Part shown: positions 1 through 64,000 of the stretch, in pieces
How the letters are laid out: the number at the start of each line of letters is the position of its first letter
Position numbering within the stretch: the stretch's first letter is position 1
Assembly: GCA_024137785.1 (NCBI GenBank)
Contig: JAHRHZ010000042.1
Span: 25,401,556-25,465,555, forward strand
DNA: 64,000 bases
From: Ginglymostoma cirratum
Taxonomy: Eukaryota
Direction: 5' to 3'
Notes under the pieces: generated by a model
Told to the model about the DNA's origin: nothing
What the model saw: the letters and a program-made list of their open reading frames with translations, nothing else
Database searches by the model: none
Translations under genes and position numbers: made by a program

Positions 1-240
1 CTTTGTGAAACACTTCCCTTCTGTCCGCAGGAAAAGTCCTGACCTCCCAAGTTGCTTATCACTTCAGTAAACAACTTTGCTCTCTTTTTTTCAGAAGAAG
101 GGTCCAGACCCGAAACATCAGCTTTCCTGCGCCTTTGATGTTGCTTGGCCTGCTCTGTTCATCCAGCTCTATACCTTGTTATCTCAGATTCTCCACCATT
201 GGCAGTTCCTACTATCTCTTGCTCTCATGCTAACATTTCA
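1..240 (+). mobile_element. Degenerate Penelope-like GIY-YIG endonuclease C-terminal fragment, interrupted at 85-218
   Basis: Reads FVKHFPSVRRKSPDLP/VAYHFS then CSHANIS after the insertion, resembling the RFxEHLRSV..DLPVAxHFN..CSH tail of Penelope-like elements. Confidence 0.55.
85..218 (+). mobile_element. Penelope-derived short element (pLTR tail) with degenerate hammerhead core and 8-bp TSD
   Basis: CAGAAGA-A-GGGTC-CA-GACCC-GAAAC at about 92-116; tail ...ggcagttcctactatctc; TTGCTCTC duplicated at 77-84 and 219-226. Confidence 0.75.
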
Positions 241-1496
241 CATGTTAAATACATGAGCATATATGAGAATAAGCATGTTTTAGATCATTATTTCAAGCGC
301 TAAAAACCCACAATTCTCTGAAAGAGTTATTGAGGCTTCTGTATTTTCAATGCAAGTTTACAATTCAGGCATCTTTATGATGCTTTGAAGGTAAATGGAT
401 TGAAACTGATAAAGTCCATGAGCCTGCTCACTTACTCAAACATTATTTACATTTGTGGAATAGTTAAGTAGATGACGCCTTGTATCTTTGTTGTTTACTG
501 CTCTTCTTTTTGTCTGCCCATGAATGCTTTAAGTTCACCTAATGCTCCAGCATCGTGAATCACTTGGGTTTTCACTATATTTTAATGTTCAATTCTACAA
601 AGAATGGGAAAATAAGAAAATAACATCTCAGCACTGACTGTTTAAATTAAAATATTTAAAATTATGCAGCCAGGAAAATAGTTCATTTCATTTTTCTGTG
701 ATTTGCTGGAGGTTGTCAAGATTCATTTTCAAATTCACTGCCTAGTATGAGAATTTCTTTTGTAGTGTTTTTTTTTCCCCTTTGCATTATTTCATTTTTG
801 CTTGGAAGCAGCTTCCCAGAGAGTTATTTCTTTTTCGGGCTTGGGAAGTCGAAATTTAAATTTGAATATAATAATGCTTGAAGCACTGGGGTTATAAACA
901 TATTCATCCTTCTTTCATATCCCACCGTAACCTGCTAATTGCCCCACCAAATCCACAGAGCTCATTAGCATTCTGTGCCTGCATCTTCTAAAGGACTGAA
1001 GAGGGAAAATAAGAAGTATTCATTATATTTGGATTTATCTTTAAAAGGGGCGTTGAAACCAGATGAACCAAAGAGTTGGTATGTTGTCCTTAGCTCCTAA
1101 ATATGCTCACTGTAATTAATCTTGGCATAATGCACAGAGACCTTAATTCTGACTTTAACCTGTGTTTATATTTAAGTTGGGACTATGTACATGTTGTGTT
1201 AATGCGACAATGTGAAGCAAGGACCCCACATTTGTGTTGCAAACATTTCACCGTGAAACAACAGAAAAGCAAGAGATACTGTTAGCAATGTTCTAAATTT
1301 CAATTATCGTGTCAAATCGTTTGTATTCAGTTTTGTGTGCATTCCTCTCCCTGCAACTTGAGAAACATAACCTTTTAATCCCACTGGAACCATACTGAGA
1401 GTGAAGCTGCTGACTGGGTTTCACTCATTAATTACTTAACTGCTAATCATAAAGGGGCATCAGGTGGTACTGGGAGGGTATGAGTTACGTAATTCA

Positions 1497-1610
1497 GTCG
1501 TGGGTTCTGAGTAGTACTGTCGCTACCTCTCAGCCAGTAGATCCAAGTTCAAGTCCCAGCTGCTCCTGATGTGTCGTGACTGGTCTGAACAGATTGATTA
1601 AAAATATTGT
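1497..1610 (+). mobile_element. About 110-bp tRNA-derived SINE monomer
   Basis: B-box-like AGTTCAAGTCC followed by ctgctcc..tgtgtc.tgac..ctgaacagattgattaaaaatat, shared with copies at 26960-27630. Confidence 0.6.
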
Positions 1611-1659
1611 TAATGATTTAGTAGATAATGCGCACCGAGAGAATTGTGACTCACTAAGT

Positions 1660-2310
1660 AGAGGCTCTTGAGCAGCAGTGGTTGTGTCCCTATCCTTAGG
1701 AAATGAGGCCCACGTAGAAGTCCCGCCTACTCCAGAGATGCTTAATAACATCTCAGAACATTTTATTAAGCTGGAGAGGGTTGAGAAGAGATTTACCAGA
1801 AGGTTGCCGAGAATGGAGGGTTTGAGTTTTAAGGAGAGGTTGGATAGGCTGGGACTTTTTTCTGTGGAGTGTAGGACGTTGAGAGGTGACCTTGCAGAGG
1901 TTTACAAAATCATGTGGGGTAGAGATAAGGTGAATGGCATGTGTCTTTTCCTTAATGTGTTGGATTTAAAGACTAGGGGGCATATTTTAAGGCGAGAGGA
2001 GAAAGATTTAAAAGAGACATCAGGGACATTTTTTTACACAGATCGTGGTTCATGTCGGGAATAAACTTCCAGAGGAAGTGGTGGATGTAGGTACTGTTAC
2101 AATATTTAAAAGACATTTAGATAAATGAAAGAAATCATTTCAGCCATAAGTTCATCAATAAGAAATGTTTGGAGGGATATGGGCTAAGTGCAGGTAGATG
2201 GGGCTAGTTAAGTTTGGGATTATGATCGCCATGGACTGGTTGGATTGAAGGGTCTGTTTCCATGCTGTTTGACTCTATGATTCTATAACAGGCTGATTCA
2301 AAATATTTGC
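1660..2310 (+). mobile_element. Second SINE monomer split by a CR1 insertion (1660-1760 plus 2287-2310)
   Basis: Monomer breaks at ...acatctcagaaca and resumes aacaggctgattcaaaatatt after the CR1 tail. Confidence 0.6.
1761..2286 (+). mobile_element. CR1 LINE 3' fragment
   Basis: KLERVEKRFTRRLPRMEGLSFKERLDRLGLFSVECRTLRGDLAEVYKIM (CR1 ORF2 C-terminus), ending in the gactctatgattcta tail. Confidence 0.93.
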
Positions 2311-2384
2311 AACTCAATTCACAAGAAACAACTGTCTTAGGTTCTATGCCACAGAAAGACATTTTAAAATAAAGTCACCGTTTT

Positions 2385-2492
2385 AAATCAACTTGTCCAT
2401 GTGAGTTATGACACATCTCTGGAGCAGGTGGGCTTAAAACAAAGCCTTCTGGCTCAGATGTAGGGACAATACTACTGCACAACATGAGCCCA
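2385..2492 (-). mobile_element. tRNA-derived SINE monomer (same family as 1497 and 26960)
   Basis: Reverse complement ggctcatgttgtgcagtagtattgtccctac...cacctgctccagagatgtgtcataac. Confidence 0.65.
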
Positions 2493-2521
2493 CACAAAGA
2501 AGTTTAGTTATGAGTTAATAT

Positions 2522-2533
2522 TGGAAACAGATC
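2522..2533 (+). promoter_or_regulatory. Degenerate primer-binding site (tRNA-Met-like)
   Basis: TGGAAACAGATC starts after a 1-nt spacer from the 5' LTR end; 9/12 match to TGGTAGCAGAGC, the tRNA-Met PBS of GalEa-type copia elements. Confidence 0.55.
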
Positions 2534-2579
2534 GGGGTTGCTTAATGGTGCAGGTTGGAAACTACGAAGTGAAACCACA

Positions 2580-4720
2580 AAGATGAAGTGGATACACAAA
2601 AAAACGAGGTAGATTTGGATAATCTATTAACACTCATGGACAACATTTCTAAATTAAAGATAACCTGTTAAATGCATTTGAGGTAGGGTAATACTTGGAT
2701 AAGTTTAGATAGCAGGATGGATATCCTACAGAAGAACATATAACAGAATTTAACAGACCACATACAAAATTGTAAAGATTTTCCTTGGAGATATCTAGTT
2801 TTGTGAATACCTTTAAATTATTGGACTGTGCCAAAGTACTAAACATGGATGGACTTCGAAGATTAAAAGGAGATACATTTTCAGAAAGAAACATGATTTT
2901 GGAACGGATAGCAGGAATCTTAAAACAAAATACCAGGCAGAAAATCATTCTTAGTAATGTTCATGGCTTAAATGAGACATAAAGCAGTAACTGAAAGAAT
3001 GGAGGATTCAGTGGAATAGAAGCCTCTCAGATATGGGCTGCACGCATTTGTATGAAGGGAGAATCATAACTAGAAAAAGGAATTTGATACACCCAAAAGG
3101 AACTAGCCATTATAGCAGAAAAATATATTTTGGGACATGGTCAACAGGTCTTCTTTATGTGACTCAGAATAATATTTACAACAGCATTGACAGAATAGAA
3201 AGGTTTTTGAAATTACTTGGAAAGTTTGGAAGGAGCAAATGATGACTCTTCTCAGGCAGAAGGAATTGCACTAATGACAAGAAACTTCAGCCAGTAATGT
3301 TTTAGTTACAGACTCATTTAATTTTGCAGTTTTGGGTGCATATCCAGAGTGTGGGGAGTAGGTTGATTAAGATGTTAACTGAATAAGAAAGACTGAAATA
3401 AGGTTATGGAGTTTGAGAATTCTATTGGCTTCCGCGCTTGGTGATGAAAAAACATTGAACTCACTCAAAAGAATGGACTTTGCCTGTGAAATAGCTGCGG
3501 TTAATTACTTTTTCAGCACAAATGTAGTGTTAAATGAAATAGCTGTATTGCTAGAGTAAGCACTCAATTGAAAAGTTCAAATGAATCTTGACATGGAACA
3601 TGGCAAACCAATTATTTATGGGAAGTCAGTGAATTTACGTTTTACACAATCTGGACATTATTGTATTCCATTAACAAGACCTAACTTCTCCCATCAAAAA
3701 ATTAAATGGGTATTATTGCACAAGAGATAGTGGTTTAAAGGAAAGAAAAGCTAATTACCTCAAACTACATCAGCAGTTTGCCCTTCCATCAATTTACAAA
3801 TTAAAAATCCTACTAAATGATGCTGAAATAAGGAATGATATTTCCACTAAATTAATAAAAGAGATCAGTGATAATTGTGATATCTGTTTTTAAAAGTGGC
3901 ATACATGATCTTGGCCCATAATGAGTCTCCCATTAGCTAGAGTTTTATATGATGTTGTGGAAATAATCTTTACGGTATGGGATAAATGAAAGAAACCATT
4001 TCAGCCAGCCCTTCATAGATATGGCAACTAGAATTAGAAAACAAACAATAACATAGAAAAAAGAGAACTGAGTAGTTATGGACAAGATAATGGAGAAATA
4101 GATAGATCCAGATGAATGGCACTGGTAAAAATCCTAATTCACAATGAGGGGAATTTGTCAATGCTGAAATTAGGGACAGGTGTGAAAAAATGAACTTTGG
4201 TAATGAACATGGTATTAGTAAGTCCCAATAGTGGTGGAGCCTGTGGAAAAAACGAATCTATTTAACAGATGAGATGCTTCATAAAATTTTACTGAAACAA
4301 CCAAGTTGTCAATTAACAATGACCCTGATATGTGCTGTCCAGGTGATGAACTCATTGAAAATTCTTGGGAATATGTCACCTCTTGTTTTGGGAGAAATCC
4401 AAAATTCTTTTGGTAGTAAGTGATCATTACAGCTTGAGAAAGGATTACAATTAGCTTGACACTTTCTGAAGACTTGGATGCCTGAAAAACAGGGACAAGG
4501 GCATTCAATAATTTTGAAGTTTCAGAAAGATTTTTCCAGGTTAACAGTACTGTATAAGGCCATCAAAACTAAGATGCAATACAAGGACCAGATATATTAC
4601 AAAAGACAAGGGATAAAAGATTGGAAAGATCTGGGTAAGGTTATCAGTAGTGACGGAAAAAAGCAGTAATTTTATGTGCAGTACATTAACAGTTGTGGTA
4701 CATTTCTCAAGGTTAATTGA
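2580..4720 (+). pseudogene. Frameshifted gag-protease-integrase relic of an LTR retrotransposon
   Basis: gag: LDKFR*QDGYPTEEHITEFNR..FKLLDCAKV; PR: LVTDSFNFAVL..LGDEKTLNSLKR..MNLDMEHGKPIIYGKSVNLRFTQSGHYCIPL; INT: KLHQQFALPS..CDIC, LPLARVLYDVV, FIDMATR, HNEGEFVN (DNGGEF), SPNSGGACGKN, GRNPK, YYKRQGIKDWKDLGKVISSDGK. Confidence 0.85.
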
Positions 4721-5554
4721 AACTAATTACACACTTACAGAATCTAAGCAAGTCATAGAGAGCAATGACAGACCATGCTTTTCACATTTATACATATTAG
4801 ACAATTATGAGGACCAGATATTTGGCAGATGTAGAGTTAGCTGACTATGAGAAAAGTGATACAAAAGATGGACGCCTTGTGGGTGAGGATTTATCAGAAC
4901 ATGAAGAAAAATAATTGTTAGAATCATTGTGCAAATATGTTATTTCTATTGTTTACTGAAAGAATAGCAATGCCTAATGTTGTATTATGATATGTAGAAT
5001 ATAAGAAAAAAAACATACTGTTTGTTTTCATTAGTTTCTATTCAAACATAGGTTACCAGTCTCTCAAGGTTTTATTGAAAGGGAAGCGGAATTTCAGTGC
5101 AACAAAAGTTAAGCTACAACTGGAATTAATTGATTAATTATGTGACTGCATAAGCATAAAGGGGGAACAGGTAGTACTGGGGATGTTATGAGCAGTGTGA
5201 CGATATAGTCAGTCCATGTCTTCCACAAGGAAAAGGTGTCTTGAATTCTAATTCAACAACAAGTTTAGTTTTGAATTAACACCTTCTCCATGTGACCACA
5301 GTGGAAACAACAATCTGCGTGTTCCAGTGGTAATGTTAATTAAGCTTCTCTTAATTAAACTTCTCATTTCCTAAAATTACCAGCTTTACACTTATTGCAC
5401 AGTCCTGCGTAATGTAGCCCTGTCTTCCACAACATTACTGTGATATAACCTTCTGTGTCTCACAGCACTTCAGCTTTTTCAAATAATCGCTCTCTTTGAC
5501 CAAGAGATAATTGTTCAATCTGTCTTGTCAAACAACACTGTTATTAGAGATAAA

Positions 5555-5680
5555 CAAAATACTGTGGATGCTGGAAATCTGAAATAAGAACAAAGTGCTG
5601 GAGAAACAGCAGATCTGACAGCATCTGTGGAAAGCGAAACAGAATAAATGTTTCAAGTCTGATATAACTTTTTCTTCAGA
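5555..5680 (-). mobile_element. Penelope-derived short element (old)
   Basis: ggatgctggaaatctgaaat..tgctggagaaac.gcag.tctgacagcatctgtgg; degenerate CTGAAGA...GAAAC on the minus strand. Confidence 0.65.
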
Positions 5681-6759
5681 AAATGTCAAATACTTTCAGC
5701 CTCCATGTGGGTGATCTAAAAATGCAATATTGCGTAGTTGGGTCAACGTTTTCTATAGATAACTCAATATGAAGAGTTGGAAGATTAAGAGTTGAGCGAA
5801 ATTGGACTGTAAATTATGTAATCCATTTTTTGGATTGTCCTCTGTCATTGTTGAAGTCAGTGTTGCATTTAGCTCCCATTTCTAATTGGTCTAAGAAACA
5901 AGTACACCTATTTAACATTGAACAGCGCTTGAGAGAGCATCTAGTGCCATTATGTTACTCTGTCTCTTATTGAATGTCCTGTGCACCTTCATGAATGTTG
6001 TTCTACAAATGATGAGCAGAGAATGAAGAATGACCAGATTTAAGCCAAAACTTGTAATGTTTCCAGTCTGAAATGAGAAACTAAATGTGCCAATCAGATT
6101 TTGTTTGTGTTAATTCATATTTGCATACTTTAGAAACAGAAAGACCTATCAGCAATCAGTTTTACATTACTTTTCCTTTCATTTGTGCAGTAACTAGAAT
6201 TTGAAGATTTCTTTCATATACCTTCTCAATGCTGCTTACAAAAACCTTCTGAAATAAGGAGTGGTTGAGTGCATACATCAGAAGATTGAGGATTGTTTAC
6301 GTTTTATAAAGGTATTTCACACAGTCCATGGATGGAGGCAAGGTTTGTTGGGATAGAGTCAACTAAGATGTTTGTTTATTTGGCATGATACTGTACAGAA
6401 ATGTATGTGTGAAAAGATTTATTAACAATTAGATTGTTTCTATTTTTGAAACTAAAAATGCAAAGAATTCTGTGTTTTTTTTGGGAGGAAGCAAATGCAT
6501 CTGCATCGTCTTCCTCCAGCTCTCCACATACGAGAGAAAGAGCACTCATCAATGGCGAACAACGGTTGCTAAAAGTAACACTCAATGTCAACTTGAATGT
6601 CAGAATTGAACACTACTGATCATGGTTTGTGAGACCAAACACTCTAGAAATCCATTTCTCTCGGATGAGAAAAACCTAGAAACAATCCCTAAGAGTATAG
6701 TCTGCACTAGCTCCTTAATGTTTTGATCAATAAGTAGAACCAAATGTAAATATATTTTC

Positions 6760-7202
6760 TGTGGTCAAGCAAAAATAACCCTTTTCTGTTATCCAAGAGC
6801 AGTGCCTCTCTTATACATACTCTCTGACAATTAATCCTTTGCTAATAATCAATGGATAGACCCAAGAGAAAGCAAAGAAAAAGAAGAATTAGTGGGAGCA
6901 AACTATCTCAAAAAACCCCTTGCCGAGAACCAGATACTGATGAGGAGGCATATATTACAAGATAAAAAGAATCATTCTCCAGGAAAATACCAGATGTGTC
7001 ATAAGGCCTTGGGTGGGGAAAGGGAAAACAGCCCTGAATATCAAAGGAGATAGACCTACTATTCATTCCCCATAGTCTTTTCAACAACGTCTATCACACA
7101 AATGTGACGTGTACCTCTTTGAGATCATGCAATAAACCACTTCTTACAAAAGAACAAAAGCCTTTTTCTCATTAGACTAGTAGGTGGTTTCCCTCTACCA
7201 CA
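6760..7202 (+). mobile_element. Putative solo LTR (443 bp)
   Basis: Inverted termini TGTGGT...ACCACA, AATAAA about 70 bp before the 3' end, flanks tttc/tttg (imperfect 4-bp TSD). Confidence 0.4.
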
Positions 7203-7566
7203 TTTGACAAAGCAGGCCCTCTTGATCCCAACCTAAAGGGACAATGGTGGCAGGGAATGTATCTTCTGGTAACAAACTGTTCAGCTAGAACATGCAAAGT
7301 GGTGCCAGTGGTGGTCGTGTGAAGATAAGTTTACAGTAGCCGACGGTTTACAGGTAATAGAGGCAGGGTTGTGGGAAGAGGGGGAGGGAAGAGATAAGCA
7401 TTCAGTAACAGCTGACTCTGAAAACCTTACAAGGCTTCAACTACTTTTGGAGCACCATTCAATGTAAATGGGCAGTATTAACCATAATTTAAGGTTGTGT
7501 TCATCAGGAAGAGAACTATAAAGCAAAGCAATTTAAGACAGAGACATCATATTTTACTTCAGAACA

Positions 7567-7897
7567 GGAGCAGCATGGTGACTCAGTGGTTAGTACCGCT
7601 GCCTCATATTATAGGGCCCCAGGTTCAATTCCAGCGTCGGGTGACTATCTGTGTGGAGTTTGCACATTCTCCACTGTCTGCAGGTGCTCTGGTTTCCTCC
7701 CACAGTTCAAAGAGGTGTAGGTTAGTGAATTGACCATGTTAAATTGCTCCTTACTGTGCAGGCTAGGTTGATTAACCGCAGGAAATGCAGGTTTGGTGGG
7801 ATAGACTAGAGGTGAGTCTGGGTGGGATACTCTTTAGAGGGTCAGTGTGGACTCAATGGGCCAAATGCCCTGCTTCTACATTGTAAGGATTCTATGC
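7567..7897 (+). mobile_element. HE1-type SINE (elasmobranch V-SINE)
   Basis: A box tgactcagtgg, B box ggttcaattcc, V-domain tctgtgtggagtttgcacattctcc, CR1-like tail gattctatg. Confidence 0.88.
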
Positions 7898-7914
7898 TTC
7901 CATGAAACCTGAAC

Positions 7915-8030
7915 TAGGCCCAAAATGTTAACTCTGTTTTCTCTCCACAGAAGCTGCCGTATCTGTTGAGTTTCTCCAGCAATTTCTGCTTTGTCTCAGA
8001 TTTCCAGCATCCACATGGATTTGCTTCATC
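7915..8030 (+). mobile_element. Penelope-derived short element tail
   Basis: cccaaaatgttaactctgttttctctccacagaagctgcc..tgagtttctccagc..ttccagcatcc. Confidence 0.7.
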
Positions 8031-9159
8031 ATAATTTACTCAGCTGGACAGAGGGAAGGAAAGCTGGATGAAAGATGAATTTGTGAACTAGCTCCAAGAA
8101 GCATCTTTAATATTTCTCCTTAAATGTACCCACAGTAAGTTTTGGATACAGGGACAATGTGTGTTTTTATTTTGGTTCAGATAGTGGAAGATTCATATTT
8201 TGCTCGTACTAGAGGGAAAAACTATATCACTGTCTTTGAATGCACCAAGATTTTTAAAGGGTGAGGAAAGAATGATCCAACACTTAAATGAAGAAGACTT
8301 TGCTTACTCAACCTGTTACTCCATCACTTGGTTGATCTGTCCACTTTGGAGGTGGGCACAGACTGAAAGATAAAATATAAAATCAAGAGTATTTTACGTA
8401 TTTTAGTCTAATGTTTAGCTGTATTGATCAACTGATCTAGTACTGTGTTTAGAAGTGTCAAAACTCAAGAAGCTCATCCATGAAGTCAACAATTTTGCCC
8501 ATGGCATCAGTAGCTTAACTGTTTGACTGAAAATATTTTTGATAATTCAGAAGTTTAGTGTGGTTTGATTTTACCTGGTGGTATCAATGTATTTTGGTCA
8601 TTGTGTATTTGTTTTATTGAGGTTTTATTACCTCTATCCATACCAATGGTAGTGAGCTGGGGTTGGGGGACTAGCAATTACTCATTATATTTGTTTGCAA
8701 TGAGGAGCATTTATTGTCATGTTTTTTTGGCTAATTAAGCAATTATCAGCCTCCATAAAGGCTTTCAGAATTTATTTTCCTTTCAATGTAAAGTAATTTG
8801 AAAAAATGTGGGAAAATTTCATTAGCATTAAAATAGAAGTATTTTATCTTGGTGCTTTGAATGAAATGTGAAAAATGCTGTGAGTGATGGATATTAACTG
8901 AATAATGGATTGCTTTCAATAAAGTGAAGAATTTATTGTTGATTTCATAATGACAAATCACTAACTCAAATTATATGCAGCTGAGACAACATTTGTACAT
9001 AAAAAGAGCCAAATTTTAAAGTGTAGAATTCAACTAAGTATTGTCACAGAGTGATTGAAATCTCCATATTTGAGCCAACATTTATCAGTTTTGCATTCAT
9101 AATATATTTTTGAACATCTTTCAGATTCAATACTTTCCTAAAGTGTTAATTAAATATAA

Positions 9160-9295
9160 AAACTGAAAGAACCGTGGATGTTGGAAATCAGAATAAAAAA
9201 TAGAAATCGCTGGAAAAGCTCAGCAGTTCTGGCAACATCTTTGGAAAGAAATCAGAGTTAATGTTTACGTCCAGTGACCCTTCCTCAGAACTCCT
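9160..9295 (-). mobile_element. Penelope-derived short element with degenerate hammerhead
   Basis: Reverse complement agttCTGAGGAagggtcactggacgtaaacattaactctg (stem II and GAAA mutated). Confidence 0.75.
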
Positions 9296-9664
9296 CAATT
9301 TCTGCTTTTGTTATTAATTCAATATAATTTGCAGAAGAGAAAATTTCCATCTTCAAAATGCTGCTCACAGCTCAGATTGGACCTGCAACTACACCTTCAC
9401 AGGGATGTGGGGATGATGCAGAAGGAGGCAGAGAGAGTGGTTGCTGTTAAGAGTGGAGGCCTGATCAAAGCTGGATGTGATAAGGGTGAAAAGCCAATGA
9501 TTCTTGCAAGATAGAGAGAGTAGCCATAATGGTTAGAGGGTTAGTTAACGGCTTTTGTGGAGTTGAGCAGACTTCAACTGGGCACATGGGGTAGGGGTAA
9601 GCATTCCTGGTCATTAAGATCTGCTTTTCAATCAATTCTGATGTGGTTTTTGCAGTGGGAATGA

Positions 9665-9772
9665 AGCAAAATACTACAAAATGTTAGAAATCTGAAAGAA
9701 ACTCAAAGAATACTATAGAAACTTAGCAGGTCTGGTAGCATCTGTGGAGAAAGAAAAAGAGCTAACATTTCA
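9665..9772 (-). mobile_element. Penelope-derived short element tail
   Basis: gaaacttagcaggtctggtagcatctgtggagaaagaaaaagagctaacatttcaa. Confidence 0.65.
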
Positions 9773-10078
9773 AAGAATCCGTACAGTGTTAGCAGACCAT
9801 TCAGCACATCAAATCCATACTGACCTTCCAAAGACCATCCCACCCCTCACCCATGGTTAACCCATCTAGCCTGCAGATCCCTGGACACTATCAGCAGTTT
9901 AGCATGGCCAATTCACCTAACCTGCACATCTTTGGACTTTAGGAGGAAACTGGACCAAATCCACACAGACACAGGGAGAATGTACAAACTCCACACAAAC
10001 TGTTGCCCAATGCTGGGATTGAACACAGGTCCCTGCCGTTGTGAGGTAGCAGTGGTAATCACTGAGCCACCATGCCAC
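9773..10078 (-). mobile_element. HE1-type SINE
   Basis: cacctaacctgcacatctttggac..gtacaaactccacacaaac..cactgagccaccatgcc. Confidence 0.88.
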
Positions 10079-11011
10079 TAGCTGTTTTAGGGTCAGCTTT
10101 GCAATGTTTACAATGAAACTTAAAACAGGATCCAATTTGCACTGTGGAGATTGATAAGAATACTTCAAATAACTGACAAGCTCCTCCGAGTGTGGCACAG
10201 ATACACTGAAACCTGCTGCTGTGTAAATGGTACTAGACACACCTATGGTTGCTTGGGGTTATTATTCCCATTTCTAACACTTCAAACTCTTAAACCTTTC
10301 TCACTTGGTATCAAAGTTCATAATTCCAAGATTAAGTTACTCAAAATCACCAGATCTTGAGGAACAGCACCGTGTTAGCAAGAAAAATTATCAGGGCAAC
10401 ATCAGATGTGAAACACGGTTTGAAACTTGATGGTCTCAGCGCAGCAGGGGTTCATGAGCACCTGAGGGTTCATAAAGTTAAACCACTTCTACCACAGGTT
10501 TTGTACAAAACATTTTGAAACATAAAGCTTTTATATTGAAGACTGCTTCAGAAAGTATAAGGATATTTTACTAACACTAATTAATAAGCCTCATCCCCTA
10601 AAACCTTTGGTATGCACTGTTTCTCTCTGCATGGTTTGTTTAAAACCTTCAGGCAGAAACAGGGATTCCATGTTTAATCATTTCACTGATAGCTCGACCA
10701 TAAAGATACATGAACATCTAATTTGTGGAAAAGAGAACATGCAATCCTACTTTAAACGTTTTAGCCAGTGAAATTAACTCGGCAGTGCAACAACTCAGAC
10801 TTTAAACTGTGCTAATTTGCAAACATAAATATTTGTCTCTTTTTCTGAAACATCAATCATTGATTAGATAAAATAGCCTTTGATTATTTTTGTGTTGATA
10901 CCAAGTGTCACACCAAGGAGCCTTCAACTCGTTGACTAGCACTTTCTTTTCATCATGCAGTTGTCTATCTCATGCTTTGCATAGGAAACTGTCTAAGAGA
11001 TCAAATCAAAT

Positions 11012-11135
11012 TCATAGAATCATAGAAACCCGACAGTGCAGAACGAGGCCATTCAGCCCATTGAGTGTGCACTGGCCTTCTGAAGAGCTTCCAAACCAGA
11101 CCCATTCTCCCACCCTATCCCTGTAACCCTACATT
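11012..11135 (-). mobile_element. HE1/CR1 3' tail fragment
   Basis: catagaatcatagaaaccc..ggccattcagcccattgagt..ccctatccctgtaaccc. Confidence 0.7.
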
Positions 11136-12064
11136 TACTTGTTACAATTCAGCATTGCAATCTGAGTTGAGATTTTTGAAGCTCAGCTCTTCATGTTAAA
11201 TCCAGTCTCAGAGACAACATGCCCACTATTGATTTAATACAATTCATTTGGACATTGGTACCTTAGGTTTAGAACTGGAAAGAATTTGTTTAGTTATGAT
11301 CCACATTATTAATTTAAACAGTTGAACCTTGTAAATATCCTGCAGAAGGGATTACACAGCTACTGAGGTATTTTGTTTATCTTCACGGAGCAGGGAATGA
11401 TAGAAAATCAGATGCACACTGCGATTATAAAAACCTCATCAAAATCACATGAAGTTTTAGAAGTCGTTTCTCTTTACATGCTTTACAAGGATGTAAAATC
11501 TGAGGAAATATTCTCCAGTTGGTGAAAAGACATGAGTCACGGTGACATTCATGGTAAAGTGAATCAAAATGACAAATCTCTTATCCAATCCAATTAAAAT
11601 AAAGGATCTCACACAAGTGACTCCATGTTCCTTCTTCAATGCCTGCATTAAAATTTATTTTGTCACTCAGAGTAGAAGGTTTACCTTGACTGTGTCTACA
11701 ACAACTTCTGTTTCTGCTTCACATGTGTCAGGCAAAGCATCAAAAAAGCCTCAGTAAAGTCTTTCTCAAACTGTATTTTTGTGAAGCCATACAGGAGATG
11801 GTAGAAGGGTCATCAAGAGGTTATTGAAGATTTGATTTTAAACGTTTAAGCAGAAGTGAAGCTTACGGCATTACAAGTACAAAGTTTATAAGACTGTTTT
11901 AGAGATTGTCTCTTTAACTGAGGGTGAAATGAGGGAGTGAAGAAGTCATATGACCTGTTTTGAATTTTGTGTGACAACAACTTTTCATGGTTTAGTTGTT
12001 AAAAGGAGCCCAAGATATTTTTTTTCCCAGAAGATGGTGCAGATTTTCACACCTAAGTACCTGT

Positions 12065-12268
12065 TGTAATTGGAACAAGGTTGACCCCATTGACTAGGAG
12101 ATCATTGATTGGAGTTGTTAACTTGGGCCAATCAGGAAATCCCTGGCTGACCAATATAACCAGGAGATTTAGAATCTCCTCAGTTCAGACCACAGGCAGT
12201 GTACCATGCATAAGGAAATGAAGGGTGATTTGATGATAGGATACCATCCTCTGTGCAATTATCTAAGC
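12065..12268 (+). mobile_element. About 200-bp solo-LTR-like repeat (family with 52032 and 56422)
   Basis: Shared core gttaacttgggccaatcaggaaatccctggctgac..ata and aagggtga.ttg..ggatac..cctctgtgca.tta. Confidence 0.6.
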
Positions 12269-13899
12269 ACTGTGGCAATGTGATTGATGATTAGTCTCGA
12301 TTTCTCTGGAAGAAGTGTTTGGGATGTCAAAGTTAATAAATGCTTACCATCAAACTGTCAATTAAATACCCTCTCAAGGCCCAACTGAAATTCAATCAGC
12401 CTTACCAACTGGACTCAAGGCCCATGTGAATCATGCAATCATCAAGATGGACTTTGACACAGCAACAGATAATATGAAACTACTGCAATATTGATGGGCA
12501 GAGTTGTTGTTAAGAAATCCCTGAACCTCACAGTGAGGACCTGTAATGATCTGACAAAGAATATGAAGAGACTGTCCCTCTTGTTCACCATGCAGAATTT
12601 GAATAGGAATTCTTGTGTAAGTTGAAGAGACCAAGTTCATTAGGAGTTGAACAAGGCCGGAAGACTTGACGAACTTTGGCCTGAGGGATGACTTCTGTCA
12701 TAAATGTCAATGTAAAAGGGATAAGAAGTTATTGGTTTGAGTAGTTAAAAAGAAAGGACATCTTCAGGAGCTGCAATTAGCATTAGACTTGTTACTGGAG
12801 AATGAAGTATCAACTTGATGGTCAGAGTAAGGGCTAATCAGATGGGTATCAAGCATCTTCCAAAGAATCAAAGTACAAATGTATAGCAATATTCAAATAT
12901 ATTCATAGACATTGAAGCGATGTCTATGGCATGACAAATGTTCTCAGCATTTAGGAGAAGTATGGCAAAGACTATTGTCCAAAGCAAACAAAAAACAGCA
13001 TTAATTCAACACATTACTTAGTACTACACAATAGGGGAGGATGCTTATTAGGAGAAAATTCAGTTAGTGATGCAAATACTAATTTATTGAACCACATGGA
13101 AGTCATGTGCTGTATAAACATGATAAAAGTAAAAGACTGGATGTTAAACTCTTGAACAATGAAAATTGAGGAAATTTCTCATATTCACCAGTGGTGAAAG
13201 ACATTAAAAGCAATACTTATCATTTTCTTTGCAAAGTTCTTTACAACATGGGAGAAAAAAGCACAACTGCTGTTTCTCCTGTGCCAAACAATGTCCAATG
13301 GGTGCAACTGAACTTCTTTATTTTAAGAGGAACCACATGGCAGCTGTTATTCCAAAATGAAGGAGAAATTTTCTTCCCAGCAATTACAATTTTTAAATGA
13401 ATACCTTGGTTAAAAATCATGTATTTGGGGCCAAATATAAGTTCAAAATATTGTAGCTCATCTTAGTAATGAGAAGAAAACGTTTAATTGTGTACATGAT
13501 GCTTGAGAGGAAGGGACAGATGCACAAGATTACGCCAAGAAATTGTGGCACATTTGTGTGATTCTAAATTAATTCACCTTGCTTTGTCGATATAGTTCAT
13601 TACTAATGACTTAGAATATTGCAGCTTAAAGTTTTAGGTGTAATATTTTGGTTGATACTGATTTTCTTTTGTACTCAGAAAACAGTTAAGGGGCAGGGGT
13701 ACAATGGATTCTGAATAGGATTCCACAGGATAAATAACAGAAGCTCAACTGTTCCATGTTGGTGCGAATACGTCATGTTTCTTTATCTATGTCTATCACT
13801 ATGAGACAATATTCCCTTCTCCCTCCCATCCTTGTCCAATTTCCAACCAGATCTATTCACTTGACCATTCATTGTGGTAATGAATTGCACATTAATCCA

Positions 13900-14170
13900 C
13901 AGATGTTCTAAGAATCTGGGTTCAAACCCCGCCTTGGCAGATGGTGGAATTTGAATTCAACAAAATAAGATCTGGAATCAAGAGTCTAATGGCAGACATA
14001 AACCCTTGTCAACTGTCAGAAAGTCACTCATATCTTTTAGTGAAGGTTAATGCCATTCTTACTTGGTCTGGCCTACATGTGTCTCCAGACCCATAGCAAT
14101 GTGACAGACTCTTTGCTGCTCTGTGGGCAATTAGGCCAGTGATGCCCATATGCTGTGAATGAAAGAAAAT
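13900..14170 (+). mobile_element. Shark SINE with L2-like tail
   Basis: ctgggttcaaacccc..ggcagatggtggaatttgaattcaa..ggtctggcctacatgtg.ctccagaccc..gggcaattagg..gatgccca..tgaatgaa. Confidence 0.7.
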
Positions 14171-15862
14171 GCATGCAAACTGAGACCAGCAACCGTACAT
14201 TGCAGGCAACGTCAGTGGAAGTGGTAACATGAGCTGGCAACACACTGAGGGAAAACCCAAGGATTGCTGAGGGGCCTAGAATTTACATGAGGGTGCACAA
14301 GATGGGACTGACCAGTGATGGGGGAGTCAGTCTACAGCAAGGGCAAGGGATGGCTCTCAGTGCTCCCCATCACTCACCCTATTGCCAAGTCTCTCCATCA
14401 GGCAATGGTTGACAGACTGAGGGATCCCTCAGAGCTTGCAAACAATTGCAATAGAACTTTCTTTCTGGGTTATCTGGGTAAACAGCATCCACCCAATTTG
14501 TAAGATGTGGTCTGTAAGCAGGCACTGTCTGCTCACTTAAGAACCCTAATTGATGTTGGAACAGCCGTCATGAGCTTTCCTACCTCAGACTTTATTGGAC
14601 CAGGAAACAGAACCCTACTTATCGCACCACTACCTGAATGAAGTTGCACCCTGATTGTAACTTAACCAAAGTTTAATACTGGTTTCACACAACATCCCTA
14701 GTTTTCAATTCTCTTCCTCTAGAGATAAAGCTTATGCTTACAAAGAGCTATGGCAGGTATGATACACCAATCCTGATCCTCTTGTGCTATGTGCTATGAT
14801 TCTGAATAGAATCCATTTAAAGGCAAAGTCATGAAATGTTTCTATATAACTTAGTTCATCGAAGGACTTTACTCCATGCAGCTGCTATTATTTAAAAAGA
14901 AAAAGGTGAAGAAAAAGTTCAGCAGAATGTTGGAATGAAATGTGAAAGTATTACAGAGCATTAACACATCTCTAAACTTCTGTAAGCTGGAAAGGCTGCT
15001 TAATTAGGAATCTTCTTTGAAGCTGCTTGTGATCTTTGCACAAACAGCATTCTTGGCAAGAAAATAGGACGGAGAAGGAGAAGATCTCATCAGGATTCCA
15101 AAGCATTATGCTTAGACTCATTCACCACTTTCCTCTAGGCAAGCTTTGAAGGCATGATGGAAGTTTCAGTGGACTCAAAGCAAGTTAAAAGCACCTCATG
15201 TGGGAAATAATTTATATGGTGAGCAGAGCAATGTACGGTTTTAGTCTTTAGCCAAAGCAACATCAAATGGCACCTAATGATTGCTGTTTCGAAAATCGGA
15301 AGATAAATCAAAGTGTTCAAATTGTGTATTTTTTACTCTTTTTAATGCATAGTGTTGTCCATTTGTATGAAGCTATTCCAGATTTACTGCCACAACAGTA
15401 GCAGTAAAATATTGACAAAAAAATGCATTTGCATTGGAAACAATAAATCAGTATCATGTAAGGTTTCTATCTTGAAATAAAATTGTAACTGAAGTTGAAA
15501 ATGCTTAGAGACATGACAGTATGTATACTGAAATATCATGCATATTATTTTGAAAGCAGGAAAAGTCAGATTCATGAAAACTAATTTGCATTAATTGAAA
15601 ATCTAATTAAAACAATAGTTAACATGGCTGTGAAACATGGTGGCAGATGGAATGAGGAAACCAAAACAGTTCAGGAAGCACCACCTTTACAATGAGGAAA
15701 TGAAGCAATCTGGTGGAGGAAACATTTTTGTTTTTCAATTGTTCAAGCAGCAAAATATATTATAACTTGCATAAATGTGGTCAAAATCAATACAATGATT
15801 AAAACAAGACAAGTTCCTCCTTGCTGTTAGGTGCAAATTGAGTTTGAGCCCGGTTCCTCACA

Positions 15863-16400
15863 ACATTGGTTAGGCCACTTATGGAATACCGCATTCAATT
15901 CTGGTCTCCCTGCCACAGGAAAGATGTTGTAAATCTTGAACAGGTTCAGAAAGGATTTGCAAGGATGTTGCCAGGGTTGAAGGGTTTGAGCTGTAGGGCG
16001 AGGCTGAATCGACTGTAACTATTCTCCCTGGAGCATCAGGCGGCTGAGGAGTAACCTTTATAGGAGTTTATAAAACCATGGCGGGTGTAGATACGGTGAA
16101 TAGTCAAGGTCTTTTCCTGAAGATAAGGGAGTCCAAAACTACAAGACATAGGTCTAAGGTGAGAAGGGGAAGACTTAAAAGAGACCTAAGGGGCAACGTT
16201 TTATCCCAGAGGGTGGTGAGTGTATGGAATGGCTGCCAGAGGAAGTGGTGGAGGCTAGTACAATTACAACATGTAACAGGCATCTGGATAGGTATATGGA
16301 TAGGAAGGGTTTAGAGGGATATGGGCCAAATGCTGGCAAATAGGACTAGATTAATTTTGTATATTTGGTCAGCATGGACAAATTGAACTGAAGGGTCAGG
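15863..16400 (+). mobile_element. CR1 LINE 3' fragment
   Basis: ttggttaggccactt..ttctggtctccctg..; ORF 16078 ESKTTRHRSKVRRGRLKRDLRGNVLSQRVVSVWN. Confidence 0.92.
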
Positions 16401-17146
16401 CTCAAAGCAACACATGATAAATTAAGTGGCAGGTTCATTCAAGCCATGGAAGTGAATGCTGTGGTTCACTGAGGTGACATAGGAGTGTAGTCATAATAGT
16501 TAAGATTAATATCCAGAGGGTTAAAACAGGTCAAAGAGATCTTTCACCAACGCTAAGAAACCCAGTATTTAATTGCTCTATATTGCTAATTTCTGAGATT
16601 TGCTTCAATTGTGCAGCATGTTACACTATTATAAGATTGGGACTGGAACACTCTCATTCTACTTTCCTGACTGAGTTATTGCAAAAAAAGAGAAAATTTG
16701 AAAAATAAGCTTTTGTTTCCCTCCCCTAAAGCTAGCATCCATCAATTTTATCACATGAAATACTTATAAGAGAATCACAAGGAAATTTCAAGACAGAGAT
16801 ATGATTCCTTTGAAGATTCTGACATAAAAGTAGATAAAAGCACAGACTGATGTAACACCAAGATTTCAGACTAGAGGCTGCATGTCCAATTTGTAGCCTG
16901 TGCTGAGTGAGCTGATCTCAGTGAAAGCAGCAGTTGGGCACTGTAATTGATGTGAGTGCCCTGTTCTGAAAAAGGGAGCAAGAGATAAAACTTCAAACAC
17001 AACCATTCTGATTTCACCGTCTTTCCAGTCACTGCTGTAAGAAAGTGGGTCCTCAGCTCGAATATGATAGGGTCCAGTGGTAAAGAGTTTACTGACACTG
17101 CATTGTCTAGACTAGCAACTTGCATGAATAAAGGTGGACTACTGAT

Positions 17147-17370
17147 AAAGTCAAATCACCATGGTCTTAGCAGACCATAGGGCTGCTCTTTCATTAGAAA
17201 GAGGTGACTGGTGGTTATTTAACTTACAGCCACCATATCTCAGGTACAGGGAGAGGTTGAGAAGGAAAGTCCTTCCTGGAAAACTCCGTCAGTGCAGGAA
17301 TTAAATCCATGCTGTTAGTGTGACACTGCTTTGCAAACCAACTGTCTAGCCGACTGAGCTAAACTGACAC
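17147..17370 (-). mobile_element. tRNA-derived SINE
   Basis: Reverse complement begins gtcagtttagctcagtcggctagac (A box); 3' gcagccctatggtctgctaagaccatggtgatttgac is shared with about 58235-58350. Confidence 0.65.
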
Positions 17371-17547
17371 AGCCTGCTGATTTTGCAGCCACTCCCAACA
17401 TAATGACACTGGCGATGGAGGGAGTTAACACAAATTCATTGGGAAAGCTGGAAATTACTTCTAATAATGTCCTTCATGACGAAAACAGCTTGATGAAGTT
17501 TGTGCCACAGATATAAATTCTAAAACTAATAGCAATATGATGTACGA

Positions 17548-17770
17548 AGGGGATCAGTTAGCTCAGTTGGTTAGATGACGAGGGTGCGATTGAGAATAAC
17601 ACCAACAGCACTGGTTCAATCTCTATTCCAGCTCAAGTGGTCTTGGCACCTGCCTCTTCGCCTTCCCCATGCTTGATGCAGAATAGCCTCCTTCATGCTA
17701 TATACCCAATTGTCCTGCTTTAATAGGGAGAGACGTTTACAGCCCCCTTATACACATTGGCTGATTACCT
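17548..17770 (+). mobile_element. tRNA-derived SINE related to 17147-17370
   Basis: ggggatcagttagctcagttggttaga (A box)...ccaacagcactggttcaatctc (B box). Confidence 0.6.
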
Positions 17771-18711
17771 ACCTAATGATTAAGTGATCATTCCTTCCCT
17801 CATATCATTGTAAATCACTTTGCAGTACTGATCATGTCCTTCGAAAATTGCAGCAAACACTTTCTATCAAGCTTAAGATCCACCAACTCACAGTTGCAAT
17901 TTATCAATGGTTTTAGATAAAATACGAGAAAAATTCAAACGTTAGCTACTCATACATACTTAATGTTGGTTCACATTAATAAATTAAACTTTTGGCAAAG
18001 GATTTTTTTTTCACAATAATGTAATTGGGACCAGCTGCTAATTCTCTCCAGCTTCTGTAAATGTAAAGGCGCACTTCATTTCAAAAGTAATCACATATAT
18101 TGGATTTTCTATCAATTAATCATATTCAGCGTCATTTCTGCATCCTCCACACAGCTTGACAGAGGCTAAAGCGATACTGTCAAAGTTGCATGTTAGCTTG
18201 AAGTTTTGGCTGATAGAAACTATGATATAAACTATGCATCAAAAGCAAGAGACACATCAATCAGCAAGGAGCCTGCAGTTTATGTTTTAAAATTTACCAC
18301 AGACGAAAAACTCCCACCATCACAGAGATGAAGTACACTCAAGGGGTCAGTAAAAGTCATGACCACAATGAATTTCAGTGCACAGAAGAAGTTGTGAATG
18401 CATTTAGCTTCCCCCTGTTTGATGATGCTGAACAGACAATGGATTGAGGAAATTGAGATCTGTATGAGATTCCAAAAAGAGCAGGTGTGTTCTACACAGC
18501 TCCAGAGAGTCCAAAGTAATTAGCATCAGCATGTTAATACAAACTGTACCTATTGCAGTCACACAATAAAGTTCCTTGTTATGTAAGACAAAAGTCCCAT
18601 CTGTTTAGACCACCTCTACCATTGATAGTTAGACTGGCTCTAGACTCAGCACAAAGAGGATCAGTTCGAACCAAATTAAAATATGACCAAGACCAATAAA
18701 AAAGTACTCAC

Positions 18712-18797
18712 TACAGAAGAGCAAGCTTGGCTCCTATCTGCCCACGGGCTGCTGGGAAGAAATACAGGGAGGAGGGGATTGTTGGGCGTGGAAGAAC
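18712..18797 (-). CDS. Candidate internal coding exon (86 bp), host gene unidentified
   Basis: Minus strand ttttcatttttccttAG|gttc...ctgta|GTGAGT; phase-1 frame (G)SSTPNNPLLPVFLPSSPWADRSQACSSV is open and ends in phase 0; locally GC-rich, retains CpGs, lies outside repeats. Confidence 0.55.
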
Positions 18798-19964
18798 CTA
18801 AGGAAAAATGAAAACGCTTCCCAAAGAAAAGCTAAAGCAAGGGTTTCACCACAGCTTGGTCCTGACAAAGCTCCTACAACCTAAAAAGCATACCAGGGCA
18901 ATGGGCTAACGTCCTATTCACTTCCCAGCTGTGTGAAGGCTAGAATTAAAACTAAAGAGAGAGACAAGTCTATCATAGGTGTAGGAGAAATATAAATTCT
19001 ACATGACTGCACAGACTTCAGGCATCAAACTGATACATGAAGGACTGATCCTCTGTTCATTTACTTGGCTTTCATCGATCCAATGCCAGACTTTACTTAT
19101 TGCTATTTTATTCTTTCTTTGCTTATTGTCTCAGATCTATCGCAGTCTCAGCCTTGTTATGTGGTTATGGACGTGAGGACTGGCCCTCATACAGGACCAC
19201 AGCCTCAGTTGTTAGATCACACATTTTGCAGCCACTCCCAACAAAGATTTCCACACGCTCAGACTTCCAAGGGCAATGGTATTCATCTAAAAGCTTTTCG
19301 TATTGATTAACCAAAAGAAAAGGTTTCTGCTCTGTTATATCTCAATTCGGTTTACTGTCATGAGTGGTCTGAACAAAGCCAAACAGCTATCACTTTCTGA
19401 AAGAGGGCAATGAGATCAAACTACAAATGATAGATCTTGCACTTGTCTGCAATTACCTTTCACGTGTAAACAGTTGTTATGTGCTTGAATGTACTCCGGA
19501 ACACAACAGACTCATTCTTCTGCTATCCACAGCACAGGATTGCTAGTAACTATTTTCGATTTTGAGACACAGAAGTGAGGAAGAATTAAGACACAGTGGG
19601 AATTTTTGAGGGAGTAGTTAAGGTGTTCTTGTAAAAATTACACATATTGTTCCTTCATTGTTGTCCCATTCCTTTGATGTTCAATATCTTAAGGCTTTTG
19701 CGAGACTTACTGAGGCTAACTTACAAACTGTGGGCTGTGCTGAGACTTTTGGCAAGCCCTATCCTGACGTTGAGATCTTCTCACTATATCTTCAGGGGTT
19801 TTGTCAAGTGGTGTAGCGAGATTCTCGCAAGGCAAGTTCCCAACTGATGCTTATCATTGCTTGTCAAATGCCTTGTTAACAGCACAACTCCCCACAGGTT
19901 ATAATCTTACCAAACAATTAGCTATTGGGAAAATGCAATATGGAAACCAGGTGAAAAATCATCC

Positions 19965-20070
19965 ATGTAAAACATTACTACAGTTTCTGTCTCCACAGAT
20001 GCAAAGTGACCATCTGAGTATTTCTTGCATTTTCTGCTTTTGTTTCAGATTTCCAGCATCCACTGTATTA
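19965..20070 (+). mobile_element. Penelope-derived short element tail (old)
   Basis: tttctgtctccacagatgc..ctgagtatttcttgcattttctgcttttgtttcagatttccagcatcc. Confidence 0.6.
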
Positions 20071-20670
20071 TCATTGTATTACTTTTTCTCACCTGTTCTC
20101 AGGACCAAAATAAAGTCACACACTTGCGAGCAATGACGCCTTGAAGTATTTCATAATTCCTGTAAACTCAAAGTGTTCATTATTCTGCAGTTGTCAGGTG
20201 ACCATCTTGCTTGCTGAAAGCATGAATACACCTCCAGAGATGTGCCTTGCAGACAGATTCACCAGGTGATACCAGATCTATATTGTGACAAAAGTAAGAA
20301 TATCCTGAAATCACAAGTTCAGTTCTGATTGTTCAACTAATGGCCAGCACATGGAGCAAGATTCTATTGTTCAATTCATCAATCTACACTTAATGATGAG
20401 ATGGATTCAAGCTGTTGCCGTGCAAAGAACAGTTACTTCATTTGGCAAATTGCTTGTAAACCAAGGTTTTACACATAAAGTATTAAGCCTCAGTTTAGTT
20501 GAAAAAACGTGACAGTGAAACAACTGTCAAATACAGAAACTATAGCGTTCAAACACCACTGGTTTATTCAAACGCAAATTTATGTCTAAATTCAATGTCA
20601 AAAATATAGTTCAACAATACAAGTGCTGATTATCAATGCAGTTTCAGAGCTCAATTTTTCTTCAGTACAT

Positions 20671-21530
20671 GTCACAGACTCAGAGCCTATGGCACGGAAA
20701 CCGACCGTTCAGTCCAACTTGTCCATGCAGACCAGATATGCTAAACTAATCTAAATTCATTTGCCGGCATTTGGCCCATATCCCTCTTAATTTCCTATTC
20801 ATAAACCCATCCAGGTGCCTTTTAAATGTTGTAATTGTACCAGCCTCCACCACTTCCTCTGGCAGCTTGTTCCACACACGCACCACCGTCTGCATAAAAA
20901 ATTACCCCTTAGGTCCTGTTTAAATTTTTCCCCTCTCATCTTAAACCTATGTCATCTGGTTTTGAACTCCCCTACTCTAGGGAAAAGAACTTGGCTATTG
21001 GGCCTTTCCATGCCCCTCATGATTTATAAACCTCTAAAAGGTCAATCCTCAGCCTCTGATACTCCAGGGAAAGTGTCCCCAGCCTATTCAGCCTCTCTTT
21101 ATGGCTCAAAACCCCCAACCCTGGCAACATCCTTATAAATCTTTTCTGAACCATTTTGAGTTTAGCAACATTCATTCTATAACAGGGAGACCAGAACTGA
21201 ACACAGTATTCCAAAGGTAGCCTAACCAATGTCCTGTACAGCTTCAACATGAAATCTCGACTTCTATACTCAATGTACTGACCGATAAACGCAAGCTTTC
21301 CAAACACTTCTTCACTATCCTGTCTACCTGGGACTCCACTTTCAAGGAACCATGAACCTGCACTCCAAGGTCTCCCCAGGACCTTACCATTAAGTGTATA
21401 AGTCCTGCCCTGACTTCCTTTTCCAAAACGCAGCACCTCACATCTATCTAAACTAAACTCCACCTGCCACTCCTCGGCCCATTGGCCCATCTGGTCAAGG
21501 CCGCGTTGTACCCTGAGGTAACCTTCTTTG
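20671..21530 (-). mobile_element. CR1 LINE 3' fragment
   Basis: ORF 21017-21490: WAEEWQVEFSLDRCEVLRFG..LYRTLVRLPLEYCVQFWSP..LLEVYK; CR1 3' UTR follows. Confidence 0.95.
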
Positions 21531-24237
21531 CAGTGCTGAAGTTGAAGATTTTGCTTCCACTGAGCTAAAGTAAAGCTCTGACCTAAATGTATTCATGGAT
21601 TAAGGTAATCAAAATATAGCATTTTAAAAGGTCGTAGTGTCTGGTTCACCCAGTTCATGTCGCCCTCATTCATGAAGCACAAGTCTATCTCATGTGTGAT
21701 CTAACTTTTCAAGGAACCTATGGGTGCAGTACTGCTTGGTCTAATTGTTGACATTGACGTAAAAGACTGCATGATATTATTTCAAATACTTTTCAATGCT
21801 GTTCCTATGCCTTGGACAAGAATAATTCCTTAAACAGATTACGAAACAGATTCACTCATCCTTTGTCTCATTGTCACTGAAAAGTTTTTGTTATGTGAAA
21901 AATATTGATTGCATTTGCTGACCCAACAATCACAACTGAACCCCAGTGGTGAGAAGACTATTGCAAGACATTCTAAGTTACATAAATAGACACAATGAAA
22001 TAGCAACGCTTAATTATTTTTAAAGTTGGGATTCTGCACTCTTCCTCTTTGCTGTTTTAAGCCATGAGAATTGAAAATTACATCATGTTGTTAAAGCCAG
22101 AACGAATGCAACATTATCTTTGGTTAACCTGATTTATCTCGGTGGCATTCCAATAACAGGGGTTTTCGAATCACTCTGTTTTGTCTGCGCTTTCCATCTT
22201 CATAACTGTATTCTGCCAGCAGACATCGAATAAGGAGAAGGTATTTGAAAAAGATGAGAATACTTGCAGTTCCACTTGAATTTCTCCAAAGGCCATAAAA
22301 CATTTTTATTCAATGTGTTTAGCAAACAGGTTCTGGGAGATCAGAGCTGCAATACTGAATGCAGTAGTAATTTACGTGTAAGCAACTATTGGTGCAGTTT
22401 TCTACCTGAGGATGTGAAAAGGAGCACTCATTTCCCTATTAGCAGTAATGGTTTGAGCAGCGTCAGTCAGCTTTCGTTGAGAGTAAACTTAAATGAACAA
22501 AAGAAAATCCAGGGAGACCAGTGTGAATGTTGGAAAGAAATAACACAGGCGATATAGGGGATTCATCTTTACATTTCAGTGACGATGGGTGATGTTTGCT
22601 AATATTCAAGAAATACCTTGGTTCTCAACACTCAAATTTTATGTTTGATAAATTAAAAAATGTGAGGACTCATACAGCTGATTAAGTTCATGAAATACCT
22701 TTTTATCACCACTAAATGGCAGCAGTGCACTAAATAAACAAATCAGGACAATAAGTTAACCTGGCAGCAGATGTTACAATTTCGACATTTGACGGGAGAC
22801 ACAATCTAATATAATGGTTAGAACTGAAAAGCCAATTGTCAGATGGGATACTTCAAATCTAAGAGAGAGGCTCTGCTGCTGCCAGGTTCACTTATTGTAT
22901 CAGTAGTGGAGTATTACAAAAGTGCTGTAATGGCAGCTGGGAGCACATATTGCATTGGCTTACTTGCATTTAACTTGGTTCTAATATAATTTCAATTTGG
23001 CAGTGTCAGGCACTTCACTTGGATTGGATATACTGGGATCAGAAAGTGTTACATTCACCAGTCAACTTGTTTCCATTACGTTGTTACACAGCACAGCGAT
23101 ACACAGAAACACGACCACATATCAGAACACAAGAGAATCCGAAGGGTACCCGGCCATACAGTTTTCTAAGTTTGTCCCTTTATGATAATACTGTACGATT
23201 AATCTTAGCATTGACTTCTTTCCTACTGTGTCATGGAAAAAAATGAAGCTGTAATTTGCTATCATAAGATGCACAAATTAACCAATGTCTGCAATTGCAA
23301 AGTGGCCCACAGCAGTTTTTCACATGGGAGTCCCTCCCTATTAAGGCTAATTGTCTACTAACTTGAGCAAAGCTAGACCAGAGATACTCCACTGGAGTAA
23401 AACATCAAAGGAGGTAACATTTTAGTGCGGAGGAAACGACTGAGAGGGTCTAGTTTAAGGTGTTAAAAGTCGGGTTGGTTGACTATTCACTGTGATATAC
23501 AGGAGGCATTTAGGGAGCATTACTTATCACAGCATGTACTTGTATCAATCAAATCTTAACTTGAAATTCTATCATTGCTGCTTGATTGGTCAAACCCCCC
23601 TCCTTCACTGGATTGTGGGTAGATGTGCACCACATGGACAGCAGAAGTTCAAGAAATGATCCCACCAGCTTTTAAATGGCAATTAAGATTGGACAGTACA
23701 TGCTGGTCTGGCCAGTGACACAGACATCTCATGTATGCATTTTTAATAATCTCATTACGATATTGTAACATTGCATCATGTGATGTTTCAATAAATTCTT
23801 TGCAGCTCATTTTTCCCCTGTATTTCCTGCTAAATTCAGGCACAGTCAAGTTATTACACAACTTCAATCAGCTTTTTGCACCTTGTTAAAGTGGGACTGG
23901 CTGACGGATGTAAATTGGTGGTTTCAACTGTGCTCTTTCCCACATGCCAGCCTGTAGAATAGAGTCGTGGGAGTAACACCAGAAACAAACATAACAATGA
24001 TGATAATAACACAATGATATCAGAGTAACACCTCATTCTATAAAGCTTACCGTTTTCCATGGTTTTTAAAAACAAAGCTACCAGCATAAAAGTGGAACTT
24101 CTCAGAAATTTGCTCATTGCTGGGAATTTACTCCGGTCGTTGGGAATGGTAGGTGGTGGGGGGAGGTTTGGTACACTCTGGGATAGCACAGAATTAAAAA
24201 CAGTAATTCAACCTTTGGACATCCACACATGTGTGGA

Positions 24238-24558
24238 CTTATAGAACCCCTACGCTGCACAAGCAAGCCATTCAGCCCATCCAGTTTGCACTGACCTTCT
24301 GAAGAGCATCGCACCCAAACCCAACTCAATGCCCTCATTCCCTATCACTAATCCACCTAACCTACACATCCCTGGACACTATAGGAAATTTAGCATGACC
24401 AATACAACTAATTGTATATCTTTGGACTGCGGGAGGAAACACACATGGACATGAGGAGAATGTGCAAACTCCACACAGACAGGCACCCGAGGTCGGAATC
24501 AAGCCTGGGTCCCTGGCGCTTTGAGGCAGCAGTGCTAACTACTGAGCCACCATGCTAC
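24238..24558 (-). mobile_element. HE1-type SINE
   Basis: atagaacccctac..tgtgcaaactccacacagac..gtgctaactactgagccaccatgc. Confidence 0.88.
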
Positions 24559-26959
24559 CTCCTGACTCATGAAGTTGTTGTGAGTTTGAATGAGGTAATG
24601 ATGCTGAATACTGAGGGATTTTCTCCCTTTGCCACTGCAAAATCCAGGTCTGTGAAGCAAATGAAGAGAAAAAGGATGCTATCTGCTAGAGACAGAAGGT
24701 GAAAAATGTTTCTGGACCCTTTTCTAACATCTCCACACCCTCAAACCATGCTCCATTACTCGATATCTTTCTCAAGCACCCATTGAACTTCTCGATATTA
24801 GCATACATATATGCCCTACTGACGTAGAAATTCCAATATCATATAATTGCCTTAGACTTTTAAAATATTAAAAGATTTGTATTAAATATGAAAGCTAAAA
24901 GTACATTTGTTTATCGTTTCATCTGAAAGAGGTCACATTTGTCAAGCCTATTCTCCAAAACATTGCTTTAATTCCCAAATCTCATGAATTACAACTGACC
25001 TTCATGTATTTCATCACACTGGTAACATTTATAATTTATTTTACTTCATATGGTGTAATATGTGTTGCTTACCTTCTAACTGACCAAACCCATTGCAGAA
25101 ATGCTCCTCATAAATTAAGCCTTGGCTGTTCCTTGCACTTCCTCTAAGATTTCCCCACTAACTTACCCTAATCACAAGGCTGCTCTCAGTCTTGGTTGAA
25201 TGAATCAGAATTGAAGAGCGTGGAAGGTCAGGTCATAAGCAAGCAAAGCAAATATCAAAACCAACAGCCTTGACAGTACATTGTGTGACACAAATACTAT
25301 TGAGCGGAGGAATTTCCAATAGAAACGATAAGCAAAACCAGAAATTTGATGACAAAGCAAAGCAAATACAATATAAAGGCTTGCATAAAATGTGAAAGGA
25401 ACCTGAAAGATTTGAAATGAAGACTGAAGTGAGGAAGAGCTCTGAAAAGCTATTGCTTGCCCATACATAAGTGAATATAAGATATTTAACCATTATATGC
25501 TGTTGGGAGACTTCCAACTGAGGTCGTTAAAGAGACTCCCCTGAAATGAATTACACTCAATGTAGGGATTTCTTTTTTCTCTAAGGAGCCAGCAAATTAT
25601 CCCAAATAATGAAGTACTTTACCTTAAATTTATTCGAGTTCCAGCATTTTAGTTCACATAATGAGTTACTTTGCTGCTCTCATTGTTGCACCAAGAAATA
25701 TTTTTGTTGTTTTAATTTGATGGCAAGATAAAATTAAATGAAATAAGTAAATGAGTGATCAGGAATTAATCTGCAGGCCAAATGTTAATGTACAGAGATG
25801 TTGATCTAATTGCATGCCTGTACAAAACACTGGAAGAAACAAGAAGATTTTAGGTTCATGGCATTTTGTTTAGAACCCTGCAGCATTTGGTAGATTATGG
25901 GATCAAGCACTTTGCAATTTTCTGCTGTTGTCGCTTCAAATTTATCACTATAAATTTACACTGGTATACTTGTCTATTTCAATAATAGTTAAGCAGATCT
26001 CTGAACAATTATCAGAGCAATGATTTTTCAACAAAAACTAAAATTGATACTTCTCATTGTTTGGAATTGTGTATTGTGCTGTTAACAAGCTGTAATTTCA
26101 AGAAAAGATGACTGAAGTGTCAACACCAATAATCGCAAAGCAAAGGAAGTAGATTGTCTGAAAAGATAGGAAACTTTTACAAATGGGAAAGTGTTGTCGG
26201 CCTCTGCAGTAATGTGGCAGGATGTTGATTTTCACCAATAGCCAAACAGGAATTGACTCATTTCAAGCTAGAAGAAAGAAAATCAATTCTATGAGAGTTT
26301 CTGAAGAGTTACGTTCCTTAAGGGTGAGTAGAGAGTTTTCAAGTTCAACAACATAATCAGCAAGTATGATCATAGAAATCTCACACAACTGCCTTAGATG
26401 AGAAGAAGGCTCACTAAGTATTTTACTACATTGCAAATAAGAAAATTCCAGTTTGGCACAGTTGGTACCAGTCTTAACACTAAGGCAAAAGGCTATAGAT
26501 ACATACTTCACTCCTGTCCTTGGGAAGATAAACACAGTTGGCATTTCCATGTGCAACTGTGAGCCTCAGGGACTATCAAGGATTCTGCGCTTCAGAGAGA
26601 TACTGAACAAAGGCCCCATCTGTTAACAAATGGTTGATTATGTTGTTAAAGAGGCATGTGAGATGGACATTCATCAGTTAAGGACTGACAGCTTAGAAGA
26701 GGCCATTGGGGCACCACAGAGTGCAATATCTCCTCTTCCCACACCATTTTAACTCAGCCCTCTTCCCCTCTCGTCTGTTTGTTTGCATTGCTCTTAACTC
26801 AGCTTTGTATGTAAATTAATCAATTGAAAAACATGATTGATTTCCCTGTGGTAGTTAATTGATGAAAAACAACGCTATGCCTGGCTTGGAGATAATGATG
26901 GTGATGGGGGAGAAAAAAATCTGTGCAAGAGCACTTCTGGATGTGAAAAAAAAAACAGA

Positions 26960-27630
26960 AGGGGATCTTGTGGGGCAGTGATAGTGTCACTGCTCCTGAG
27001 CCAGTAGATCCAGGTTCAAGGTCTACCTGCCAAAGAGGTGTGTCATAACATCTTCAAATGAGTTGATTAGAAAATAGCTGAGATCACAGAAAGAAGGCTC
27101 ATGTGATGCAGTTCTAGTGACCCTACTACTGAGACAGGAGACCCAGGTTCAAGTCTTACCTGCTCCAGAGGTGTGTCATAACATCTCTGAATAGGTTGGT
27201 TAGGAAATATCCAAAAGCATGGAAGGAAGGAGGGGTAAGATAGTGCTTTGGTAATGCCATGCGACACAGAAACAAGTTGAACAGATGAATGATCTGGGAC
27301 ATGGGTTCAAGTCTCACCACATAAACTGACAGAATTTAAAATCGGACAATAGCTGAGGGCCTAGAAGTGTCTTGTCCCATGCTGGGAGTGTCTTTACTGC
27401 ACATTTAAAAGGTTCAAGGCCCACATGCCCTGGAAGTGTGTCATAACATTATGAACAGACTAATAAAGAAATGATTGGACTTTGTGGTTCAATGGTAATC
27501 TCCTACCATTGGGCCAGAAGGACTGGGATCAAGGCCCACCTGCCAAAGACATATCATGGCTGAACAAGTTGACTTAAACCATTTTAAGCCTCTTGTGCTG
27601 CATTGGCAGTGTTCCTGATGCTGGACCATG
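26960..27630 (+). repeat. Head-to-tail cluster of diverged tRNA-derived SINE monomers
   Basis: Units start near 26960, 27095, 27355, 27477 and 27587 (partial), sharing GGTTCAAG..acctgc..gtgtgtcataaca..gttga; a different SINE head lies at about 27230-27345. Confidence 0.7.
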
Positions 27631-28379
27631 AGATAACAACAGAGAGGTCAGACTAATTTCAGAGTTCTGAAACACGCATAATGATCAAGTCATCTCTTGC
27701 TATGCTTTACAATGCCAATTTTGTTTCTTTTTGTGCTCATTCATGGGGTGTTGGCATCGTTGGCTGATCCAGCTTTTATTGCCCACCCTTAGCTTGAGAA
27801 GATGGTGCTGAGCTGGCTTTTTGAACTACTGCAGATCATGTGTTATAGGTTAACCTACAAGGTTATTAGCGGGAAAAGTCCAAGATTTCGATGACGTGAG
27901 TTTGGAGAGGATCTTGTAATTCTCCTCTATTTGGGAAGAGCACAAATTAAATCACCCAAGCCCTGATATTTCAATTTCCGTACAAAACAGAAATTGAAAG
28001 CAAGCCTGCCTTATTCATGGAAATGACAGAAACTAACATAAATGTCATTGAGAAAGGCATTTTATGCCTTGACAGCCCATTATACCATCCACAAGAACAT
28101 CTTAGCACATTTACAATTTGAGCAGATTACCATCAATCAGATTTCTGCTTTTGTTAACTCACTCAACACATTATTTTCGTTGGTGCCTCCCCAGTGAAGA
28201 AGCTTTTGGCAATAAGATCATTCTGAGTAGTTAGGTATTTACTTGGAACTTAGCTCGATGGAAAGACTTGGGAGAGTAATGGCAAAACAGAAGCGTTTTA
28301 GTCATCCTGGCAGACCACTGTACTTGACCCAAATTGGCTGTGTCCGTAGATACTGAAACTAGTACAACAAATTATTTGG

Positions 28380-28470
28380 AAAAAAGAAAACAAAAATTGC
28401 CAGAGAAACTCAGCAGGTCTGGGAAGAAATCAGTGTTACTGTTTTGAGTCCAGTGACTTCATCAGAACAA
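28380..28470 (-). mobile_element. Penelope-derived short element (deleted copy)
   Basis: gagaaactcagcaggtctgg..aatcagtgttactgttttgagtccagtgacttcatcagaac; reverse complement contains CTGATGA. Confidence 0.6.
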
Positions 28471-29369
28471 ATTATTTGTTTTTAGTCTGTATCGAGTGAC
28501 ACCAACAAAACAAGCTGGAAATGGGATAGGATCGTTTCTCTGACAATCATGACTCAAGTCCACACTGCTGCAACTGGATTTGATTTAATGCATATAATGT
28601 TTATTGTGCATTTTGCCAGAAAAATATCTCTTTGTTAGGAACGTTTGCTGCGGCTTCAGATTCGTGTTCTGTTTGCTGCACTCTGCAGTCTTCAGACGAC
28701 TTTGCTTTAAGTCATCAATGGTAGTTTTGCATAGTTATTATAATACATTTGAAATGATTACCCCATCAAGCAAATTCTCAAATTGCTGCTATGAGCTCTC
28801 TATATCTGAAAAATAATCCTTTAGCCAACAGATTCTCAAAGTTAACTGGAGTTAAGGCCATTTGTGGTGAAACCTGGGACCCAGAAAGATAAAAGATAGA
28901 GCTGAATGGCAAGTTTAAAATCGATAGGATAAAAAGACATATTAGAAATGGAGAAATTCCAAGCCATCTCTTCAAAGTTGTTTGCAAAGAAATATGCTAA
29001 AAAAAACTTCATGAGTGATATTTAAGAAAAAAAAATTGTTTTATTGCGCTATTTTTAAAAAAAATAATGACCTGCAATTTTAATTCAATGACCTTCAACT
29101 CTGAAAATTTCTGGGCATCATGCTTCCATCTGTCTACTTTAGGTTTTATCAAATAAGGTGTAGACACAAATATTAATTAATTTTAAACAATATTGAAAAG
29201 GTACTAGCAAAAGGACCAATCAACTGTGTTTATTAGGATACCAGTGCAACTTTTAACATGTGCCATGTCTTTGGTTGATGCAATTACATTGTTTAGAATG
29301 CTTTTGCATGAAGGAAATTCCCTTGAAATTCATCAAATTGGATTCATTGACTGAGGCAACACATTGTGA

Positions 29370-29820
29370 TATTGATGCTGGACTAGTCATCCAGAGACTA
29401 GTTGTGTTATGGGGACTGAAGTTTGAATACCTTAATGGCAGATGGTGGAGTGAATTCAGTACAAAATTTGGAATTAAAAGTCTAAAGATGAACGTGAAAC
29501 CATTGTTGATTGTCTTTCTCTTTGTACAACAAGCTTATTCATTAATGTCCTTTAAGGAAGGAAAACAGCGGTCCTTACTTGGTCTGGCTTCCATGTGTCT
29601 CCAGACTTTTAACAATGTAGTTGGCTCTAATTACCTCTGAAATAGCCTATCAGACTGCTAAAACAAAACTCTCAAAAATAGAATGAAACTGGAAGGACCA
29701 GTTGTCATCACTTAGAGCAACTGTGCTGCAGTTTTGCCACCACATTCTCAACGGCAACTGGGGATGGGAATTAAATACTAACCCAGACAGCAATGTCCCC
29801 GTCCCATGGATAAAACCAAA
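29370..29820 (+). mobile_element. Shark SINE with L2-like tail (family of 13900)
   Basis: gctggactagtcatccagagac..ggcagatggtggagtgaattcag..taaggaaggaaa..ggtctggc..ctccagac..gggatggg. Confidence 0.7.
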
Positions 29821-30059
29821 TTCACTAAAACATGTCTATTTTGATCAGGGATATCACATTTTTATACAAGAGACATTTCTTTAAATCTGAAACTAAAATT
29901 CCCAGAAGAGGAGGCTCTGTCCAGAATGTGTTGGAAAATGTCAAGTCTCTCAGACAGAATGTCAGTATTCTTTTCAAAGACTTATGAATGATATCACCAC
30001 TCCATCATAAGAATTGACCTGAGGACCTCATACTCCATCTTACCTCAAATCTCTTGAAG

Positions 30060-32295
30060 CATGACATTTGATACAGTGCCATACAACAGAATTGTGAGGA
30101 AAGTTATAGGAATGAAAGAGCCAGAAGGAATAACATTGGCTGAGTGATAGGAAACAGAGAGTTATGGTCAATTAATATATTTTAGGCTGAAGGAAGGTTT
30201 GTAGTGGAATTCTCCAAGTATTGACAACTCCTGCTTTTCTTGATATTTATTTAAATGACCTAGATTTTTGAGTGCAGTGGGCAATTTTAAAGTTTGCAGA
30301 AGAATCTAAAATTTGGGAGAATCGCAAATTACGAGGTGGATAGTGTAGAACTGTAGAATGGCATAGACAAGTTGTTGGAGTGGGCAAACAGCAGGCAGAC
30401 AGGCTTCAATGGAAACGTGTGAGGTGATGCATTTTGGAAGGAAGAACGTTGAAAGACGATACAAAGTAGAGGATACAGGAAGAGAGAGACTTTGGTGGAC
30501 ATGTGCACAGGTCATTGAAAACAGCAGGACAGGTAGAGAGAACAGTAAGTAAAGTATACAGTGCCCTTGGCTGATGGTGGCATAGAGTTCAGGAGCATGG
30601 AGGTGATGTTGAACTTGTATAATACATTTATTAGACCTCTGCTGGAATATTGTGTACAGTTCTGGGCACTATATCATAGGAGGATGAGAATCCATTTGAA
30701 AGAGTGCATAAATGGTTTACAAAAATGGTTCCAGGGATAAAGAACTTCAACTGTAGAAATGTAGAAAATAGGAGCAGAAATAAGCTCTTCAGCCCTTTGA
30801 ATCTGCTATGCCCTGCTATTCAACATGATCATGGCTGATCATCCAATTCAGTACCCTCTGTTCCTGCTTTCTCCCCATAATGTTTGATCCCTTAAGACAA
30901 AGAACTATGACTAATTCCTTCTTGAAAACATTTAATCTCTTGGATATAACTGTTTTCTGTAACTCTCCGGGTGGAAAATATTCATTTCTGTCTTAAATGG
31001 TCCACCCTGTATCCTTAGAGTGTGATCTCTGTTTCTGGACTCTCCAGTCATCCGGACCAACCTTCCTGCATTTGCCCTGTCTTTACTGTTAGGAATTTGT
31101 AGGTTTCTATGAGATCCCCTCATTCTTCTTAACTCCAATGAACATATTCCTAACCAATCCAGTCTCACTTCATATGTCTGTCCTGCCATCCCAGGAACCA
31201 GTCTGGTAAATTTTGTTGCACTCCCTCTATAATCAGACCACCTTTCATCAGATGAGGAGACAAAAATTGTACACAATACTCTGGGTGTGGTCTCACCAAG
31301 GCCCTGTATAATCGCAGCAAGACATACCTGTTCTTGTACTCTAATCCTTTTGCTGTGATGTCAACTTGCCATTTCTTCATCACCTACTGCAGCAGTATGT
31401 TTAATTTCAGTGGCTGGTGTACAAGGACACCCAGGTCTCGTTTCACTTCCCCTTTCACAATCTATCGCCATTCAGATAATAATCTGCCTTCCTGCTTTTG
31501 CTACCAAAGTGGATAATCTCACATTTACCCACATTATACTTATCTGCTATGCATTTCCCCACAGTCTCTGTCTAAATCACACTGAAGCATCTCTACATTC
31601 TACTCACAGCGCTTCCACTCAGTTTTGTCTCATCTGCAAACTTAGAAATATTACATTTAGTTCCCTTGTCTACATCACCAAAACATATTGTGAATAACTG
31701 TAGTCCAAGCACCGATCCTTGCAGTACCCTAGTAGTTGCTACTTGGAAAGTGACCATTCATTTTTATTTTTTGTTTCCTGTCTGTTAACTCGTTCTCTAT
31801 TCATGTCAGTTCACTACCCAAATCCCATGCCCTTTAGTATTACATGCTAATCTCTTATGTACGTCTTTATCAAAAGCCTGAAGGAAAGTTGGGACTGTTC
31901 CCCTTGGAAAGAAGAAGGCTAAGAGGAGATCCAGTAAGAGGTTTTTAAAATTACGAGTTGTCTTGATAGAAGAGACATGGAGAAGTAGTTGCTGCTCATA
32001 AAAGCAACAAGACAGCATTGATCTAAAGTGTTCAACATAAGAATCAAGGGTGATGCAAGGATTTTTTTTAACTCAGTCAGTAGTTAGAATATAATACATT
32101 TTGTGGAGATATGGTGAACTCAGGTACAGCTGAGGCATTCAAGAGACCATTTGGTGATTATTTGGATAAATATAATGTGCAAGTGTTTGGGAAAAAAAGC
32201 AGGAGATTGCTACAAAGTAATGTCACTTATTTCACGAGCTGGTGCAAGCACAGTGACTTGAATGGCCTCCTCCAAGCTGTGACACTTCTGTGATG
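30060..32295 (+). mobile_element. Older CR1 LINE split by an antisense CR1 (30060-30752 plus 31880-32295)
   Basis: RT motifs ttaaatgacctagat..aagtttgcaga, ctggaatattgtgtacagttctgggcac; resumes aagttgggactgttcccc..aaggctaagaggagat. Confidence 0.8.
30753..31879 (-). mobile_element. CR1 LINE (different subfamily) nested in antisense
   Basis: ORF 31165-31383 KGLEYKNRYVLLRLYRALVRPHPEYCVQFLSPHL; tail tagaaaataggagcag. Confidence 0.9.
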
Positions 32296-32689
32296 ACACT
32301 GCTTCTCTAATGTAATAAAGCAGCTTCAAATGAGCCCAGGTATTTGTGTGCCTGAGGAATGTACTGCATGATTGTTGTAATAAATGTCTGTTGGATTCTT
32401 CAATATCACAATATCCAAGTCCCTTATCTTACGTTCCAGGAGCTAACATAAACACTACCACATCAGGTTGGAGTCAAACATACAAAAAATACTCCAAGGT
32501 GAATCTTTAAAAACAAAACCTTTGGCTTTAATCTCAGTGCAAAGAAAATTTCAATTTAAATTGACTTTGGAATAAGTCAAATCCTATCTGTCCTTGGAAA
32601 CTGATGTACAACTGTGCAACACTAGAACTACATTGATATCATCGGTCATTTTTAGGGGATGTAGTGAGCAATGACAAAGATAACATTTA

Positions 32690-33480
32690 CAACAAATCTT
32701 TAATTGTCCTAGGGGAAGGTACTTGTAAACTGTCTTTTTGAATTGCTGTCTCAATCTGGTGCAGCTAAATCCATAGCGCTGTTAGGGAGTGAGGTCCAGG
32801 ATATTCGATCCAGACTTTGTCCAGGAACAGTGATGTACTTCCATTTCAAGTTGATATCTTAGAAGGGAACTTGGAGGGGTGCTGTTTCCATATGCGTACA
32901 AGATTTATTTTGTTTTCAAAGAAGGTATCATAGATTAGAAGGTGCTGCTTACAGTGGTTGTTGGGTTGTTGCAATTCATCTCATTGATGGTATACACTGG
33001 TGCCTCACTGTGCTGGAGGGGAAGGGAATGAATATTTAACATGATGACTGGGGAGCTAACGTAAAGGGGTTGTTCCTCTGGATGGTGTTGAGATTTTGAA
33101 GTGTTGTTGGAGGTGCACTCATCCAGGCAGCTGGGGTGTAGTACAACACACTCCTGATGTGTGTTGTAGTTGGCAAAAGAACTTTGCGAGTAAGAAGATA
33201 AGATTCTTGCAACATAATTACCAGCCCCTGGTCTGAATTGCAGTCATTTGGTTGGTCCATTTCAGTTTCTGGCTTAATGGTGACTATCAATGATGTAGAT
33301 GGTGCTAATAATGTCAGTGATTGACATGCAAAAGTCGTTGAAGTCTTTCTTATTGGAGTTAGTCATTGCCTAACACTTACATGAAGTGAATGTTACTTGT
33401 CTCATTACAGTTCATGCCTGAATGTTCTCCAGATTGTAACATGCTGTTTTACCTATTGGAGCCAAGCTCATGTTGCTGCA
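32690..33480 (-). mobile_element. Old L2/CR1-group LINE remnant
   Basis: ORF 33036-33290 IRSVLYYTPAAWMSAPPTTLQNLNTIQ resembles the VRSVMEYSPLAWMSAAPTTLKKLDTIQ C-terminus. Confidence 0.7.
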
Positions 33481-33559
33481 TATAATAGAGAAAAAGCTAG
33501 TCATGGATTTCATGGTACTGAAGGTCAAAAAGACATTTATTACAATTGACAAGCGCGGT

Positions 33560-33805
33560 AGATGCATGTAGGAATGTCATCACCAACAAGTTGTCTGAGT
33601 TACATGCCATCCTGATCTGGAACTATATCATTGTTCTTTCACTGTCATTGGTTCAAAATCTTGCAACACCCATCCTGGCGGCATTTTGAGTGTACCTACA
33701 CACATGGGCAGAATTGGCTCAAGAAGGCAGCTCACCACCAATGTCTCGAGGGCCAATGCTAGCCTGTTCAGTAACACCCTTATCCCACAGGTGATTTTTA
33801 AAAAA
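33560..33805 (+). mobile_element. L2-group LINE 3' tail
   Basis: ccatcctgatctggaactatatc..tcactgtcattggttcaaaatc..tcaagaaggcagctcaccacca..cacccttatccca. Confidence 0.65.
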
Positions 33806-34754
33806 AACACCAAGATATCAACAAATGCTTTTTGCTACAGTGCGCTGTTCAAAGATTATCTGAGCAATAATTCCTATGAAGATATGCCTCATAAGTTCAC
33901 TTGTATCAATACAGCTTATTGCAGCAACTGTCAAATACTAGCAGCTATTACTGTTTAGGGAACAAGAATTTAATCTGTGTTGGCATCAGAGAGTTATACT
34001 TGAAGATATTCATCATTACGAAAGCCAGTTCAGAGGCCAGGCTTCCACTATGTTACAAAATATATAAATCAAGTGCTCACTTGCTGACATCTGAAGTGCA
34101 ACTACCTCAGTTAGAAGCCAATGGAGAACTTTGGTCACATTACTGGGAGAGAGAAGAAACAGTTTGTTTTTTGAGTCTTTTCCTCTGACCTGACTTGGTA
34201 CTTGTATCTAAATGTCTCTTCACATCATGATTTTTACCATGGCAACCATTTTCTATTAATCAAAAGCAGCCACTTTTGAACATTTCAAAAAATTGAAAGA
34301 ACAAGTAGCACTCTGTTCAAGAGTGTAAACTGCTGCCAAGTTACATCATCACAGTTCCAAAAACAACCGGAAATCATCAGCAGCAACATTGTTCAATGTG
34401 GAGAAAGAAGGGGATCTTCGAAACATCACTTATCTCATGATCATCTACCTTAAATATAAACTACAATTAAACTCAACTGCATATAAATTGTATTCATTAT
34501 TCATTCAGAACAACATTTACCTCATCTTAAAAACCTTCACTTTTAAAAATTCCGATTTGAAAGCTTGACTAAAAATGTTACAACATCCAGATTTTTTTTT
34601 TGGAACAGTAAGAGCATTATTCAGGGAGATAAAGCAATTTGAATCACTGAAGAGCTTATTTTTGGATGTCCCTCAGGATTTGAACTTTTTTGGCGAGCTG
34701 ACTTCTGTCAGGCAGTATTGGGACAGCATTTGCACTGTTTTATCTTAATCTAAA

Positions 34755-35560
34755 TATTGGTCATTCCTGGGATTCACTGGCAACACTGGAGGTTTGGTAG
34801 ATGTCCTGATAAGATGGCAATTAACCTTCACTAGGAACTCCCTCCAGACTGTCTGTCCAGAAATTTGATACACCAAAAAATAAACGTCTGATCATCTAAT
34901 TTCAATGGTGACTGTGACTCCATGGTGAACATGCATATGATGTACCAAAGCAGCTCTAATTCTTGTAATTCTTGGAGGTGGTCACAGATTTGGAGATGCT
35001 ACTGAAGAAACCTTGTCCATTATCTGCAGTAAATCCGATAAGAAGTACATTCAACTATGATGCGCCATTAGGAGAAGCAATAGATGTTTAAGGTTGGAGG
35101 ATTGGTCAGCAAAGCGTTTTGGACGTAATGAGCTTCAAGTGTTGTCGAATGTGCACACATTCAGTCACCACGAGATCTCACTCAGAATTTCAACTTCTGA
35201 ACTGCTTTAGTAACCATGGGACTTATGTGGCTGATCCAGTTTTGTTTGTGTCCAATGCTGTGCCCCCTCCCACAACACCACAATGTTGTTGGTGAAAAAC
35301 CTGACAATACAAATGCCACTGAATGTAAAAAGGAGGCCCTTCGTTGTTGGAAATTTGTAGTGTCTTGCATTTGTGTGATGCAATTATCGTTACAGTTATT
35401 ATTATTATTACAGCCTAAGCCTGAATGTTGTTAGAGTCGTAGAATCATAGCGAAGTACAGCATTGAAACAGACCCTTTGTTCCAACTCGTCCATGCCAAC
35501 CAGATACCCTAAATATTCAAGTCTTGCTTCTTGCAGGCATGGCGGCTTGTAAGATGTATA
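34755..35560 (-). mobile_element. Old L2-group LINE remnant containing a CR1 tail (35432-35512)
   Basis: Collinear similarity to 32690-33480; inserted agagtcgtagaatcatag..ccaactcgtccatgccaaccagat. Confidence 0.55.
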
Positions 35561-38182
35561 AGATCGCAAATGGAGCTGAATACAGCAATGAAATAAATTT
35601 ATAATTCAGAAATTTTATCCATGAATTTGTTTCGTGAAGTTCTTTTAATTGAAGTCAATATGGATATATATTGACCAACCATCCAATTTAAACAAATACA
35701 AATAAGCCTGAAAACTAACCAGGTAACTAAAAGGCTCCTCTAACCCAGATGGCTCAGGAAAAAAAAAGTATTTACCAATTGCAATGAAAACACTGCAATT
35801 ATTATTTGCTTAATCATTGTCCTCCATTGTGTTTAAAATTTATACTTTTGAGTGACATGATGAACAATGGGTCCTGTCCTTTCACAGACACAGGATGTTA
35901 CAAAAATAAATTGAAAAAGAACACCTTTTAATTTAAACTAGACATTGCATCTTAATTTCATGTCATCCGATGACTCACCAACTGCCCATTTTTCAGTGTC
36001 ATTAAAGATAGAAGATTACTTAACTTGGTAGAGAGAAAGCATCACTTCTCGCTTCATGAAACCTGTGCCATTGTTACAATTGGACATGTCTGTCTCATAA
36101 ACTATAAATTGAACCAAGTATGTATTCCAAACCTTTAAACAACTCAGTGTGTGCATTAGCAATGAGTAAATGCTGGTTTTTCCAGCAAAACCAACATTCT
36201 ATGAAAGAACGAACAATAATATTATTTCAGAGCCATATTAAACAAAACAAAGCTGTTAATTCAGGAATATTGTAATATTTAAGAAGTTACTAAAACAGTT
36301 CCAGTGAACTCCTTGAAGAGAAACAAAATATGAAAACCAGTAATGATGGAATCATTTAGCAGGAGGTCAGTTTGAGTGTATTTATTGAGAAAATTCCAGC
36401 TTACAGCTTTACACATTTATTTAGATCAATAAATGTTTTCTAACAGATAGGAATCAATTGTATCTAGTTGAGCTTCAGATTCATAAAATACAAGTATTGA
36501 TTTTTGAAGTTATGGTTCCTTTCATCTCTATTAGGCGATCAAGGTTGGAAAAGGCCGGTTGAAAAAGAAAACCAACAAAATCTGCAACAATAAAATCATT
36601 TTTTAAATTTATCAATTCATATTTTTAAATTGAAATCAATTTGGAAATATTTTCATTCTGTCAACTGCTACAGAGCGATCAATAACCACGGTCATATTTT
36701 AACTGCTATTGGATTAAGGCTTCAAAACGACCTCCACCACTTGCACTGTTACTTTTATTTGTGATCGTCACATCAGACAAATATTGAACAGAAATCAACA
36801 TGGATTCTGGTTCAATATTTGCGCTCACCATGCTTTGCAATAATACTCAGTAGAACACAGTTTCAGATCCCTGCTCACATGGCACATTTCTTGCCTTGAC
36901 ATAATTTAAGTCATGAAACCACTTGCAGCATATTCCTTCTACCATCAGCTCAATTTTCAATAATTTTAGGATCTCACTTCTATGGGTTCAAGTAAAGTAG
37001 ATTAGCTGATCAATGTTCTGGGACTGAATATCAGTAATTTAAAACAAAACCACTTTTCTGTTCATCACTAAAGGATCCAACTGGCTACAATGATGAGCTT
37101 TTCAATTTCCTTTCCCTGTAGTATTGATTTCTGTACAAGTGGTGAATCCATTGTAGACCCAAAAGCAGTCAGTTCAACATGCATCTACCTGCAGTCAGAT
37201 GTCACTGAGTTGCATTTTATTGTTGAAACCTGAAGGAAGGTCAATGCTCATAATCAAGGCTGTGGGTAAACAGGAGGAGAATATACTGGATAGGTTAAGA
37301 AAACCAGACTAAATGATTGCATTTTTAAAGGGTCTTTGTAAAAAAAAAATTGCAAGGAAAATAGGCAACAACACATCTGAGCTTCTGTGGAATCGTAATA
37401 ATTCGATATTTCAATACAATGAGAATGCAGAAGAACAGATGGATTACACCATTAAGGTTTTTTGAAGCGGTTACAAACACTTCTCAGTGTGATATCAGTT
37501 CCATTCCAAAGGCTTGGCCACTTGATTGATGAAGAAGTGGGAGTAGGAAGAGTATCTCCTTTAGTCAGTGATCCCATTTTTGCGGATGAGATGTGAGAGT
37601 GACGCTTCATCAGTCTTTACAGTCAGACATAAAATGATCCCATGGTACATTTTGAAAATGAGCAAAGGAGTGCTCCCAGTATTCTGGTTGACAATATTTC
37701 CCGAACAAGAAAAGATACTTTGCAGAATATTGTCTGCAATGTTTATTTTTCCGTTACAAAGTGACCACACTTCCACATAATTTATTGGTGGTGAAGTGCT
37801 TCGGGTTATTTCAGTGATATGATAAATGGAAAGAAAACGTAAATAACTTACAATTATATTTGACATTGTACAATTGCAAGTTATATAAATATAAGTTCTT
37901 TGTTCCTCTCATTTTTATTAAAGCCATATTTATCTGCAAAAGATTCTTCTACAAAATGGTTGAAACAAAGTAACTTGGAGCTTGTTTTGCTTATTCTTGA
38001 AAACTAAACGCCAAAGCTGTCCATTTGTGTCTGTGAAGCCCTGTTCAGGTGAACACAGAGCATAGAATATTAGTCTCAATGATTATTATGGAGTAGTATG
38101 CTATCCAGTACGTAGCTGCTGGTTCACAACTTTCCATGGATTTACAAGGGAATATTACATGCATTGTCCACTTCCTATGCAG

Positions 38183-39060
38183 TAAGTACAGCGAAGAAGG
38201 TTACCTCAGAGTACAATGGGACCTTGATCAAATGGGCCAAATGGCCAAGGAGTGGCAGATGGAGTTTAATTTCAATAAATGGGAGGTGCTGCATTTTGGA
38301 ATGGCAAATTTAGGCAGGACTTATACACTTAATAGTAAGGTCCTGGGGAGTGTTGCTGAACAAGGAGAAATTGGAGTGCAGGTTCATAGTCCCTTGAAAG
38401 TGGAGCCCCAGGTAAATAGGGTGTGAAGAAGGTATTTGGTATACTTGCGTTTATTGGTCAGTGCACTGAGTAAAGGAGTCGGTAAGTCATATTGCGGCTG
38501 TGCAAGACATCAGTTAGGCCACTTTTGGAATACTGCATGTAATTCCCATCTTCCTGCTATAGGAAGGACGTTGTGAAACTTGAAAGGTTTCAGAAAAGAT
38601 TTACAAGGATGTTGCCAGGGTAGGAGGGTTTGAGTCAAAGGGAGAGGCTGAATAGGCTGGGGCTATTTTCCATGCAGTGTCGGAGGCTGAGAGGTGACCT
38701 TATAGAAGTTTATAAAATCATGAGGGGCATGGACAGGGGGAGTAGTGAAGGTCATTTTCCTGGGGTGGGGGAGTCCAAAACAAGAGGGCATAGTTTTAAG
38801 GTGAGACGGGAAAGATTTAAAAGGGACCTAAGGAGCAACATTGGCACACAGAGGGCGGTGCATGTATGAAATGAACTGCCACAGGAAGTGGTGGAGGCTG
38901 GTACAATTACAACATTTAAAATGCATCTGGGTGGGTATATGAATACGAAGAGCTTAGAAGGATATAGGCCAAATTCTGACAAATGGGACTAGATTTATTT
39001 AGGATATTTGGTTGGCATGGATGAGTTGGATCGAAGGGCCTGTTTCCATGCCATACATCT
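38183..39060 (+). mobile_element. CR1 LINE 3' fragment
   Basis: YLRVQWDLDQMGQMAKEWQMEFNFNKWEVLHFG and RLNRLGLFSMQCRRLRGDLIEVYKIMRG. Confidence 0.95.
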
Positions 39061-41507
39061 CTCTGTCTCTTTCAATCCCAACCATCAGATCTTTCAGGAT
39101 TCTATTTTGCACAACCCCTTCACAGCTTGCGATGGAGTACACATTTTGTAAATGGGTGAATATCAGCATTAACATAGATATCAAAATGCAAAGCTCTTTT
39201 AAGTAGCACTGTGCAAAATTGTTGGGGTCAATAACCAATCAAATAATTACAGACTGTCTGCCATTTGGTCATTATCATGTATATCCTATATAGTTAACAT
39301 ATCATTCATGTTTATGCCCAGTGTTATGATGTAGTTTCCCCTTTGTGGAGCATATTTCTCAAGTTTCCCTCACTGTGTGTGATTTTATGTTAAAATGTAT
39401 TAATAGATTGTAGTCAAAGGCATATTGAATTCAAAAATATATTAATCACACATTCTATCTGAAAAGACATCTGTCTCATCTTTGCTTTTGTATATCATAA
39501 TGGAACAGCATGAACTATTCTATCATCACACTGTAGTCGCCAGCTTTTAACACTAGGTGAAGCTGTGGTTTTGGTTGTCAAGGTGTATTCAAATTGTCTC
39601 TCATCCGATTTTCGAGTGTAGTATCGATTCCAAATTGAAACCTGCTTTTTTACTTAAAGGAGCAGGACATCCCTTTCATGCAAAACTCATTAGCGGCAGC
39701 TCGATTTCAGCCTAGCTAGGCTTAAATCCTGAAACCTAACCTTCTCCTACCTCAATTATTCGTCTTGGTGATTGAACCTCCATGGTATTTTTCATTGAAA
39801 ATACTGAACAAAAGTTCGAACAGTGCATTAGTGAACTCATCATCTCATTGAGCTCAAATCCTGAAGAGAAATTTTGTTATTAAATGGCAACTTAGAAAAA
39901 TATGTGGACAAGGATATCCGATGGAGAGAGGCACATTCTTCTTTTACTGATTATACCGAGCAAACATAGCATTAACTACCTTTTCAAACTGAGGCCATTT
40001 TTTATTTTAACTCCAGTAACACAGTTATCTTTTAGTTCCTTCAAATTACTTTTAATTTGTCTGGATGCCACAAAATCATTTGCTTTAGGGAGATGATATT
40101 ATGTGGCAATGGGTTTGGCTCTATAATGTAACTGTTAGCTGATTGAGAGTTAAATCATGAGGGAATTTACTTCTACCACAAAAGAACTTCAGTGTAGCTT
40201 CACACAGTCTCACCTAAAGTAATATCCCAATTGCATTTTTAGGTGGTGCTGATTTAATGTTCCTGCTGATCTAATAAAAATGGAAGTCCAGAGATACAAA
40301 AATGGTGCACATACATATTTTCCAATCCAGCCTCCGTTTTGAATTTTAAAAAATGTTGAATGAAATGCTTTAGTTTGGGTTTAGAACCACTGAAGAAATG
40401 AAATGTATGCATTCAGGGACTTAAATGGAACATCAGTGGAATGGTTTTGCTAATATGTTGAAAATATTCCAATTACTGGATTGGTATGAGTCATTTCAGC
40501 TTGGTTCAGATTGGAGACATTTTCTCCTTGTTTCATATTTCTTATTACCATTCGGCCCATCAAGTCCACAGTGCCTCTCCGAAGAGCACTCCACCCAGAC
40601 ACACACACCTACCTTATCCCTGCTAACCACTGAGCCGCCTTGCGATATGAACAGACAAATTAGGATGAGTAGGCCATTCAGCAGCTCACGTCAACTCTCC
40701 TATTCGTTAAGATACTACCTGATCTGTTTCTGGCTTTTTGTCTGCCTTGCTTTATGAAAGCATAAGAAATAGGACCAGAAATAGACAGTTCAGTCCCAAG
40801 CCTGGTCCGCCATTAAGTAAAATTTTTTGTTACTATTCTTTCTTTTCATCTGACCCTATTTCTTGCTGTATTCCTGAACCTGTCAGGCAATTGATTCATC
40901 TGATCTATCAGTATAATATTTGACCCAGCTGTTAGAAATTTTATAGGAGTGGCACGGTAGAGTCCACATCATTTCTTACCTCTCTATGCAGCAGTCTTTG
41001 ACCTTACTGAGACTATAAATTGATGCTGTAAGGAGCTATTAGCACAAACCCATCTTCTACAGTTCTGTGGCACATTATATTTGTTTTATACAGACTACGA
41101 TTTCATTTCATATCAAGTGACATGGGCCATGTCAAATACAGAACTCATTTATATGATGAAGTGGAAGAGAATGAAACCCATCCCTTTCTATTCCCACTGA
41201 AAACTACAGTTTAAGAGTGTCTGTTTTAAAATTAGTCCACCCGTCTGAAACCAATTCCATCACCATCTCACACTCCCATTATTAAGCAATAGAAGCGCAC
41301 ACAGCAGCGACTGAGAATCATATTTGCTGCCTTCATTCCATTTCTAATATCCTAATCTATCTGCCAAACCGATGACAAAAAAAAATGTGATTTCTTATTG
41401 CCAGCTGGAATGGTTACATGAACATACAGATTAGGATGAGTAGGCCATTCAGCCCTTCAAGCCAACTCTGCTATTCATTAAGATAATGAGCTGTTCTGTT
41501 CTTTCAG

Positions 41508-41812
41508 TGAGGCAGCACGGTGGTTTAATGATTAGCATTGCTGCCTCACAGCACCAGGGACCTGGGTTCAGTTCCAGTCTCAGGCAGCTCTCTGTCTGCA
41601 GTTTGCACATTCTCCTCCTCCCTTTGAACTTCCTCCAAAGATGTGCAGGTTAAGTGATTAGCTATGCTAAATTGCCCATTGTATCCAGGAGTCAGCAGGC
41701 TAGATGGATCAGCCATGAGAAATGCAGGGTTACAAGGAAAGGGTAGGGGAGAGGGTCTGGGTGGGATGGTCTCCAGAGAGTCGATGGGCCGATGGGACAA
41801 ATGGCCTGGTTT
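41508..41812 (+). mobile_element. HE1-type SINE
   Basis: ggcagcacggtggtttaatgattagcattgctgcctcacagcaccagggacctgggttcag..gtttgcacattctcc. Confidence 0.85.
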
Positions 41813-42712
41813 AGCCTCCTGAGGAAGTAGAGATGTTGTTGTGTCTTCTTGACCATTTCATCAATGTGGGTAGGCTAGTACAGATTGTTGGTGATCATCA
41901 CTCCCAGGACTCTACTCCGCTTCCTGAAGTCAATGACCAGCTGCTTCATTTTGCTGACATTGATAGAGAAATTGTTGTCTTTACACCATGCCGCTAAGCA
42001 CTCACTCTCATTCCTGTATTCTGTTCTGTCATTGTTTGAGATCCGCCCTACAATGGCGTTGTCCTCATCAAACTTGTAAAGGGAGCTGGGGCAGAATTTG
42101 GCCACACAGTCATGAGTAGGGGCTGAGTACATGGCCTTGTGGGGCATCAGTGTTGAGGATTATGATGGAAAAGGTGTTGTCACCTAATCCGAGAATAACA
42201 AGGTGTAGAGCTGCGTGAACACTTCAGGCCAAGCAGCCTCCTGCTCCTCTGATGCTGCTTGGCCTGCTGTGTTCATCCAGCTCTACACCTTGTTATTCTC
42301 AGATTCTCCGGCATCTGCAGTTCCTACGATCTCTTGTCACCTAACCTTACTGATTGTGGTTTAAGTGCTAGGAAGTTGAGGATCCAGTTACACAGCAAGG
42401 GGCCAAGACCTAGGTGTCAGAGTTTAAAGATAAGTTTGTTTGGAATTATGGTGTTGAAGGCGGAATTGTTGTCAATAAGTAGGAACCTGATGTAGTTATC
42501 CTTGTTCACCAGATATTCTGGGGATAAGCGTAGGGCCAGAGAGATGGTGTCTGCTTTGAACCTGTTTTGCCAGTAGGTGAATTGCAAAGGATTAAAGCAA
42601 TTTGAGAAAGCACTTCAGAATTATGGAGGTCAGGACCACCAGGCGCTAGTCAATGAGGCAAGCTGCATGATTTTTCTTTGGCACCGGAATGATGGTGGCC
42701 TTCTTGAAGCAT
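41813..42712 (-). mobile_element. Rex1/Babar LINE reverse transcriptase fragment
   Basis: THDCVAKFCPSSLYKFDEDNAIVGRISNNDRTEYRNE..WCKDNNFSINVSKMKQLVIDFRKR matches the Rex1 YTHDC..KFADDTTVVG..NVSKTKELIIDFRK pattern. Confidence 0.88.
42188..42333 (+). mobile_element. Penelope-derived inverted-repeat insertion with 11-bp TSD
   Basis: About 50-bp inverted copy followed by the forward tail ending gcagttcctacgatctc; TTGTCACCTAA at 42177-42187 and 42334-42344. Confidence 0.85.
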
Positions 42713-43389
42713 TCTTCTATAGAATAAATTACATCAACTTGTGAAACTGGTTTTGTACATCAATGCCTCGCATTTATTAAACTGTTTGTAGTGGCCTAGA
42801 TTTTATGTTCACATACATAACTTCTGTGACATTGGTGGTGACTTCTGGAGTCTACATATGGGCAGTGGAACACAGATATCTAGAAGTTGCTCTCAGTGCT
42901 TCTAGCTCATCCACTCAATAAATCCACTCCATCTCACTTGAGATGTTATGGAGTTTTCAAGTAGTGTTCTGAGCTTCCTAAGTTTCCCTACGGTATGACT
43001 TTATTAACCTATGAGCTTCTGATTATTGTTGAGCAACCTCTGGCCCTGAAAGTGTAATTTCACATTTATTGGTGGAAATGTTTCTATTATTCTGATAAAA
43101 TATTTGCATTTAAATGTTTATGATATTCAGGTTCCCCCTTAAACTTGTTAACATCATTTTTTAAATTAAAATATAAAAATGAAACCTCAAGAATGAATTT
43201 TTCAACCTAATTCAATGTCTGTAAATAGTTACTTAATTTTCTTGTTCCGGTTTCTACTTTCCACAAAGACTCACTTCTCCAGCAATAAATCTTCATAGCT
43301 CTAAATAAATCTTGGATACAACTGCCCAAACCTGACTCCTACAGCTCATTCATTTGCATTTCGTCTTTCTCATGATTTGTCCAATGTCT

Positions 43390-44225
43390 AACTCTGTCCC
43401 GAATCTCGGAGCGACGGCAGCTGAATGAGTGTGGGCTGGGCCAAGAACCAGAGTGACGGCAGCAGAGTAAGCATGGGCCAGCCTGATTCCCAAAGTGTTG
43501 GCAGCAGGGGAATCTCGAATCCCAGAGCAGCATGAGGCAAATCTTGATGTCCCAGAGAGGAGTGGCAAGGTGAAATGATACGGGACAATCGCTAGACTTG
43601 GGCCTGGCGCCACGTGCTGAGCTCCTGTTGTTTGGAACTGTTTATAGGACTGTAATTTAAATCCTTTTCACTATGTTATAACAATCTCATTCCTAACTCA
43701 TTCTCAGACACTGAAAGTGATGCTTATGCATTTCTTTTCATCCTCATTTGTACAGCAGTTTTGTTTTACTCTGTAAGATTTGTGCCCCAGTACTTTACAC
43801 AATCATGGAATCCATGCAGCATAGTAACAAACCATTTGGCCCAACAAGTCTACACAAGCTCACCCACATACCCTGTAACCCTACATTTCCCATGGCTAAT
43901 CCACCTAACCTACACAGCCCTGGACACTACAGGCAATTTAGCATGACCAATCCACCCAAACTGCACATCTTTGAACTGTGGGAGAAAACTGGAGTACCCA
44001 GCGGAAATCCACGCAGAGACGGGGAGAATGTGCAAACTCCACACAGGCAATTGCCCAAGGGTGGAATTGAACCTGGGCTCCTGGCTCTGTGAGGATGCAG
44101 TGCTAACCACTGAGCCACTGTACCTAAGATGGTACCATTAAAGGCAGCCATTGTAAAATCTTTTCACTGTACTCCTGCACTTCTGTACTGGAGTACATGT
44201 GACAATAAAGGATACTCTATTCTGT
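43390..44225 (+). mobile_element. Unclassified GC-rich retroposon-like repeat interrupted by an HE1 SINE
   Basis: GC-rich 5' part; resumes tgtacctaagatgg..cttttcactgtactc..gtacatgtgacaataaa..ctattct (LINE-like tail). Confidence 0.45.
43800..44122 (-). mobile_element. HE1-type SINE
   Basis: ggagaatgtgcaaactccacacag..gtgctaaccactgagccac. Confidence 0.88.
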
Positions 44226-45099
44226 CTGCTCCAAAGGAAGAAGCAGTGCTTTTGGTTTGTTCTTCTATTATTTCAACGAATATGTTGCCCAACTCTGTTT
44301 GCTACAACTGTGGTTTGCTAATCCTTTTTCAGAAGGCAGCTAAGATTGAGGCATGCTGTTGTGCAGATTTCTTTCTCTAAATGATTTCAGCAAAACAGAT
44401 TGGGTTTTTATGGTACTGGATGACAGCATCACGGTCAACACTACTGGGACTAGCTTTATATTCCAGATACATTTAATTAATGTTAATTCAATACAAATCA
44501 CACCATGCTGTAATTTGAACCTGGGATTTGAACCAGAACATTAGCTAAGATCATTCTAGTCCAGGGACAGTACAATGTCCTGCCATCTTGTAGTTGCCTC
44601 ATCTGCATGTTTTAAAACTTCTCCCCCAAACTCTAATGTTACTTCCTCTTTCGCGAGTTAACTATTCAACTGCAGCTCTGCTAACTGCATTAATTTTGCT
44701 TGCCTCTATCCTGAGTATTTCTAGAGTGCAACCACCAACTTTTTCTTTATTGAAGACACAACAAAAATGTAAATCAGATCAAAAGACAGGGACAAAAACA
44801 TGATTAATAATGTTGCTATGTTATTGCCTGCACTCCAATCACCTTCATTTTGAAAATGGTCCAGAAAAGTTTCTCCTTGTTGCAAGGTCTAACATTGTAG
44901 GACTGCAGCAGAATTCTCAATTCAGTATGGAAATACTATGCACAACAACATTCATTTGTGATACTCAAATAACCCCTTGGAGGAAAACAAATTAATGGTA
45001 CAATTCAAATATGCAATTTGTCTATGGAATGGACATTTGCCCAATGTTAGGGTATCAACTACCTAATGTTTAATAAGTAGTCTTTTTTAAGCCAGCCAG

Positions 45100-45870
45100 C
45101 CTACTTTGGGATCTAGAAAAGCTTCTGGCTTGGGCTGACACACAGCAATCATATTTTGTGCCATATAAATGACAGCCAAAATTCATCCTTAACAAATGAA
45201 AGTCAAGCTATCTCCCTTTGAGGTACCACAGCTGCCAATCCATCCATTTTCAATGTCCTCAGGGACAATCTTATCACTGAGAGATCAGGAGGTGAGCCAC
45301 TTGCCAAAGTGTACCAAAGCATTTGTTCTACTCTTACAGCTGGGATCCCTATAACAAGTGGCTGACCTCTTGTTCTCTAAATGCCTGCTCATTAACCACA
45401 AAGTTCAAATCAGGAGAGTAATGAAATACTCAACTCCTGAGTGCAGCTGAAGCGACATTCAAGGTCAACACAATTCATGCCAAATTTGCTTCATTAATTT
45501 GCTTCATCAGCACCCCTTGAACTGCATTCAATATCCAACTCCTCCAACAAGGGCACATCAAAATTGCAGTAATAAACAGCACCAAATCACTAATGTTATG
45601 CTGACAGCACCTCCCTCCCTAAAACAGCTATTACCATTACATGCAATATTTACGGAAAGCCATGATGTCTGCAGCAACCTGAATATCGTTTCTGCATTTT
45701 CATTACTGCTTGCTCAAAAACCTATAACTCATCATCTAACACATTCTGGGAGCAAATCCAGATCCATAGCCATTTGGTTGAGTATTAACTGTCCCTGGGT
45801 AATTGGGGAAGTGCAGCAAACACTGGACTAGTCAATGACACCCTCCTCCTGTGAATGAATAAATAAAAAT
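45100..45870 (+). mobile_element. Old L2-group LINE 3' remnant
   Basis: cttgggctgac..tttgtgcca; caaatcaggagagtaatgaaatactc..gagtgcagct; tail tgaatgaataaataaaaa. Confidence 0.5.
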
Positions 45871-47777
45871 GTGCTGCAGCACTTCAATAAATGCTTACAT
45901 TGCCAGAAATGTCAACATTCTGAGAAGAAATTTGGGAAAATGAAATGGAACCTGAAATCTTAGCACCATGTTGTAAAATGTTCTATAATTTGAAATAAAC
46001 ATGCATTTGGAGTTTAATTATAATTCAAACATGAGTGAAACACTTATGAGAGAAATGGGGCTGAATTAAGTTCAATGTTTGGTCCCACAGAAATGTACGT
46101 ATTGTATATTTAACAGGGACTTATTACATAAGTTATGGATGGCTCTTTAATTGAATATGAATTTCCTATAAAGTGTTTTCACTCAACTACCACACTAACA
46201 CAAATAGATCTACTTTATCTTCATTATTTCGTCGTCTACTACAGACAAGGGAATTTGCATCCTTTCTCCATTAGAAATAAACTGCGACTAGTTAACTAAC
46301 ATGGATTGTCATGATGCAGATGACAAGGAAGATTAAAGTGAGTTGTTCCGTTTCTGCGGACAGTGTGGTGCTAATTATAAACTGTATCACCTTGCAAAAG
46401 TGAAAGAGAGCTTTTAATGCATTTGATGAGAGAGGGAGGGCTAACAGCCTAAAGTTTTCAGCTGAGCACATTCACAGCTTGCGGTCAACAGTCAACGATT
46501 GGAAAATGAAAACCCTTCTCTGTTTCAATAAATTAGTTCTGCACAAATGAATTTGTAGTACAGCTTCAAAAATATTATTGCAGGCTGCACTTAGCAACAA
46601 GAAGTGGCTAATTAGATTATAGGCAACTCTAAAGTTGGTTTCTCATTGGCTCTGAGCTCAAAGCTTTCACTTTATGTACTATGGTGAAGATGCAATGGTG
46701 AACTTGAAGCACAGAAATAGTTCCAGAAAGCTGATGAGAAGATGCTACTCAAAAGCCCTGCAAGGATTTCAAAGAATGTCAGAAGTTGACAATGTTTTTT
46801 GCCTTGCATTAAACTTTTGCATATCTAATTTTCCTCTTTGCATCCTTTTCTATTACATTACTCTTACAACGAGTAATACAGTAGAAATAAGTTGGCAAAT
46901 TTAAAACTTCTAAAAAACAATATCTTCCCTGCTGCTCAGGACATAGCTGTAAGTTTAACAATATCTCAATGCATTCTATGAGGATGGGGAGGGGTGTGGG
47001 TAGAAAAGCAGACCCACACTGGTGCGACATTGCTGTAAGATGCCATATAACTTCAAGACAAATGTTAGCTGATGAGTTTCAGTCGCCTCTCACCATTATC
47101 ATGCTACTGCCTTCACTGTGCTCTGTAGGTAGCCTGCAGTGATTTAAGGTTCACATGTAATCTCGACTCAGGGCTCTGTCCACACTCATAAATCTCAAGC
47201 ATTGCTCAATGCTTCTAAAATCATTCAAAATATCTGAATGAATCACAGGGCTGGTTTCAACTCTCAAGGCAGCCTTTGTTCTCAATAAAACTCTTCGTTC
47301 CTCCATCCAAAACCTTCTCATATACATTGTCCATTTGTGATTTATTATTTATTGAAGCCTCAAGCATTATTTAACAATTGTTTGCAGTTATAGTGGTGAC
47401 AGGAATCTACAATTCTTTCAATCCCCATAAGATTCTCTTTCTGTAATCAAAAATATCGGATCATAAGTGAAACACATAGGTTTTCTTACTCAGAAATTAC
47501 AAACCAAGGTTTTTGAAGGTTTCTGAAATTTAACAGACCACACAAGATAATCTACAAAAACCATCTTCGAAGCGCTCAAAAAGACCTTTAGACGGTCAAT
47601 GATTAATAATTATTTCAAAAATCTAGTCATTCACGAACAAGGTCTTTCAATATATTTCTGACTGAACTGAGAGAGAGAACACACAATCCTTTGGTAACAG
47701 GATGGCAGCTTTTGTTTCTTGAATGTTCTCTCACTACAAGTCAGACAAAACACACAAAGTGTCTAAGGTTTTGGAGT

Positions 47778-48805
47778 AGATCTGTAGCTCGGGTTGTGAG
47801 TGTTGAGGTTGGTTGGCTCGCTGAGCTGGTTTGTTGTTCCGCAGACGTTTCATTACCATGTTTGGTAACATCTCAGTGCAGCCTCTGATGAAGAGTTGGT
47901 GTGTTTTCCCGCCTGGCTTTTAAACTCTGGGCTCCGTTGCGATGGATTGCCTCACTTCCGGGTTTCCTCCGTACCGGAATGTATATGGGGTCGAGTTCAA
48001 TGTGTTTATTAATAGCCTGCTTCGTAGAGTGCCATGCTTCCAGGAATTCTCGTGCTTGTCTCTGCCTAGCCTGTCCCAGGATCTTGGTGTTGTCCCAGTC
48101 GAAGCCGTGGTTCTCCTTGTCCATGTGGATGAGATGAGTGAGTATTGGTCGTGGTTTTTTTGTAGCCAATTGGTGTTCATGTACTCTTGTTGTTAGTTTC
48201 CTTCCTGTTTGTCCAATGTAGTTTTTTTTCGCAGTCTCTGCCGGGGATCTTGTAGATGACATTGGTCCTGTCCATGGCGGGGAGTGGGTCTTTAGTTTGG
48301 GGGAGCACTTGTCGTAGGGTTGACGTGGGTTTGTCTGCCACTCTGATGCCCAGCGGTCGTAGAAATCTTGTGGTGAGTTCTGACGTATTCCTGATGTAGG
48401 GTAGTGTAATGAGTTGTTTGGGGCCTGTAGAATCTTTCTGATGTTGTTCCTGTAGGCATCTCCTGACCCAGTTCTTTGGATATCCATTATCCTTGAACAC
48501 TTGGAAGAGATATTCTCCTCCTCTTGGCATAGTTCCGTGCTGCTGCAGTGTGTTGTTGCCCTTTTAAATAGTGTTCGCACGCAGCTTCGTTTGTGTGTGC
48601 TGCGATGGTTAATATTGAAGTTCAATACCTGGTCTGTGTGTGGGGCTTTTCGGTGTACTTTCGTTTGCAGTTCCCCATTTGTCTTGCGCTCTCCCATGAC
48701 GTCCAGGAATGGGAGTTGTTTGTTCTTCTCCTCCTCTCTGGTGAATCTTATTTCGTTGAGGGTGTTGTTTATGAGTTTGTGTGTCTCTCCTAACTTGGTC
48801 CGTTA
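47778..48805 (-). mobile_element. 5'-truncated Penelope/Poseidon-type retroelement (RT C-terminus, GIY-YIG endonuclease, pLTR)
   Basis: QLPFLDVM..TKVHRKAPHTDQVLNF..HKRSCVRTLFKRA; TNVIYKIPGRDC; NYIGQTGRKLTTRVHEH; REFLEAWHS; frameshifted. Confidence 0.95.
47840..47880 (-). ncRNA. Minimal hammerhead ribozyme in Penelope pLTR (core 1 nt short, probably inactive)
   Basis: Reverse complement TGCA-CTGAGA-T-GTTACCA-aaca-TGGTAAT-GAAAC-GTC-TGCG. Confidence 0.7.
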
Positions 48806-49789
48806 ATCAGTCCAAGCTTCCATGGGTGGAAAGAAGTTTTTAAATTGTTTCAGCGGTTTAAGTACACAAAGATTTTCCTAAAGATCATTTAGAAAAATGT
48901 CAGTTAAGTAATTGGTGTCTATGCAACTTTGAGACGGACAATAATGGTAGGAATCATATCTGGTGAATACATGGAAAGTCACCAAAAGGAAATATTTGTG
49001 AACTCATCAGGTAATTAGGAAATTTATAAGGAACAGTACTTCACTGGGTTGAAAGGTTGTAAAGGGTATTGTTAGGAAAAGAGTTTTTTTCTGTTTCTTA
49101 TGTTGGTTTTTTTCTAAATTAATAACTTACTTTCTTTTGTGTAATAAATGTATGTCCTTTTGTTAAACATTGGTAACTTTGTACACATAAATTCGGTTAC
49201 TAACTACTATGGCAATCAAACTGCAAAAATAAAACTGTCATGATGTAGCAACCCAGATTTCTCACTGGAATCTGCTATGTCCAATCAATTACCATCAGCG
49301 GGAATCATAATGGGATTCATCAGCTTCTTAAGTGATGGGTGTCGAGTAGCAATATTTATCAAATTGTTGCCCACTAAACACACAATAAAGGTTAAGGCTT
49401 CTTCACTAAAGTGTGTGTGAATCTTTAACAGTGTAACAAGTCTTAATTACTGGCAGAAAATCTTCTCTGATGTGAAAAACTTATTGTAAAATTTTAAAAT
49501 TGTAAAACTTTATTCCTTTACATTGTAATCATAGTTGGAAAATTGGAAAAGTATTTTTAACTTTTACTTTTTAATCTTCCCCTCTCTTTTTTAATTCCAT
49601 TTTTTTTACTGCTCCCTTTATTTTGCTTTCAGTGCATGATGTTGCATACTCTAGTACAGACTGATAGCAGAAACTTCAACTAGGCCTGATATTGCATTGC
49701 ACACTTACTGTTCTCCTTGTCTGGTTGGCACACACACAGTTGATGTTACTTGCTCAACGACAAGATTTTAGCCTGCATCTCAGAATGAA

Positions 49790-49930
49790 TGAGTGAACTT
49801 GAGAGTGTGAGCATATAAGCTTGGCATGTGTGAATGTGTGAGGTGTGAGATAACGTGTGTGTGTGTGAACATCTGAATATGTGTCCATGAAAATGAGTGT
49901 GTACATGTGTATATGAGCATGTGAGCATAT
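49790..49930. repeat. Degenerate TG-rich simple repeat
   Basis: tgtgtgaatgtgtgaggtgtgag..gtgtgtgtgtgtg..tgtgtacatgtgtatatgagcatgtgagc. Confidence 0.75.
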
Positions 49931-51459
49931 TATAATCATAGGAAACTTTTGGTAGGAGAGGGAAAATGGGAGCTAGAGAGGGCTTCCAGGTTTACAAATG
50001 CAGTGCTCAGAGATCCTCAAGGTACAACTTATGAATGGAATGGCTGCATGTGTCTATGGTTCAGTTTCGGACACTTACCCTGAAGACCTATTTGCAGTGT
50101 AATAAATGGTTCAATGACATTACATGGGGTGGCTGGGGCTGTGAATGCATCTTCAAGTATCCTCTTCTACCACATACTTTGGTGAAATGTCAGTTCATCA
50201 GATCCTGCTCCTTGTTTTAGTAGAGGTTGCAGAAGTGTTTTGTAAAGACACTTGATGGTTAGGGCCTTTAACTGAGAGCACCCTCCTCCCTCGAATCATA
50301 AAGTCCCCTTTCTGCTCTCTGTGTTCCATCTACAAGTCATGTGACTGTTCACGAGGAACTGCGACAACAGCTCCCAAAATTGAAGCAGTCTTTTTTTCAA
50401 TCCCCGCATATGCTTTCCAGCTGCTCTGACTTTTATGTCAAGGTCAAGTGACAATCCGTTGCAAATTCAAAACTTTCCATAACACGTCCCAATATTGCGG
50501 AAAACAATTCTTCTACCAATTCTGTATCTGCAAAGGACCATCTAAAGCATCAGGTTGGGAATGTCATGGTGATTTTGTTTTAAAGATGGCAATAGTAAAG
50601 AGTGTCTCTCGACAGTTGAAAACTTGAAGGTTGAGAATGACTAATTGAGGGGGCTTCCCTGATCTGCAGGGTTCAAAACATGCAACTGTGCCAAATTGGT
50701 ATTAGATGCTGTTTGACTTCCACTATGTCTACATGTTTCTGGCGCACACATGACTACCTGCAATAGGACCCTATAGTCAAGACATGCCACATGAACTGTG
50801 CTACAATGGTGACAGACTAGTGTCCTAGTCGACATGTTTTGAAATTCTGCTTTCTGCACAATTGGCATGAATGCCTTACATAGTTAAATGTTGCGATCTT
50901 AGGTCAGATTCTTCAAAATGATGGGCAAAAAAATACCCATTGTGTTAACACAGATCTCAGGTTCCCCCTGAAGCATGTTACACTGTTTTATCTCAAATCA
51001 CTGCAGTTAGCAATATGAAATCCGAGAGAAATTGTAAACTTGGTGAAAGAAAATCATTCGCTCACTACCGATTGCAACTTCTGGGCTGATATTCTTAAAC
51101 AGCTTTTTTAGACAGTGAATATTCACTGAAATGTTCATTTGCTTTTATGAACTGTGATTTTGGAACATGTAAACATGGGTTAATTTAATTGTATGCATTA
51201 TGCAGTGGCTGTAAACACGATTAGAAGCAGAATGCTTGGAACCTCCTCACTAGCTCCTAGAACAACAGCTGGGCTTGTCTAACAGCATTATTGCATTTTG
51301 AAATGTGCAGCAGAGATAGAAATAGAAAGGCATTAGAGAACTACGGCAGTCTTCAAAATAATAAAGAAATGCATTAATAAGATTTTTGACATAATTCTGT
51401 ACACCAGTTGTCCCACATGCTCCCCATTCCCCTGCCCTAACCCCCCCAAAAAACTTACT

Positions 51460-51570
51460 TTCCAATCAGTCTGTTCAGAGATGTTATCACACACCTCTGG
51501 AACAGGTAGGACTTGATCCACGGTCTGCTGTCTTAGAGGTAAAGATGCCACCACTGCGCCACAACAGCTT
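51460..51570 (-). mobile_element. tRNA-derived SINE monomer (family of 26960)
   Basis: aatcagtctgttcagagatgttatcacacacctctggaacaggtaggacttgatcc..caccactgcgccacaac. Confidence 0.7.
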
Positions 51571-52031
51571 CCAACCCAACCCCACCATATACACATACAC
51601 ATCTCCGTTGTTGCTAAAAGACTGAAAAACTGAACATAAGAACGGAACCTAGAAGAGCAGAGATTGATTGTCTTTTCTTTTCACTTCACCAACTAATAGC
51701 TCACTGTATTACCCAAGGCCTGTCTCAGCATTTGTCTCAATAGCTGAAAAAATATGATGAATGGAAGCCTCGGTTTAGGTCGGAGAGGGAAGGGAAATAT
51801 TTCCTTCATTTTCCTTGTCAACCATTCAGCAGGGCCTGGAGCAAACGGGCTGTGTTTTAACCTTGCTGATACTTTGGTTGGGAAATCTGGTCAGCAAGCA
51901 TGAGTTGGGCAGAAGGGTCTGTTTCATGCCATATGACTCTTGACTCGATTATTTGCATCTGTTTTCCACACGTTTCATCTGGAACAGGAGAGGACCAACA
52001 TCTCAGACTGGTAATTACAATAAGTACAAAC

Positions 52032-52236
52032 TGTAGTGATTATAATGAGGTCAGCCACGTGTTCCTTAATTGGGGCTGTTAATCTGATCCAAATAGGGAG
52101 CCCTGGCTGACAGATTAAAGGAGGAGTGTCAAAGGTTCTGCTCACTCTGGGAGAGCTCAATCAGTATCAAGGACGTTCCACATATAAATAAAGGGTGACT
52201 TGGTAAAAGGATACTGGCCTCTGTGCAGTTACTTCA
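52032..52236 (+). mobile_element. About 205-bp solo-LTR-like element
   Basis: TGTAGTGAT...TTACTTCA termini, internal AATAAA, homologous to 12065 and 56422. Confidence 0.65.
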
Positions 52237-52264
52237 CATATGAGCACAGGGAACCCAATTTATT

Positions 52265-52730
52265 TTCAAATAGAAACAGAAAGTGCAAGAGAAACTTAGC
52301 GAGTCTAGCAGAATCTACGGAGAGAGAAATAGAGTTAACATTTTGAGTCCAATATGACTCCAAAGAAGTCTAATACCAGACTCAAAACATTAACTCTGCT
52401 TCTCTCTCCACAAATGCTGCCAGATCTGTTAAGTTTCTTCAGAAACAAAAACCGAAGTTGCTGAAAAAGCTCAGCAGGTCTGGCAGCATCTGTGAAGAAA
52501 AGAATCAGTTAACATTTTGGGTCCAGTGATCCTTCTTGAATTCTGAGGAATGGTCACCGGACCCGAAACGTTAACTCTGATTTTATCTTCACAGATGCTG
52601 CCAGACCTGCTGAGCTTTTCCAGCAACTTCTGTTTTTGTTTCTGATTTACAACATTCACTGTCTTTCAGTTCAAGTTTCTTCAGACCTTAGCTTTTGTTT
52701 CTGTTTTCCAGTATCTACAGTTTTTTTTTA
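52265..52730. mobile_element. Old palindromic Penelope-derived element containing a younger palindromic copy (52443-52672)
   Basis: Two nested inverted repeats; AAGTTTCTTCAG duplicated at 52431-52442 and 52673-52684; hammerhead core CTGAGGA..GACCCGAAACGTT from 52543. Confidence 0.85.
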
Positions 52731-53314
52731 AGTACAATTTTGTCTACTATTTTTTTTCTTCAAAACAAATGATTAGTTGACTGCAGTAAAAGCAGAGCAG
52801 GTAAAAAAGGAGACACAAATTGCTAGGGTAAGCAGCACAAATTGATCGTAATTGAGAATTACTTTCATCAAATAAAGTAGCAGTCTGATCAATTAACTGC
52901 CACAATTGCTTCTGATGTTGCTTTCTACTGTGGAAGGAGAGCAAGTCATTTCAGATTCAATATCAGGTCTTTCGCGACCAACTCTCACATGATTCCAGTG
53001 CCAGTTGCCATTCGAGGTACTCTACCAAAGTTGCTGAAATGTGCATTTAATAATTCCTTATGTGAGGTGCAGCACTGTGAGGGGACATGGAGTCAAAGCA
53101 ATGCTTCTCAAAAGTCGTGAAAATGTGACACAGAAGGTAAGAGTTTGAGAATTTGGTTTTCCATTTTTGTAATTAATGTTCTGTACATTACTGTAAACTC
53201 ATTCTTTGACATTCATTATTTACTGAGTAAGTGAGTTACTAGAATGAATCTTGAGTCATGGTCAGACACAATCTTTTTTCCCCTGAAATATCTGGTTAAG
53301 GTGAACTTTTTTCA

Positions 53315-53665
53315 AATTCATTCAAGGGACATGGGCTTCACTAGCTGGGCATGTATTTACTGCCCATTCCTAATTGCCCAGAGGGCAATTAAGATTCAGC
53401 CACATTGCTGAGGGTCTGGAGTCATTTACGGGCCAGACCAGGTAAGGAAGACAGATTTTCTTCCCTAAAGGGCATTACTGATCTACATAGGTTTTTCCAA
53501 CAATCAACAATGGATTTATGATCATCATTAGACTTTTAACTCCAGATAGGTATTGAATTTAAATTCCACCATCTGCCAAGGCAGGATTCCAACTCGAGCT
53601 CCCAGAACATTAACTGGGCTTATGGATTAACAGTCCAGCAATAATAAAATGTGGCCATAGTCTCC
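53315..53665 (-). mobile_element. Shark SINE with L2-like tail (family of 13900)
   Basis: cccattcctaattgccc..gtctggagtca..ggccagaccaggtaagga..aattccaccatctgcc..agtccagc. Confidence 0.75.
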
Positions 53666-55237
53666 CCAGAAATGCTGAGAAAGACATCTGTTTATCTGCA
53701 ACACTAAACTTTGGTGGGGGAGGCTGGGGTGGGGTGGCGATGGAAGATACAGTGGAATTTGGGGTTGGTGAGAAGAGTAGATTTATATGTGGATATCGCA
53801 GAGATGATTTTCTACAATTGAGATCGCAGCATTGGGGAGATACTTGTACAATAAAGGGCTGATTCAAAGGTCAAAAATGCAAGCAGATTGAACAAAGTCA
53901 AAATGCTATAAATGTACAAAACATGTTGTTATAGTCATCATTGTCTTCATCATGCTCCTTATGCACAAATACAAGGGCAGCTTCAGGTAAAGGCAGATGT
54001 GTCATCAACCATGGAGATTATGAAAGGTGCTGCTGAAATATAGCACTTGACAATGAGCTTTCAGAAAATGCTATCGCTCTGTATTACTCACTCTTCAGGT
54101 GCATTGAGTAGTGATACGTTTCTGGTCTTGCATGAAAGTTCCAAAGAAAAAAGTTCAAGTGAGTGTACACTTTTAATAGTGTGATATTGTGTTAATTAAT
54201 ACCTCTCTCAGTCTGAAAATTACATGTGTGCAGCCTCGTTAAAATCAGAAACAATTATTATAAATGTTGATTTATTTACAACTATTCTATGCCTTTTCTT
54301 TTCCTTTACTAAATCTTATCTTTCTTTCATTGAACATATCTTATCGTGCCTGATTTGATACTAAAGTCCTGACTGCACTCCTATGCAAATATTTGCACTG
54401 GTCATTTTCCAACTCTTTAAGCCGATAACACGTGATGGTAGAGATTATTTTTGCAGTGTTTATTCTCAGCATATAAAAGGGTAGGATGTCGCATCCGTCT
54501 TTTATTTGTGAGAGTTGAAACTGATCTTGGGGGAGACCTAAAGCAGACAGTAAATAATTGTCATCCATTCTGTGCAGTATCTGATTCAGTTACGTTACAG
54601 CCGGTGGAATTAAATAGCAGACATTGTATACCTTCATCCCATAAAACCCAATATAAATTTTGAGTGCGTGAGTTGCAGGACAAACGTGTCAACATGAAAC
54701 AAGCAAAGACACGTCCGAGTAAGAGTGAGTATCATTTGTTCTATTGCCACAACAGAACAATATTTTCTTTACTTATTGATGTTTACACAGTTCTCACAAT
54801 ATAAACAGGACAAGACTAAACTTCAGTTTAAATAATTCAGTTAAGTTCTATCTCCCTTGATGGAGTTATAGATTTTCTTTTTGCAGCATTCAAAGACTGA
54901 CACTCATTCTAAACTTCACTGTGTGCAAAGTCCAGCCTGATGAATGGTATTGTATACCTCAAGATACCTGTATTTAAACAGAGTCTAAGCCCATACTTTT
55001 AGTGAGAGCTATACTTCAATTAAGCATTGTCTTAAATAAAACTCTTGCCTAATGATTAATGGCTAACCTATCTATGCAACCATTTTGTACACAATTAACC
55101 CTTAATAAATATATCCAACATCCATTTTCTTCATTCTACAACATCTCAGGCACTCTTTAGATCATACTAAATGATATCAAATGAAGGAATGACATGTTTT
55201 CTTTCCAGAAAAACCCAGAGAACACACATATCAATCA

Positions 55238-55996
55238 AGGGCATGATTTTCAGGATCTCTGTCAAGGTCAGGACAGGAAATAGATAAGACTTTGGGGAAT
55301 TACGAGGCTGACCAGCATTCCCCATTTTCCAGCTTCGTTTCTCGCCTCTTCAATTTTGACTGTCTCTGTTTAGGAGTCCAGCAAGATCTCTTCCCCCAAA
55401 ATGTGGGAGGTTATTCGGCAAGTTAAAAACCATGTAAACCTGGAATTAATAAGATCCAACAGGATTTTCCAGTTGGCCTTCAGTTCTGTGACATGACAGA
55501 GTAGGGCATCTTATCTCATAGAGATGGGCACCCAGCGACATGATGTGGTGCCAGTTCTGCAGGTAGGACTACAGACCATCACTGCCTCGGGTTGTAGAGT
55601 GAGGGTGCAGGAAAAGGCTCACTTCGTTGCCAAAACCCCCATCCCTGACCTCTATCTATCCTTCCCCCAAACACTCCAAAATCCCCTTCATTTCCAGGAG
55701 TAGTAACCCTATTACTTTCTACATTTTATCCTTTTTCTTTTGCAAGTGGCATTTACATGTTGTACTGACCTCTCACTGACATAGAGTTTACTGTGACTGG
55801 GGTCTCCTCTTGCTTCTACCCTTTCTAGAAGGCTTTCAAGAATCGTTGTCACACTGAATTGGGCAGGTTTGTCCCATGCCAATAAAAGGGACTCCACTGT
55901 GAAAATTCCAAGCCCAGAGCACTCTTTCCAGCTTGAATATGTGACTCAGATATGGGTGCAGCTTCTGTTTCCCATCCCTAAAGCAAAAATTGTCCC
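55238..55996. mobile_element. Possible old MITE-like repeat
   Basis: gggcatgattttc at the left end; gaaaattccaagccc and aaaattgtccc at the right resemble degenerate TIRs. Confidence 0.3.
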
Positions 55997-56421
55997 TGCG
56001 CTGTGAGTTGCAGAATATTTAATGGCCTACATTCAATTTGACATTGTATTTGCAAACCACTTGGAGACAGTTCACTCCAGGTGACCTGCCAGCCTATTTG
56101 CTTCTACTTTTGCCAATGGGATAAATGAAAAACTGGTGTCAATTAATAAATTTTAACAGCTAAGTAACTTTACTGCAGAATGATGGCTTTGCAGGCCATT
56201 GCTGGATGAGCGATTTTAATACTTCACAACATTACTGATGTTTTAACATTGTGTTATACCAGCTAGCCCTCAAAAATAGAGCAGGAAATTGAAGAGAATC
56301 ATTCATACCCGCCCTTCTTTAGGTCTCAACAGTTCAGAGTGGCATTGAATGACTGGTCCTGCTCATGGACTGTTCAGCTGCCCTTTAAGGCTGGGATTTT
56401 GTGTAGCAACCCAGTACGGAG

Positions 56422-56634
56422 TGAAATAACTTCATGAAGATCAGTATCCCATCACCCAATGTACATGACCCAGACACAGCTAGCTCAGAGCCAGCTCCTG
56501 GACCGAACAGAACCCCTGAGATTCCTGTTTATGTCTGTCAGCCAGGGTTTCCTGATTGGGCCAGGTTAACAGCCCCAGTGATGGAACTCATATTTTATGA
56601 TGTCCACCTGGCTGGACTCTTGACAATCACTGCA
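56422..56634 (-). mobile_element. About 210-bp solo-LTR-like element
   Basis: Reverse complement TGCAGTGAT...TTATTTCA; core ggggctgttaacctggcccaatcaggaaaccctggctgacag. Confidence 0.65.
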
Positions 56635-57648
56635 TAGAGAATAACGTATTTTTCAGAAGGTATTTGGGTGAAATACATTGGAGCAGTGCACAGTGATGTG
56701 GAGCGCTGAAGCATTTGCAATTCTTAATCATACTTCAGTGGAAGTAGGGACACAATACTGAAGAGGTAAGAAGAAAACAGGTGACACTTTCACTGAGTAA
56801 ATATTTAGTTGCGTGCGGGGTTGGAACCTGGAGTAATTCAGCTATCTCTGAGCCTCAGCTAGTGACACCAAGTGTAGAGAAAGTAATTCTAAAATTTGAA
56901 ATAAATTAGCATGATACATCAAGTCACTTTATAAAGACAAATCACATTAGGGGTCATATAAGCATACAATACTCTTGAGTTTAAATGGAGTATAAAGCCT
57001 GGTAGAATTCTGCCCCTGAATATGACATCGGCATAATGAGGAGTTACATTCTATCTCATGGCTCAATGTCATATTCCATTTAAAGTACTGCTGTGAGTAC
57101 CTTGGAACATTTGATAACATTAAAGTGCCTACATAAATATAAATTGTTGCTGCTGTTGAGTCACAAAAGAAATAAAAAAACAAGACATTCAGTATCAGAA
57201 GTGCCGCTCACAATTGTAGGTTTTATTATCTTACGGCAATGTGATCATGATCAAAGTGCTTCTTGAATACAATGCTTTGACTGCTAAAGTGCTGTGTGTA
57301 TGTGCAATTTAGATGATCTTTCTGTGTTAAGTGTCAAACAGAAAGTATCAGCTGGAACAGCAATTTGTCATGGTGATAAACTTTGAAAGCAGAAGACACA
57401 TTTGACTGCCTACCCTTTAGTAGCAACAGTCTAGTGGGGACGGATGGTCTATCAGTGCAGAGAACAAGCGTGCAGGAATAGATCACTTATTACTTCAAAA
57501 TAAAAATGGGAAATAAAAAACACCAAAAGACTAAGAAAACAATGTGGGAAGAAAATATATCAGACCATACTTAAGTGATTCTCCAATCAAGCCTGTTGAG
57601 TCACGGTGCACTTACTGAGATTCAAAGCAAAAACACTCAGCATCTCAT

Positions 57649-57940
57649 ATGGGTGGCACAGTGGCTCAGTAGTTAACATGGCTGCCTTACAGCGCCAGGG
57701 ATCCAGCTTCGATTGCACTCTCAGATAACAATCTGTGTGGAGTTTGCCCATTCTCCCTGTGTCTGCGTGGGTTTCCTCCAGGTGCTCTGGTTTCCTCCCA
57801 TGGCCCAAAGATGTGTAGGCTAGGTGGGTTCACCATGGGAAATGCAGGGTTGCAAGAATAGGGTAGGGTAGGGGATGGGTCTGGATGGGGTGCTCTTCAG
57901 AACTTTGGCGCGGACTTCCACTTTGTAGGAATTCTCTGTA
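57649..57940 (+). mobile_element. HE1-type SINE
   Basis: gggtggcacagtggctcagtagttaac..tctgtgtggagtttgcccattctccctgtgtctgcgtgggtttcc. Confidence 0.88.
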
Positions 57941-59289
57941 CTCCATCAAGACGCGCGTGAAGAAACTGAAGCTTGTTTTTGAAAACAAAATACAGGATAT
58001 CTTTGACAAAATTTTGTCCGATTGTTCACATGAACATAAAAGACAGGCTCTAATAGCAAATGTAGCCACAAGAACTGGAATGTCACAAGTTTGTTTTCTA
58101 AGGCTGGTAAAATTAAAGCTGCTGACCTGAGCCACTTTTGAAGGGAAAAGCTGGTCTCGAAAACTCTAGGCCAGAGAGGAATAGTTTCACTAATTGAAAC
58201 TTGTTGAGATTACCATGATGGACCCTCCTTTCAATCTCTTCATTTGACTGCCCCATGGTGACCTTTGAGTTACACTCACCACCCATCAGCTCTCACTGAA
58301 GGGAAAGCAACCCTATGGTCTGGTAAAACTGTGATGATTTACCTTTTATTTGTTGTGAGATGTATGCGAGCACAAGTAATTCAGGTGCAGTGCTGTCTAG
58401 AGACACATAGCCACAAAACACAGTATCGCAGCTTACACAGGAAGATGATTAATTGGATGCAATACTGGAAGGATAATGAATGCTATACATAAAAGGATCT
58501 GCTTCCCCAAAACAACTCTTAATTATATAGCTTCCCAAGGTACTATACAAATATGTAATCACATAAAACTGAAATTCAACTAAAGAAGGATGAAATATAA
58601 CATGTGCTCGAAAACTGAGTCATAGAAATGCCTCTTAAGGAGTATTTTATGGGAGTTGTGACATAGCGAAGTTGAAGGAAGGAATCTCGGGGCTTAGTCC
58701 TCAGCCCTTTGTAGGTGCAATGAAAGGACAAAGAAAATTAAGGATGCACAGAAGACTCCAGTTGAAAAAACTCTCAGTTTTCAAATAATTGGAGGAGGTT
58801 TGAAAAGGAGGGTGTGCTCTAGGAACATCCAATTTTAAAATCAAGGTGTGACTTAGGGGACATGGGGGTGGGGCTACCATTTAAATATAACTAACACTTA
58901 CAGCTGGTTATATAAGGGACATTAATGCAGTTGAGCTGATTCAACCATTCACTGTTTGGTTGCAGCACAATCAGAGAGAAAATTTATAAACAAGGAAGGA
59001 AGTGGATTTAGGTGAAAGTACTGAGAATTTGAGAAATGTCCCAAGCACTTTGATGCAAAACTCTTAGTATTCAGAAACAAGACAGAACAAATGCATTTCT
59101 TGAGACAACAAGTCATCAGAGCTGAGTGTTACCTCAACATCAATGTTCTTGTTGCATCCCAGCACTTGGCATAAATAGACTTCTTTAACTCACTCCTGTC
59201 TTGCATTTTGAGATTGTTCATGAACCTATTGATATTTAACATGTTGCTTCACCATTCAGTATTTCTGCTCACCAAAATTAACAGAAGCA

Positions 59290-61170
59290 GGAAAACAATG
59301 TTGGAAAAAGGCAAATACATCAGCAAGTGCAAAATCCTGACGATCTAATGGTTTATCCCGGCCATTTAAAGGAAGTATTGAGGAAATTGTAAATTGCTTC
59401 AGCCATAATATTTCAAAGCTTGATTCAGGAAGTATCCCTTTATGTTAGAAATTGCAAATAAAACTGTGGTTGTGTGTGGGTGTGTGTGTACATGCACACA
59501 CTCGCAGGCGTATTAGCTTTAGTGAGAGAGACAAACCAGGAAATTATAGTGTTGCTAAGCTAGCATCTGTTATGGGAAAGTCCGTGGGAGCTATAACCAA
59601 GCAACTGAGAACTATGAGGAATTTAAGTTGAATAGCAATAGCCAACATGGATTTGTAAAGGGTAGGTTATTTTTGAAATTCATTTATGGGACATGGCTAA
59701 ATTAGCATTTATTCCCCATCTGTAATTGAGATTCAACTACATTGCTATAGTTCTGGAGTCCCATATAGGCCAGACCAAGTGAGGATGGAAGATTTTCTTC
59801 CCTAAAGGACATTAGGTCATGATGAACGAATGTTTCTGAATCTTTGAAGGAAGAAGCTGAAGTAATAAACAGTAGAGTGTCTACGGATGGAGTTAACATC
59901 AACTAACTTCAGTAACTTTCTCCAAATATTCAGAAACATTTATTGTCCTTAAGGTTAAATAACTCCAATTAGAAAATTATTAGGTAAAACTAAAGCGAAC
60001 AGGATGCAAAGTAAATTATCCACCTGATCAGACAGGAGGAAAATGAAGTATATTCAAATTGGAACGATTTGGCTACTTGTGTTCTGCAAGGATCTGTGCA
60101 AGGTCCTATTCACTGTGTGTATTAATAACTCAGATAAAACAATGGAAAGCCACATATTCATATATGGAATGGGACCATAACATTACAAAGAAACATTTAT
60201 AGATTAAATGAGTAGTAAAGTTATCACAGATGCTTTAAACACGAGACCATCCATTTTGGACCATAAAGGGATAGATCAGAATCTTTGTTTTCCAAATGAT
60301 GAAAGACTAGATATTTTGGAGGTCCAGAGAGATTTTGGGACCCATGTACATATTTGTTAAAACATAATATACAAAACAAAAAGACTAAAGGAATATTAGT
60401 TTCACTATCGACAGACTTGGAATATAAAGGGGAGGACATTTTGCTCCAGCTGTGAAAGACCTAATTAGACAACTTCTCGACTATACACAGCCTGGACATA
60501 CTTTACCAATGACAATTTGGCTGAAGAAATAATGCAGTGCATATTCATAAAGATGATGATCTATCAGGGCTCCTAGGGATTAAACTACGCAACACAAAAT
60601 ATTGGATCATGCCATTCGGCCCTTCGAGTGTGTAAGATATTCAAAAGACCAAGTCTGAACTCTGACTTCAACCTCACAGTCTTATGCCTGCCTCTTGTCC
60701 CTCAATTGCCTGATGCAATACCATGTAACATTTTGCTCTCAATTTCCCTGAACGTCCTGCTACCTTTCCACTGTTATCCTCTTGAACACAGCATAGCAAA
60801 CGAAATTACATAAATGACACTTGTATTCTCTGGAATGTATAAAGTTGAAGGAGAATTTGATTGTGGTTTCAGGAGTGTGAAAGGAATTAATAGGGCGGGT
60901 GGGGAGAAAAAAAGTCTGCATAAAGAGCCAAACCATTTGGGGGAGAGGTTGGGAAAAAGCTTTGAAGTAACAGATCTGAGAACTGTGGACAGTAGCTTTC
61001 TTCCACAAAAAAAATGCAGCAATTCTTATTCAATTGACAATAATAAATTTAATGATTTTTTTTTCTGGCCAAGTATATTGAAGGATATGGAAACAAGGTG
61101 GATGAATGAATAGAATTAGAATACAGATCAGCCACAATCTCATTTAATTATGGAATATTTCTATGTATCT
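59290..61170 (+). mobile_element. Highly decayed CR1 ORF2, interrupted by a TG tract, a SINE and an antisense CR1 tail
   Basis: Remnants of ILKEV.EEIV..LAIIFQS, KPGNY..LASVMGK, SQHGFVKGR; 3' acagatcagccac. Confidence 0.7.
59680..59830 (-). mobile_element. 3' part of shark SINE (family of 13900)
   Basis: cattgctatagttctggagtcc..aggccagacca..gattttcttccctaaaggacattag. Confidence 0.65.
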
Positions 61171-61222
61171 GCAATTTAAAGTGACTAAAATTAGAAACAA
61201 TCACATAGATCACATAGACAAC

Positions 61223-61260
61223 AGGTCTGAGGAAGGGTCACCGGACCCGAAACGTTAACT
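61223..61260 (+). ncRNA. Minimal type I hammerhead ribozyme, core intact
   Basis: aggt-CTGAGGA-A-GGGTC(accg)GACCC-GAAAC-GTT-aact: CUGANGA and GAAA core, 5-bp stem II, palindromic AACGTT in place of stem III. Confidence 0.7.
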
Positions 61261-61355
61261 CTGTTTTCTCCTTCACAGATGCTGCTAGACCTGCTGAGCT
61301 TTTCCAGCGATTTTGTTTTTGTTCCTGATTTACAGCATCCACAGTTCTTTTGTTT
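61223..61355 (+). mobile_element. Penelope-derived short element beginning at the hammerhead
   Basis: Same tail as 52543-52670: ttaactctg..ttcacagatgctgc.agacctgctgagcttttccagc..gatttacagcatcc. Confidence 0.85.
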
Positions 61356-61994
61356 TTTACAAAAATTCTGAGACAATTTTTAACAAAAGTACTTTTAAGA
61401 AGCCCAACCAAATAATTGTGGTTATACCTTGAGCTATTTAAAGGCATTGCCTACTGCAGTGTGTCCTGCTACTCATTTAGCTCAGGTGCTTTCACACTCC
61501 CTAAGTTTTAAAAAGTTATGCAAGTTCAATCCAAGCCCTGAGCATGCAACCCAGGCAGAGAATGCAGTGTTGCACCATATGTAGAATACCCTATTGAGGA
61601 GATATTAAACCTAGATCTCTACTACCTAATCTAGCGATTATGTGAATGTTAAAAGATAAGGCTAATGAGCCAGAGACAAAACCTCAAATTTCACCACAGC
61701 GGCTGTGGCATTTAAATTCAATTAACTGAATAAAATTCTAGAATTAAAAGCTAGAATTAATAATGGTAATCTAAAATGACTGCATTGTTGTAAAAAAAAA
61801 TCTCACTGGTTAACTAACGCCTTGTAGGGCACGAAATTTGCTATTGTCATGCCTCACTGGTAGAAATCAAACTCTGTTATTCCCAGAATCTTGCCAAAGT
61901 TAAAGATTTGATAAAAGTATCAAAATGTTAATTTGCCTGTCTTTTTTGACCCAGGTTAATAGAAAACGCAGTCAAGGTTTCTGTACTTAACAAG

Positions 61995-62090
61995 AATCCA
62001 AAGATGTGCAGGTTAAGTGGATTGGCCATGCCAATGTGGATTTGTTGGGGCAAATGGCCTGTTTCCACACAGTAGGGATTCTATTCTATG
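61995..62090 (+). mobile_element. Internally deleted HE1 SINE fragment
   Basis: tccaaagatgtgcaggttaagtggattggccatg joined to gggcaaatggcctgtttccacacagtagggattcta. Confidence 0.65.
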
Positions 62091-64000
62091 ACAAGAATCA
62101 CTATTCACTAAAACAAAGATTCCAACCACAGGTAAACATTGATGAGCTGCTGACTTATATTCTACTCAATAAAACTCTAACCTTCTTATGCTATCCTTAT
62201 ACACATAGACAAATAGACACAAAAACTTTGGTGCTCTGGGTGGGCAATAAAATAACTGGGGAAGCAGCTCATGAGCTTCCGTCCATGTGGTTTGCTGAGG
62301 TGATCTTTTGTTTGCCAGGGTTTTGTTCTTCAGTTTATCTCTACTCCAGGCTCTTTTCACTTCTTCGCAGGAGGCAGAAGCAATTGACAGGTAAACTGCA
62401 GTGTTTCTCAACAACTGATGAGGGAAAATAAACTGGCTTTGTTCAGGCTGTTGGTATTTTACTGAAGAGAAATAGAGCCCACCTCCCCTTTCAGGAGTTT
62501 GAACTCCTGCCAGTAACGTTCACACCCACATGTTGTTGGTTACCCGGAGGCCAATCCAGTTGTTGTTGTCATGCTAATGACCTTTGTCATCTCCAACTGA
62601 TCATAACTCCAGAATCGAATCAATTACTTGTCACTGGCCAAATCTCAGGTTCCAGTAACTTAACAAGAAATGTGCAGCAATTTGTTTCACAATCTAGCGT
62701 TTTAAAAATCCTTTTCCTATTTCAGCCCACAATCAAAAATAAAAAGATACGGTCTTTACACGTTGCTTACCTAGTCTGGCTCTCTGGCCACGTAGACTCT
62801 ACACATCTCACTGAAATGCCCTAGTAAGTGAGTCAGTTGCATTCAAGAAAGGATGATTGCATGGCCACCACTTCCTCAAGAGTCATTACACATGAGCAGT
62901 AAAGATAAGACCTGCCAAGAAAACCCATATCTGGTGAATGAAGTTTTGGAAAAGGAGCTCATGACACTGCTCAAAGAAGTCTCGTCACAGCCGTGGTCCA
63001 ATCTGGAATTGTCCAAGGATTAGAAGCAGCTTTGGGAAAGACGCCAAAGAAAGTGGTTGGCAGTGAAACATCACAATTCAGCAATGAACACTGCACACAA
63101 AATAAAACATACTCTACAGCCAAATGTGTGTTCCCAAAATCATTTTGATCTTGAGATGATGTACAACCCTCAGGGCGTTTTTGATTGCGCAGTCACTGAC
63201 ATGATATCCTGTAAAATATTGACTTTTGTTTCCCTTTACATTTGGGCATCATTCCCTGGTAGTCTATTGATCAGAGAAAGACAGCAGATGCGATCCATAA
63301 GATATTTGCGCAACACAAGGACCCTGGAGCTGCATGAAGTGGGATCGTACTTGAAGAGCAGAAAAGATATTGTCTTTTTATTCGCAACTCTCCCTTCATG
63401 AAGAATTGAAGATTATATCATTACTGTCATCACCTGAAGCATGTAACACTTGACTGTACAAATCTGACAACTATTTGTTATATTGGCCAATTATGCAAAG
63501 TATTTGATCAAAAAGCTACTACACGTTCAAGTGTAATCACAAATGTTGCCCAAAAAAAGACATTATGGTGAATGTAAAACAGCATGAAGGATTAGATCTA
63601 CATTTGAAAATAAAACGATCACAATTGAACAGGCCGGTAAAGTTCCACTGAAGAAAAGCACTAGCAATAAATTTGTTTGGAGTTGAGAGGCAAAAGATTG
63701 AGACTAGTGTGGAAAACCCTCATGAAAATGGCAGAATTCTTACCAATGGAGTTAGAAATTATTTATACCTCTGTATGTTGATTCCAACAACCTCAGGGAA
63801 ACAATGGTTACTGCCAAGTAACCACAGAATTCTGATTTGAAATTTCAAATAGATTCAATAACCAAGACAGCACAGCTGAGATTTCCATCTATGTGTTGAA
63901 GCCATTGATTTTGGGTTCAGAATGGACATGTGCAAAAGAAATTATTGATGGGAAGCAGCGTTAGTTGCAGCTGTAATCTAGCAGTCCAGTATTGTTTCAT

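Follow-up and report, generated by a model that had tools for sequence, protein, structure and literature searches.

Positions 1385-5281 of the window, the 64,000-nucleotide stretch of Ginglymostoma cirratum DNA analysed here, hold the decayed remains of an LTR retrotransposon (Table 1). An earlier note, made from the letters alone, had described a fossil copia element in a shark-type genome. The host is a shark, with an IgNAR gene in its genome, and the copia call was confirmed by tblastn, in which positions 2656-4660 aligned colinearly with gag, protease and integrase of full-length copia Gag-Pol proteins with RVT_2 and rve domains (best, P0177, E 1.9e-49; P0158, E 1.8e-36). No retroelement family matched the window reading frames in Pfam, the sequence being too decayed, and word-index protein searches with decayed pieces of the window also gave no match. 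The motifs that the note had stitched together are present in the order given, spread over three plus-strand frames: the protease motif SGHYCIPL (3650-3673), the integrase zinc finger (KLHQQF from 3762 to CDIC at 3887), the integrase core (FIDMATR at ∼4012, HNEG/GEF at ∼4140-4156 interrupted by a frameshift, GRNP at ∼4390) and the C-terminal module YYKR..WK..GKVI (∼4595-4650). Because each of the five aligned pieces holds two or three stops, the copy, judged by its letters, cannot encode a working protein.

Table 1. Features of the element, in positions of the window.
Feature	Position	Strand	Remarks
Candidate 5-bp target-site duplication (TSD), left and right	1380..1384 and 5282..5286	+	3 of 5 letters match
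5′ LTR, piece 1	1385..1500	+	aligns with 3′ LTR positions 1-123; above shuffle maximum against 3 of 4 other LTR copies
Nested insertion 1 in 5′ LTR	1501..2308	.	SINE-like repeats flanking a very high-copy LINE 3′ end
5′ LTR, piece 2	2309..2352	+	exceeds shuffle maximum with all 4 other LTR copies
Nested insertion 2	2353..2496	-	SINE-like repeat, orientation opposite to the insertion 1 repeats (inverted pairs)
5′ LTR, last piece	2497..2520	+	20 of 24 letters as in 3′ LTR end
Decayed tRNA-Met primer-binding site (PBS)	2522..2539	+	12 of 18 match host tRNA 3′ end
gag remnant	2580..3300	+	alignment covers 2656-2928, ends judged by eye; stops and frameshifts
Protease remnant	3301..3718	+	aligned part 3440-3718; active-site motif not legible
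Integrase remnant	3711..4736	+	zinc finger without its second His, DDE core with frameshifts and stops, C-terminal module
Start of acidic linker, integrase-RT	4737..4865	+	sister copies match as far as 4862-4880
Internal deletion junction	4863..4884 (∼4865-4880)	+	∼1.7-1.8 kb gone, to judge from relatives: RT and nearly all RNase H
Final pol codons and 3′ untranslated region	4880..5076	+	matches post-RNase H stretch of L091 and L059; contains the second TGTTA of the earlier note (4916)
Polypurine tract	5077..5091	+	14 of 15 purines
3′ LTR, 190 bp	5092..5281	+	aligned with other genomic LTR copies

The outer limits had been proposed from TGTTA..TAACA ends. The 3′ end at 5281 was right, and 5 of 12 other genomic LTR matches terminate exactly at the equivalent position; the TGTTA starts at 1280 and 4916 were wrong, the true starts lying at 1385 and 5092. 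When tried as LTR, the stretches 1280-1384 and 4916-5091 aligned with each other at a score of 23, equalled by 77 of 300 shuffles, and neither exceeded the shuffle maximum against four other LTR copies, indicating that they are not LTR. The LTR pair itself aligns with a score of 88 (shuffles 24.5±3.4, maximum 40), an alignment on which the note had made its call depend. The LTR is ∼190 bp long, and its 5′ copy spans 1385-2520, interrupted by two nested insertions; the second piece scored 39 against the window's own 3′ LTR, below the shuffle maximum of 41. Insertion 1 comprises short SINE-like repeats (∼1502-1608, ∼1660-1763 and ∼2287-2307) and a LINE 3′ end at 1764-2286, which occurs at a depth above 150,000 and which we take, by its motifs, to be CR1. 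The splitting of the 5′ LTR by nested repeats and the absence of reverse transcriptase (RT) and RNase H were both missing from the earlier description. At nine other family LTRs, among them several that are not solo, 0-3 of 5 TSD letters match; L153 has an LTR score of 53 and a gag score of 256, both without shuffle control.

The tRNA-Met primer-binding site was found where it had been placed, directly behind the 5′ LTR as in GalEa elements, and its agreement with the complement of the host tRNA-Met is reached by 40 of the 127,964 18-mers of the window. In the family, the primer site is complementary to host tRNA-Met over exactly 18 nt, and the exact family 18-mer occurs five times in the genome, each time immediately after an LTR-like end. 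The first 11 letters are identical to those of the published GalEa 12-mer, TGGTAGCAGAGC, whereas position 12 differs in the family: of 11 LTR-confirmed copies, eight have G, three have A and none has C there. The other 13 of 24 pattern matches were excluded for want of a scoring family LTR upstream (L147 by a narrow margin; L132 and L133 with another LTR end). The decayed window copy has C at this position, as in the published site. As the position-12 letter follows the host tRNA, the change reads as a host-dependent variant of the GalEa primer site. A literature search for host-matched GalEa primer sites, among papers outside subscription, found nothing, and the host-matched 18-nt site, departing from GalEa at a position described as 'strictly conserved', is added here.

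The note had also proposed dating the insertion by its LTRs. Their K2P divergence of 0.331±0.052 (180 sites) would correspond to an age of roughly 150-270 My on a shark synonymous clock, an estimate that rests on these 180 sites and on a clock that repeats may outrun. A pedigree mutation rate of 7e-10 per generation, as given in PMC10587355, was rejected for dating, as it gives an impossible age. The locus is shared with organism A, whose contigs, ∼95% identical, run from one flank to the other and across the deletion junction.

At least 39 other loci on 31 contigs of the host genome match window positions 3570-4700 at 66-81% identity, a count drawn from 40 of 228 candidates scored; the mean identity to 20 of these loci is 67.6%. 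The copia-type RT domain, RVT_2 (PF07727), has 17 matches in the genome, 16 of them above the cut-off, and 7 of the 17 loci have DNA in common with the internal region of the window element. In sister copies integrase is followed by an RT of RVT_2 type and this by RNase H: RT or RNase H lies downstream in 8 of 20 loci selected by integrase, and integrase lies upstream in 12 of 17 selected by RT. Wherever both are present integrase is 5′ of RT, with no case of the reverse, which is the order that the earlier note had called for. The Ty1/copia features are divided, with the RT in sister copies only and the two LTRs, primer-binding site and polypurine tract in the window.

In the window copy, none of 36 long relatives matched with their last 480 aa, where RT and RNase H would lie. 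Such a copy might belong to an amplified non-autonomous subfamily with gag, protease and integrase only, copied by a full-length partner; it keeps both LTRs, the primer-binding site and the purine tract, and 12 of the 20 integrase-selected loci showed neither RT nor RNase H in the 10 kb retrieved. However, the junction is spanned by none of five other genomic matches, three of which end at 4863, and none of 24 aligned loci is clearly contiguous on both of its sides (weak run-ons in L058 and L073). Other copies (L065, L111, L116 and L117) carry different deletions. This makes an RT-less subfamily very improbable, and the deletion would instead reflect decay of a single copy.

A copy without its own RT would also suit the two groups that the earlier note had named as alternatives, Gmr1-type gypsy elements and Ginger DNA transposons. 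Ginger elements have an integrase-like transposase and are without LTRs, gag, protease or RT, whereas LTRs, primer-binding site, gag and protease are present here and RT is present in sister copies. Gmr1 elements, like copia, place integrase before RT (PMC3587641), but two sister RTs match RVT_2 (E 9e-10 and 1e-8) and gave no match to the gypsy-type RVT_1 (PF00078) at E up to 10; RVT_2 was found in 8 of 8 relatives scanned. Judged by these features rather than by alignment with Gmr1 or Ginger sequences, either identity is scarcely credible.

Placement within copia drew on the GalEa motif set in additional file 5 of PMC5445492. Among 32 long relatives, 31 carry the gag CCHC knuckle (CX2CX4HX4C), 25 D[ST][AGC]C, 30 [ST]RP[DE], 23 SDAS and 28 ADxxTK, and none the canonical DSG[AC][ST]xH. 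In the window the knuckle, which goes with a D(49-54)D(35)E integrase spacing in GalEa, is too decayed to read, and the protease motif D[TS][GA]C, present in 25 of the 32, is illegible there as well as in 8 of 8 host copies. Decayed host copies retain the RT motifs KARL/KARI in 8 of 19, D[IV]KAAF in 4 of 21 and [HY]VDD in 2 of 20 cases, with exact KARLVA in 2 of 19 and near matches to RT motifs in more. The RNase H motifs of GalEa, [TS]RPD[IV], SDAS and ADxxTK, are sparser to read: xRPD in 2 of 13, exact SDAS in 1 of 12 and ADxxTK only in degenerate form, in five copies. The motifs KARLVA, D[IV]KxA[FY] and [YH]VDD are not unique to GalEa.

In an RT tree of 14 of 25 host fragments (11 under 95 aa were left out) and proteins picked by likeness to the host RT, the host fragments formed one clade (UFBoot 92) within a 41-tip group (95) of proteins with GalEa motifs, one of them from Petrolisthes, and P0189 and P0192 were sister to the host clade (96). 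The tree was built without named GalEa1 or Zeco1, branch-2 copia or a gypsy outgroup, and its decayed rows may attract each other. Midpoint rooting placed the root within the long host branches, and outgroup rooting was used. The window copy is linked to the RT clade only via DNA common to 6 of the 14 rows, and the name GalEa, likely for this copy, comes from motifs and this tree of unlabelled proteins. A branch 1 copia of a sister or undescribed clade adjoining GalEa would agree with the deviating position 12 in most copies, with a tree free of named GalEa and with the CoDi clades, which adjoin GalEa in additional file 7 of PMC5445492. Nonetheless, the RT and RNase H motifs fit the Zeco1/Olco1 set, the ∼190 bp LTR, the TGT..CA ends of intact copies and a probable length of ∼4.7 kb fit metazoan GalEa, and GalEa is the only clade reported in sharks in the supplement of PMC11889832. 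A neighbouring clade is therefore improbable, if less so than the other alternatives. Overall, we give a probability of about 0.87 to the reading of 1385-5281 as a shark Ty1/copia LTR retrotransposon that is dead, is likely GalEa and likely more than 100 My old, and lacks RT and RNase H.

When active, the family likely had one Gag-Pol frame of gag, protease, integrase, RT and RNase H, like other copia. The host initiator tRNA-Met, paired with the 18-nt site after the 5′ LTR, would have started minus-strand synthesis, the purine tract would have served as the plus-strand primer, and the DDE integrase would have performed integration.

Vertebrates have few copia elements, and the patchy distribution of these is often ascribed to horizontal transfer. 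We tentatively propose, at somewhat less than even odds, that sharks have held their own GalEa lineage since at least the Mesozoic, its primer site changed to fit the initiator tRNA of vertebrates over 18 nt, with G as letter 12, and with teleost Zeco1 and Olco1 keeping the invertebrate-type site. If true, GalEa would have entered vertebrates separately in sharks and in teleosts, the near-absence of copia in carpet sharks would reflect an extinct old family hidden from LTR-pair surveys, and orthologous insertions could serve as deep phylogenetic markers. With at least 40 decayed loci in one shark genome, 'absent' in such a survey can mean long extinct, and the host-matched 18-nt site would be a simple marker for the duration of a GalEa lineage's replication in vertebrates. 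The gain is modest, shark GalEa being in print already and no function being likely for the window copy.

Compared with the GalEa clade (GalEa1, CoRex1-2, Cico1, Zeco1 and Olco1; PMC3587641, PMC5445492), the shark family has the same copia order and the same tRNA-Met site right after the LTR, besides the short LTRs, terminal letters, motif set and length named above. It differs in the G at position 12 and the 18-nt pairing with the host tRNA, where the published site has C; in addition, every copy seen in the host is decayed, and the window copy is without RT and RNase H, its TSD and protease motif illegible. The Gag-Pol proteins P0177, P0189, P0192 and P0158 are, by contrast, intact single frames, 22-54% identical per aligned piece. 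Clusters combining RVT_2 and rve are also present, without taxa, in the ESM Atlas. Supplement 3 of PMC11889832 (Klai et al. 2025) reports GalEa clusters in Scyliorhinus canicula (7) and Carcharodon carcharias (3), and the survey has unclassified copies in Stegostoma (1), Chiloscyllium (1) and Rhincodon (2) and none in Hemiscyllium. The old GalEa lineage in cartilaginous fish that the earlier note had envisaged is supported, its clade by motifs and an unlabelled tree, but it surprises less, being already in print in that paper, the only one on shark GalEa found by a search of papers outside subscription. Those clusters belong to the same reported clade and host class as the window element; they consist of LTR pairs at least 80% alike, whereas the window LTRs are 73% alike and split, as compared by report rather than by sequence. 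To the published shark GalEa we add no fewer than 39 further copies, whose decay is such that a survey for LTR pairs would overlook them.

The motifs that the earlier note had listed for the element were all found, in the order it gave, across three forward frames interrupted by stops and frameshifts, although a Pfam search of the window's frames did not recognize the element. Reference proteins were obtained by searching the RT piece of a sister copy, a decayed relative elsewhere in the Ginglymostoma cirratum genome, against 1.84 billion proteins; rve preceded RVT_2 in all six full-length matches scanned. The window copy is colinear with full-length Gag-Pol relatives (P0158, residues 88-763, E 1.8e-36; P0177, residues 84-788, E 1.9e-49), with two to three stops in each of five aligned pieces. 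This copy lacks RT and RNase H: of 36 relatives of at least 1,250 aa, none matched the element through the final 480 residues of its sequence. Comparison with protein relatives suggests a deletion of about 1.7-1.8 kb, and thus an inferred full-length element of ~4.7 kb. None of five other matches to 4740-5010 spans the junction, and in the sister copies L065, L116 and L117 different stretches between gag and the end of integrase are deleted. We read the deletion as decay of one copy.

The 3′ LTR was set by alignment of genomic copies: querying the genome with 4916-5281 returned 12 further matches, five stopping exactly at 5281 and ten starting at or after 5091. A 15-nt purine tract lies directly upstream. 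Three pieces of the 5′ LTR survive; SINE-like repeats and a high-copy LINE end lie between them. The TGTTA heads proposed earlier as LTR starts align neither with each other (a score that 77 of 300 shuffles also reach) nor with four other LTRs. The earlier identification holds, though its LTR limits needed correcting and the loss of RT had gone unnoticed. At a candidate 5-bp target-site duplication, three of five letters match. Elsewhere in the window, two fragments resemble the LINE nested in the 5′ LTR and lack a Pfam match; we assume the label CR1 for them. A 309-aa stop-free stretch, also without a Pfam match (E up to 0.05), presumably resembles a Penelope-type RT tail plus GIY-YIG endonuclease.

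Window positions of the element's parts and of other repeats
Feature	Position	Strand	Remark
5′ LTR, first piece	1385-1500		start of element
5′ LTR, second piece	2309-2352		
5′ LTR, third piece	2497-2520		
Stretch holding the coding motifs	2520-4950	+	three frames
Colinear with Gag-Pol relatives	2656-4660		
Similarity to sister linkers stops	4862-4880		10 of 24 loci
Similarity to stretch behind RNase H starts	4880-4883		L059 and L091
3′ LTR	5092-5281		
High-copy short repeat	5552-5650		270 bp behind 3′ LTR
Inverted copy of short repeat	near 7941-8026		
LINE-like fragment	21017-21592	-	
LINE-like fragment	30932-31360	-	
Stop-free stretch	47873-48802	-	309 aa

Over 180 sites the LTR pair has diverged by 26.7% (K2P 0.331±0.052), about seven times the distance to organism A, which shares the locus. 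Organism A contigs from four studies cover it; one, spanning 2257-5578, has 161 differences over 3326 bases, and another spans 967-1639. The two organisms therefore split after the element had inserted and undergone its deletion, and after at least the inverted nested repeat had arrived. For whale shark and zebra shark, PMC13100897 gives a dS of 0.061-0.111 over ~50 My, from which we took a clock of 0.6-1.1e-9 per site per year. At this rate the LTR distance corresponds to an insertion age of 150-270 My (~100-360 My with two standard errors), and less if repeats outrun synonymous sites.

The window is G000:C42:25401556-25465555. When 3570-4700 served as a DNA query and 40 of 228 candidates were scored, 39 further loci emerged; they lie on 31 contigs and are 66-81% identical. 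All searches combined gave at least 86 loci on 56 contigs, a total that includes RT-only loci without a DNA tie to this family. PF07727 matched at 17 places, with a longest open frame of 240 aa; seven of these loci have DNA in common with the internal part of the window element. Within 10-kb stretches, RT or RNase H lay downstream in 8 of 20 integrase-selected loci and integrase upstream in 12 of 17 RT-selected loci, and none of either set had RT before integrase. Two sister RTs match RVT_2, not RVT_1. This order and RT type bear out the copia reading of the earlier note and argue against Gmr1-type gypsy and Ginger.

GalEa-defining motifs, as described in PMC5445492 and its additional file 5, are present in long protein relatives (32 counted). 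Host copies retain the RT and RNase H motifs in exact or near form; their protease motif and gag knuckle are illegible. Of 25 host RT fragments recovered from 41 loci, 14 formed one clade (FastTree 0.84 among 166 proteins; UFBoot 92 among 44), sister to the Gag-Pol proteins P0189 and P0192 in a group including a Petrolisthes manimaculis protein. The tree, which gives no formal placement because it holds neither named GalEa references nor a distant outgroup, supports one host lineage amid the GalEa-like proteins.

Two other loci, L111 and L112 (G000:C9), lie 84 kb apart, in 10-kb stretches of 99.5% identity. In both, an exact 18-nt primer site follows an LTR end unlike that of the window's family, and an RT fragment comes ~130 bp further on. 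This suggests a second copia subfamily; the stretches themselves are either a recent duplication or one made by the assembly. Separately, among 150 C1-set matches scored in the genome, L166:1501-1749 (G000:C107) is an IgNAR-type constant-domain exon that has 75 of 83 residues (90%) in common with 4q97, a 'novel antigen receptor' chain presumably from nurse shark. This exon marks the host as a shark, and likely as a carpet shark.

In PMC11889832, a survey limited to elements whose paired LTRs are at least 80% alike, GalEa clusters number seven in S. canicula and three in C. carcharias; three carpet sharks have 1, 1 and 2 unclassified copies and Hemiscyllium none. Our literature search returned no other report of shark GalEa, and none of a host-matched GalEa primer site. 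Sharks were already known to carry the clade to which this old, dead element probably belongs; of more value are a hidden fossil population and a host-matched primer site.

ARAGORN called tRNA-Met(CAT) genes at two of five host loci, which we take to be of initiator type from their A1-U72 pair. At L100:1501-1884, where it called no Met gene, only two bases separate a tRNA-Met 3′-end match from the tRNA-Ala gene that follows it; tRNA-Ser is nearby. The genome contains five exact copies of the 18-nt complement of the tRNA-Met 3′ end, all of them immediately after an LTR-like end. Because an exact search is biased toward a match, we also used a pattern in which letters 1-11 alone were fixed, which gave 24 matches against three for a reversed control; the family LTR lay upstream in 11 of the 24. 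In these 11 sites, agreement with the tRNA covers 58 of 77 cells at positions 12-18 and 10 of 44 at positions 19-22, and position 12 is G (8), A (3) or C (0). Among 11 loci picked without the pattern, seven have at least 14 of 18 matches behind an LTR end, all with G12; two overlap pattern matches. The window copy, whose decayed site keeps 12 of 18 matches, has C at this position, which counts against the host-matched G12 reading. An 18-nt match is the trace expected if the primer tRNA is copied while the plus strand is synthesized, a step established for retroviruses and Ty1; to our knowledge, one initiator tRNA sequence is common to vertebrates. In contrast to the mostly G12 shark copies, published metazoan GalEa elements in PMC5445492, including the teleost Zeco1 and Olco1, have C12.
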